Positions 1 to 35,169 of a stretch of 35,169 nucleotides of DNA are shown here, piece after piece; positions within the stretch are counted from its first letter, which is position 1, and each line of letters opens with the position of its first letter. Origin of the DNA: Nanobdellota archaeon (GTDB taxonomy: Archaea > Nanobdellota > Nanobdellia > Woesearchaeales > GW2011-AR9); assembly GCA_030695685.1 (NCBI GenBank), contig JAUYPT010000078.1:1-35169 (forward strand), written 5' to 3'. A program made the position numbers and the translations under genes. The notes below the pieces were generated by a model. It ran no database searches. It was not told the origin of the DNA and saw only the letters and a program-made list of their open reading frames with translations.

Positions 1-244
1 GTTTTGCGGAAAAGCGTGGTTTGATAACACCACACTTGTTAATGTTACCCAGTAAATTAACTTTAAGCACTCCTCCTTTCTGAGCATCGATCTCTTCAAA
101 AGAGCCAATGTAATTATTTTCATTCATAATTGTGAGTACGCGTTTAATCATAATGGAGGCTGGTTTTACAACTACTTCTCGTTTTCCGACTTTTTCTGCA
201 TTAATTATTTTGGCTAACGTTGCTGCCAAAGGGTCGTTTAACAT
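1..244 (-). CDS. rps8: 30S ribosomal protein uS8 (N-terminal part; gene runs off the window edge)
   Basis: My own translation from ATG at 244-242 gives MLNDPLAATLAKIINAEKVGKREVVVKPASIMIKRVLTIMNENNYIGSFEEIDAQKGGVLKVNLLGNINKCGVIKPRFSAK, typical of uS8. It sits right after uS14, as in archaeal operons. Confidence 0.88.
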   Translation of the reverse strand, partial: MLNDPLAATLAKIINAEKVGKREVVVKPASIMIKRVLTIMNENNYIGSFEEIDAQKGGVLKVNLLGNINKCGVIKPRFSAK

Positions 245-266
245 GATTTTTTTACCTCACATATAT

Positions 267-497
267 TTAACTGAATTTTTTAAAGCCAAGTCCTTGAGCC
301 ATTTCCCTAAAACACTGCCGGCAGATATGCAGGCCATACTTGTTAATGTGGCCCCGTGTTCTTCCGCAATTCTTACATTTTCGTAAGGCAATGCCGCAGG
401 AACGGTCTTTTGGCTGATTAAATTTGATAAATTTTGCTTTCTTGATAGGTTTAGCGTTTAATTGCGTAAACATTTTTCGGTGATCACTGGTAGTCAT
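267..497 (-). CDS. rps14: 30S ribosomal protein uS14 (zinc-binding type)
   Basis: [25 protein letters not shown] contains the CxxC...CxxC zinc motif and the C-terminal uS14 signature. It lies between uL5 and uS8. The N-terminus is somewhat extended. Confidence 0.9.
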
Positions 498-499
498 TC

Positions 500-1012
500 T
501 TATTCAACCTCTACACCTAAATTTTGAACAAAAGTAACAGCATCATCTTTTGTAACTAGATGCGATTTTCCTACTTTTGCAGGTTTTATCTTCCTATTCT
601 TAACTCTGAAACCAGGACGTTCTAATGTCACAGCAGCTTCAAGGCCAATTATTTTTAATTCAGGATCGTATTCTAATCCTTCGATATCAATATATTCCGG
701 TATCCCAAAAGAAAAGTTACCGTGGTTATCAAAATTTCGCAATGATAATTTCTTTCCTTTTGCTACCAAAAGACGTTTTAAGAGAGTTTCCGTATCTTTC
801 CGAACAGTAACTTTACAGCCAATGGTAAGTCCCGGCCGTAATCCCCATCCCGGGATTCTTTTCTTGGTTACTGTTTTAACAGGAGATAACGGCGTCAGTT
901 TTTGTAATAATTTTAATCCTTTCTTCATCAGTTCCTCATCTTTTCCTACGCCTATATTTAACGTGATCTTGGCAATGCGTACATTTCGTATGGATGGAAG
1001 TGTTGCGGTCAT
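500..1012 (-). CDS. rpl5: 50S ribosomal protein uL5
   Basis: 170-aa ORF; KITLNIGVG...[15 protein letters not shown]...GLEAAVT is typical of uL5. Operon position fits. Confidence 0.93.
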
Positions 1013-1017
1013 GGTCG

Positions 1018-1728
1018 TTAGTTCCTTTTTGTATGAGCAGTTGAATTGTGAAGTGTAATGATGGGATCTTTTTTGCCGACAACAAAGAGATATGATTTTG
1101 CAGTCTCAATTTCTTTGCCGTTGGCAAGATACAAAGCTTCTTTTCCTTTTATTTCTTGTAGTTTGCCGACATCCCCGCCGTGTTTTCCTTTCGTCAGGAA
1201 AACTGTCGCTCCTGGATCTAACGGCAGAACTTCTTTGAATGCAAGCTGCGGCAGCTCTAAAACAATACTGTCGCCTACTTTTACTTTTTTATCAGTGATA
1301 ATATTTTTACCATCATAAAGATTAAGTTGAATTTTACCTTTTGATAACATTGTTTTACCAATAACTTTAAACGGCTTAAGTGTGCTTTCTGCGGCGGAAA
1401 TTTCAACGAGGATAAGTCTTCCCTGATTATCTAAGACAACACGGTACTGTTTCTTTAATTCAGGGAATGAAAGAACATCAAATAATCCTACCATAAAACG
1501 GTGATCTTTTCTTCTTTTACCATCAACAAGCACTTCTTTATTATTGAGGATTTTACGCACTTCTCCCATCATAGAGGCATGATGAAGAATGTCCCGCAGT
1601 ATAATTCCTAATGACATTCCCGTATCTAAGGAATGAGCGCCTGCGTTAGGCCGAACGATGAAAATGTTCTGCTGCCGGTCCAAAATCCATGTTTTTGGTG
1701 CCGCAATTCTTTTCAGATGATTTTTCAT
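1018..1728 (-). CDS. rps4e: 30S ribosomal protein eS4
   Basis: The N-terminus HLKRIAAPKTW...PNAGAHS and VLVDGKRRKDHRFMVGLFDVLS match the eS4 family. It lies between uL24 and uL5. Confidence 0.93.
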   Translation of the reverse strand: MKNHLKRIAAPKTWILDRQQNIFIVRPNAGAHSLDTGMSLGIILRDILHHASMMGEVRKILNNKEVLVDGKRRKDHRFMVGLFDVLSFPELKKQYRVVLDNQGRLILVEISAAESTLKPFKVIGKTMLSKGKIQLNLYDGKNIITDKKVKVGDSIVLELPQLAFKEVLPLDPGATVFLTKGKHGGDVGKLQEIKGKEALYLANGKEIETAKSYLFVVGKKDPIITLHNSTAHTKRN

Positions 1729-2183
1729 GGGAGATTACCTTTTCCTTGTTTTTTATGGTCCTTAGCTGGTGTAGCAGCCATGGTTTTCTTTTTTGATTCC
1801 AGTTTTTGTTTTCGTAGTTTATCACTTACATCCAACTCTATAATCATTAATTTTGACGGCAGTAAAGGAAACGGCACTTTGGAACCGTCTTTTTTTATAG
1901 TTTCTATCCCATTGACAAAAATGGAATTCCGTTTTAGGAGAACTCGTTCCACTTTTCCTTCTTTCTTCTGATGGGATCCTCGAAGAACCGTAACCTTATC
2001 TCCCTTCCGTACTTGGATATTTCGAAAGCCATATTTCTGCCGTAGTGCCGGCGACAAATGAACATGAACTCTTTTCTGCCGGAGATGGAGTGGAGCATTA
2101 TACCTATACTTACGCTGTTTACGCACTTGTGTACTGCTTTTCCATGCTCTGGAAAAAGTTTTGGGAATTGATTTTAGTATCAT
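1725..2183 (-). CDS. rpl24: 50S ribosomal protein uL24, with Lys-rich C-terminal tail
   Basis: KQRKYRYNAPLHLRQK...VRKGDKVTVLRGSHQKKEGKV is a KOW motif. It overlaps eS4 by 4 nt. Confidence 0.92.
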   Translation of the reverse strand: MILKSIPKTFSRAWKSSTQVRKQRKYRYNAPLHLRQKRVHVHLSPALRQKYGFRNIQVRKGDKVTVLRGSHQKKEGKVERVLLKRNSIFVNGIETIKKDGSKVPFPLLPSKLMIIELDVSDKLRKQKLESKKKTMAATPAKDHKKQGKGNLP

Positions 2184-2199
2184 TTTTATGTATCTACCA

Positions 2200-2601
2200 T
2201 TAAATTATCATTGATGCTAATTTAGCTACTGCCGGCCAACGCTCGGCTACTTCTTTGGCAATTGGACCTTTCAGGAGCGTGCCTTTTGGATTTCCTTTTT
2301 CATCCTTTAAAACAACGGCAGCATTATCCTCAAATTTGATTCTCATGCCATCCGGACGCCTGTATTCTTTTTTCTGGCGGACAATGATGGCAGGAACGAC
2401 TGTTTTTCTCATCTCTAACTTTCCTTTTTTGACGCTCGCTAAAACCAAATCGCCAACACCAGCAGTAGGAATTCTACCGCGGGAAGTTTTGCTTCCTTTA
2501 ACAGCTACTATTTTTAAGATTTTAGCGCCGGAATTATCGCATGTCGCCACATACGCCTGTGAGGGCAATGATTTTATAACGTTACTTTTGAGCGCTTTCA
2601 T
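2200..2601 (-). CDS. rpl14: 50S ribosomal protein uL14
   Basis: 133 aa; ATCDNSGAK...GDLVLASVKKG...IVRQKKEYRRPDG..IKFEDNA is typical of uL14. Confidence 0.95.
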   Translation of the reverse strand: MKALKSNVIKSLPSQAYVATCDNSGAKILKIVAVKGSKTSRGRIPTAGVGDLVLASVKKGKLEMRKTVVPAIIVRQKKEYRRPDGMRIKFEDNAAVVLKDEKGNPKGTLLKGPIAKEVAERWPAVAKLASMII

Positions 2602-3002
2602 CGTACTTTTCCTTCCTCTTTAGCGGCTACCTTCGCCGTTTCTTTCTTTTTGGCTGATTTAGATACTGCTGATTTTTCATCACTGCCAACAACAGCAAGT
2701 ATAACATGATTTTTTGTTTTACTTAATGGACGTGTTCTCGCTGCTAAGACATTATCTCCAATCTCTGCTTCTACACAGGCAGGATTATGGACGTGCATCC
2801 GCGATCTTCTGAGCTCGTATCGTTCATACTTAGGAATATAATAAGGTCTAAACCATTCAATTGTTGCAGAGCGGTTACTATCTTTTTTGATAATCTTTCC
2901 TCTAAACAACTCTTTTTTAACAGAGAGCTGTCCGTGGAAAGGACATTTTTTGTCCGTACAGTCTTTTGTTGGTGCATGCACACCAAATAGTTCTTTATTC
3001 AT
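2598..3002 (-). CDS. rps17: 30S ribosomal protein uS17, with Lys-rich C-terminal tail
   Basis: CTDKKCPFHGQLSVK...RSATIEWFRPYYIPKYERYELRRSRMHVHNP matches archaeal uS17. It overlaps uL14 by 4 nt. Confidence 0.93.
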   Translation of the reverse strand: MNKELFGVHAPTKDCTDKKCPFHGQLSVKKELFRGKIIKKDSNRSATIEWFRPYYIPKYERYELRRSRMHVHNPACVEAEIGDNVLAARTRPLSKTKNHVILAVVGSDEKSAVSKSAKKKETAKVAAKEEGKVR

Positions 3003-3004
3003 TG

Positions 3005-3265
3005 TTATTTTCCTTTAATTCTATCTTCGGAACGCCTGGCAATGGTTTTTCCCTCAACAACCATGCCTGTCCTGGTGATCTTTAACGTCACATTTTGTTT
3101 CAGGATCATTTTATGATTCCCATGATCATCAATGGTCAATGTGTTTTTCGTTTCATCAACAATTTTTCCGGTGAGACCAATCTCACTTTTGTTGGTGGAA
3201 TGTACAATGGAAACTTCTTCCCCGATTAACTCATCAGGAAAACTTGCCATTGAAACCATTTTCAT
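3005..3265 (-). CDS. rnp1: RNase P protein component 1 (Rpp29/Pop4 homologue)
   Basis: 86 aa; LIGEEVSIVHSTNKSEIGLTGKIVDETKNTLTI is the Rpp29 Sm-like core. It occupies the canonical archaeal slot between SUI1 and uS17. Confidence 0.85.
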   Translation of the reverse strand: MKMVSMASFPDELIGEEVSIVHSTNKSEIGLTGKIVDETKNTLTIDDHGNHKMILKQNVTLKITRTGMVVEGKTIARRSEDRIKGK

Positions 3266-3296
3266 TACTCCAGCAAAATCATGCGGTCTTGCTGAT

Positions 3297-3602
3297 TTAG
3301 ACTACCTCAATAGTCTCTTCCGGGAAACCCAAATCGACAAGGACACCTTTTATCCTTGATTTATGGTCCCCCTGCAACTCAATTTGACCATTTTTAGCCG
3401 TACCGCCGCAGGCAAATTTCGATTTTAATTTTCGAACAATTTCATCGATGTTTGCTTCTTTATTGATACCGACTATGATTGTATATTTTTTGCCAAACTT
3501 TCTTTTTTCAATTTTAGCGGTGATTTTTTGCTGTTCGCGAGCAATTGTTTCGCAAACACACAAATCTTGAGGTAATCCACACTGGTTACAAACGTTAACC
3601 AT
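3297..3602 (-). CDS. sui1: Translation initiation factor SUI1 (aIF1/eIF1 family)
   Basis: N-terminal CxxC..CxC, then KRKFGKKYTIIVGI...KLKSKFACGGTAKNGQIELQGDH, typical of SUI1. It occupies the canonical slot after uL29. Confidence 0.9.
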   Translation of the reverse strand: MVNVCNQCGLPQDLCVCETIAREQQKITAKIEKRKFGKKYTIIVGINKEANIDEIVRKLKSKFACGGTAKNGQIELQGDHKSRIKGVLVDLGFPEETIEVV

Positions 3603-3607
3603 TCTTC

Positions 3608-3811
3608 TTACATCAACACCTCTTTTTTCTCTTGAAGCAGTGTTAAAACCCGGGCTATATTCTTTTTTGTCTGCTTTAATTTTCCCGAATTGGCAGTATT
3701 AGCACCGCTGGCTACTTGCACATTTAATTTAAGTAGTTCCTTTTTAAATTCTCCCAATCTTTCCTGCAGAACTTCCTGTGATAAGGATCGAAAATTTTTG
3801 ATAGTTTTCAT
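3608..3811 (-). CDS. rpl29: 50S ribosomal protein uL29
   Basis: 67 aa; LRSLSQEVLQERLGEFKKELLKLNVQ matches the uL29 helical hairpin. Confidence 0.92.
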   Translation of the reverse strand: MKTIKNFRSLSQEVLQERLGEFKKELLKLNVQVASGANTANSGKLKQTKKNIARVLTLLQEKKEVLM

Positions 3812-3813
3812 GG

Positions 3814-4665
3814 TTACTCTTTATCCTCACTGTTTTGATCAGCTTTGTTGGCATCACTTGTAATGGCATCGCCTATAGCATCGACAACCGAGATGATTTC
3901 TTCCGCAACAGCTTCGTTCTTGGGGGAAGTAATTTCTTGTGAACCACTTTCTCCTGTTTTTTCCTTGTCGCTTTTAACCATTTTTTTCCGGGATGCTGAT
4001 TTTTTCTTTGCCGTTGTTTTTTTAGCCGGTTCTTCTTTTTCAGATATGACTTCTACTGTTTGAACAGGCTCATCAAGTACTTCAATAAGATCAGGCAATT
4101 GTAAATGAGGTGGCATAATAGATACTTTTACCCCAATAATTCCACTTTTTAAAAGTGCACTTTTTTGTGCTTTAAGAACGCCGGAAACAGCAATGTCTCC
4201 GCATTTCTTAAGATACCCTTGAAAGAAACGCCAGCTCTTTGCACGCGCACCAGGAATTTTTCCAGAGATAATTACCTCGATTCCCAAAGCACCGGCATTA
4301 AGAACATTCTCCATAATTTTATGGCCAATACTCTTAAACCGAACAGAACCGAACCTTTCCAGAGAACTGACAATGCGGTCAGCAACAAGATTGGCATCCA
4401 AAAAAATGTCTTTTACTTCATTAATTTCAATTTGAGGATTTTCTAATTTAAAGTCGGATTTTAACGTTCGGGTAAGCTCTTTAATATTAGCGCCTTTAGA
4501 CCCGACGATAAGGCTCGGCCGTCCTGCAGAAATGATTATTTTCTCTCCAAGAGGGATCTTCTTCAGCGTTACGTGGGAAATGCCAGCTCCTTTGAGTTTA
4601 TTTTCTATATATTTCTTAATGTAATACTCTTTCGTTTTCTGGACTATAAATTCCCGTTCAATCAT
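3814..4665 (-). CDS. rps3: 30S ribosomal protein uS3, with about 75-aa low-complexity K/E/S-rich C-terminal extension
   Basis: KH-domain region GRPSLIVGSKGANIKELT and the C-terminal domain GIEVIISGKIPGARAK match uS3. The tail is EKEEPAKKTTAKKKSASRKK... Confidence 0.94.
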   Translation of the reverse strand: MIEREFIVQKTKEYYIKKYIENKLKGAGISHVTLKKIPLGEKIIISAGRPSLIVGSKGANIKELTRTLKSDFKLENPQIEINEVKDIFLDANLVADRIVSSLERFGSVRFKSIGHKIMENVLNAGALGIEVIISGKIPGARAKSWRFFQGYLKKCGDIAVSGVLKAQKSALLKSGIIGVKVSIMPPHLQLPDLIEVLDEPVQTVEVISEKEEPAKKTTAKKKSASRKKMVKSDKEKTGESGSQEITSPKNEAVAEEIISVVDAIGDAITSDANKADQNSEDKE

Positions 4666-5183
4666 GATTGTGCCTCATTCTGTTTTTTATCCGCTGCCGG
4701 CAATGTTTTTTTTCTCGCCTTCTTTGAGGCCGTAGATTTTGCAGAATTTTGTTCCGTCAACGCTTCCATAACCATCACTTCTAAGTGTGTCCGTTTTGTT
4801 CCGTGCCGGATCCTGCCACCAGTTAATGGAATGCTCGCTTTATTGGCGAGAAGTTTTACGATCTTAAGATTGGTCGTATTCAACCCTTTGGCATGAGCGT
4901 TGGCTTCTACGGATTTAATTAAACGCAAAAATTCCCGAGCCGCTTTCTGAGGATAACGTCCTGCCGCCATACCTGCTTTATGGCCCATATCTTGAGTAAA
5001 CCTTGTGAATGGAACTGCTTTCCGCAGCAAGGCTACTTCACCTAAAAATTTCTTGGCAAAGGTCGTATTTTTATAGCGCAGATAACGGCTAATTTCAATG
5101 CTCTGCTTCGTTGAAATAGGAAGATTAGTCATTTTCGCAGATGCGCGATGTTCCGTTCCTATCGTATTTTTTGTCGTTGCCAT
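4662..5183 (-). CDS. rpl22: 50S ribosomal protein uL22
   Basis: ASAKMTNLPISTKQSIEISRYLRYK...GRYPQKAAREFLRLIKSVEANA is uL22. I prefer the start at MATTKN (5183) because the 5237 start would overlap the uS19 3' end by 44 nt. Confidence 0.9.
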   Translation of the reverse strand: MATTKNTIGTEHRASAKMTNLPISTKQSIEISRYLRYKNTTFAKKFLGEVALLRKAVPFTRFTQDMGHKAGMAAGRYPQKAAREFLRLIKSVEANAHAKGLNTTNLKIVKLLANKASIPLTGGRIRHGTKRTHLEVMVMEALTEQNSAKSTASKKARKKTLPAADKKQNEAQS

Positions 5184-5193
5184 TGTTCTAATT

Positions 5194-5577
5194 TTATCGT
5201 GCAGAGACTGCCCTGCTTGACCTCGTTGCGCCAACACCGGCAGAACTGTGCGTTACAAACTTGCGGGTATGGGAAAATTCACCTAAATAATGGCCAAGCA
5301 TTTCTGCTGTTACCGTAACAGGAACAAACTCCTTCCCATTATAGACACGAATTAACTTGCCCAGCATCAAAGGAATAATAATCATATCCCGGCAATGAGT
5401 TTTAACATTATTATCACCGGTTTCTAATCGTTTAATAAGACTCTTCTGGTATTCTGTAAAACCGCGTTGTAATGATCGCCGCTGACGAGCGGGCACTAAA
5501 GCAGTAAACTCGCGTAACCCCAGCTGCTTAAGGTCATCTTCTGTCTTTCCCCGCCACATAAATTGTTTTATTGCCAT
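5194..5577 (-). CDS. rps19: 30S ribosomal protein uS19
   Basis: RRSLQRGF...KTHCRDMIIIPLMLGKLIRVYNGKEFVPVTVTAEMLGHYLGEFSHTRK is typical of uS19. Confidence 0.95.
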   Translation of the reverse strand: MAIKQFMWRGKTEDDLKQLGLREFTALVPARQRRSLQRGFTEYQKSLIKRLETGDNNVKTHCRDMIIIPLMLGKLIRVYNGKEFVPVTVTAEMLGHYLGEFSHTRKFVTHSSAGVGATRSSRAVSAR

Positions 5578-5584
5578 TGTTTAC

Positions 5585-6289
5585 TTACCTTCTCCTTCCT
5601 GTCCTGCGTGGTGCAATCTTCCCTACTTTCCTTCCCGGAGGAGCATTACGCGGCGATTGTGTTGGTCTTCCTTTAATGTGGGAACATTTTCCACCAAAAG
5701 GATGGTCAACTGCGTTCATAGAGATACCACAGACGTGAGGATATAATTTATTACGAGCTCTCATTTTTTTATACTTTGTCCCTGCTTTAAGAAAGGGCTT
5801 GTCTAACCTGCCGCTTCCTGCAACGATGCCTAAGGATGCTTTACATGTTGGCAGGAAAATTTTTTCCTTTTTTGAGGGTAAAACGACGCGGACAATGTCT
5901 TCGCTTTTGGCTACAACTTTCGCAAAAGAACCAGAGGCACGTACTAGTTTACCGCCGTCACCAGGATGAATTTCAATATTATGGATTAAAGACCCTTCGG
6001 GAATTTCACTGAGCGGAAGAACGTTTCCATTTTTAATTTCAGCGCCTTTCCCAACCGTGATCAGATCGCCAACTTTTACCCCTTCCGGAGCAAACGTAAG
6101 ATTATGAGCACCTGTAAGATATGATACCTCCATTAACGGAGCTGTATGGCCGGCACAGTGGATTATATCGGTAATCTGGCCTTTTGTATCTAATGGATAA
6201 TGTTTTGCTTCTCCCTTAAAGCGGAAGCTAGGAGAAGTATAGGTTTTTGTTCCCCGTCCCCGCCGTTGTTGTATCAGTCGTTTACCCAT
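5585..6289 (-). CDS. rpl2: 50S ribosomal protein uL2
   Basis: GHTAPLM...IHNIEIHPGDGGKLVRASGSFA...GISMNAVDHPFGGK match uL2 signatures. Confidence 0.96.
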   Translation of the reverse strand: MGKRLIQQRRGRGTKTYTSPSFRFKGEAKHYPLDTKGQITDIIHCAGHTAPLMEVSYLTGAHNLTFAPEGVKVGDLITVGKGAEIKNGNVLPLSEIPEGSLIHNIEIHPGDGGKLVRASGSFAKVVAKSEDIVRVVLPSKKEKIFLPTCKASLGIVAGSGRLDKPFLKAGTKYKKMRARNKLYPHVCGISMNAVDHPFGGKCSHIKGRPTQSPRNAPPGRKVGKIAPRRTGRRR

Positions 6290-6650
6290 GGTATAAACCT
6301 GCTTGTTGGAGTAATTTTAATTCCGTTTTCAAGCACTCTCTTCTTTCTGGCGTATCTATTTCATAATATCCCTGGCCCTCATCTTCATCTAAGCCATCCA
6401 CAACTAAATCTCCTGTTTGATCAAAAGAAATATTTTCATTATGTATCACTTCTCTTACAATAGCAGTCATTCTATCATCGTGATCGATGCTCAGAAAAAT
6501 TCTCCTTTCTCCAACTCTACCTTCATAAACTGCAAGATAAGCACCATCATAGTATTCGGAACCATAGTCTAACTTCACCCTATCACCAGCCACAAGGCTA
6601 TCTAAGTCTACGTAGGTATATACTCGTTTTGTTGCTGGTATATTTGCCAT
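6282..6650 (-). CDS. Hypothetical acidic protein inserted between uL23 and uL2 (no family recognised)
   Basis: A 122-aa ORF fills the entire 362-nt uL23-uL2 gap on the operon strand. Its ATG lies 1 nt after the uL23 stop and its stop overlaps the uL2 start by 8 nt. The sequence resembles no ribosomal protein I know. Confidence 0.65.
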   Translation of the reverse strand: MANIPATKRVYTYVDLDSLVAGDRVKLDYGSEYYDGAYLAVYEGRVGERRIFLSIDHDDRMTAIVREVIHNENISFDQTGDLVVDGLDEDEGQGYYEIDTPERRECLKTELKLLQQAGLYHG

Positions 6651-6651
6651 C

Positions 6652-6990
6652 TTAAATCAATCCTAAATCAGCACTGACATCGGACGCCAAACTGTCCGGC
6701 CCTAATTGAACATAGGCTATCTTTCTGCCGCTGAAGGAATTTTGAATATTAACACCGGTTACTTTTACCTTAAAGAGTTCTTCCACTGCCCGCTTGACAT
6801 CAGATTTTGTTGACTGTGGATTGACAGAAAAGACGAGCTTGTTCTCAAACTCAATCTGCCGGATGCTTTTTTCCGTCGATAAAGGAAATTGAATCACGTT
6901 ATAAGGATCAAAAGATACTGCTGGTGTTACAACACTCTTTTCATCTCTCTTGTTGAGTGCATTTTTTGTGGTTTTTCTTTTGGCTGCCAT
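6652..6990 (-). CDS. rpl23: 50S ribosomal protein uL23 (Lys-rich N-terminal extension)
   Basis: IQFPLSTEKSIRQIEFENKLVFSVNPQSTKSDVKRAVEELFKVKVTGVN is the uL23 core. Confidence 0.93.
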   Translation of the reverse strand: MAAKRKTTKNALNKRDEKSVVTPAVSFDPYNVIQFPLSTEKSIRQIEFENKLVFSVNPQSTKSDVKRAVEELFKVKVTGVNIQNSFSGRKIAYVQLGPDSLASDVSADLGLI

Positions 6991-7796
6991 TAGACAAATA
7001 ATTTTTTCTCCTTGATGCTATTAATTGCGTTTTCTGTCCATAACGTCGCTCTTCCCGGCATTGTTCCAGGCGCTAACAGCGCCGTGTTCAATGACGATGC
7101 AGGAACAACATCAACGCCAGGGATATTACGGGCTGATTTTATTAATGGGCAATCTGCCCCAACAACAATCAGGACTCCTTTCTTCTTTTGATATTTTCTG
7201 CCACGTACTTTACCCATACCGGCACGAACTTTTTTAACAGAAGACCGCTGCAGTTCATCTTCAAATCCTAATTCTATCAATACTTTTCGTGTCTCTGCAG
7301 TTTTATCCATTTTTTCGAATGCTGAATCAATGATAAAAGGATATTCTGCAGGAACTTTATGCCCTCTTTTTTCGACAATATTTTTATTGAGGACAGCACC
7401 GATAGCGGAACGAATTGCTTTTTGATTTTCTTTTTTGTTGATTTTTTGTGTCAGAATTTTTGTTGCTTTTGGAGGATGAGAACGATGCCCGCCGACAGTC
7501 TGCGGTGAAAACGCACCAACCCAGAACATGCGCATTCCCCGTCGTGATAAAACTTTTCGGTTAACTCTACTTACTCCAAAACCATAACAGCCGCGATAGT
7601 TCCGCCGCCGCTTGCTTACTTTAGAAGAATGACGCAGACCAGCACCGGGACTAGCTCCGTACCGCTGCCGTGCAGCACTCTGCAAGGCGTGGACTGCCCG
7701 CTTAATCAGGTCAGGGCGGAATTCTTCCGAAAATTGGACAGGAAGCTCTTTATCTCCCGCTTTTTTCTTTTTGAGGTCAAATATTGCAATCTTCAT
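6990..7796 (-). CDS. rpl4: 50S ribosomal protein uL4
   Basis: RPDLIKRAV...RQRYGASPGAGLRHS...FSPQTVGGHRSHPPK matches archaeal uL4 (L1e). Confidence 0.94.
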   Translation of the reverse strand: MKIAIFDLKKKKAGDKELPVQFSEEFRPDLIKRAVHALQSAARQRYGASPGAGLRHSSKVSKRRRNYRGCYGFGVSRVNRKVLSRRGMRMFWVGAFSPQTVGGHRSHPPKATKILTQKINKKENQKAIRSAIGAVLNKNIVEKRGHKVPAEYPFIIDSAFEKMDKTAETRKVLIELGFEDELQRSSVKKVRAGMGKVRGRKYQKKKGVLIVVGADCPLIKSARNIPGVDVVPASSLNTALLAPGTMPGRATLWTENAINSIKEKKLFV

Positions 7797-7804
7797 GAGT
7801 GTTT

Positions 7805-8773
7805 TTAGTGCTGAACCGACAGATGAGTAATCTGCGGCGCCTCCTTAATTAGTTTTTTGTTCGGCCGAATTGCCTGTGTTAATAATACTGCCCTTTTCTT
7901 AGGGCCAATAACAGATCCTTTGATCAGAACATAGGTATTTTTAATGAGGCCATAATGATTAAAACCAGATTTAGGAGTGATATCGCTGCTATCATTTCCT
8001 ATTTTAAGAAGTTGTTTATTATATTCCGTCCGTAAGTGGTATCCCATCTTACCGGATTGAGGAACGCTAAAACGAACACGGTTTGGATGCCATGGTCCAA
8101 GAGTCCCAATACCACGCTTCACTTTTTCTGCCTTATGCTGCCGTATATGTGCACCAAACCTTTTGATTGTTCCTTGGAAACCTTTTCCGATGCTGACACC
8201 ATGAACATCAAGTTGGTTGCCATTCTCAAAAACATCTTTAACCTCAATTTCTTTACCAAGAACATTTTTAGCATAACTCATTTTCTCGTCTTTAGAACCG
8301 CCAATTGTAATTTCCATTAATTTTGGTCTCTTTGTGCCAACAGACGTTAATTTTGGATTAGATTGAACAAGCAAGCGGAGGTCATCAAAATCGGTAATTG
8401 CATCCAGTGTTTTCTTATTTTTCTTTGGCAATTGAATTTTACGGCCAAGCTCTTTTGTTACATTTGCGGCCCAGATAGAAGAAATTTTACGAACCCCATA
8501 GATTGATTTTTTATAGAAGGCGAGACCATATACTGTCATCGGCGGACAGTCAATAATTGTTGCCGGGAAAAAAATCTCTTCCCCCTTCGTCAATGATCGC
8601 GGCCGGTTATCAAGAATATGAAGATGCGTCATCCCTGCTTTATAGCCAATAAAGCCAAGCGGTTTTACTTTGCTTTCATTTGCCCAAGAGCGTACTCTAG
8701 CTAAAGAATGTTTCGACCTTTTTCGAGGCCAGTACTGCAAGCTCCCTAAACGGGGATGATTTATTTTAGGCAT
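7805..8773 (-). CDS. rpl3: 50S ribosomal protein uL3
   Basis: HPRLGSLQYWPRKRS...GFIGYKAGMTH...GKGFQGTIKRFG...GTLGPWHP match uL3. It is the first gene of the operon. Confidence 0.96.
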   Translation of the reverse strand: MPKINHPRLGSLQYWPRKRSKHSLARVRSWANESKVKPLGFIGYKAGMTHLHILDNRPRSLTKGEEIFFPATIIDCPPMTVYGLAFYKKSIYGVRKISSIWAANVTKELGRKIQLPKKNKKTLDAITDFDDLRLLVQSNPKLTSVGTKRPKLMEITIGGSKDEKMSYAKNVLGKEIEVKDVFENGNQLDVHGVSIGKGFQGTIKRFGAHIRQHKAEKVKRGIGTLGPWHPNRVRFSVPQSGKMGYHLRTEYNKQLLKIGNDSSDITPKSGFNHYGLIKNTYVLIKGSVIGPKKRAVLLTQAIRPNKKLIKEAPQITHLSVQH

Positions 8774-9009
8774 TGTCTATTATTTAATTACGCCGTAACT
8801 GCCTTTCCTGTCATAACTGCCTATGTGGGGCTTCCATCAAGAATAAATGATGGTTACCTTATCAGGCAATAGGACCATAATCATTTAACCAGTAGCACTG
8901 CTCCGGTCAGTGTAATTATCGTCACATATGATGAATTTAACTCTCATGAAGGAGGGTTATTTATAAAGTTATTGGTTAAAATAAATAGAGGATTGCATTG
9001 ATATCAGGC

Positions 9010-9264
9010 TTAATTTTCATGAACTTTTCTCAGTGTTGACTCCAGCGGACTTACACCAGCGACAAAATCATCGTGTCCAGAACCAGCAAAAGTAACTTTA
9101 AGCCATTTCTCTTTTCCACAGGAACAATCAGTGATTTTATAGTGATGAATGTGCTCTTCCCAATGCGACTTCCATTCTTTCGCACTCAGGTCCTGATGAC
9201 AGTAGTCACAGCGGTGTTTCTTATGATTATCCATCAGGCTAATATCCATTGATTGATTATCCAT
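9010..9264 (-). CDS. Small putative zinc-finger protein (C-x2-C-x11-H-x3-H, C2H2-like)
   Basis: 84-aa ORF with CDYCHQDLSAKEWKSHWEEH plus further His/Cys residues. The start lies 25 nt from the TATA-like box at 9289-9298. Confidence 0.55.
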   Translation of the reverse strand: MDNQSMDISLMDNHKKHRCDYCHQDLSAKEWKSHWEEHIHHYKITDCSCGKEKWLKVTFAGSGHDDFVAGVSPLESTLRKVHEN

Positions 9265-9288
9265 GGAATGAGGGAAATTTGGAGAAAG

Positions 9289-9298
9289 TTTATATAAA
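9289..9298. promoter_or_regulatory. Perfectly palindromic TATA-like box TTTATATAAA, apparently shared by divergent genes
   Basis: It lies 25 nt from the ATG at 9264 (minus strand) and 22 nt from the ATG at 9320 (plus strand). The sequence is its own reverse complement. Confidence 0.5.
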
Positions 9299-9319
9299 TT
9301 ACGCTTTTTTAATGACGTG

Positions 9320-10252
9320 ATGATCTACCTCTTCACAACCATCATTGGCAGCTTTATCCTGGACCATAAATTACAGCTGATTCATTTCCAGCAATTTAAA
9401 GACATTACAGAGTTTCAGGAGAAAGAAAAAGGAGAAGCACAGCTCCGTAAAAAGTATCAACAGCTGCAGCCTCTTCCTCCGGAGAAATATCCTTTGGCTC
9501 TTGCTATGCTCAAGAATAAACAGTATTTTTCCCTGTTTCACCAGCAAAATATGGCGCTTACGAAACAAGCAATTTCCTCTTCCGTAAACGAAGATAATCT
9601 GATTATTCAAACGATTTCCAATATCAGAGAATTGGACAGCGTGACTAATCTGCTCAGTAAACGCCTCAGGGAATGGCATAGCCTTTATTATCCTGAATTA
9701 TCGCACCAAATCGCATCCAATGATGCTTTTGTAAAACTGATTTTGTCTAAAAGTAAAACGGAACTGATGAAAGAATTGCATCAAAAACAAAGTATCGGAG
9801 CAGCATTAGACAAAAGACATTGCGACCAAATCTTACACCTAGCACAGCAGATTGCTAATTTGTATGCCTTGCGGGAAAATCACGAACAATATTTAGAAAA
9901 AGTGATGACAAAATACTGTCCAAATCTTCTTGCTTTAGCCGGCGTTACTATCGGTGCTAAACTTATAGAATTGGCGAAGAGCCTGAAACGTCTGGCGCTG
10001 CTGCCGGCATCCACCATTCAGCTGTTAGGAGCAGAAAAAGCCTTATTCCGCCATTTGCGGACAAAAGCAAAATCACCGAAACATGGCATCATTGTCAATC
10101 ATCCTTTAGTGCAAAAAGCATCGAGAAAAGAACGGGGGAAAGCAGCACGGCGGCTGGCAGATAAGCTCTCGCTCTGCGCACGATTAGATTATTTTAAAGG
10201 CGCATTTAAAGCAGAAGAGTATCAACATGAATTGGAGAAAGCATTAGCGTAA
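9320..10252 (+). CDS. nop5: C/D box sRNP core protein Nop5 (Nop56/58 family), compact form
   Basis: NOSIC-like NLIIQTISNIRELDSVTNLLSKRLREWHSLYYPEL and Nop domain LLGAEKALFRHLRTKAKSPKHGIIVNHP. It is followed directly by fibrillarin. A GTG at 9317 is an alternative start. Confidence 0.9.
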   Translation: MIYLFTTIIGSFILDHKLQLIHFQQFKDITEFQEKEKGEAQLRKKYQQLQPLPPEKYPLALAMLKNKQYFSLFHQQNMALTKQAISSSVNEDNLIIQTISNIRELDSVTNLLSKRLREWHSLYYPELSHQIASNDAFVKLILSKSKTELMKELHQKQSIGAALDKRHCDQILHLAQQIANLYALRENHEQYLEKVMTKYCPNLLALAGVTIGAKLIELAKSLKRLALLPASTIQLLGAEKALFRHLRTKAKSPKHGIIVNHPLVQKASRKERGKAARRLADKLSLCARLDYFKGAFKAEEYQHELEKALA

Positions 10253-10253
10253 A

Positions 10254-10910
10254 ATGATATCACACAAAATCTTTGAGATCTATGAAGAAGGAAGAAGCAT
10301 CTTTACGAAAAGTATTCTCCCAGGTAAAACGCATTTTGACGAAAGAATTGTCACGGAAAAAAGAGAAGAGTATCGGGAGATAGACCCTTCAAGAAGTAAA
10401 TTAGGAGCGATGATTCTCAAAGGCTGCACAAACATTGGCATTCGTAAAAATGATGTTGTGCTCTATCTAGGATCAAGCCACGGGTATACCCCATCGTTTG
10501 TGTCCGACATCATTGGCAAGGACGGCCTGCTTTTTGGCGTTGATCCCGCACCACGGGTGATGAGAGACTTTGTATTTTTATGTGAAGAACGGCGCAATAT
10601 GGTCCCTCTTTTAGCTGATGCTCATCATCCTGAAGAATATCTTCCCCGAATATGCCTTGCTGATATTGTCTATCAGGACATCGCCCAGAAAAATCAGGCT
10701 GAAATCTTTATCAATAATTGCCGCTTATTTCTGAAAAAAGGGGGATATGGGCTGTTTGCAGTAAAAGCGAGAAGCATCGATATTCGAAGGAAGCCGAAAG
10801 ACATTTTCATTGAGATTCGAAATGCATTGGAAAAGGAATTTACTGTCATTGATTACCGCATTTTAGAGCCGTTCCAGAAAGATCATTGTATGATTATTGT
10901 GAAGAAATGA
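10254..10910 (+). CDS. flpA: Fibrillarin-like rRNA/tRNA 2'-O-methyltransferase
   Basis: REIDPSRSKLGAMIL...VLYLGSSHGYTPSFVSDI...VYQDIAQKNQAEI..N....LKKGGYGLFAVKARSID is the fibrillarin SAM-methyltransferase fold. The gene is coupled to nop5. Confidence 0.93.
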   Translation: MISHKIFEIYEEGRSIFTKSILPGKTHFDERIVTEKREEYREIDPSRSKLGAMILKGCTNIGIRKNDVVLYLGSSHGYTPSFVSDIIGKDGLLFGVDPAPRVMRDFVFLCEERRNMVPLLADAHHPEEYLPRICLADIVYQDIAQKNQAEIFINNCRLFLKKGGYGLFAVKARSIDIRRKPKDIFIEIRNALEKEFTVIDYRILEPFQKDHCMIIVKK

Positions 10911-10911
10911 A

Positions 10912-11913
10912 TTAACGTTCACGAAGATAACTAAATTCATATCTCTTTTCACACATATTTATCAAAGCTTGTGCATCAGAAATAATTGAGGGTAATTGAT
11001 TTTTGTAATAATCAGTTAATACATTAGCTTTGAAATCAACATAATAATGAATATTTTTATTGTAAATAGTTATAGTATTTTCTGGAGTACAAAAGATTGT
11101 TGCACTTTGAAGATAATTTAAACCTGTAACTAAAGTTAAATCCTCAGCAGGTTTTTCCCAATAATTTTCAGTAGTCCTATTAACGATGATATTATAGTGA
11201 TCTAAAGATATTAAATGTCTTAATACTATTTTTTGACTAACACTTTCTAAAAGTATAGTTTCATCCACAATTACTTCTTGATTATTTAAAGAATGACTAA
11301 TGTAAGAAAGTTCATTATCATTATAATTTTTTTGAATTAGTTTAAGAGCATCACCTTTTTGAAAACTTTCAATAAATTCTTGTCTGTTTCTTTCAATATG
11401 TTCACTAAAATAATGTTCATTATTTTTAACATAAGCGAGAAGTTCTTCCCCTGGTTTAATAGGATTCTCACTCATTAATGATACTGTAACAAGCCTATAA
11501 GGTAATACTTTATTCACTTTTTTGTCATATGATGATGTAATACCTAAAGTATTAGTTCGCAATGGCTGATAAGCAAAAAAACTAATGTCTGCAAATTCTT
11601 TATCTTTCTGTAAAACTAAGAATTCATCAGGGTTAAAAATCAAGACATTTCCTATGTCTGCTTGCAAATCAGAAAGGGTATAAGAACTTGCTTTAACATT
11701 TGAACCATTATCAGATTCTAATAAATTACCTGTTTCATCACGATCACAAATAGAATTATCATTTTTATCTAAGCAACATTCAGTTCCTACAAGAATATAA
11801 GGCTTATTGCAGACAACCTGATTAGTGTTAGTAGTGCTTTGGGTACAGCCAGTTATAATAACTAAGAAAGTCACTAACAAAAAACATAATAGTATATTTC
11901 TTAACAAAGACAT
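10912..11913 (-). CDS. Hypothetical secreted lipoprotein (signal peptide plus lipobox-like ITGC, Cys-rich N-terminal segment)
   Basis: 333-aa ORF with hydrophobic N-terminus LLCFLLVTFLVIITGCTQ. It is visibly more AT-rich than its neighbours. A TATA-like TTTATTTAAAT lies about 20-30 nt upstream. Confidence 0.6.
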   Translation of the reverse strand: MSLLRNILLCFLLVTFLVIITGCTQSTTNTNQVVCNKPYILVGTECCLDKNDNSICDRDETGNLLESDNGSNVKASSYTLSDLQADIGNVLIFNPDEFLVLQKDKEFADISFFAYQPLRTNTLGITSSYDKKVNKVLPYRLVTVSLMSENPIKPGEELLAYVKNNEHYFSEHIERNRQEFIESFQKGDALKLIQKNYNDNELSYISHSLNNQEVIVDETILLESVSQKIVLRHLISLDHYNIIVNRTTENYWEKPAEDLTLVTGLNYLQSATIFCTPENTITIYNKNIHYYVDFKANVLTDYYKNQLPSIISDAQALINMCEKRYEFSYLRER

Positions 11914-11977
11914 TTGCAGAAAAAAATGATGGGTTTATTTAAATGTTTTCAAAAAGTTAACCGATAAAGAGCACAAT

Positions 11978-12217
11978 TCATTCTTCTTCCTTCTTCACAT
12001 GAATAATATTAACCGGACAAACGTCAGCTGCTTCCTGATTAATTCTCCGCGTCTCTTCATCAGTTACAAGTAACTCTTGATGATCTTCTTTTTCTTCGGA
12101 ACCTTTCAATTCGGCTAACCCCTGTTCGTCCATCTCCCAGAACTCCGGGCTAATCGCAACGCAGGCGCCGCAGCTGATGCATTTTTTCTTAAAATGAATT
12201 ATGGTATGAATTGTCAT
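11978..12217 (-). CDS. Small ferredoxin (single [Fe-S] cluster type)
   Basis: CISCGACVAISPEFW...CPVNIIHV. I prefer the start at 12217 (MTIHTI..), which lies 22 nt from TATA-like TTATAAAA (12239-12246, minus strand). The longer ORF start at 12235 is possible. Confidence 0.8.
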   Translation of the reverse strand: MTIHTIIHFKKKCISCGACVAISPEFWEMDEQGLAELKGSEEKEDHQELLVTDEETRRINQEAADVCPVNIIHVKKEEE

Positions 12218-12238
12218 GACTTCATTAAAAGTCATGTT

Positions 12239-12246
12239 TTTTATAA
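12239..12246 (-). promoter_or_regulatory. TATA-like box for the ferredoxin gene
   Basis: TTATAAAA read on the minus strand, ending 22 nt before the ATG at 12217. Confidence 0.4.
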
Positions 12247-12307
12247 GTTTTATCTCGATACTCTACTTCCTAAATACATTTAAGGCTTTTAATCTTATCA
12301 TAAAAGT

Positions 12308-13060
12308 ATGAAGTATAGGGCCATCTCTTTCCATGGTTTTGACGGCAGAAAAGAGGAATTAGAGGCGATCGAACGGTTTAAGAGTCTCAGCCCGATGCAT
12401 TATCGAACGAATGATTATTCACATTCTCATCGAGTATTATGGTTAGCAGAAGATATTTTGCCCTACGCAGTTACTGTTTTTCCCAATCTTAACGTTGAAA
12501 TGACGCGTACGCTTTCTCCTACTCACGATGATCCGGAAATAATTATCGGAGATATTGAGTTGGATCAAAAATTAAAAATGAGTGTGCAAGAGCTGCATCA
12601 ATTAGAGCAGGATGAGTCGGCTGCCATTGAAATACTGGCAGCACGATTTCCAAAAATGATTAATGGGTTCAATTATCGGGAATTATTATACCATGCGCTT
12701 CGCAAAAACAGTATCGAAGCGCAGCTGGTATCCTACGTTGATAAAATCGATGCCCGGGAAGAATCACGCCATGAGATTGCAGCAGGAAATAAATTATTCA
12801 TACCTTCTGCACAGCGGTATGATGCTATATTCAAAGCCAAAGAAACCCGTTGGCCATTGATTACATCTTTATTTGGATGTGGTCATCCTTTTTTTACTGA
12901 GATGCTCGAACAGGATTTAGAAACTATTGCCAAAAAAGGAACATTTCATACGCCAGAATCTATCCAGCAGCGTAGCGGCGATCCTGCCTATGATTGCTGG
13001 AAAAGAATTACCATAGAACGTTGCGGGATAGAAAGTTTAGTAACCGTCAAAGAGTCATGA
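12308..13060 (+). CDS. HD-domain metal-dependent phosphohydrolase (YfbR-like 5'-nucleotidase type)
   Basis: HSHRV...(about 28 aa)...THDDPEIIIGDI matches the H..HD..E..GD arrangement of the HD superfamily. Confidence 0.75.
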   Translation: MKYRAISFHGFDGRKEELEAIERFKSLSPMHYRTNDYSHSHRVLWLAEDILPYAVTVFPNLNVEMTRTLSPTHDDPEIIIGDIELDQKLKMSVQELHQLEQDESAAIEILAARFPKMINGFNYRELLYHALRKNSIEAQLVSYVDKIDAREESRHEIAAGNKLFIPSAQRYDAIFKAKETRWPLITSLFGCGHPFFTEMLEQDLETIAKKGTFHTPESIQQRSGDPAYDCWKRITIERCGIESLVTVKES

Positions 13061-13088
13061 AAGATCATCATCAGCGAGACCACAAAAC

Positions 13089-13096
13089 TTATATAA
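13089..13096 (+). promoter_or_regulatory. TATA-like box
   Basis: TTATATAA ends 22 nt before the ATG at 13118. Confidence 0.45.
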
Positions 13097-13117
13097 CTAA
13101 TTTGTTTTATAGAAGAG

Positions 13118-14074
13118 ATGAAAAAAAGGGGCGCTATCACCATTAGTTTTGTGTTGATAACAGTACTTTTCCTTCTTACTGCCTGCCAGCGTGTTCCCGG
13201 TGGTGAACGACCGGAAGATACCGCTGCTGCGTTGCGGCAAGTGCAAGTAGGAACACAAGGCATTGAAGCGAAAGTATTGCCAAATTATCCGCCGCCAACT
13301 ATTTACGACCAGAATGAATTGATCACTATTGTGGAAGTGAGGAATAGAGGTAATAATAATCTAGAACCGCAGGAATGCTTTGTCAGAATTAATGGGTTTG
13401 ATCCCAACATTGTTGGCGGTGATTACCAGCGGGCACGATCCTGCGCGGAAAATATTGGCCTTCTCGAAGGTAAAACAGTGTTTAATATAGAGGGAAGTTT
13501 TAACCAAATAGAGTTCCGTACTCCCAACATCGTCCTTCCTGCCGGTGTTCCTGATTATGATCCTGCTCTTAAAATTCTTGCCTGTTACAATTATCATACC
13601 CGGGCTAATCCGCAAGTATGCATCGATCCTCTGCGGTACCAGGTAACTGCAGAACAAAAGACATGTACACCGCAGAATGTCGCCATGGGCGGCGGCCAAG
13701 GCGGACCAGTGGGCGTAACCTACGTTGGTGTGGAAATGACCGGCAGCAAAGCAATCTTTGACATTAACGTTGCTAATCTTGGCCCGGGACGGGTATTAAG
13801 CCCGTATACGGATATTCAATCTTGTAATGATGCTAGCATCGATCGAACAGATTTTGATAAAGTAGCATATAGTGTAGAATTAGCAAGCGGCGCTCTTGTT
13901 GACTGCAAGCCGAGAGACGGCTTTGTTCGTTTAAGCAATGGACAAGGCAAAATCCTCTGTACTTTTAATATTCCTGGAACAACAGCGTATGAAACACCAC
14001 TATTAATTGATTTGGATTATGGGTATATCCAATCTTCGCCAATGTCGGTGCGGATTATCAAGACGCCGGAGTAA
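13118..14074 (+). CDS. Secreted lipoprotein, paralogue A (beta-sandwich/CARDB-like repeats suspected)
   Basis: Signal peptide plus lipobox LLTAC. It is clearly homologous to ORF 14240-15148 (GTQGIEAK/GTQGVIAK, ACYNYHT/VEYNYQT, LDYGY/LDYKY). Confidence 0.7.
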   Translation: MKKRGAITISFVLITVLFLLTACQRVPGGERPEDTAAALRQVQVGTQGIEAKVLPNYPPPTIYDQNELITIVEVRNRGNNNLEPQECFVRINGFDPNIVGGDYQRARSCAENIGLLEGKTVFNIEGSFNQIEFRTPNIVLPAGVPDYDPALKILACYNYHTRANPQVCIDPLRYQVTAEQKTCTPQNVAMGGGQGGPVGVTYVGVEMTGSKAIFDINVANLGPGRVLSPYTDIQSCNDASIDRTDFDKVAYSVELASGALVDCKPRDGFVRLSNGQGKILCTFNIPGTTAYETPLLIDLDYGYIQSSPMSVRIIKTPE

Positions 14075-14094
14075 AGAAATTCCTACTATTTCTA

Positions 14095-14149
14095 ACTCCG
14101 CTTGGGTCTGTCACAGTAAGCAAACAAAGTATAGGATCCAAGGCGGAGT
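14095..14149 (+). other. Hairpin (11-bp stem with one bulge, about 32-nt loop) between the two lipoprotein paralogues
   Basis: ACTCCGCTTGG...CCAAGGCGGAGT form inverted repeats starting 21 nt after the stop of the upstream gene. Confidence 0.4.
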
Positions 14150-14239
14150 AAAATGTGATTTTGTTCCATCACATCAGCGCAAACTTTAAATACCAATTCT
14201 CTTTAATGAAACATAGTATATATCACGAAAGAGGATAAT

Positions 14240-15148
14240 ATGATGCAACGAAAAAAAATAAGTATAATGTTATTATTAGCATTGTTAGTTCTTCTTACTG
14301 CCTGTCAAACACAACAGCAGCCAACACCTCAGAGAGGCGCATTCATCGGCGGAACTCAGGGAGTCATTGCCAAATTTGAGCTCTTTGGTGTGGAAGAAGA
14401 AGGTGTCTATACTATTTTTAGTTCCGAAACATTCCCAATGGAAGTAACCTTATTCAATAAAGGAGAATATCAACTGCAGCCTGGAGATGTCATGGTTAAA
14501 TTATTAGGGCCATCTCAAAGTGAATTTAGCGGCATCGCCTCGTGGAGTTTAGCAAATAGCGGTGTTATTGATAAAGTTTCAGAACTTTCGACATCCGGTG
14601 GAGAAGAAACGATTACCTTCGCGATAGATGCATTATATCGTACGGATGTTATTGGTGTTGTTGATCGGGAATGGTTTGCCAATGTGGAATATAATTATCA
14701 GACTTCTGTCATCATCCCGGAAGTATGTTTAAAAGAAGATTTAACGGATACACGAGTCTGTGACGTTAAAGAAGCGAAGCCATTCTTTGTTTCTGGTGCG
14801 CCAATAACGGTTAGCAGTGTCGAAGAGGAAACTGCGGGAAAAGGAATTATGGCATTAAAAATAAAAGTAAAGAATGTTGGCGGCGGAAAAGTAACCATGC
14901 GTGGTGAAGAATTCAGCGCAACGAATGAACAATTATCCTATTCTTTAGATGATCCTGACTGGGAATGTAAATCTACCGGAAGGGTTAATGAAGCACGGTT
15001 GAGGGATAACGAAGCAGAAATTGTCTGCAAATTAAAAAATCCATTATCACCCGGCACAGTTTCTACAAAACAGGTGAAGTTAACACTGGATTATAAGTAT
15101 AGAGATATTATCCAAGAAACGCTGAGAATAAAAGAAAGTGCGGAATAA
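14240..15148 (+). CDS. Secreted lipoprotein, paralogue B
   Basis: Signal peptide plus lipobox LLTAC, homologous to 13118-14074. A GAGGA Shine-Dalgarno-like motif sits 5 nt upstream. ATG 14243 is an alternative start. Confidence 0.7.
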   Translation: MMQRKKISIMLLLALLVLLTACQTQQQPTPQRGAFIGGTQGVIAKFELFGVEEEGVYTIFSSETFPMEVTLFNKGEYQLQPGDVMVKLLGPSQSEFSGIASWSLANSGVIDKVSELSTSGGEETITFAIDALYRTDVIGVVDREWFANVEYNYQTSVIIPEVCLKEDLTDTRVCDVKEAKPFFVSGAPITVSSVEEETAGKGIMALKIKVKNVGGGKVTMRGEEFSATNEQLSYSLDDPDWECKSTGRVNEARLRDNEAEIVCKLKNPLSPGTVSTKQVKLTLDYKYRDIIQETLRIKESAE

Positions 15149-15156
15149 GTACGTTA

Positions 15157-15459
15157 CTAATTGCTTTTCTGCAGTAAAAATTGCCGGAATTCGAGCTCTG
15201 TAGTTTGCGTCGGCTGCATCGTCTTTAATTTTTGTTCTAAATTTTCAAGAGTAAGACTTATTTTTGTTGGCGGAATATAAGAACTGACATCAACGTTCAG
15301 CATCGCCCGATCTGCGTGAAAGGTCATTTCAGTAGACGACGAAAAATCAAGGGTATAAATGGCATAAGAACTATTTTCTCCTGTGAAGGCAACAACAAGC
15401 CTTTTTTCGTCCTCGTTTTTCAGAAAATAATTATAACATCCCCAGTTAGTTTCAACCAT
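15157..15459 (-). CDS. Hypothetical protein co-transcribed downstream of rfcS
   Basis: ORF on the rfcS strand. The ATG at 15459 (MVETNWG..) lies 1 nt after the rfcS stop (15461-15463), so I prefer it to the overlapping start at 15486. Confidence 0.5.
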   Translation of the reverse strand: MVETNWGCYNYFLKNEDEKRLVVAFTGENSSYAIYTLDFSSSTEMTFHADRAMLNVDVSSYIPPTKISLTLENLEQKLKTMQPTQTTELEFRQFLLQKSN

Positions 15460-15460
15460 G

Positions 15461-16438
15461 CTATTTCCCTCCGACAAGGACAACATGCGCTAAAAAACTT
15501 TCCAGTTGAATATATTCATCGCTGCCTTCAACCATCCTGAATTCGATCTCTCCGCATTTGTCCACCAGCGCTACTTTTTTTCTATCTTCTACGTTCAGAT
15601 TCCAGATTTCTTTCTGAATCTGTTTAATCACATCCAATCCTGATAATCCATACTCCAGCATTACATTGAGCAGTTTTTTCCGTGATTCTTTAAAATCGCC
15701 CGCAGCTGCAATTGACAATAATTCATGAATTTCCTTCGGCTTGGCAACCGAAGCCATGGAGTAAATATCTTCCGTTTTAATGTACTCGCCTTCTTTTTTA
15801 GTTGTAAAACAACTTTGCATAATATTGGTTAATCGCCGTACATCACCATCGCTTACTTCATAGAGCGCTTCCTTGATAGATGGTGATATAACTTGTCTAG
15901 ACTCTTTCCCTTCTTCTGTGACAATTTTCTCAATAACTTCGATTATCTCTTCCTTACTCAACGGCTTAAACCGAAATACTGCACATCGGCTTTGGATAGG
16001 ATCGATTATTTTAGAAGAATAGTTGCAGCTGAGAATGAAACGGCAGGTTTTGGTATAATTTTCCATTGTCCGCCGCAAGGCCTGCTGCGCCTCTTTTGTA
16101 AGAGCATCACATTCATCCAAATAAATTAACTTGAACGGCACATTCCCCAACGCTTTTGTTCTGGCAAAATCCTTAACTTTAACACGTACAACATCGATGC
16201 CTCTTTCATCCGAGGCATTTAATTCCAGCATATTCTGCTGCCAATTATCTTTAAAAAGCTGTTTGGCAATGACTAAGGAGAGCGACGTTTTTCCAACACC
16301 GGCAGGGCCGGAGAATAAAAGATGCGGCATGTTGCCGGATTTTACAAAGGCTTCTACTTTCTGCACAATCTCTTTCTGCCCTTTGATTTCATCAAACGTA
16401 GAAGGGCGGTATTTTTCAGTCCAGATTGCCGATGTCAT
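15461..16438 (-). CDS. rfcS: Replication factor C small subunit
   Basis: WTEKYRPSTFDEIKGQ, Walker A GPAGVGKTS, LELNASDERGID, DEAD-like YLDECDAL, SRC motif QSRCAVFRF. Confidence 0.95.
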   Translation of the reverse strand: MTSAIWTEKYRPSTFDEIKGQKEIVQKVEAFVKSGNMPHLLFSGPAGVGKTSLSLVIAKQLFKDNWQQNMLELNASDERGIDVVRVKVKDFARTKALGNVPFKLIYLDECDALTKEAQQALRRTMENYTKTCRFILSCNYSSKIIDPIQSRCAVFRFKPLSKEEIIEVIEKIVTEEGKESRQVISPSIKEALYEVSDGDVRRLTNIMQSCFTTKKEGEYIKTEDIYSMASVAKPKEIHELLSIAAAGDFKESRKKLLNVMLEYGLSGLDVIKQIQKEIWNLNVEDRKKVALVDKCGEIEFRMVEGSDEYIQLESFLAHVVLVGGK

Positions 16439-16522
16439 CCTTCATGAAAGCAGTTCGCTCATTTATAAGTTTTATCTAAATTTATCTACATCAAAGAAAT
16501 CTGCTGAGTACTTCTTACAATC

Positions 16523-16714
16523 TCAAAATGTCCATAATAAAATAGTGCCCATAAGATCAAAAGCCTGGTCAAATGAAATTCCAAATAGAAAGATCAGAAC
16601 AACAAGAACAACGATTGCATAATACAAGAATTTACTTAAAAATACGAGTATTTTATCTAAAAACAATAATGTCAGGATAACAATAATAATCCCTGTTACG
16701 GAAAAAGGGTCCAT
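16523..16714 (-). CDS. Small membrane protein (two predicted TM helices)
   Basis: 63-aa ORF that is almost entirely hydrophobic (IIIVILTLLFL..., AIVVLVVLIFLFGI). No family recognised. Confidence 0.4.
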   Translation of the reverse strand: MDPFSVTGIIIVILTLLFLDKILVFLSKFLYYAIVVLVVLIFLFGISFDQAFDLMGTILLWTF

Positions 16715-16870
16715 GAGTAATTAAAATGAAAACTGGTATTTAATAATTTCTCTCCATTAAAATAGAAAATTACGCTGCAATGAGAAAAAGATCATCAAAC
16801 TCTTCCTCAAAATCTCCTTGCAGGTAATGGTACTGTACTAAATTATGAATATGTTTCTGTCGATTCATAT

Positions 16871-17167
16871 TTATTCTTGTGCTTCTTCCTCAGCTGGATT
16901 TCCACCGCTCGGAACTGCATTTCGGGAAACGATTAAGATATCTCCCACAGCTCGTACCATTTGGTGCGGAACGATTACCCCTTTAGCGCTGCCTAAAACT
17001 CTGCTTAAAAAAGAGTTTTTGGTTGCTTTTACTTTCCATCCGGAAACTTTATTCCCGGCAACAATACTATCTTCAATATCACCAAAATACTCGCCGGAAT
17101 CGGTAAATACCCTTAAATCGTAGGTTTCAGACACTTTTTTCATTTTTAGCATGGATGACCACCTCAC
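16871..17167 (-). CDS. PRC-barrel domain protein
   Basis: DLRVFTDSGEYFGDIEDSIVAGNKVSGWKV...VIVPHQMVRAVGDILIV matches the PRC-barrel pattern. Confidence 0.7.
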   Translation of the reverse strand: MRWSSMLKMKKVSETYDLRVFTDSGEYFGDIEDSIVAGNKVSGWKVKATKNSFLSRVLGSAKGVIVPHQMVRAVGDILIVSRNAVPSGGNPAEEEAQE

Positions 17168-17193
17168 TCCAGCAGTTGTTGAAATTAAGTAGG

Positions 17194-17201
17194 TTTAAAT
17201 A
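17194..17201. promoter_or_regulatory. TATA-like box TTTAAATA (within near-palindromic TTTAAATATTT) between divergent genes
   Basis: It lies 27 nt from the ATG at 17167 (minus strand) and 22 nt from the ATG at 17223 (plus strand). Confidence 0.45.
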
Positions 17202-17222
17202 TTTTTCTATCATAAACAGCCT

Positions 17223-17909
17223 ATGAATCTGCGCATTATTGGAACATCGCATATTGCCCGGCAAAGTATTGAGGAAATTAAAAAGGCTATTGAAGATGAT
17301 ACACCGGATATCGTTGCCGTTGAATTAGATCGAGAACGAGCTGCCGCGCTGATGCAAAAACAGCAGCGCCGTATTTCCTTCCGTGAGATTGCGCAGATTG
17401 GCCTTCGGGGATATTTGTTTGTAAGGATAGGACAGTACCTGCAGCAAAAATTAGGAAAAATGGTTGGTGTTGCACCCGGTTCCGAAATGAAGGCTGCAAT
17501 AGAACTAGCCCGAAAAAAAAATCTGGAATTAGCGCTTATCGATCAGCCGATTACAACGACACTGCGTCATTTTTCCAAAAATTTAACCTGGACGGAAAAA
17601 GGGCGTTTTGTTTTGGATATGGTTAAAGGAGTATTTCTTCCCAAAAAACAAATCAAGGAATTAGGATTAGACAACTTTGACCTGCATAAAGTTCCTGCCG
17701 ATGAAATGATTCAAAAAATGATGGCGCCACTAAAACGAAGATATCCTTCGGTATACAAAACATTAGTAGAAGACCGCAATAAGTATATGGTCAAACAACT
17801 GATAAAACTGATGCGTGAAAAGCCGGGGAAAAAGATTCTTGCCGTCGTCGGTGCAGGACATAAAGAAGGGATGGAGAAGCTCTTGCTGAAAGTAGAGATT
17901 GTGAGATAA
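17223..17909 (+). CDS. TraB/PrgY-family protein
   Basis: IIGTSHIARQSIEEI...PDIVAVELDRER...VVGAGHKEGM matches the TraB family (GTSH...ELD...GAGH). Confidence 0.8.
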   Translation: MNLRIIGTSHIARQSIEEIKKAIEDDTPDIVAVELDRERAAALMQKQQRRISFREIAQIGLRGYLFVRIGQYLQQKLGKMVGVAPGSEMKAAIELARKKNLELALIDQPITTTLRHFSKNLTWTEKGRFVLDMVKGVFLPKKQIKELGLDNFDLHKVPADEMIQKMMAPLKRRYPSVYKTLVEDRNKYMVKQLIKLMREKPGKKILAVVGAGHKEGMEKLLLKVEIVR

Positions 17910-17969
17910 GTTATTGAGTTTAGAAATACTCAAAAAGGAAACATCGCTAGGCTGTGCAGGGGTGGAAAA

Positions 17970-18584
17970 ATGAAAGAAATAAAACTGGATACAAAATTAG
18001 CACAGTTAGTTGATGAAGCAGGAAAAATGTATACAGGAGAATTAATAGCCAGATTAGAGTATCATGCTGAGGAACATTATAATGCTGCTGCCGCAGAACA
18101 TGGAGTACTTTCTTTATTGTTTGATGACATGAGTTTAAAATGTGCGAATGCTTATTATATTGTTGAGAAGGAAATAAGTGAAAAAAAACAGGAAATAAAG
18201 TTTGGACCATTTCAGGCCTTCTTATCAGTTATACTTTACAGAAATGATCCGAAAGCAAAAATAAAAATAGCAGCACCAACAAAAGTGCGATTTGATGAAA
18301 ATTTAGAAAGTCTTGTTGATGAAGAAGGAGTTAAATATGAAGGAAAACGATTTAAAACTATTTCCGCCAATTCTTACAGCCATTCTACGTCTCAGGAAGC
18401 GACAGCAGTTGCCGTACAAAAGTTAGTACACACTATTGAAGATATCAATAGTAAAGAATACGAAAGTAATGCCTATGGACCGGTTACGGCGTATGAAATC
18501 ATTGGTTCTCATTGTAGCGATACACGGCAGGAATATGACACCACACCATTTACAGCAACGGTTACAGCAATTTTGTATAAATAA
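17970..18584 (+). CDS. Hypothetical protein with internal two-fold repeat
   Basis: 204-aa ORF preceded by GGGGTGG. The repeats are LAQLVDEAGKMYTGE / LESLVDEEGVKYEGK and FGPFQAFLSVIL / YGPVTAYEIIGS. Confidence 0.6.
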   Translation: MKEIKLDTKLAQLVDEAGKMYTGELIARLEYHAEEHYNAAAAEHGVLSLLFDDMSLKCANAYYIVEKEISEKKQEIKFGPFQAFLSVILYRNDPKAKIKIAAPTKVRFDENLESLVDEEGVKYEGKRFKTISANSYSHSTSQEATAVAVQKLVHTIEDINSKEYESNAYGPVTAYEIIGSHCSDTRQEYDTTPFTATVTAILYK

Positions 18585-18599
18585 AGCAGGAGGGGAAAA

Positions 18600-19349
18600 A
18601 TGGAACTCATCGACAGATACGGCGGGCTTGGTGTTATTTCTTTAACGAACCAGGAAATAGAAAAAGTACAGGTGTTGCGAGAAATAATCAGTAAAAATGG
18701 CATTAAAGATTTCATTGGCAGGGACAGTCCTCGAACACCGGAATATACTGCACTGATGGAAGAACTCTTTCCAGCCTTTCCCCCTTCTTATTGTAATGGT
18801 ATAAATAACTGTATAACAGTTATTAAAAGAGAATCAGATCGTTTTATGGATAAGAATAATAATCTTCTTGGCAAATGTGAAGAATTAGTGATTGATTCAC
18901 GATTAAAACTGAAGGAAAGGAACCATAATTTCTATCAAGCGGATTTGTCGATAGTCTTTCCAAATGGAAAGGAAAACAACAATTATCTCATGACGGTTTC
19001 TCTTCTTTCTTATAATTTGGATGTCATTGATGATGTTGCCGAACTGCTCGGAAAGCGAGAAAATCCTGCAGTTGCAGCACCGCAGGGAATCCCTTGGTGG
19101 GACAAATTTCATCAACAAAAAGACAAAGATAAACAAATCGGTTTTGCGGAAGTGCCCTCTCTCGGCACCGTCAGAGCTGTCTATGAAAAAGCAGAGCGTT
19201 TAGTCGATGATTGTGACAGAAGAGTTAACGTTTGCAGAAAAGATATTGATGTCTTACGGCAGGATTCCATAGAACATCCTAACCTTATGGTGCGGTTAGA
19301 GAGCAGAAGCATGTACAACGGCATTTTACGGGGATTGACAAATCAGTAA
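18600..19349 (+). CDS. Hypothetical protein
   Basis: 249-aa ORF starting 15 nt after the upstream stop, preceded by a strong AGGAGG Shine-Dalgarno-like motif. No family recognised. Confidence 0.6.
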   Translation: MELIDRYGGLGVISLTNQEIEKVQVLREIISKNGIKDFIGRDSPRTPEYTALMEELFPAFPPSYCNGINNCITVIKRESDRFMDKNNNLLGKCEELVIDSRLKLKERNHNFYQADLSIVFPNGKENNNYLMTVSLLSYNLDVIDDVAELLGKRENPAVAAPQGIPWWDKFHQQKDKDKQIGFAEVPSLGTVRAVYEKAERLVDDCDRRVNVCRKDIDVLRQDSIEHPNLMVRLESRSMYNGILRGLTNQ

Positions 19350-19355
19350 CAATGT

Positions 19356-19364
19356 TTTTAAATA
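19356..19364 (+). promoter_or_regulatory. TATA-like box for the RNase P RNA gene
   Basis: TTTTAAATA ends 21 nt before the first base of the P1 helix (19385). Confidence 0.5.
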
Positions 19365-19384
19365 CAGCTGCATAAAACGATAAT

Positions 19385-19788
19385 GGTAGCAGTGGCAGGG
19401 AGCCGACGGTGAACTGTCAAAGGTTTGCTGAGGAAAGTCCGTCCACCCGCGATGTAATTCGCACTATGGTTGCTCTCTTATGAGAGACGGAGAAATCCGT
19501 GGCTCTGGCTCAGAAACGACACGTCCTGCAGACTAAGGGATGATGATGCAAAAAATGAAGATAAATACTTCATTTTTGCACAGAAATATGATCTTTTTCA
19601 TATTTCTTGTGGCGACACTTTCTGTGAAGAAAGTAAGTTAACCCGCGGACGTCTCTGCAGGGACCGATGAAACGGCGAATCCCAACCGGTGCAAGTCAAG
19701 TTTTGACGCTGAGTAGAATGCTCCAACAGGCTATCGGTGCTCATCGAGCACTTTGGGCCTGACAGAAGACGGCTTATGCCACTCTACC
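19385..19788 (+). ncRNA. rnpB: RNase P RNA (archaeal type), about 404 nt
   Basis: CR-I GAGGAAAGUCCG (19430-19441). CR-V ACAGAAGACGGCUUAU (19762-19777), able to form P4 (AAGUCCGUC/GACGGCUU) with the conserved bulged U. P1 pairs GGUAGCAGUGGC (19385-) with GCCACUCUACC (-19788). CR-III-like ACCGGUGCAAG and CR-IV-like GAGUAGAAUG are present. A T6 tract follows. Confidence 0.93.
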
Positions 19789-19790
19789 AC

Positions 19791-19796
19791 TTTTTT
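19791..19796 (+). terminator. Oligo-T tract (archaeal-type terminator) after RNase P RNA
   Basis: TTTTTT begins 2 nt after the 3' strand of P1. Confidence 0.5.
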
Positions 19797-19815
19797 AAAT
19801 CAAACAGAAACAACA

Positions 19816-20742
19816 ATGCTCAAAGATTTATACACACTAATCACACAAGAACTAAGATATTTAGCAGACAAAGAAACACTCTGTGAACTTCCTCTGGTTG
19901 CACATGACCTACTTTTAGGAGCAAAAAGAAAACCAAAAGAACAAAACTTTACTTATATGGATCTTCATGCTCATTTCAGAAAAACAGAAAATATTAGAGA
20001 CATTATTAATGAAGCATCAAAAAGAGTCGATGTGCTTTCGATTGTTACCTGGGCAAAGGAATATAATAATGGAGAAATGAGTTTTTCCGATGCATTAGAA
20101 AAATTAGAGCAAGAAAAAGTAGAGCACCACAAAATTGGAGAGCGAATTGTCGTTATAAATAGGAGTGATGATAGACCATTTTATCTCCTACGAGCAACGG
20201 AAACTTACGTCAAAGAAAATCAAGGAGTTGTTATGGTTGGAACTGATAAGGAATTTTCAGCTGATTCGCTTACATTAGATGATGCCATTAACGAAGCAAC
20301 AGAAATGAATTCTTTTTATTTTTTAGATCATCCTTTTAGTATCGGAGTACCGGTAATTGGCTTTCGCTATCCAACGGAGGAAGAATTAAAACTACGACAA
20401 AAGTGGTTTGATAAGTATAACCCTGTTATTGAAATCCATAACCATCAAAACACGCTGTGGATGTTTCCCTCAAACATTCTTGCAAAGAAAATGGCACAAA
20501 AGCATAACCTTGTCGGAATTGCCAATTCTGACACCCATTTTGGAATAACTGATGTTGGTCTATCACGAACCGTAATACCGTCTTCTTATTTAGATAACTA
20601 TTCTGAAGAAGCTTTTTTAAAAACATTAAAAAATGCGTTATCAATGGCACATTATGATAATATAAAAGTGGAATCAGGATACTCAAGCATCTGGAGTTTT
20701 GGAAAAAATATGATTTTGCCACGATTAATTGGAAGACATTAA
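19816..20742 (+). CDS. PHP-domain metal-dependent phosphoesterase
   Basis: YMDLHAHF (HxH), LDHPF and NSDTHF motifs typical of the PHP family. I set the start at MLKDLY (19816) because the longer ORF (19753) would overlap RNase P RNA. Confidence 0.7.
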   Translation: MLKDLYTLITQELRYLADKETLCELPLVAHDLLLGAKRKPKEQNFTYMDLHAHFRKTENIRDIINEASKRVDVLSIVTWAKEYNNGEMSFSDALEKLEQEKVEHHKIGERIVVINRSDDRPFYLLRATETYVKENQGVVMVGTDKEFSADSLTLDDAINEATEMNSFYFLDHPFSIGVPVIGFRYPTEEELKLRQKWFDKYNPVIEIHNHQNTLWMFPSNILAKKMAQKHNLVGIANSDTHFGITDVGLSRTVIPSSYLDNYSEEAFLKTLKNALSMAHYDNIKVESGYSSIWSFGKNMILPRLIGRH

Positions 20743-20749
20743 CTCTGTT

Positions 20750-21259
20750 CTAAACATATTTTTTAATATATCCATGTATTTCTTCGTGAATCAACCATAC
20801 TACCAAAAGAATGGCATCAATATGTGGTGCAAAGAGATAAACATTCCATGATGGGCAAAAAGAAGGCATTATTGTTAAAGGCCATAAAAACAATTTTGTT
20901 TCTGTGCTGGAAAATCCGCCGTAAAAACAATCTAATACTAGATGGAAAAACCAGCCTACGGCAATGACTGCAAAGATTTTTGCCCATTTCTGGTCGTCTT
21001 GATAATGGCGAATAAAGGCAAGCGCTAAAAAAAGCAGCACGAAAAAAATGCTGTGTGTAAAAAGACCATGGAAATAAACCGTAGTTCCACTAACTAAACT
21101 TAAAAACCAACCCAAAGGAATATCTACATCAGGAACTAAGCCTGCTATTCCGCCAATAACAACCAAATAGCGAGGAAATTTATCTTTTTCAAAAACATAG
21201 TAGCGAAAAAGTTCAAGAATTATAATAACCACCAAAACGTGGGTAACTGCCAAAGCCAT
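20750..21259 (-). CDS. Membrane-bound metal-dependent hydrolase (YdjM/DUF457-like)
   Basis: Polytopic hydrophobic 169-aa ORF with PDVDIPLG and HGLFTHS motifs characteristic of that family. Confidence 0.6.
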   Translation of the reverse strand: MALAVTHVLVVIIILELFRYYVFEKDKFPRYLVVIGGIAGLVPDVDIPLGWFLSLVSGTTVYFHGLFTHSIFFVLLFLALAFIRHYQDDQKWAKIFAVIAVGWFFHLVLDCFYGGFSSTETKLFLWPLTIMPSFCPSWNVYLFAPHIDAILLVVWLIHEEIHGYIKKYV

Positions 21260-21341
21260 CTGATTAGTATTAAATCACGACATATAAATATATCGACAGA
21301 AAAATATTTGAACAGCAACGCTTATTGTTTGTTAAGGAAAA

Positions 21342-21779
21342 ATGGCAAAATACACTCAAAAAAAGATAAGTGAATTAGAATTGTTGGTCAGCGGTGAAAA
21401 GGTTGAAGTTATTGGAAAAATACTTGATTCCCCGCAAAAGATATTGAGAGTGGTAGAGAACATTATCGGTGCAGGTATCCGCCAAAATAACTATTTTATT
21501 ACAAAACTTGTTGATCAAGTTGTAAATAGTTATGTTGATATTACCGGCCCTGCGGCGGACCACCATTATGTAAACGATATGGAAATATTTGTAGAAAAAG
21601 CAGCTCAATTATCTTCTTTCGTTATTATTAAGGGAATTTATCATACTCACTTACGTTCCATTGAGATTATTGACATTAAAGATTATGAACATGGAAATAT
21701 ATCACTCATTCCTGATAACAGTGAAGGAGTTCTGTCTATAACTGAAAAAAATTATGGCAATCTTAGCTTTAAAAAATGA
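21342..21779 (+). CDS. Hypothetical protein
   Basis: 145-aa ORF; no family recognised. Confidence 0.5.
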   Translation: MAKYTQKKISELELLVSGEKVEVIGKILDSPQKILRVVENIIGAGIRQNNYFITKLVDQVVNSYVDITGPAADHHYVNDMEIFVEKAAQLSSFVIIKGIYHTHLRSIEIIDIKDYEHGNISLIPDNSEGVLSITEKNYGNLSFKK

Positions 21780-21924
21780 CATTCTACTTATTGGCATTAG
21801 ATCAAGCACAGAAAAAGACATCTCCATTAAAGGTTTAGAAATAGTCAAAACATGTGACAAAATTTATAGGGAAAATTATAAAAATAAAATTTTTATTTCT
21901 TTTTCTTCCAAAAACTATATATAA
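21754..21924 (+). pseudogene. Truncated relic resembling the N-terminus of diphthine synthase (Dph5) / tetrapyrrole-methylase-fold enzymes
   Basis: My own translation of this frame gives MAILALKNDILLIGIRSSTEKDISIKGLEIVKTCDKIYRENYKNKIFISFSSKNYI*. The segment L.IG....EKDIS.KGLEI.K.CD.IY.E.Y matches the conserved Dph5 N-terminus (..GLGL.DE.DIT.KGLE..K..D.VY.E.YTS). The ORF stops after 56 aa, whereas Dph5 is roughly 260 aa. Confidence 0.45.
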
Positions 21925-21946
21925 TAAAGATAAAAATAAGATAGTC

Positions 21947-22120
21947 ATGGCACAAGACAACAAAATACGATTGCCGTCCGGACAGGGCGGATTAACCCGA
22001 TTTTCAGATGAATTTAAATCAAGGATAGAATTATCACCGGCAACTGTCGTCGTTTTATGCGTCATCGTCATGATCATCATCATTCTCCTCCATCAATTTG
22101 GAGGCTCTTTATTGATCTAA
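21947..22120 (+). CDS. secG: Preprotein translocase subunit Sec61-beta (archaeal SecG)
   Basis: MAQDNKIRLPSGQGGLTRFSDEFKSRIELSPATVVVLCVIVMIIIILL carries the conserved GL.R(F/Y).DE motif plus a single C-terminal TM. An A/T-rich TATATATAATAAA lies upstream. The longer ORF start (21854) adds an implausible N-terminus. Confidence 0.8.
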   Translation: MAQDNKIRLPSGQGGLTRFSDEFKSRIELSPATVVVLCVIVMIIIILLHQFGGSLLI

Positions 22121-22121
22121 G

Positions 22122-22466
22122 ATGTTCCCTGGCATTAATCCCCGAAAAGTGCAGCAGATGATGAAGCAGATGGGAATACAGCAAGTAGAAATTCCCGCAT
22201 CTGAAGTTATTATCAAAGGAGAAGAAAAAGATATTATTATCCGTAATCCGTCAGTATCCAAAGTCAATATGATGGGGCAGGAAACGTTCCAGATAACCGG
22301 CGACATTGAAGAGCAGGAACATGCCAGCACTCCGGATTTTTCTGAAGATGACATTAAAACTGTAATGGAACAAGCAGGTGTTACGGCAGAAAAAGCCAGA
22401 ATAGCATTAGAAAAACATCATGGTGACCTTGCCGAAGCCATTCTGTCTTTAAAAGCTGACGAATAA
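22122..22466 (+). CDS. nac: Nascent polypeptide-associated complex protein (NAC)
   Basis: NPRKVQQMMKQMGIQQVEI...VIIKGEEKDIIIRNPSV...QETFQITG is the NAC domain, followed by the C-terminal UBA-like DIKTVMEQAGVTAEKARIALEKHHGDLAEAIL. Confidence 0.92.
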   Translation: MFPGINPRKVQQMMKQMGIQQVEIPASEVIIKGEEKDIIIRNPSVSKVNMMGQETFQITGDIEEQEHASTPDFSEDDIKTVMEQAGVTAEKARIALEKHHGDLAEAILSLKADE

Positions 22467-22496
22467 TTTTTATAGTCCAATCTATATACTAACTGT

Positions 22497-22973
22497 ATGG
22501 ATGCGGCGGTGCAATCTTCCTGGAAAAAGGCAGTCAAACACTATGATGCTGCAGAATATTTTCTGAATGTTACGTATCCATCATTGAAAGACCCGATACT
22601 TTTTATTGGGATTATCACTAATATTTTTTCATCCCTGGAAGCAGCAATGGATTCGGTGTTGATCCACGGGCAGAATCAAGGAATGGTGCCGAAAGGCGCA
22701 ACCACTTTTTTAGAAAAATTGCGAGTATTCCGCAGCCGCAGCGCCCAGCAGCATGCCATACCTCACGAATACTTGCATCTTATGGCTGACATTAAAAATG
22801 TCCTTGATTTCCATAAAAAGAGCCCGATTGAATTCCGGCGAAAAGGCACGTTTTTCATCTGTGCCAAGGAATACGAGATACAATCGCTGACAATAACTGA
22901 TATACGAAGCCACTTATATAAAGCGCAAGAGTTCCTGAAGCTCGTGGAAGTTATAATTAACAGTAGGTATTAA
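22497..22973 (+). CDS. Hypothetical helical protein, paralogue 1
   Basis: 158-aa ORF with shared architecture and motifs with 23194-23661 (SPIEFRRKGTFF vs REEYRRHVTMT). Confidence 0.55.
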   Translation: MDAAVQSSWKKAVKHYDAAEYFLNVTYPSLKDPILFIGIITNIFSSLEAAMDSVLIHGQNQGMVPKGATTFLEKLRVFRSRSAQQHAIPHEYLHLMADIKNVLDFHKKSPIEFRRKGTFFICAKEYEIQSLTITDIRSHLYKAQEFLKLVEVIINSRY

Positions 22974-23119
22974 GTCTGCCTGCGGGCCGTTCGCTTCGTG
23001 CTTTCTCGTCATGGTTTGATTTGGATAGCCGTAGGTTAGTCATAAAGAAAGCAACCAATAAACTAGGTGCAAGCAATGGCCGTTCTCAGCTTACCTCGTG
23101 GCCGGGCAGGCAGACTTAA
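22970..23119. repeat. 150-nt element bounded by 14-bp perfect inverted termini (TTAAGTCTGCCTGC / GCAGGCAGACTTAA) plus 4 further bp; MITE-like element or structured ncRNA
   Basis: The inverted termini are read directly. The interior is GC-richer than the flanks and has further complementary segments (TGCTTTCT/AGAAAGCA). The 5' terminus overlaps the stop codon of the upstream ORF. Confidence 0.55.
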
Positions 23120-23193
23120 CTTAATACGTACAATTAACAGAAAATAATAAATAGAAGCGTCATCTACCCCCATGTTCTTAAGGACGTCTTTAG

Positions 23194-23661
23194 ATGAATG
23201 AATATCTTTTAGAAGCGCGGGAAGAGCTTAAACGGTTGGAACATATCATTTATGTTAGTTTGAAATATACAAGAACGGTCGATGTTCTTCGAAATGCCCT
23301 TAACAGGATGGTTAGTATGTTTGACTTGGTTGTTGACGCCTTCTTAGAAAAAGCAAAAGAAGAGGGCCTGATCGATTTATTTCCTAAAAGCCCTGCCCTG
23401 CGAGCCAAAAGAGTAGAGGAAATGTATCCTGAAGACAAAGAACTGCATCAGTATCTCGCGTTTTATGCCTTTCTCAAGAATATACTCAAAAAGGAATTTC
23501 AAAAAAGAGAAGAATATAGACGGCATGTGACGATGACATTAGAAATAGATAACTCCACAGCAGAAGTGAATATTGATAATTTAATGAATTGTGAGAAATA
23601 TGTGCATCTTTTTTACAACTATGCCCTCGAGAAGATTGACGGCATCAAAAACGAGGATTAG
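23194..23661 (+). CDS. Hypothetical helical protein, paralogue 2
   Basis: 155-aa ORF of similar length and pattern to 22497-22973. Confidence 0.55.
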   Translation: MNEYLLEAREELKRLEHIIYVSLKYTRTVDVLRNALNRMVSMFDLVVDAFLEKAKEEGLIDLFPKSPALRAKRVEEMYPEDKELHQYLAFYAFLKNILKKEFQKREEYRRHVTMTLEIDNSTAEVNIDNLMNCEKYVHLFYNYALEKIDGIKNED

Positions 23662-23722
23662 TGTCTTATTGTAGAGATTAACAACAAAAATATTAAATAC
23701 CTTCTTTATTTAATCTCCTGTA

Positions 23723-24439
23723 ATGACTAAATTTGTGGCATTAATATCGGGAAAGGGAGGAACCGGCAAAACAACGTCGACGCTTAATATTGGCCATGCT
23801 CTGAAAGAGCGGGACAGAAAAGTAATTCTTCTTGATGCCAACCTCGTGACGCCAAACTTGGCAATCCAGCTGGGATTTATCAACCCTGAAGGAACAATCA
23901 ACAAATTTCTCCGAAAAGAAAAAGATCTCAAGGAGATTATGTATCTTCATGAAAGCGGCTTGTCCTTAATCCCAGCATCGCCGTCATACCATGAATTCCA
24001 GAAAACGAATTCACAGGATTTAACAGAGATTTTTGAACACCTTGATAATATGGCAGATTTTGTCCTTGTCGATGCGCCGAGCGGGTTAGGATATGATGTT
24101 AACCAGGTGCTTAAAAATTGTGATGAAACGGTTCTTGTTGTTAACCCTAATTTAAGTTCAATGATGGACGCCCTTAAAACGATTCAGCTGGCGAAAGTAA
24201 ATCAAACATTCATTGTCGGCATCATCCTTAATATGACCCATCGCGGCTGGAACGAGATGAAACCACAGGAGGTGGAGGAAATACTAGGATACCCTATTAT
24301 TGCCAACATTAAACACGACCGCAAAGTGCGAAAATCAGTCCATCTGCAGACACCGCTTCATTATATGTATCCCCGTTCTAGGTCAGCACGGGAATTCAAT
24401 AAAGTGGCAGCAGTTCTCTGCCATGAGCAGACACTATGA
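23723..24439 (+). CDS. minD: MinD/ParA-family P-loop ATPase
   Basis: Deviant Walker A SGKGGTGKTTS, then VILLDAN and VLVDAPSG. A TATA-like ATATTAAATA lies about 25 nt upstream. Confidence 0.88.
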   Translation: MTKFVALISGKGGTGKTTSTLNIGHALKERDRKVILLDANLVTPNLAIQLGFINPEGTINKFLRKEKDLKEIMYLHESGLSLIPASPSYHEFQKTNSQDLTEIFEHLDNMADFVLVDAPSGLGYDVNQVLKNCDETVLVVNPNLSSMMDALKTIQLAKVNQTFIVGIILNMTHRGWNEMKPQEVEEILGYPIIANIKHDRKVRKSVHLQTPLHYMYPRSRSAREFNKVAAVLCHEQTL

Positions 24440-24936
24440 AAGAAGTACGCAAACAAGAATTACTACGGAAAGGCTGGAGCCAGCGGGAAATTACCACAGC
24501 GGAAGCTATTGTCGATCGGAAATTGCCGCATGATGTCTTTTTTTCTCAAATTGTTTTCTGGAGCGCTCTTTTAGTGATTGTTATAGGGAATATTATCGTT
24601 TCTTTTGTTGCTATTCCTTTCCTGATGTTTCTGAACCAATGGCAGTTGTATGTCATGATTATTATTTTAGCCGGAATGATTGGATTTCTCTATAATTTTC
24701 TGATCAATGACATCGGCCATCTGGAACGGAAGCATCATGTGACAGCAAGTATTTTAATACCGGTTTTAGCAGTGGTTAATCTCCTCATTGTCGTCTTTGT
24801 CGCTAATACATTAATCATGGATTTAGGCATCAAGAACGATGTGCATAATCCTTGGGCATTAAGCATTGTTTTTGCGGTTGCATTTATTCTTCCTTTTATT
24901 GCCGATCAGATACGGCTGGCTTTTAAAAGAAATTAA
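24436..24936 (+). CDS. Hypothetical integral membrane protein translationally coupled to MinD-like ATPase
   Basis: 166-aa ORF overlapping minD by ATGA (4 nt), with four hydrophobic helices. Confidence 0.55.
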   Translation: MKEVRKQELLRKGWSQREITTAEAIVDRKLPHDVFFSQIVFWSALLVIVIGNIIVSFVAIPFLMFLNQWQLYVMIIILAGMIGFLYNFLINDIGHLERKHHVTASILIPVLAVVNLLIVVFVANTLIMDLGIKNDVHNPWALSIVFAVAFILPFIADQIRLAFKRN

Positions 24937-24967
24937 TAAGATCATATACTAAAAGATACTCCCAATT

Positions 24968-25922
24968 TCAACGACTACGTAATGCAGAAATATCATAAAC
25001 CATTCCCGGAGTAAGCAGAAGATAGATTCCATCTTCGGACAAAGCGTGATAATGAATATATGCCTGACCACTCGCTCCGTGAACTTCCATACCATTGCCG
25101 CGGAAAACGCCGGTGATTGGTTCATCAAGGCCAATCCCCAAGTGATCTTGATACTCATTTACTAATTCAAATAAATCTTCTTCTCTGCCTCGCTCGGCAA
25201 CGTGCTGGTCGATGCCAACATTCTGCAGGAAACCAAAACCGTTGATATGATCACCAATGACTATTCTATTGGTGCTGGTATCCCCGCGAATAAGAAAAGA
25301 ACCCATAATTGACGCACCGGGCAGATGTTCCCCCTACAACACCGCCTCTGTCCAAAACTCCACGCAGTTCATCCATAAACTTGGTGCCAAGATAAGCATC
25401 AGCAAGACGCCATTGCCTGCCGCCGGTAAACCATACCCCTCGTGCAGTCTGGAGCGGCTCTACAAACTCTTCTGTATCTGCTACCGTTGGAGTTCGGGTA
25501 TGAAGCAAGGTAATATTCCGCAGATAAACCTGCCTTAGTTGATAATCTAAATCGCCGTCATCAACACAGGCATTGCCCGGTGGCACCGGACAATCCGGCA
25601 ATGCTGTCGGAACAACAACAACTGGAAGATCTGCCCAAGACTCAGAATCAGGATCAATAGCATCACGAAAAAGCCGTGAGCCGTTAAGACCATAATTGCC
25701 GCCGCCGTCAATGATGATAGTGCCGTGAGGATAACCATGAACTGCAGGATAACCTGGCCGTTTTGGATCCGCTGTTTCTAGTTCAGGAATATCGACAGGA
25801 TAACTTCTTTCTGCAGGAGGAGTTTCCATCGGTGTTGGTGAAACCATTGTATCTGGCCCACAAGCCATAACAAGAGAGATTAATGTTGCTGCAACGTTTC
25901 TGTTCATATTCTCACTCTTCAT
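24968..25922 (-). pseudogene. Secreted cyanophycinase-like peptidase (family S51 / class-I glutamine-amidotransferase-like fold), disrupted by a 1-nt frameshift
   Basis: Two consecutive ORFs (25266-25922 and 24968-25306) are fused by removing one base from the run at 25319-25321. That restores ...GGVVGGTSAGASIMGSFLIRGDTSTN..., i.e. the GxSAG nucleophile motif. The N-terminus has a signal/lipobox-like LVMACG. The gene is visibly GC-richer than its neighbours. Confidence 0.65.
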
Positions 25923-27495
25923 GATTTAACAAATGCTCAATGATAACAGCGTATGCCGGCCGGGCGACAAAAACACCAAAGGTAACGCCGGCGATTGTTG
26001 TTAATGCAAACCCTTTCAACAATCCTGCACCTGCCCATAACAAGGGCAGCATGCCGGCAATGGTCGTTAAATATGCGCCCATGACAACGAACATGGCATT
26101 TTTAATTCTCTTTTTCCAATCCGTTTCTGCTGCTCCTTTTACTGTTTCATCAGTAATGATAATAAAATGATCAACACCTGTCCCAATGGAAATGATAATC
26201 CCGGCAATAGCTGCTAAATCTAAATTCCAGCCAACGAAAGCAGCAAATCCCAAGAGCATGATTAATTCTGATAATAAACAAAAAACCATCGGAAGAATAA
26301 CTTTTAATTGGCGGTAGCGCACAAAGATAACCACAATAACAGCAGCAAGAGCTAAGATACCAACGATAAAGATATTATTCAAAAATTCTTTTCCTAAAGA
26401 AGGGGAAATAGTATCAAATTTAACGATATCTAATTTAACCGGCAAACTTCCCGTAATAATAATCGTCTGCAGCCGTTTCATTTCCGATAAAGAATTGGTT
26501 ACTGCTTCCGCTTCCGTTCTGCCCGCGCCGGATCCTGTAATTTGAACGCTCGTTGCCGCCTGGCCTTTCAAGCTGGAAACAATACGCAGGCGATCAACTT
26601 CGGCGTCATCTAAAAACAAGGTTAAATCTTCACTTAAATAAGAGCCTTCCACAATGGTTAATTTTTCAGTAGCTTTTGCTTGACGCTGTGCTGCTTCGGG
26701 GCTTAAGGTAATGCTAAAGAAAAAACTGCAGGCATAACTGCCATCGGCAAGACGGCCGCAGCCCCGCTGAGGGTCAATACCAGAACATTCTGCTGACCGG
26801 CAGACATAGGTAATATCTTCCTTGCCGCCAAAGAAAACGGTATTGTTGCCTATTTTTGCTTCAAACTTTCCCTGCCGGGCGAGAAGATTTTTCACTTCTT
26901 CTTCATTAACACCGGCAATCTCAATTAAAATAAATTTACCCCCGCTCAGATCCGACGCCGACCGGACAACAATATCACTCAAGCCAAAAACGTTCAGCCG
27001 TTCTGTTAAACTGGCAATAGTAATTTCTAATTCGTCAGCAGTAATTTCTGTTGCCGGCTTGAGCAGCACTCGTATACCGCCTTCAAGATCCAATCCCTTG
27101 CGTAAGTTTGTAAATGGTATATCTGATACTTTGAGGCCAAGATCAACAACGCCTTGCGAATCTGCCGTCGTCAAAAGAGTGTACGTATTGCGGTCTGTTT
27201 CCACACGAAGCGTAGTATTGCCTTCAACAGCACTGACCACAGAATAATAATCCTGCAATGACGTTATCTCCTGGCGATTAAGAGAAAGTATTTTTTCCCG
27301 TGCAGAAGACATCGTTGTGGGAGAGGGATTTTCAAGACCGGCATCAGCAGCAGAAGAATTTTGAGAAACGTGGCGAATAATAACACCGTCATGCCCAAAA
27401 ATCTGCGGTTTAATCGCAATAACAGAAAATAACAGGAACAGCAGTAACAGCATCACTCTCCAATTGAGGAGTAATTTCTTAAAAGCGGGTTTCAT
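25912..27495 (-). CDS. secD: Protein-export membrane protein SecD
   Basis: 527 aa with an N-terminal TM, a large extracytoplasmic domain and a C-terminal 5-TM bundle (GIIISIGTGVDHFIIITDE). It overlaps secF by 17 nt. Confidence 0.85.
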   Translation of the reverse strand: MKPAFKKLLLNWRVMLLLLFLLFSVIAIKPQIFGHDGVIIRHVSQNSSAADAGLENPSPTTMSSAREKILSLNRQEITSLQDYYSVVSAVEGNTTLRVETDRNTYTLLTTADSQGVVDLGLKVSDIPFTNLRKGLDLEGGIRVLLKPATEITADELEITIASLTERLNVFGLSDIVVRSASDLSGGKFILIEIAGVNEEEVKNLLARQGKFEAKIGNNTVFFGGKEDITYVCRSAECSGIDPQRGCGRLADGSYACSFFFSITLSPEAAQRQAKATEKLTIVEGSYLSEDLTLFLDDAEVDRLRIVSSLKGQAATSVQITGSGAGRTEAEAVTNSLSEMKRLQTIIITGSLPVKLDIVKFDTISPSLGKEFLNNIFIVGILALAAVIVVIFVRYRQLKVILPMVFCLLSELIMLLGFAAFVGWNLDLAAIAGIIISIGTGVDHFIIITDETVKGAAETDWKKRIKNAMFVVMGAYLTTIAGMLPLLWAGAGLLKGFALTTIAGVTFGVFVARPAYAVIIEHLLNHEE

Positions 27496-28402
27496 CAGTT
27501 ACTTTTCCTCCTTTCAATGTCTTTTCGTGATAGAGACGGAGCGTGCCAACATTTTGAATCCAGGTCATAATAATATCAACAAATAATCCAATCAGCAAAA
27601 TAACCATGATTTGTTTTACAACATCGTTGCTGACAAAAATTAATGTTACGACCACTGCTGCAATCGCAGTTGTAGTCATGGTTAATCCTGTTTTAATAGC
27701 GCTGTAAATCCTTTCCATTACTGGCAGATCCTGCCTCTTAAAGAAACGAGACCCTAATAGAATATCAGTATCAACAGAATATCCAATGAGCATGAGAAAG
27801 GCAGCAACACCGGCAGTGCTTAATTTCATGCCTGTAAGATTAAAAATTGCTATCGTAACAACAATGTCAGAAAATGCCGCCAAAATGACGGTCAAGCTTG
27901 GAATAAGAGTTCTAAAATAGAGAAAGACGACAGCAGCCATCAGCACAAACGCAATTAATAAGGCAATTGCTGTCTGCTTAAAGAAACTTTTTCCCAACGA
28001 CGAGCCAATAATTTCAACACTATAATTTTCCTTTGTAAGTATAACTTTCTGTCCAAGAACAGAAAGCAGATTATCAATGTCGCTGCTTTCCTGGAGATCA
28101 GTATCGATAGCAAGACTCACAACACTGCCGGCTGTGGTTATAGTTCGTACTAAAATTTCCGTATCTGGAAAATTCTCCTGCAGAAAACGCTGTAAAGCTA
28201 TGGAATCAATGGAACCATCATCATTAACCGTTATCGTCGAGCCACCTTTTAACGTAATTCCTTTATTGACAAAATCACCTGTTTCGGCATACTGCCAGCC
28301 AATTTGCAGGAATGAACCGACTAATAGTAAGAAAGGAAAAAGGAGAAGATATTTGTACTGCTGTTCGTAAAATTTCTTGACAGAATCAAGCATCGATGTC
28401 AT
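27479..28402 (-). CDS. secF: Protein-export membrane protein SecF
   Basis: 307 aa with an N-terminal TM, an ectodomain and then a SecF-type TM bundle (LIGYSVDTDILL). It lies upstream of secD in the same operon. Confidence 0.85.
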   Translation of the reverse strand: MTSMLDSVKKFYEQQYKYLLLFPFLLLVGSFLQIGWQYAETGDFVNKGITLKGGSTITVNDDGSIDSIALQRFLQENFPDTEILVRTITTAGSVVSLAIDTDLQESSDIDNLLSVLGQKVILTKENYSVEIIGSSLGKSFFKQTAIALLIAFVLMAAVVFLYFRTLIPSLTVILAAFSDIVVTIAIFNLTGMKLSTAGVAAFLMLIGYSVDTDILLGSRFFKRQDLPVMERIYSAIKTGLTMTTTAIAAVVVTLIFVSNDVVKQIMVILLIGLFVDIIMTWIQNVGTLRLYHEKTLKGGKVTDETRF

Positions 28403-28425
28403 CGTTGAGCTTGATTGATGAATGG

Positions 28426-28433
28426 TATATAAA
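28426..28433 (-). promoter_or_regulatory. TATA-like box for secF-secD
   Basis: TTTATATA read on the minus strand, ending 24 nt before the ATG at 28402. Confidence 0.45.
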
Positions 28434-28463
28434 GATTATGATGGTAATTTGCTGGTTCGAAAC

Positions 28464-28489
28464 TTTGCACAAAAAGCCTTTTTTGCAAA
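28464..28489. promoter_or_regulatory. Imperfect palindrome TTTGCACAAAAAG-CC-TTTTTTGCAAA in the divergent secF / GHKL-gene intergenic region (candidate operator)
   Basis: The two half-sites TTTGCA...TGCAAA are read directly and lie between the two TATA-like boxes. Confidence 0.35.
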
Positions 28490-28524
28490 TTTACACAATT
28501 ATAGATTCTCTAGTTAATATATCA

Positions 28525-28532
28525 TTATAAAA
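28525..28532 (+). promoter_or_regulatory. TATA-like box for the GHKL/STAS cassette
   Basis: TTATAAAA ends 22 nt before the GTG at 28554. Confidence 0.45.
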
Positions 28533-28553
28533 GAGTTTTAAGAAAATAATTTT

Positions 28554-29366
28554 GTGAAAATTGTTATACCAGACTCCGATGATCCATTTGAACAGGCAGT
28601 CGATTGTTTTAAAGCCATTCAAAGTTTGGATCAAAATGATAAAATTGATTTAAGTAAAGTCTTATGGATTAGTCCTTTTGTTGCTTTAATGTTAAGTCAT
28701 AAAATTGAGGAATTACGTTTAAAAGGACATTCTTTAGATATAATAAAACCAGAATCTGTTAAAGTGCAAAATTATTTACAAAAGATTGGATTTCCTTTAG
28801 GTAGCGATTATATAAAAGGAAATACTGCTTTTCCGATAAAGCATTTTAACTCGAATCCAGAAAAAGCCATTGTAGATCTTTATAAATATATAGAATCGAC
28901 ATTCCCGGTGGAACTGAGGGGAAATACTATAAATTATATTCTTAGTGAATTAGTTGATAATGTGGATCAACATTCGAAGTATTCAACTGCTACAGTATTA
29001 GCACAATACTATCCTTTAAAAAAGTATATTGATATTGGAGTAGTAGACAATGGTTACTCCATCCCAGGAGTATTTACAGATAACGGAATCGACTTTGTGG
29101 AAGACCATAATGCGATTAAGTTAGCACTAGAGGGTGTTTCTACCAAAAATGAAGAGGGTAGAGGTAAAGGGTTACAATCGACGAGTAAATTAACAACCAA
29201 AGAATTAAAAGGTACACTTTATGCTTTTTCTAGAAACGGAGCAATGGTATTAACAGAAAATGTTAGAGAAGCATATAAACTTCAAGACACTCAATTGAAA
29301 GGAACACTGATATATTTAAGATTTGCCGTGCCTAAAACTAGCGTTAACCTTACTCCCTATTACTAA
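28554..29366 (+). CDS. GHKL-superfamily ATPase / SpoIIAB-RsbW-like putative Ser kinase with N-terminal STAS-like module
   Basis: N-box ELVDNVDQH (aa 132-140), G1-like VVDNGYSIPG and G2 GRGKGL. The N-terminal segment is KIDLSKVLWISPFVALMLSHKIEEL...YLQKIGF. GTG start. Confidence 0.7.
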   Translation: MKIVIPDSDDPFEQAVDCFKAIQSLDQNDKIDLSKVLWISPFVALMLSHKIEELRLKGHSLDIIKPESVKVQNYLQKIGFPLGSDYIKGNTAFPIKHFNSNPEKAIVDLYKYIESTFPVELRGNTINYILSELVDNVDQHSKYSTATVLAQYYPLKKYIDIGVVDNGYSIPGVFTDNGIDFVEDHNAIKLALEGVSTKNEEGRGKGLQSTSKLTTKELKGTLYAFSRNGAMVLTENVREAYKLQDTQLKGTLIYLRFAVPKTSVNLTPYY

Positions 29367-29367
29367 A

Positions 29368-29655
29368 ATGAAAACTATTTGTGTTTTAGAGCAACTGGAC
29401 GAATATCTTTCAACAAGAAATAGTATTAAAAGTTTTTTCATTTATATAGAAAATCTCCCTGAAACAGAAATATGCTTAGATTTTACAAATATTAAATTCA
29501 TTTCACGCTCTTCTGCTGATGAGTATTTAAAGCAAAAAAAAGCATCATTAAAGATCATTTATGAAAAGAATATGCCTAATGAGATAAAACACATTTTAAT
29601 ATCTGTTTCAGGGAATTCTGAGAATTTTCGTCAAACAAATGTAATTCCTTGCTAA
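29368..29655 (+). CDS. STAS-like small protein (DUF4325-type)
   Basis: 95 aa from an ATG 1 nt after the upstream stop. ICLDFTNIKFISRSSADEYL matches the DUF4325 hallmark (lDF.gV..issSFadE). The longer ORF start (29323) overlaps the upstream gene. Confidence 0.65.
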   Translation: MKTICVLEQLDEYLSTRNSIKSFFIYIENLPETEICLDFTNIKFISRSSADEYLKQKKASLKIIYEKNMPNEIKHILISVSGNSENFRQTNVIPC

Positions 29656-29674
29656 ATTCGATCATCCCATAACA

Positions 29675-29682
29675 TTTATAAA
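29675..29682 (+). promoter_or_regulatory. TATA-like box for the ABC transporter operon
   Basis: TTTATAAA ends 23 nt before the GTG at 29705. Confidence 0.45.
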
Positions 29683-29704
29683 CATTAATTAACTTTCCTG
29701 TACT

Positions 29705-30649
29705 GTGGAATTGTTAGAATTACGAGGAGTTGGTAAAGCGTTTAAGGAGGCGCAGATTCTGAAGAATGTTGATATCATTATTGAAGAAGGCGACATTCTC
29801 GGCGTCATCGGCCAATCCGGCGGCGGCAAAACGACACTGCTTAATCTGATTACTGGTTTCATCGAACCAAGTGAAGGAGAAATTTTATATTATTCTAAAG
29901 CGTATAATGAAAAACGGGATTTAAATGAAAATTTACACAAAATAAAACGGTTTTTTGGATTCACACCGCAGCATAATTCATTTTATCCTAAATTAACGGT
30001 GAAGGAAAACCTGCTTCATTTTGGAAGGTTATATGATCTTGATGAAGCAACATTAAATACCAATATCAAGAACCTGCTTCAGTTCACCCGCCTTAGCGAC
30101 CAACAACATAAGATTGCCGACCAACTTTCCGGCGGAATGCAGAAAAGACTGGATATTTCCTGCAGCCTTGTCCATAAGCCAAAAATTTTAATACTGGACG
30201 AGCCGACGGCGGATTTAGACCCAATCTTACAGAAAGAAATTCTTCACTTGCTGCAGGAAGTGAACAAGCAAGGCGTTACCATCATTATTGCTTCTCACCA
30301 GCTCGACAGCATCGAACAAACATGCAATAAAGTAGCCATAGTTCATGGCGGAACTATCCAGTGTCACGGTTTGCTCGACGACATTCGAAATCCACCGGCG
30401 CAGGATCATTTTACGATTAGCATCTCCGCAGATGAAAAAGAACAAATCATGAACCGGCTTAAGACCTATCCTATTAAAAAAATTATTGAGCGTGGCAATT
30501 CCCTGGTCATTTATCCTGCTGATGCCGAAAGGACGATGGCCAGAGTATTAAGTTTGGTCAAGTCAGATCATTTAAAGCTGCATACAATGCACCTGCGCAA
30601 ACAGTCGTTAAGTGACGTCTTTGAAAAAATAGTCCACGACCAACAATAG
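29705..30649 (+). CDS. ABC transporter ATP-binding protein
   Basis: Walker A GQSGGGKTT, signature LSGGMQKRL, Walker B ILILDEPT, H-loop ASHQ. Confidence 0.93.
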   Translation: MELLELRGVGKAFKEAQILKNVDIIIEEGDILGVIGQSGGGKTTLLNLITGFIEPSEGEILYYSKAYNEKRDLNENLHKIKRFFGFTPQHNSFYPKLTVKENLLHFGRLYDLDEATLNTNIKNLLQFTRLSDQQHKIADQLSGGMQKRLDISCSLVHKPKILILDEPTADLDPILQKEILHLLQEVNKQGVTIIIASHQLDSIEQTCNKVAIVHGGTIQCHGLLDDIRNPPAQDHFTISISADEKEQIMNRLKTYPIKKIIERGNSLVIYPADAERTMARVLSLVKSDHLKLHTMHLRKQSLSDVFEKIVHDQQ

Positions 30650-30660
30650 AAATAAAAGAT

Positions 30661-32421
30661 GTGAATAACATGATTAAAGAGTTTATAGCAGTATTATCTA
30701 ATCCGCATTTGATGGTAAAACCGTTTCGGCAGTTATGGTTATTGACGATCAAAAATTTACGGCTGCTATTACGGTCGCGGGCATCAGCATTAATTATCAT
30801 TTTTGCGCCACTGATTATGATTCTGATTATTGGCTTATCCTATAATACGTCTGCCCAGTTTGGGTTAAATATTGGAATTGCCGTGGATTCTTTTACAGAG
30901 GATGTAGAATCTTTTGTGACACTGTTAGAAGAGGAAGAGTTTACCATCCACCGCTATGAAGCATCATTAGATGATTGCATAGCAGACATCAAAAGCAGCA
31001 AGGTTCATACGTGTATTACACTTCCACAGAGTTTCAGTGTAGAAGATAATTCCCAAAAAGAAGTTACATTTTATATCGACCCCAGCAGGATTAACATTGT
31101 CTGGATGATCCAGGAAACGGTTAAAACAAAATTTAATATCAAATCGCAGGAAATATCGCAGGATTTAGCACAGAATGTGCTTACACAGTTGACAGATACT
31201 AAAAATGTTCTCCTTGCGGAAGAAAGCAATTTAAATGCTGTAAAAGCAAAAACAGGAGTTGCATCGACCGGCGCGACAACAGCAAAACAAAATTTAGCAG
31301 TCATTGATTTGACGGTAAGTACTTCTGCGAATGAATCTGCAGCTGTTGACGAAGATCTTAATACTGCGAACGATTTACTCAGCGATGTTCTTGGGTATCT
31401 TGGTTCTATCGAAGATGAATCACAGCGGGAAGCCGCGAGGGATGCACTCAACGAAGCAAAAGAGATGCTTTATGGAGATGTTGATGAAAATGAAAGTTTT
31501 AATGGGGCTATCGGCGCACTGCAAGCAGATTTGAACTCATTAGGGCAGAAATTAGGCACTGCTGCTGATGCCATTGGAAAATCAAATACAGATATTGATA
31601 CCGTTATTGCAACGCTGCAAGAAGCTATTTCAGATATTGAGGCAGTGCAGTTAGGGTTAAGCACGAGTTATACTAATCTTGATTCTCAAAAAGTTACTAG
31701 TGCTGATACTATCACCTCTCCTATTGTTACCAAGATTGAAAGAGTAAGCCCTGAAAGCACATACCTGAATTATTTATTTCCGGCTTTATTGGTTATGGTC
31801 GTGATGTTCAGTTCTCTGCTCTTAGGAACAACACTGGTGATGATTGAAAAAAACAGCCCTGCCTTCCTGCGGAATTTCTTCCTTCCTGTAAAAAAGATCA
31901 TCTTTGTGATGTCAATTTATGTCACTAATATCATACTGATACTAACAGAAATTATCATTATTTTAGGAATATCATTATTCTTCCTTAAAAATTCCCTTCC
32001 CGTGCTGCCTGCCGTCGCTTTCATCCTGTTTGTGACCGCATCAGTGTTTACATTCTTGGGAATGACTATTGGCTATTTGTTTACCTCAGAAGAAACCGGC
32101 GTTCTGGCATCAATTTCCTTAGGCAGTATTTTTCTCTTTGTCTCTGGCGTGATACTGCCATTAGAAGGAGTATCTCCCTTAATCCGAAAGATTACGTTTT
32201 TTAATCCTTTTGTTATTGCTGAAAAATTAGTTCGGGAAATTTTTATCTTTAATACCTCTTTCTCGCTCTTGAATTCCGATTTGGGATTGTTAATAGCGTA
32301 TGGGATACTGTTATTTATTACGATTATGATTATAGAATCGTTTGTACATGAGCACGTCGTCCGTAAAATGCTGAAGCATCACCACCGCGCACAAGTCAAG
32401 GAAAGTAAAGAGATGCAGTAA
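30661..32421 (+). CDS. ABC-2 type permease with large coiled-coil-like ectodomain (YhgE/Pip-like architecture)
   Basis: 586 aa with one N-terminal TM, a polar Ala/Gln/Asp/Leu-rich loop of roughly 300 aa, then five or six C-terminal TM helices. It lies directly downstream of the ABC ATPase. ATG 30670 is an alternative start. Confidence 0.8.
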   Translation: MNNMIKEFIAVLSNPHLMVKPFRQLWLLTIKNLRLLLRSRASALIIIFAPLIMILIIGLSYNTSAQFGLNIGIAVDSFTEDVESFVTLLEEEEFTIHRYEASLDDCIADIKSSKVHTCITLPQSFSVEDNSQKEVTFYIDPSRINIVWMIQETVKTKFNIKSQEISQDLAQNVLTQLTDTKNVLLAEESNLNAVKAKTGVASTGATTAKQNLAVIDLTVSTSANESAAVDEDLNTANDLLSDVLGYLGSIEDESQREAARDALNEAKEMLYGDVDENESFNGAIGALQADLNSLGQKLGTAADAIGKSNTDIDTVIATLQEAISDIEAVQLGLSTSYTNLDSQKVTSADTITSPIVTKIERVSPESTYLNYLFPALLVMVVMFSSLLLGTTLVMIEKNSPAFLRNFFLPVKKIIFVMSIYVTNIILILTEIIIILGISLFFLKNSLPVLPAVAFILFVTASVFTFLGMTIGYLFTSEETGVLASISLGSIFLFVSGVILPLEGVSPLIRKITFFNPFVIAEKLVREIFIFNTSFSLLNSDLGLLIAYGILLFITIMIIESFVHEHVVRKMLKHHHRAQVKESKEMQ

Positions 32422-32456
32422 GCAGATTTATAATTCATTGTTTCTTTCATTGATTG

Positions 32457-32972
32457 ATGGTTAAAAAAGTTATAGTCATTACCGGAACTCCTGGTGTTGG
32501 CAAATCAACGCTGGCAAAAATAGTAGCATCAAGATTAAAATTAGAACGATTAGATTTATCGCAGTATTATAATAAAATATCCACTAGGTATAACCGGAAA
32601 AAGCATTGTTATGATGTTGACCGTACAAAGTTTATTGCGCTTGTGAAGAGCAAACTAAAAGAAAGTGAGAAAGGATTAATTATTGATTCGCATATTGCTC
32701 ATCTCTTACCGAAGAGAATGGTAGATTTGTGTATTGTGCTGATATGTTCTAACCTTACATTATTGCAACGAAGATTGAACAAGAGAGGATACAGCCAAAA
32801 GAAAATAAGAGAGAATCTTGATGCGGAGATTTTTCAAGTCTGTTTATTGGAAGCCAAAGAGAAAGGGCATAAAGTAGTGGTTGTTGATGGCTGTACATTT
32901 TCTTCAAAAAAAATGATTACGCAAATTTGGCCTGCGCTGAAGAATCTTGGAAAGAAACGTACGTTAAGTTAA
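32457..32972 (+). CDS. Putative adenylate kinase AK6 / Fap7-type NTPase
   Basis: VITGTPGVGKSTLAK, GLIIDSH, RL.KRGYSQKKIRENLDAEIF match the AK6/Fap7 pattern. TATA-like TTTATAAT (32427-32434) ends 23 nt before this ATG. The track start at 32454 is a TTG. Confidence 0.8.
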   Translation: MVKKVIVITGTPGVGKSTLAKIVASRLKLERLDLSQYYNKISTRYNRKKHCYDVDRTKFIALVKSKLKESEKGLIIDSHIAHLLPKRMVDLCIVLICSNLTLLQRRLNKRGYSQKKIRENLDAEIFQVCLLEAKEKGHKVVVVDGCTFSSKKMITQIWPALKNLGKKRTLS

Positions 32973-33690
32973 GTAAGTTTTGAAGAGTGCTAGAGTCTAT
33001 GAATCGTCCTTTTTGAAAGAATACTCGCTCAAAAAGATTATTAATCGTCTTCTCATAAGCAATAAGAGAGCTTTGACTTCCTTCGAACAATGACCGCTCA
33101 AATTTAAAATTATGGTTATTCATTGAATTCCTGCCAGAATTGCCAAAACTATAATTCCTGTTAACAAAAAAATCAGCGTCGATGGATTTTGTATCGTTCC
33201 CTACTCTGAATAAAGCTGTTCCCCTAATAGCAGAATTTACAGCTTCAATATTATAACCAAAACCGACGCTTTCAATTTTTCCTGACTCCAAAACAGAATG
33301 AGTCGCAAAAAGATGTACTTTGATATTAGTAACTAATTCATGCTTTTTTTTTGATATGGAGCAAGTAATCTTATTTCCAGAGCCATCACGAGAAGCAGTG
33401 ATGGAATCGAGATAAAAACCTGAATCTAGATAACGATAGGTCCCAAAATTTAATGGTACCTTCCCTGTCGAACTTCTCCGCAGTTCTTCAGGGATGTAAA
33501 TATCGCCATTGTGATAATGCGGCAACACCACAGGCAAACCAGCTATAGTCTTATGAATTTTATATGAATCTGGATGTTTATTATCAAATCCTAGCCATTC
33601 CAAAAAAGTCAGCCGCCGAAGAGGAAGTGATAATTGTTCGCCTTGATTTAACTGATAATTAAACGTTACCAAATCTTCCAAGATAGACAT
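32917..33690 (-). CDS. Hypothetical protein (orphan, AT-rich)
   Basis: Long ORF. I prefer the start at MSILEDL (33690) because a TATA-like TATTTATAATATTTA sits 21-35 nt upstream. The ORF start at 33753 is an alternative. The 3' end overlaps the convergent AK6 gene by 56 nt. Confidence 0.5.
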   Translation of the reverse strand: MSILEDLVTFNYQLNQGEQLSLPLRRLTFLEWLGFDNKHPDSYKIHKTIAGLPVVLPHYHNGDIYIPEELRRSSTGKVPLNFGTYRYLDSGFYLDSITASRDGSGNKITCSISKKKHELVTNIKVHLFATHSVLESGKIESVGFGYNIEAVNSAIRGTALFRVGNDTKSIDADFFVNRNYSFGNSGRNSMNNHNFKFERSLFEGSQSSLIAYEKTINNLFERVFFQKGRFIDSSTLQNLLNLTYVSFQDSSAQAKFA

Positions 33691-33758
33691 GAGCGGTTTG
33701 AATTCTAGCTTATTTATAATATTTATGAAAGTTGAAATGAAAATATCCCTCACAAATC

Positions 33759-33766
33759 TTTATAAA
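33759..33766 (+). promoter_or_regulatory. TATA-like box (palindromic TTTATAAA) for aRF1
   Basis: It ends 23 nt before the ATG at 33789. Confidence 0.45.
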
Positions 33767-33788
33767 TTAATTCCGATTGTTCTCTTCT

Positions 33789-34889
33789 ATGACTTTAACA
33801 GCACAGCAAAAATTGTACTTAAAAAAAACGATTCGGGAATTAAAAGGCTTTCGCGCCGGCCATACAGAATTTGTCAGCGTTTATGTCCCGAAAGGATACG
33901 ATCTAACGAAAGTCATCAATCATCTTGCTGAAGAGCAGGGAACAGCTGCCAACATTAAATCAGCATCGACCCGGAAAAATGTGCAGTCGGCATTAGAAAG
34001 AATGATCCAGCACCTGCGCACGGTTACGCGAACACCGGAAAATGGCCTCGCTGCGTTTTCAGGGAATGTTGCTTCGATGGAAGGAAAACAAGATCTGCGA
34101 GTTTGGAGCATCGAGCCTCCTGTCCCATTAAACATCCGCATTTATCGCTGTGACAAAAATTTTGTGGTTGACATCCTGGAAGATATGCTTTCAGAACACC
34201 AAGTTTATGGCCTGGTCGTGTTAGACCGCAGGGATGCCATTCTTGCCTTACTGAAAGGAAAAACGATTGTACCGCTTCAAAAAACGCATTCTGAAGTGCC
34301 GGGGAAATTTAAAGCCGGGGGACAAAGTGCTCAGAGATTCGCACGAATACGGGAAGGTGCATATAAAGACCATTTCAAAAAAATATCAGATTACATGAAA
34401 GACCAATTCCTGCCGCTGGGAATTAATCTTAAAGGCATTATTATCGGCGGTCCTGGAACGACTGTCCAGGATTTCTTAAACAAGGATTACATTACGGGCG
34501 ATATCAAAAAGAAAATTATTGGAACGAGAGACCTTTCTTACACCGATGAATTTGGATTGCAGGAACTTCTGGATAAATCGCAGGATTTGCTGGCAGAAGA
34601 AGAAATTGCCATCGAAAAAAAGGCGATGCAGCAGTTTTTCACCAAGATGATGGAGAACCCTAAAAAAGTAACTTATGGAGAAACAGAAACTCTCAAAGCG
34701 CTGGAGATGAATGCCGTAGACGTTTTACTGCTTTCAGAAATTATGTCTGAAGATAAAATTTTCGAGCTGGAAGACAAAGCAAAACAGGGCGGCTCAACTG
34801 TTAAAATCATTTCATTGGAAACACGGGAAGGCGTGCAGCTGCGGGATTTAGGCGGCATTGCAGCTATCTTACGGTTTGAGATAGAGTAA
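33789..34889 (+). CDS. prf1: Peptide chain release factor aRF1
   Basis: NIKS motif (TAANIKSASTRKNV) and GGQ motif (KAGGQSAQRFARIRE). The track start at 33777 is a TTG, so I prefer ATG 33789. Confidence 0.93.
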   Translation: MTLTAQQKLYLKKTIRELKGFRAGHTEFVSVYVPKGYDLTKVINHLAEEQGTAANIKSASTRKNVQSALERMIQHLRTVTRTPENGLAAFSGNVASMEGKQDLRVWSIEPPVPLNIRIYRCDKNFVVDILEDMLSEHQVYGLVVLDRRDAILALLKGKTIVPLQKTHSEVPGKFKAGGQSAQRFARIREGAYKDHFKKISDYMKDQFLPLGINLKGIIIGGPGTTVQDFLNKDYITGDIKKKIIGTRDLSYTDEFGLQELLDKSQDLLAEEEIAIEKKAMQQFFTKMMENPKKVTYGETETLKALEMNAVDVLLLSEIMSEDKIFELEDKAKQGGSTVKIISLETREGVQLRDLGGIAAILRFEIE

Positions 34890-34948
34890 TTTTAGGATAG
34901 ACATTCTCAACGAAATGATTATAAAATAGATACAGCGTAGAGCAAAGA

Positions 34949-35169
34949 ATGGATCTCATCCAAGAATCATTCCAACGATTATTTCCGGAACAAGAATTCC
35001 GCTATAAAACAGCGATGGAATATAACAGAAGACTTTCTCATTTTAATGCCAACGTCAAATTGGAATACAACACGCTCTCTGTCAATCTTAACCTGCAGTG
35101 GAAAGATATTGATGATGAAATTAAGATCGGGTTGATACAGCATTTGTTGTTAAAAATATTGAAACAGAA
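34949..35169 (+). CDS. Hypothetical protein (N-terminal part; open to the window end)
   Basis: My own translation gives MDLIQESFQRLFPEQEFRYKTAMEYNRRLSHFNANVKLEYNTLSVNLNLQWKDIDDEIKIGLIQHLLLKILKQ. TATA-like TTATAAAA (34919-34926) ends 23 nt upstream. No family assigned. Confidence 0.45.
   Translation, partial: MDLIQESFQRLFPEQEFRYKTAMEYNRRLSHFNANVKLEYNTLSVNLNLQWKDIDDEIKIGLIQHLLLKILKQ

What the first reader, a model, noticed from the sequence alone, without database searches (positions are those of the whole stretch)
6282..6650. Orphan 122-aa acidic gene wedged into the universally conserved uL23-uL2 junction of the ribosomal-protein operon
Seen in sequence: uL23 and uL2 are normally adjacent, but here a 362-nt gap separates them. 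The gap is completely filled by one ORF on the operon strand. Its ATG is 1 nt after the uL23 stop and its stop overlaps the uL2 ATG by 8 nt, a layout typical of translational coupling. The protein (MANIPATKRVYTYVDLDSLVAGDRVKLDYGSEYYDGAYLAVYEGRVGERRIFLSIDHDD...DEDEGQGYYEIDTPERRECLKTELKLLQQAGLYHG) is acidic and matches no ribosomal protein or translation factor I recognise.
Inference: it would be co-expressed stoichiometrically with core ribosomal proteins. That suggests a lineage-specific ribosome-associated factor, or a selfish insertion tolerated in the operon.
Basis: partly seen in the sequence, partly recalled or inferred. Interest (0 to 1): 0.62.

Follow-up and report, generated by a model that had tools for sequence, protein, structure and literature searches.

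The report
Fast-evolving orphan gene between uL23 and uL2
A small acidic protein gene of unknown function sits between two ribosomal-protein genes in one subgroup of tiny groundwater archaea (Woesearchaeota); it is real and always at this spot, but it evolves about ten times faster than its neighbours, so it is probably an accessory factor and not a core ribosome part.

Summary
A 122-codon ORF (6282..6650, minus strand) fills the uL23-uL2 gap. Its ATG lies 1 nt after the uL23 stop, and its stop overlaps the uL2 ATG by 8 nt. The protein has pI 4.5.

It is not a strict orphan. About 20 homologues (104-126 aa) exist among some 15 billion proteins. Every one whose context could be read lies at the same junction, with the same tight coupling, in Woesearchaeota-like (DPANN) archaea. 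Two relatives with 78-79% identical uL2 lack it.

With 19 sequences AlphaFold gives a confident model (pLDDT 88, pTM 0.82): an N-terminal tail, a short helix, a beta-sheet and C-terminal helices. It has no significant match in PDB or BFVD. Pfam, NCBIfam, PADLOC, PHROGs and PDB sequences also gave nothing.

The gene evolves very fast. Genomes whose four flanking ribosomal proteins (uL3, uL4, uL23, uL2, concatenated) are 90% identical have copies only 37% identical. Only the N-terminal 28 residues (PETKxVY..DLxSLVAGDRV) and the C-terminal tail (LLxQAGLYxG) are clearly under purifying selection. The middle is statistically near-neutral.

Best reading (inferred): a lineage-restricted accessory protein that docks on a conserved partner through its two conserved ends, plausibly a neighbouring ribosomal protein or the ribosome. 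Function is untested. Moderately interesting.

The parts
6652..6990 (-). uL23 gene (112 aa), upstream neighbour in the operon
   Evidence: Pfam Ribosomal_L23 E 4.8e-15. Its C-terminal ...SADLGLI* is conserved in all related loci.
6648..6654 (-). uL23 stop, 1 nt, then the ATG of the inserted gene (TAAgATG): upstream coupling junction
   Evidence: The same 1-nt spacing, or a 1-nt overlap in L015, occurs in all 12 loci examined.
6282..6650 (-). Inserted gene 'X': 122 aa, pI 4.5, founding member of a ~20-member family with no known relatives
   Evidence: ORF. Homologues. AF2 pLDDT 87.7 / pTM 0.82. No Pfam, NCBIfam, PDB, PADLOC or PHROGs match. No Foldseek match below E 0.1.
6567..6650 (-). Codons 1-28: conserved N-terminal tail plus short helix plus first strand (M..PETKxVY..DLxSLVAGDRVxL)
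   Evidence: Nearly invariant L16, L19, G22, D23, V25. pN/pS 0.23-0.52 with plentiful synonymous change, so the constraint acts on the protein.
6351..6566 (-). Codons 29-100: beta-sheet core with a fast-evolving surface
   Evidence: Predicted strands 24-30, 35-46, 49-57, 62-70, 74-76, 82-84, 93-97. Only core residues are conserved (Y42, F52, L53, G80, Y96). pN/pS 0.59-1.05, not separable from 1 in 7 of 8 pairs. Nucleotide identity falls to 0.3-0.5 where the flanks are 0.75-0.95.
6285..6350 (-). Codons 101-122: C-terminal helices, ending in the conserved tail LKLLQQAGLYHG (codons 111-122 = 6285..6320)
   Evidence: Helices 101-106 and 108-116. L114 is invariant and G118 nearly so. In the closest pair dN = 0 against dS 0.74. 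The last 12 residues are identical in L023, although the sequence just upstream is unalignable.
6282..6289 (-). 8-nt overlap of the X stop with the uL2 start (ATGGGTAA): downstream coupling junction
   Evidence: The same overlap is in L009, L018, L015 and L023. TAAnATG in L010, L012, L013, L016 and L021. A 13-nt spacer in L019.
5585..6289 (-). uL2 gene (234 aa), downstream neighbour
   Evidence: Pfam Ribosomal_L2_C E 8.6e-40. The closest named relatives are Candidatus Woesearchaeota / Nanoarchaeota archaea.

Best explanation
SHOWN. X is a genuine protein-coding gene. It founds a small family confined to a subgroup of Woesearchaeota-like DPANN archaea and is fixed at one genomic address, between uL23 and uL2. 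It is chained to both neighbours by stop/start junctions of the termination-reinitiation type. The protein is soluble, mostly acidic and about 120 aa long. Its confidently predicted fold (N-terminal tail, short helix, antiparallel beta-sheet, C-terminal helix pair) has no detectable relative. Selection acts on the protein at the N-terminal ~28 residues and on the C-terminal tail (LLxQAGLYxG). The sheet keeps its hydrophobic core, but its surface changes at close to the neutral rate.

INFERRED. X works as a small adaptor or escort. Its two conserved ends dock on a slowly evolving partner, while the body of the domain is only loosely constrained. Given its address, its acidity and the precedent of this operon, the most likely partner is a basic ribosomal protein made next to it (uL2 or uL23) or the large subunit itself. 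That would make X a dedicated chaperone or assembly factor, or a peripheral sub-stoichiometric ribosome-associated protein, and not a core ribosomal protein. In this operon every once-unknown archaeal ORF turned out to be a ribosomal protein or a translation or RNA-processing factor (own knowledge). Because uL2 initiation now follows termination of X, the ORF is also locked in place in cis.
For: - Reality and position.
- Family and invariant address. All 12 other lineages have it after uL23 and before uL2.
- Conserved coupling junctions.
- Taxon: uL2 relatives are named Woesearchaeota/Nanoarchaeota. The window also carries archaeal RNase P RNA and Nop56/fibrillarin.
- Fold: pLDDT 87.7, pTM 0.82.
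- Acidity: pI 4.2-5.8 in 17 of 20 family proteins computed, including the N-truncated P0012 call.
- Protein-level constraint: whole-gene pN/pS 0.37-0.66 with p < 0.005 in 5 of 8 pairs. N-terminal pN/pS is 0.23-0.52. For the C-terminal tail, dN = 0 against dS 0.74 in the closest pair.
- Vertical history: the concatenated uL3+uL4+uL23+uL2 tree needs at most one gain, plus at most one loss.
- Not a copy of a neighbour: hhalign against all 15 operon proteins gave probabilities <= 0.8%.
Against: - There is no direct evidence of ribosome binding or of any partner.
- No RNA or proteome data could be found.
- Very fast evolution is unusual for ribosome-bound proteins: 37% identity where the flanking ribosomal proteins are 90% identical, and a middle region not separable from neutral.
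- It is absent from relatives with 78-79% identical uL2.
- Two members (L016, L021) have lost the AGLY tail yet keep the ORF.
- GC3 is lower than both flanks in 7 of the 8 loci where both could be compared, which suggests weaker selection for translation efficiency than in true ribosomal-protein genes.
- Sister lineages carry several other unrelated orphan ORFs in the same operon. The operon may simply be a permissive landing site.
Confidence: 0.4

Rival explanations
1. Locked-in hitchhiker. X has a function unrelated to the ribosome, for example host or virus interaction in an episymbiont, or another accessory role. It uses the strongest constitutive operon for expression. It persists at this site because its translation now delivers ribosomes to the uL2 start.
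For: - Surface evolution is near-neutral or possibly diversifying (middle pN/pS 0.6-1.05).
- Similarity collapses abruptly inside X between genomes whose uL2 is 96% identical.
- Presence is patchy.
- There is a tandem paralogue in one lineage.
- Sister lineages have other orphan ORFs with shuffled domains in the same operon.
- GC3 is lower than the flanks.
Against: - No hit in PADLOC, PHROGs or IMG/VR.
- No signal peptide or transmembrane segment is visible by eye in the sequence (not tested with a predictor).
- It is never found outside this junction.
- The conserved termini imply a conserved partner, which is not typical of arms-race proteins.
Confidence: 0.3
2. Cis-only relay. The peptide is irrelevant. 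Selection keeps only an open frame that carries ribosomes from the uL23 stop to the uL2 start.
For: - The ORF is intact in every lineage despite extreme divergence, including members that lost the C-terminal motif (L016, L021).
- The middle region is statistically neutral.
- The junctions are strictly conserved.
Against: - The N-terminal 28 codons and the C-terminal tail show many synonymous but few non-synonymous changes, so constraint acts on the protein and not on the RNA.
- AF2 extracts a confident fold from the alignment.
- Length is conserved at 104-126 aa.
- X-less relatives manage with a 7-16 nt spacer, so no relay is needed in principle.
Confidence: 0.1
3. A known ribosomal protein or ribosome-associated factor diverged beyond recognition, such as an eL21-like SH3 barrel or a NAC-like protein, that has relocated here.
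For: - Weak Foldseek look-alikes include eL21 chains (TM 0.36-0.39, probability <= 0.23).
- The size, acidity, beta-domain-plus-C-terminal-helices layout and adjacency to uL23 recall archaeal NAC (own knowledge).
Against: - No Pfam or NCBIfam hit for any of 19 members.
- The profile search of all PDB sequences gave nothing below E 0.1.
- All Foldseek E-values are >= 0.19.
- eL21 is basic, whereas X is acidic.
Confidence: 0.05
4. Artefact: a chance ORF or an assembly chimera.
For: None beyond the absence of annotation.
Against: Shuffle test 1/20,000. Homologues at the same site in a dozen lineages. Independent contigs from two runs with 0 differences.
Confidence: 0.01

Closest known systems
Non-ribosomal-protein genes embedded in the archaeal S10/spc ribosomal-protein cluster (aIF1/SUI1 and RNase P subunit Rpp29, both also present in this window)
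   Same: Small genes on the operon strand, tightly packed with ribosomal-protein genes and co-transcribed with them. By precedent (own knowledge), unknown ORFs of this cluster turned out to be ribosomal proteins or translation or RNA-processing factors.
   Different: Those genes are pan-archaeal, slowly evolving and have Pfam families. X is confined to a Woesearchaeota subgroup, evolves about 10 times faster than its neighbours and has no detectable relatives.
Dedicated ribosomal-protein chaperones/escortins of eukaryotes (e.g. Acl4-uL4, Yar1-uS3, Sqt1-uL10, Bcp1-uL14; own knowledge)
   Same: Small to medium acidic proteins that bind one basic ribosomal protein. This is a functional analogy that fits X's acidity and its position beside uL2 and uL23.
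   Different: No sequence or fold similarity. Those chaperones are repeat or other known folds and are not operon-encoded. No such factor is known for archaeal uL2 or uL23. Binding was not tested here.
Archaeal nascent-polypeptide-associated complex (aNAC)
   Same: About 115-120 aa, acidic, a beta domain followed by C-terminal helices, and it acts at the uL23 site of the tunnel exit (own knowledge).
   Different: No NAC or UBA Pfam hit in any member. No aNAC chain among the top 50 Foldseek matches listed.
Beta-sheet-plus-helix nucleic-acid binders (PUR repeat, PC4/Whirly-like) and levivirus coat proteins
   Same: These are the top-ranked but non-significant Foldseek look-alikes: a meander sheet packed by C-terminal helices.
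   Different: E >= 0.19, probability <= 0.23, TM 0.2-0.5 over partial lengths. X is acidic, which argues against nucleic-acid binding.
Overlapping-gene translational coupling by termination-reinitiation in archaea (Huber et al. 2019, Nat Commun; own knowledge)
   Same: Stop/start overlaps or 1-nt spacers on both sides of X.
   Different: Coupling is inferred from the layout and was not measured.

Membership tests
Any known ribosomal protein or translation factor family | Significant match to a curated family profile (Pfam / NCBIfam) | tested here: not met
   0 families for the window protein at E <= 1 to 10. None of 19 members hits a ribosomal or translation-factor family.
Any known ribosomal protein or translation factor family | Sequence or fold similarity to a chain of a solved ribosome | tested here: not met
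   The profile search of all PDB sequences gave a best E of 0.12, to unrelated proteins. In Foldseek against PDB the best ribosomal chain is eL21 at E 0.9, TM 0.38.
Any known ribosomal protein or translation factor family | Physical presence in ribosomes | not testable with these tools
   Uncultivated organism. No RNA or proteome run found.
Archaeal NAC | NAC beta-barrel domain plus C-terminal UBA domain | tested here: not met
   No PF01849 or UBA hit. No NAC chain among the top 50 Foldseek matches listed.
Mobile/selfish element (free-standing homing endonuclease, transposon, viral moron) | Nuclease or transposase domain, occurrence at several genomic sites, or homologues on viruses or plasmids | tested here: not met
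   No such domain. All contexts are the same junction. No relative in IMG/VR or PHROGs.
Anti-phage defence system component | Match to a PADLOC model | tested here: not met
   0 families at E <= 1.
Diversity-generating retroelement target gene | A template repeat matching the variable region, and a nearby reverse transcriptase | tested here: not met
   blastn of X against the 35-kb window finds no second copy longer than 21 nt. No RT was found among the ORFs scanned with Pfam, but not all ORFs were scanned.
Duplicate of a neighbouring operon gene | Profile-profile similarity to uL23, uL2 or another operon protein | tested here: not met
   hhalign of the family against 15 operon proteins and the two large inserted-ORF families gave probabilities <= 0.8%.
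Translationally coupled operon gene (termination-reinitiation) | Stop/start overlap or <= a few nt spacing with both neighbours, conserved across relatives | tested here: met
   1-nt spacer upstream. 8-nt overlap or TAAnATG downstream in 11 of 12 loci. Coupling itself was not measured.

The most novel reading that the evidence does not exclude
X is a new, lineage-specific, ribosome-bound protein of DPANN archaea with a previously unseen fold. It would be an acidic, rapidly diversifying ribosome accessory, and the ribosomal-protein operon of these Woesearchaeota would be a hotspot where hypervariable genes are recruited to modify or protect the ribosome. The other orphan ORFs in sister lineages, with their shuffled domains, would be further examples.
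Probability: 0.2. Interest if true: 0.8.

Novelty: new variant of a known kind. Interest (0 to 1): 0.5.

Why it matters
The uL3-uL4-uL23-uL2 block is among the most conserved gene orders in cellular life. DPANN archaea also have some of the most reduced genomes known. A gene kept inside that block across a whole subgroup, with a confident but unmatched fold, is a concrete candidate for lineage-specific ribosome biology in organisms that cannot be cultured.

Its evolutionary pattern is unusual for this neighbourhood: two conserved ends and a near-neutral body. This gives a direct handle for experiments, namely motif mutants and partner screens. The pattern also cautions against reading operon position as proof of a core ribosomal role.

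The further orphan ORFs seen in sister lineages suggest that this operon is unexpectedly permissive to gene gain in Woesearchaeota.

Tried and rejected
- AF2 on the first 3-sequence alignment gave an unusable model (pLDDT 39). Only the 19-sequence alignment worked.
- Foldseek against PDB and BFVD gave nothing below E 0.19. The Qbeta coat, eL21, PUR/PC4 and chromo-barrel look-alikes are not significant.
- Pfam, NCBIfam, PADLOC, PHROGs and PDB sequence or profile searches gave nothing.
- I considered KOW/SH3, Sm-like and AbrB/MazE-like readings of the 'LVAGDRVxL' motif from memory. None is backed by any search, so I dropped them.
- I suspected that the C-terminal '...GLY(K/H)' tail is shared with the large inserted ORFs of relatives, which end in '...LKGLYK'. 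hhalign gives no support.
- X as a duplicate of a neighbouring gene: rejected.
- DGR-type hypervariation: there is no template repeat.
- Recent horizontal transfer, suggested by the low dS of X in the L007/L001 pair: this is more simply explained by the extreme AT bias at third positions (GC3 0.10-0.17).
- The metagenome scan with the 19-sequence alignment failed for lack of a conserved stretch. Repeated with an 11-sequence alignment, it found 3 loci.
- No RNA-seq run is available for this sequence.
- Literature searches found no description of this insertion.

Full report
**1.

The minus strand of the window carries an archaeal S10/spc-type cluster. Its order is uL3 (7805..8773), uL4 (6990..7796), uL23 (6652..6990), the ORF in question (6282..6650), uL2 (5585..6289), uS19, uL22, uS3, uL29, SUI1/aIF1, Rpp29, uS17, uL14, uL24, eS4 and uL5.
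- The ORF has 122 codons and begins with an ATG 1 nt after the uL23 stop.
- It ends in ATGGGTAA, so its last 8 nt overlap the uL2 start.
- The protein has pI 4.49, with 25 D/E against 13 K/R.
- Only 1 of 20,000 shuffles of the ORF interior stays open.
- A Logan contig from one groundwater run covers 5331..7936 with no differences. A contig from a second run covers 5963..6594, also with none. The junction is therefore not an assembly artefact.

**2. Source organism**

The window also holds Nop56 and fibrillarin, an archaeal RNase P RNA (19394..19780), RFC, SecD/F and an aRF1/Pelota-like protein. The closest uL2 proteins that carry a name (72-76% identity) are labelled Candidatus Woesearchaeota or Nanoarchaeota archaeon. 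The window comes from a groundwater metagenome. It is a DPANN archaeon of the Woesearchaeota type.

**3. It is a small family, not a strict orphan, and its address never changes**

- A single-sequence search of 5.8 billion clusters found two homologues of identical length, at 40% and 37% identity.
- A profile search of 1.84 billion representatives found 13 real members of 83-126 aa. Two further hits were repeat proteins and are false positives.
- A second profile search added five more members.
- The context could be read for 12 lineages besides the window: L001-L006/L008/L020, L007, L009, L010/L011, L012, L013/L014, L015, L016/L017, L018, L019, L021 and L023.
- In every case the gene lies directly after uL23 and directly before uL2. 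In one lineage it lies before a tandem paralogue that itself precedes uL2.
- The junctions are conserved. Upstream there is a 1-nt spacer or a 1-nt overlap. Downstream there is the 8-nt overlap (window, L009, L018, L015, L023), TAAnATG (L010, L012, L013, L016, L021), or 13 nt in L019.
- One member called as 94 aa (P0012) is really full length. Its start was miscalled.

**4. Distribution is patchy**

- Two relatives whose uL2 is 79% and 78% identical to the window's have uL23 and uL2 only 16 and 7 nt apart, with no insert.
- The relative with 85% identical uL2 (L021) has a very divergent 111-aa member, recognised only by the family HMM (E 4e-9).
- The Hainich lineage (L001-L007) has a second, 97-aa distant paralogue in tandem (E 1e-8).
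- A neighbour-joining tree of concatenated uL3+uL4+uL23+uL2 (917 columns) places the X-less L022 on the internal branch between (window, L021) and (L016, (L013, (L001, L019))), with 100% bootstrap for that split.
- One gain, or one gain plus one loss, therefore explains the sampled data.

**5. Structure**

- With three sequences AF2 failed (pLDDT 39).
- With 19 sequences it gave pLDDT 87.7 and pTM 0.82.
- The model has an N-terminal tail, helix 13-17, strands 24-30, 35-46, 49-57, 62-70, 74-76, 82-84 and 93-97, and helices 101-106 and 108-116.
- Foldseek found no match with E < 0.1 in 350,542 PDB chains or in BFVD. The best-ranked look-alikes are Qbeta coat, eL21, PUR repeat, PC4-like and a chromo barrel, with probabilities <= 0.38 and TM 0.2-0.5 over partial lengths.
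- Pfam, NCBIfam, PADLOC, PHROGs, PDB sequences (single and profile) and IMG/VR gave nothing.
- Profile-profile comparison with all 15 operon neighbours excludes an origin by local duplication.

**6. Evolutionary behaviour is the most informative result**

- X evolves far faster than its neighbours. L001 and L019 share 90.5% identity over the four concatenated ribosomal proteins but only 37% over X. L010 and L012 have 90% identical uL2 and 38% identical X.
- NG86 dN/dS is 0.30-0.76 for X against 0.04-0.17 for uL23 and uL2 in the same pairs.
- The N-terminal 28 codons have pN/pS of 0.23-0.52.
- The C-terminal 22 codons have pN/pS of 0-0.4 in three pairs, including the closest one, but 0.64-0.97 in the other five.
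- The middle 72 codons give 0.59-1.05. They cannot be separated from 1 in 7 of 8 pairs (p=0.04 in the eighth).
- Whole-gene purifying selection is significant (p < 0.005) in 5 of 8 pairs.
- Synonymous changes are abundant in the conserved termini, so the constraint there acts on the protein and not on the RNA.
- Along nucleotide alignments, identity is 0.75-0.95 in the flanks and 0.67-0.82 in the first ~90 nt of X. It drops to 0.3-0.5 in the middle and partly recovers at the 3' end.
- Against L023 (uL2 96% aa, 88.7% nt), identity holds through the last ~36 nt of X, which encode LKLLQQAGLYHG. It then collapses abruptly upstream, with a length difference in the helix region. Only 49 nt are available there, so allele replacement cannot be told apart from very fast divergence.
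- The GC3 of X is below both flanks in 7 of the 8 loci where both could be compared, and below the one available flank in 2 more (0.10-0.28 against 0.31-0.61). The exception is the very AT-rich L021. Within the window its GC3 (0.26) is at the low end of the range but is not an outlier.

**7. Interpretation**

What is shown:
- X is a real gene confined to one lineage.
- It is held at one address and chained to uL23 and uL2.
- It has a new predicted fold, two conserved ends and a loosely constrained body.

What is inferred:
- The conserved ends dock on a conserved partner.
- Three clues point to a basic ribosomal protein made next to it, or to the large subunit. These are the protein's acidity, its address, and the history of this operon, whose once-anonymous ORFs became eS4, eL32, eL19, aIF1 and Rpp29 (own knowledge).
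- This suggests an escort/assembly role or a peripheral, sub-stoichiometric association.
- The fast rate, the patchy presence, the weaker codon bias and the decay of the C-terminal motif in L016 and L021 argue against a core stoichiometric ribosomal protein.
- These features keep a 'locked-in hitchhiker' reading alive. In that reading X does something unrelated and persists because uL2 initiation now depends on its translation.
- A purely cis relay is unlikely, given the protein-level constraint at both ends and the confident fold.
- A mobile-element reading has no support.

**8. Comparison with what is known**

No literature description of this insertion was found. It resembles, in kind, the accessory genes embedded in archaeal ribosomal-protein clusters. 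It differs from them in being narrow in distribution, fast-evolving and without relatives. I file it as a new variant of that known kind. As a protein family, and probably as a fold, it is new.

**9. Verdict**

- Observation: confirmed.
- Interpretation: partly supported.
- Function: unknown.
- Best model: adaptor or escort for a ribosomal partner, at about 0.4.
- Interest: moderate (0.5). It would rise to about 0.8 if ribosome binding were shown.

Noticed in passing
L002 654-1472, L002 3172-3942, L013 2005-2772, L013 4158-5042, L019 6078-6902, L002 7287-7757, L013 8211-8522: Sister lineages carry further orphan ORFs inside the same ribosomal-protein operon, none present in the window. ORFs of 255-294 aa lie between uL4|uL23 and uL2|uS19, and ORFs of 103-156 aa lie between uS17|uL14. 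The 272- and 256-aa proteins are paralogues (E 6e-14). Their N-terminal domains occupy swapped slots in L002 versus L013, while a ~55-aa C-terminal module stays with the uL4|uL23 slot. No Pfam or PADLOC hits.
   Followed up: partly
L001 3840-4133 (= L002 2162-2455); start also visible at L007 658-706: A 97-aa ORF overlapping the stop of X by 4 nt is a distant tandem paralogue of X. It shares the DLDxLVVGDVVKV motif and scores E 1e-8 with the family HMM.
   Followed up: partly
L023 1-85 versus window 6282-6380: Between genomes with 96% identical uL2, similarity runs through the last ~36 nt of X and then collapses abruptly upstream, with an indel in the helix region. This suggests allele replacement or extremely fast change inside X. 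Only 49 nt are available.
   Followed up: partly
window 10912-11913 (-): A 333-aa ORF with GC 0.27 and GC3 0.15 and no Pfam match is a strong compositional outlier in a ~0.39 GC window. It lies directly downstream of fibrillarin and may be a foreign or fast-evolving gene.
   Followed up: no
window 19394-19780 (+): Archaeal RNase P RNA (Rfam RF00373, 116 bits). The following ORF, 19753..20742, has a PHP-associated domain and overlaps the RNA's 3' end as listed.
   Followed up: no
window 6282-6650 and the homologous genes in L001-L021: The third-position GC of X (0.10-0.28) is lower than in both flanking ribosomal-protein genes in most loci where it could be compared. This suggests weaker codon selection than in true ribosomal-protein genes.
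   Followed up: partly
L008 (= L005), contig CAYIEF010000079.1 of GCA_964362365.1: The record title calls this MAG 'uncultured Methanosarcinales archaeon'. Its operon and ribosomal proteins group with the Woesearchaeota-like loci, so the taxonomic label looks wrong.
   Followed up: no
window 4662-5237 (-): The uL22 ORF as listed starts at a GTG 44 nt inside uS19. The real start is probably the internal ATG (MATTKNT...), which would restore the usual tight spacing.
   Followed up: no
L003 1626-2693 (-): A RelA/SpoT-domain protein is encoded just upstream of the ribosomal-protein operon in the Hainich relative. This is an unusual gene for a DPANN archaeon.
   Followed up: no

Follow-up and report, generated by a model that had tools for sequence, protein, structure and literature searches.

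The stretch of archaeal DNA analysed here (hereafter the window; 35,169 nucleotides of contig JAUYPT010000078.1 from the Nanobdellota archaeon assembly GCA_030695685.1) carries a two-gene cassette, ORF A and ORF B, that is probably a horizontally acquired, self-contained sensor-switch module of the CapK/VapK–CapS/VapS type. By sequence comparison, the nearest known relatives of the pair are CapK/CapS and VapK/VapS, not SpoIIAB/SpoIIAA. CapKS and VapKSC are systems built on GHKL kinases that are activated by single-stranded DNA (ssDNA) (Chambers et al., EMBO J 2026; PMC13373217). CapK–CapS is a transcriptional controller of CBASS, Bub and Thoeris operons, while VapKSC, reported from bacteria only, is a toxin–antitoxin (TA) and anti-phage system (PMC13373217). 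The initial annotation had singled out the archaeal pair as an uncharacterised kind of unit, a description overtaken by its homology to VapK and CapK, since systems of this kind were published in 2026.

Re-reading the sequence showed that the ORF coordinates, their lengths, the 1-nt gap between them and the quoted motifs had all been given correctly at the outset (Table 1). The GTG start of ORF A agrees with the N-termini of its homologues. ORF B, which contains ICLDFTNIKFISRSSADEYL, starts 1 nt past the stop of A.

Table 1. Features of the two-gene cassette, in window coordinates.
Feature	Position	Strand	Description
Intergenic region	28403-28553	.	Divergent, between secF (minus strand) and ORF A; 26% GC (0.258)
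ORF A	28554-29366	+	270 aa, GTG start; VapK/CapK-like STAS-GHKL protein, predicted Ser kinase
N-terminal STAS-like domain of A	28554-28853	+	Residues ~1-100; includes W38 (codon 28665-28667)
GHKL (Bergerat-fold) kinase domain of A	28911-29339	+	Residues ~120-262
ORF B	29368-29655	+	95 aa; stand-alone STAS-fold protein, putatively DUF4325-type and VapS/CapS-like; predicted phospho-substrate

In ORF A, a STAS-like domain is fused to a GHKL domain of the SpoIIAB type whose catalytic motifs are all intact, and the protein is predicted to be an active kinase. Its motifs ELVDNVDQH (residues 132-140), VVDNGYSIPG (163-172) and GRGKGL (202-207) supply the kinase residues of the N-box (E132/N136/H140), G1 (D165-x-G167) and G2 (R203-G204-x-G206), alongside a lid of S196-T197-K198. 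Conservation of these positions is nearly complete: N136, H140, G167, G204 and G206 are present in all 64 family members, E132 and D165 in 63 of the 64; K156 is found in 47. We take the N-box ExxxNxxxH, the [ST]TK lid and G2 to be common to A and SpoIIAB. Structure prediction bears out the SpoIIAB/RsbW-type GHKL fold originally proposed for A. When its AF2 model (pLDDT 95.4, pTM 0.92) was compared with the PDB by Foldseek, the best hits by target TM-score were the SpoIIAB chains 1l0o_A and 1til_E (TM 0.69-0.71, rmsd 3.8-3.9, prob 1.0). The Pfam HATPase_c profile (PF02518) falls short on A itself, scoring 23.1 bits (E = 1e-4) against a gathering cut-off of 26.4, and the assignment is rescued by the fold together with HATPase_c matches to 46 of the 64 family members (E <= 0.01). 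NCBIfam returned weak histidine-kinase matches and no family-level match, and searches of PDB sequences with small profiles gave nothing meaningful.

The first ~90 residues of A had been read as a STAS-type module of their own, and this reading proved sound. The profile of B aligns onto residues 15-78 of A (hhalign, E = 2.8e-4), and the secondary structure of this region in the AF2 model (helices 11-25, 41-56 and 69-77; strands 30-32 and 62-64) mirrors that of B. VapK and CapK, too, are described as STAS-GHKL proteins (PMC13373217). Word-indexed searches with single sequences had suggested a rare family of two or three homologues; profile searches overturned that picture, an exhaustive one yielding 2,999 representative clusters at 50% identity for A.

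Profile comparisons relate A to VapK and CapK. The A profile aligns with Escherichia VapK over 246 columns covering A residues 12-259 (hhalign, 97.6%, E = 3e-12), and in hmmsearch with the A-family profile VapK reaches 44.4 bits (HMM positions 15-269) and CapK 36.5 bits, with no match to SpoIIAB. The low identity, and a VapK score of 44 bits against the A-family profile, mark the A clade as a sister clade. VapK resembles A in being a STAS-GHKL protein without an N-terminal HTH, in aligning with it end to end, in the aromatic residue that it carries at the putative ssDNA site and in its catalytic Asn. No Pfam HTH matched A, whose STAS-like domain stands at the very N-terminus. CapK, likewise a GHKL kinase, contains an internal STAS domain and has a STAS-domain partner encoded directly downstream, but it carries an extra N-terminal HTH, whereas the N-terminus of A aligns with that of VapK. 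An aromatic residue in the STAS/GHKL groove, W68 in CapK and F54 in VapK, is required for activation by ssDNA, and N218 is the catalytic Asn of the CapK N-box (PMC13373217). At the level of the alignment, W38 of A lies opposite the VapK Phe in 'CRFLRP', a position occupied by W, F or Y in 60 of the 64 family members, and N136 of A corresponds to the CapK catalytic Asn.

The predicted structure of ORF B is that of a small protein with a STAS fold, in which an invariant Ser stands at the start of helix α2. Its AF2 model (pLDDT 85) comprises a STAS core at residues 1-81 and a disordered tail. Foldseek matched the model to the STAS domains of SLC26, TM1442, RsbS, SpoIIAA and RsbV (prob 0.9-1.0), so the two structure predictions returned the folds expected of the pair, GHKL for A and STAS for B. 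The model has a helix at residues 47-59, and the motif S46-R47-S48, present in 40 of 40 members, sits at the N-terminus of helix α2; as [ST]-x-S it is conserved all the way from DPANN relatives to phages of Streptococcus and Marinitoga. CapK, once activated by ssDNA, phosphorylates CapS, with S54 as the phosphosite (PMC13373217). S48 of B (codon 29509-29511) aligns with this S54 in a common 'S-[FC]' context. SpoIIAA S58 and VapS S48 align with R47 of B and not with S48, which leaves the candidate acceptor ambiguous by one residue.

The description of B as a DUF4325-type STAS protein held for the fold but not for a direct profile match, as no Pfam family, DUF4325 (PF14213) included, matches B at E <= 10. 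Relatives of B do pass the DUF4325 gathering cut-off of 23 bits, namely psiM100 ORFC (29.4 bits) and a Marsarchaeota protein from locus L015 (27.2 bits), and the B profile finds both (E = 1e-21 and 5e-25, respectively). Transitive homology through these two proteins supports B as a putative, divergent DUF4325-type protein. Among defence models, PADLOC gave B a marginal match to PDC-M70B (E = 0.0037), with no match for A and no system-level match. As with VapK–VapS, where the gene after the kinase encodes a protein of ~100-116 aa that has a STAS core and, at helix α2, a conserved Ser/Thr, B follows its kinase directly. The B profile aligns with VapS (hhalign, prob 69%, E = 4.3e-5) over the N-terminal 43 columns only; B is the shorter protein, at 95 aa, and its tail is unlike the C-terminal inhibitory helix of VapS. 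It also differs from CapS, a DNA-binding repressor with a C-terminal wHTH, in being too short for, and lacking, a DNA-binding domain.

A and B are neighbours in every case, are as a rule translationally coupled, and co-evolve. They adjoin in 24 of 24 independent loci spanning DPANN, Marsarchaeota, methanogens, a haloarchaeal plasmid, bacteria, prophage psiM100 and several temperate bacteriophages, so the pair is indeed kept as neighbours in other archaea and bacteria. A precedes B in 23 of these loci, and in the remaining one, L016, the genes are convergent. The distance from the A stop to the B start ranges from -17 to +60 nt (17 of the 18 tabulated loci), bar the outliers L013 (-77) and L015 (+152), where the first-ATG rule put the B start wrongly. 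Identity matrices of A and B correlate (Spearman 0.58; Mantel, 0 of 2,000 permutations). Within ±5 kb of the pair at 15 loci, no third gene is conserved and phmmer found no match to VapC. Nor was a PIN gene found beside the pair at these 15 loci, and in the window the next gene downstream encodes an ABC ATPase. Here the pair parts from both relatives: VapKSC has VapC, a PIN protein, as a third gene, and CapKS is followed by an immune operon, whereas none follows the pair in the window.

By homology with these relatives, A would stay idle until a nucleic-acid danger signal, most likely ssDNA from infection or DNA damage, enters the groove flanked by its STAS-like and GHKL domains and stacks on W38. 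Activated A would then use ATP to phosphorylate B at S48 (or the neighbouring S46), and phosphorylation may alter the oligomeric state of B or its binding to a partner. The final steps are the least certain. Since B has neither a DNA-binding domain nor a linked toxin gene, we propose that unphosphorylated B could hold either A itself or a partner whose gene lies elsewhere, and that phosphorylation would release it. The outcome might be growth arrest or the exclusion of an invading virus, that is, defence or superinfection exclusion.

The absence of a third component could also mean that the pair is a two-gene TA or abortive-infection system, in which A is the effector, phosphorylating essential host or viral proteins upon activation or when B runs short, and B is a pseudo-substrate or antitoxin that occupies A. 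We judge this unlikely, even though two conserved genes that are translationally coupled, mobile and often found among TA modules would suit it. In VapKSC the STAS protein does act as the antitoxin, but it is also the true substrate of the kinase, with a separate PIN protein as the toxin (PMC13373217). A large enzyme encoded first and a small protein second is moreover an atypical, yet possible, order for type II TA modules. We also know of no GHKL kinase that serves as a TA toxin, which counts against this alternative.

A classical partner switch of the SpoIIAB/RsbW kind, with A inhibiting a transcription factor (TBP, TFB or a specific regulator; in bacteria, sigma), B displacing it and phosphorylation by A inactivating B, would make the pair a physiological regulator, and we regard it as improbable. 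The likeness is real at the level of structure: the GHKL domain of A is structurally nearest to SpoIIAB, B resembles SpoIIAA, RsbV and RsbS, and SpoIIAB–SpoIIAA and RsbW–RsbV also unite a GHKL Ser-kinase fold with a STAS substrate phosphorylated at the start of helix α2. Some databases name relatives of the pair 'anti-anti-sigma regulatory factor' or 'putative anti-sigma factor', and a TFIIB gene adjoins the pair at one locus. However, A is about twice as long as the SpoIIAB/RsbW kinases and has an added STAS-like sensor domain, and its sequence-level match is to VapK/CapK, not SpoIIAB. Partner-switch modules have a cognate sigma factor, and usually a PP2C phosphatase, as partner, whereas at the 15 loci compared neither a transcription factor or sigma factor nor a PP2C phosphatase is a conserved neighbour of A and B. 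The patchy, mobile and virus-borne distribution of the pair is also ill-suited to a housekeeping regulator, SpoIIAB/RsbW being core regulators. To our knowledge, archaea have no sigma factors, and with no conserved neighbour beyond A and B, the early expectation that the output partner is something other than a sigma factor stands.

The distribution of the pair fits a mobile sensor-switch module of the CapK/VapK type, as VapKSC too is mobile and often lies near other defence genes. The pair travels among archaea, bacteria, plasmids and temperate viruses. It is present in the inserted fragment IFa of psiM100, on a Halobaculum plasmid, between the lysin gene and the end of a Streptococcus prophage, next to the integrase of Marinitoga phage MPV1, and in Bacteroides phage BF1-TP2, where the B homologue is annotated DUF4325 beside an 'ATP-binding protein'. 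At further loci an integrase gene lies close by, together with Fic, ParE, MNT, VapC-MazE or PLD genes. In the window itself the neighbours are housekeeping genes, with no defence island around the pair. Both proteins match phage families annotated 'unknown function' (A with phrog_3364, E = 1.4e-39; B with phrog_20761, E = 2.7e-7). A locus search with a narrow alignment yielded archaeal genomes only, owing to the bias of its search patterns, and gave no match in IMG/VR. The initial view of a bacterial-style pair in an archaeon understated its spread, which takes in several archaeal phyla and archaeal viruses (for example MTH315/316 and psiM100). VapKSC is bacterial only as reported, whereas archaea and their viruses carry the A/B clade in abundance. 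A GHKL module of the A type also occurs at the N-terminus of the PADLOC DrmA model; we rejected A as a DISARM component, as this match is confined to the N-terminal GHKL region of a 1,750-position model.

We tentatively raise the possibility, more doubtful than the module assignment itself, that the stand-alone pair by itself makes up a full, minimal system of immunity or exclusion in archaea and their viruses, in which the STAS protein, switched by phosphorylation, would act directly on an unlinked, conserved target of the cell or virus without a dedicated toxin or DNA-binding domain. If so, archaeal virus-host conflict would gain its first phospho-Ser partner-switching circuit, and CapKS and VapKSC could be elaborations of this ancestral 'core'. 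In those bacterial systems, described in 2026, the kinase-substrate sensor is joined to a repressor domain or a PIN toxin. The sister clade is much larger (~3,000 clusters at 50% identity). It has nothing but the sensor-switch pair and is often found in DPANN and other archaea, on plasmids and in temperate viruses of archaea and bacteria. The module assignment offers a testable function for the long-standing orphans MTH315/316 and psiM100 ORFB/ORFC, and would extend partner switching by Ser phosphorylation to organisms that lack sigma factors.

The cassette is horizontally acquired and was inserted between secF and an ABC transporter. Its flanking genes had been identified correctly, with SecF/SecD on one side and an ABC ATPase and ABC-2 permease on the other. 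In relatives that lack the cassette, secF and the ABC transporter are direct neighbours; the gap from secF to the ABC ATPase gene is 98-166 nt in at least eight of them, compared with 1,302 nt here, and neither A nor B is present in any of 53 secF-syntenic relatives. Composition also sets the cassette apart, as the initial annotation had remarked. The GC content of A (0.322) and B (0.267) lies below the gene mean of 0.393 (sd 0.044), B ranking lowest and A third lowest among 42 genes, and GC3 is similarly low (0.22 and 0.21, respectively, versus a mean of 0.34). Low GC and GC3, absence from the 53 relatives and the adjacency of secF and the ABC transporter in those relatives together indicate an acquired mobile cassette, as first suggested. 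The same synteny largely refutes regulation of the adjacent ABC-2 transporter or secDF as the output of the pair, a reading that we consider highly implausible: the ABC ATPase gene does follow on the same strand, 49 nt past the end of B, but the secF-ABC order is kept where the pair is missing (0/53), neither the ABC transporter nor secDF is ever a conserved neighbour at other pair loci, and B has no DNA-binding domain.

Upstream of ORF A, the TATA-like box and imperfect palindrome noted earlier are both present, but neither is statistically notable. TTATAAAA lies at 28525-28532, ~25 nt before the GTG, and is a putative promoter element that would suit a leaderless archaeal transcript. The palindrome (28461-28474/28479-28492) has 14-nt arms that are 86% complementary. 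Folding of this spacer is no better than that of shuffled sequences (z = 0.49), and AT-rich motifs carry no statistical weight here because they are expected in DNA of 26% GC. We rejected the palindrome as an operator, since it does not exceed chance expectation and B lacks a DNA-binding domain. Elsewhere in the window, the gene at 10912-11913 is as AT-rich as the pair.

Within the 35-kb contig, which NCBI labels as a Nanoarchaeota (DPANN) MAG, ORF A (STAS-like plus GHKL kinase) and ORF B (a small STAS-fold protein) form a two-gene cassette. The motifs that the initial annotation quoted for both proteins all occur in the window, and it had also correctly placed the B start one nucleotide after the A stop and secF and ABC genes on the flanks. 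The cassette is AT-rich as described: GC is 0.322 in A and 0.267 in B, where genes average 0.393 (sd 0.044), ranking A third lowest and B lowest among the 42 window genes, and GC3 is 0.22 and 0.21 versus 0.34 for window genes. An upstream palindrome and TTATAAAA are present, but we gave them no evidential weight because shuffled versions of the spacer upstream of A fold just as well (z 0.49). Foreign composition also marks a second gene, a 333-aa ORF with no match in Pfam, which lies in a low-GC patch at ~10800-12000 (GC 0.273; GC3 0.147, the lowest in the window).

Features of the cassette, its surroundings and related loci
Feature	Location	Coordinates	Strand	Remarks
ORF A	window	28554-29366	+	GTG start, 270 aa
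ORF B	window	29368-29655	+	ATG start, 95 aa; opens 1 nt past A stop
secF/secD	window, flank of cassette		-	neighbour genes
ABC ATPase and ABC-2 permease	window, other flank		+	neighbour genes
Imperfect palindrome	window, upstream of A	28461-28474/28479-28492
TTATAAAA	window	~25 nt 5' of A's GTG
333-aa ORF	window	10912-11913	-
Pair	Pacearchaeota, Woesearchaeota and Nanoarchaeota MAGs
Pair	Marsarchaeota MAG
Pair	two further archaeal contigs
Pair	bacterial 1.47-Mb contig
Pair	contig carrying integrase and Fic gene
B-like STAS region in 152-aa ORF	L016, Methanomicrobia MAG	5642-6097	-	convergent with kinase gene
B-like ORF	L024, Halobaculum marinum megaplasmid NZ_CP119990.1	5847-6140	+	after kinase homologue
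Pair	Bacteroides phage BF1-TP2			annotated 'ATP-binding protein' and 'DUF4325 domain-containing protein'
Pair (ORFB/ORFC)	Methanothermobacter prophage psiM100			annotated similar to MTH315/MTH316
2.8-kb 'inserted fragment IFa'	L021, psiM100, NC_002628.3	4364-7156
Pair	Streptococcus agalactiae prophage			between lysin gene and prophage end
Pair	Marinitoga phage MPV1			adjoins integrase
Toxin-antitoxin-rich surroundings	L001	2084-3860
Toxin-antitoxin-rich surroundings	L023	266-1095, 4488-5224

Horizontal acquisition, proposed initially, was borne out by comparison with 53 metagenomic loci (L025-L077) encoding SecF at 41-70% identity. None of the 53 carries A or B. At least eight have divergent secF and ABC ATPase genes side by side, with 98-166 nt in between. 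The corresponding distance in the window is 1,302 nt, occupied by the cassette. Because relatives lack the pair, at least eight of them have secF and the ABC gene directly adjacent, and the cassette deviates in composition, the cassette is an insertion, lying outside the secDF and ABC operons. Several other relatives carry pyrG (CTP synthase) at this position, or small lineage-specific ORFs, and the divergent spacer may be a recurrent insertion spot. The ORFs that fill this spacer in L037, L057 and L066 are low-GC, lineage-specific and 90-210 aa long.

Direct profile evidence for the two proteins is thin, and it is structure prediction that settles their modelled folds. A scores 23.1 bits against Pfam HATPase_c, under the 26.4-bit cut-off, and matches nothing in NCBIfam or PADLOC. 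Its model (pLDDT 95.4, pTM 0.92) nevertheless supports the GHKL assignment: the C-terminal domain matches the GHKL superfamily, with the anti-sigma kinase SpoIIAB ranking first by target TM-score (1l0o_A and 1til_E; TM 0.69-0.71, prob 1.0). As had been suspected, A begins with a STAS-like stretch of ~100 residues. Its elements follow one another as α-β-α-β-α, spaced as in the B model, and the B-family profile aligns at A residues 15-78 (hhalign E 2.8e-4). One B homologue matches the A profile in its N-terminal part, and one A homologue weakly matches DUF4325. When a profile built from three sequences was run exhaustively with HMMER, 2,999 representative clusters (50% identity) passed E <= 1e-3 and 917 passed E <= 1e-10; almost all are 250-300 aa long and match end to end. 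A 64-member alignment shows no variation at N136, H140, G167, G204, G206 and G250; E132, D165 and R203 occur in 63 members, and the W38 position is aromatic in 60.

B itself has no Pfam match and only a marginal PADLOC match (PDC-M70B), but its model (pLDDT 85) matches STAS domains of SLC26 transporters, TM1442, RsbS, SpoIIAA and RsbV (prob 0.9-1.0, TM 0.54-0.65). The B profile matches psiM100 ORFC (E 1e-21) and a Marsarchaeota homologue (E 5e-25), which pass the DUF4325 cut-off at 29.4 and 27.2 bits. By transitive homology, B is thus predicted to be a divergent DUF4325-type protein. Its family (at least 267 members in an indexed search, most of them from Pace-, Nano- and Woesearchaeota) shares the invariant motifs T16-R17 and F44-I-S46-R47-S48-C-A-D51-E52-Y53.

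The two genes travel together. A B homologue sits beside an A homologue in all 24 independent loci inspected, window included, across archaea and bacteria. The spacing from A stop to B start is mostly +1 or -4 nt and spans -17 to +60 in 17 of 18 tabulated loci; L013 (-77) and L015 (+152) fall outside because a first-ATG rule mis-placed the B start. Among the 18 loci, those with more similar A proteins also tend to have more similar B proteins (Spearman 0.58 between pairwise identities; none of 2000 Mantel permutations as high). No third gene is conserved within ±5 kb in 15 loci. The L024 ORF, absent from the plasmid gene table, carries FVSRSVADEL and matches the B profile at E 3.7e-8. The L016 ORF joins a zinc-ribbon-like N-terminal segment to its B-like C-terminal part. 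IFa, which sets psiM100 apart from prophage psiM2, comprises the pair and most of ORFD and abuts three 125-bp tandem repeats. Toxin-antitoxin genes around the archaeal loci L001 and L023 include ParE, NTP_transf_2/MNT, DUF3368-UPF0175 and PIN-MazE.

The closest parallels are two bacterial anti-phage systems, CapKS and VapKSC, described by Chambers et al. (EMBO J 2026). CapK (HTH-STAS-GHKL) is switched on when ssDNA binds between the STAS and GHKL domains, a step for which W68 is essential. It phosphorylates CapS (STAS-wHTH) at S54, which lies on helix α2 of the STAS domain; the repressor dimer then dissociates, de-repressing CBASS, Bub and Thoeris operons (PMC13373217). The three-gene VapKSC, which protects E. 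coli from a phage, comprises VapK (STAS-GHKL, no HTH), VapS (STAS plus a C-terminal helix, with an antitoxin role) and the PIN toxin VapC (PMC13373217). Against reference sequences from Appendix Table S2 of that paper, the A-family profile matched VapK (HMM 15-269, 44.4 bits, E 6e-10 at a nominal database size of 1e6) and CapK (36.5 bits) and did not match SpoIIAB; hhalign aligned the A profile with VapK over 246 columns (97.6% probability, E 3e-12). W38 of A aligns on the Phe of VapK 'CRFLRP', which is F54 in PMC13373217 and F49 by count in the PDF-read sequence, from which a few residues may therefore be missing. The match between the B profile and VapS covers 43 residues at the VapS N-terminus (prob 69%, E 4.3e-5). 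In a joint alignment, B S48 lies opposite the CapS phosphosite S54, while SpoIIAA S58 and VapS S48 fall one residue earlier, opposite B R47; the [ST]-x-S motif is retained even in Streptococcus and Marinitoga phage B homologues. Because architecture, gene order and key residues are shared, the pair is a member of the CapK/VapK-CapS/VapS superfamily. It has the defining features of neither published system: A lacks CapK's HTH, B lacks CapS's wHTH, and VapKSC's PIN gene is missing. The PIN.4 group of a PIN classification (PMC5499597) is probably VapKSC, linking DUF4325 to VapS. The initial description of an uncharacterised unit was soundly reasoned and the finding is real, but with the 2026 work (PMC13373217) systems of this type are no longer uncharacterised.

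We lean towards a reading in which A is a nucleic-acid-gated Ser kinase that would phosphorylate B at S48 or S46, switching B's interactions in the service of virus-host conflict, whether defence or prophage-encoded exclusion. The putative kinase-substrate relationship is well supported by homology; an ssDNA trigger is suggested by analogy, from one conserved aromatic residue and the shared architecture. A two-gene toxin-antitoxin-like system with kinase A as effector, which would suit the lack of a conserved third gene, is unlikely. That A sequesters a transcription factor in the classical anti-sigma manner, the activity suggested by the SpoIIAB fold matches, is less probable still, the A-family profile finding VapK and CapK and passing over SpoIIAB. 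Local regulation of the neighbouring transporter is essentially refuted by synteny.

What is new is a two-gene variant without an effector gene, and the finding that the A/B clade is large and reaches across archaea and their viruses. It offers a functional lead for MTH315/316, psiM100 ORFB/ORFC and two PHROGs annotated 'unknown function', phrog_3364 (matched by A, E 1.4e-39) and phrog_20761 (matched by B, E 2.7e-7). Separately, 33 of 64 A-family members match positions ~60-270 of the 1750-position PADLOC 'DrmA' model PDLC02567 (best E 6.8e-13), indicating that some long DISARM DrmA helicases carry an N-terminal A-family GHKL module.
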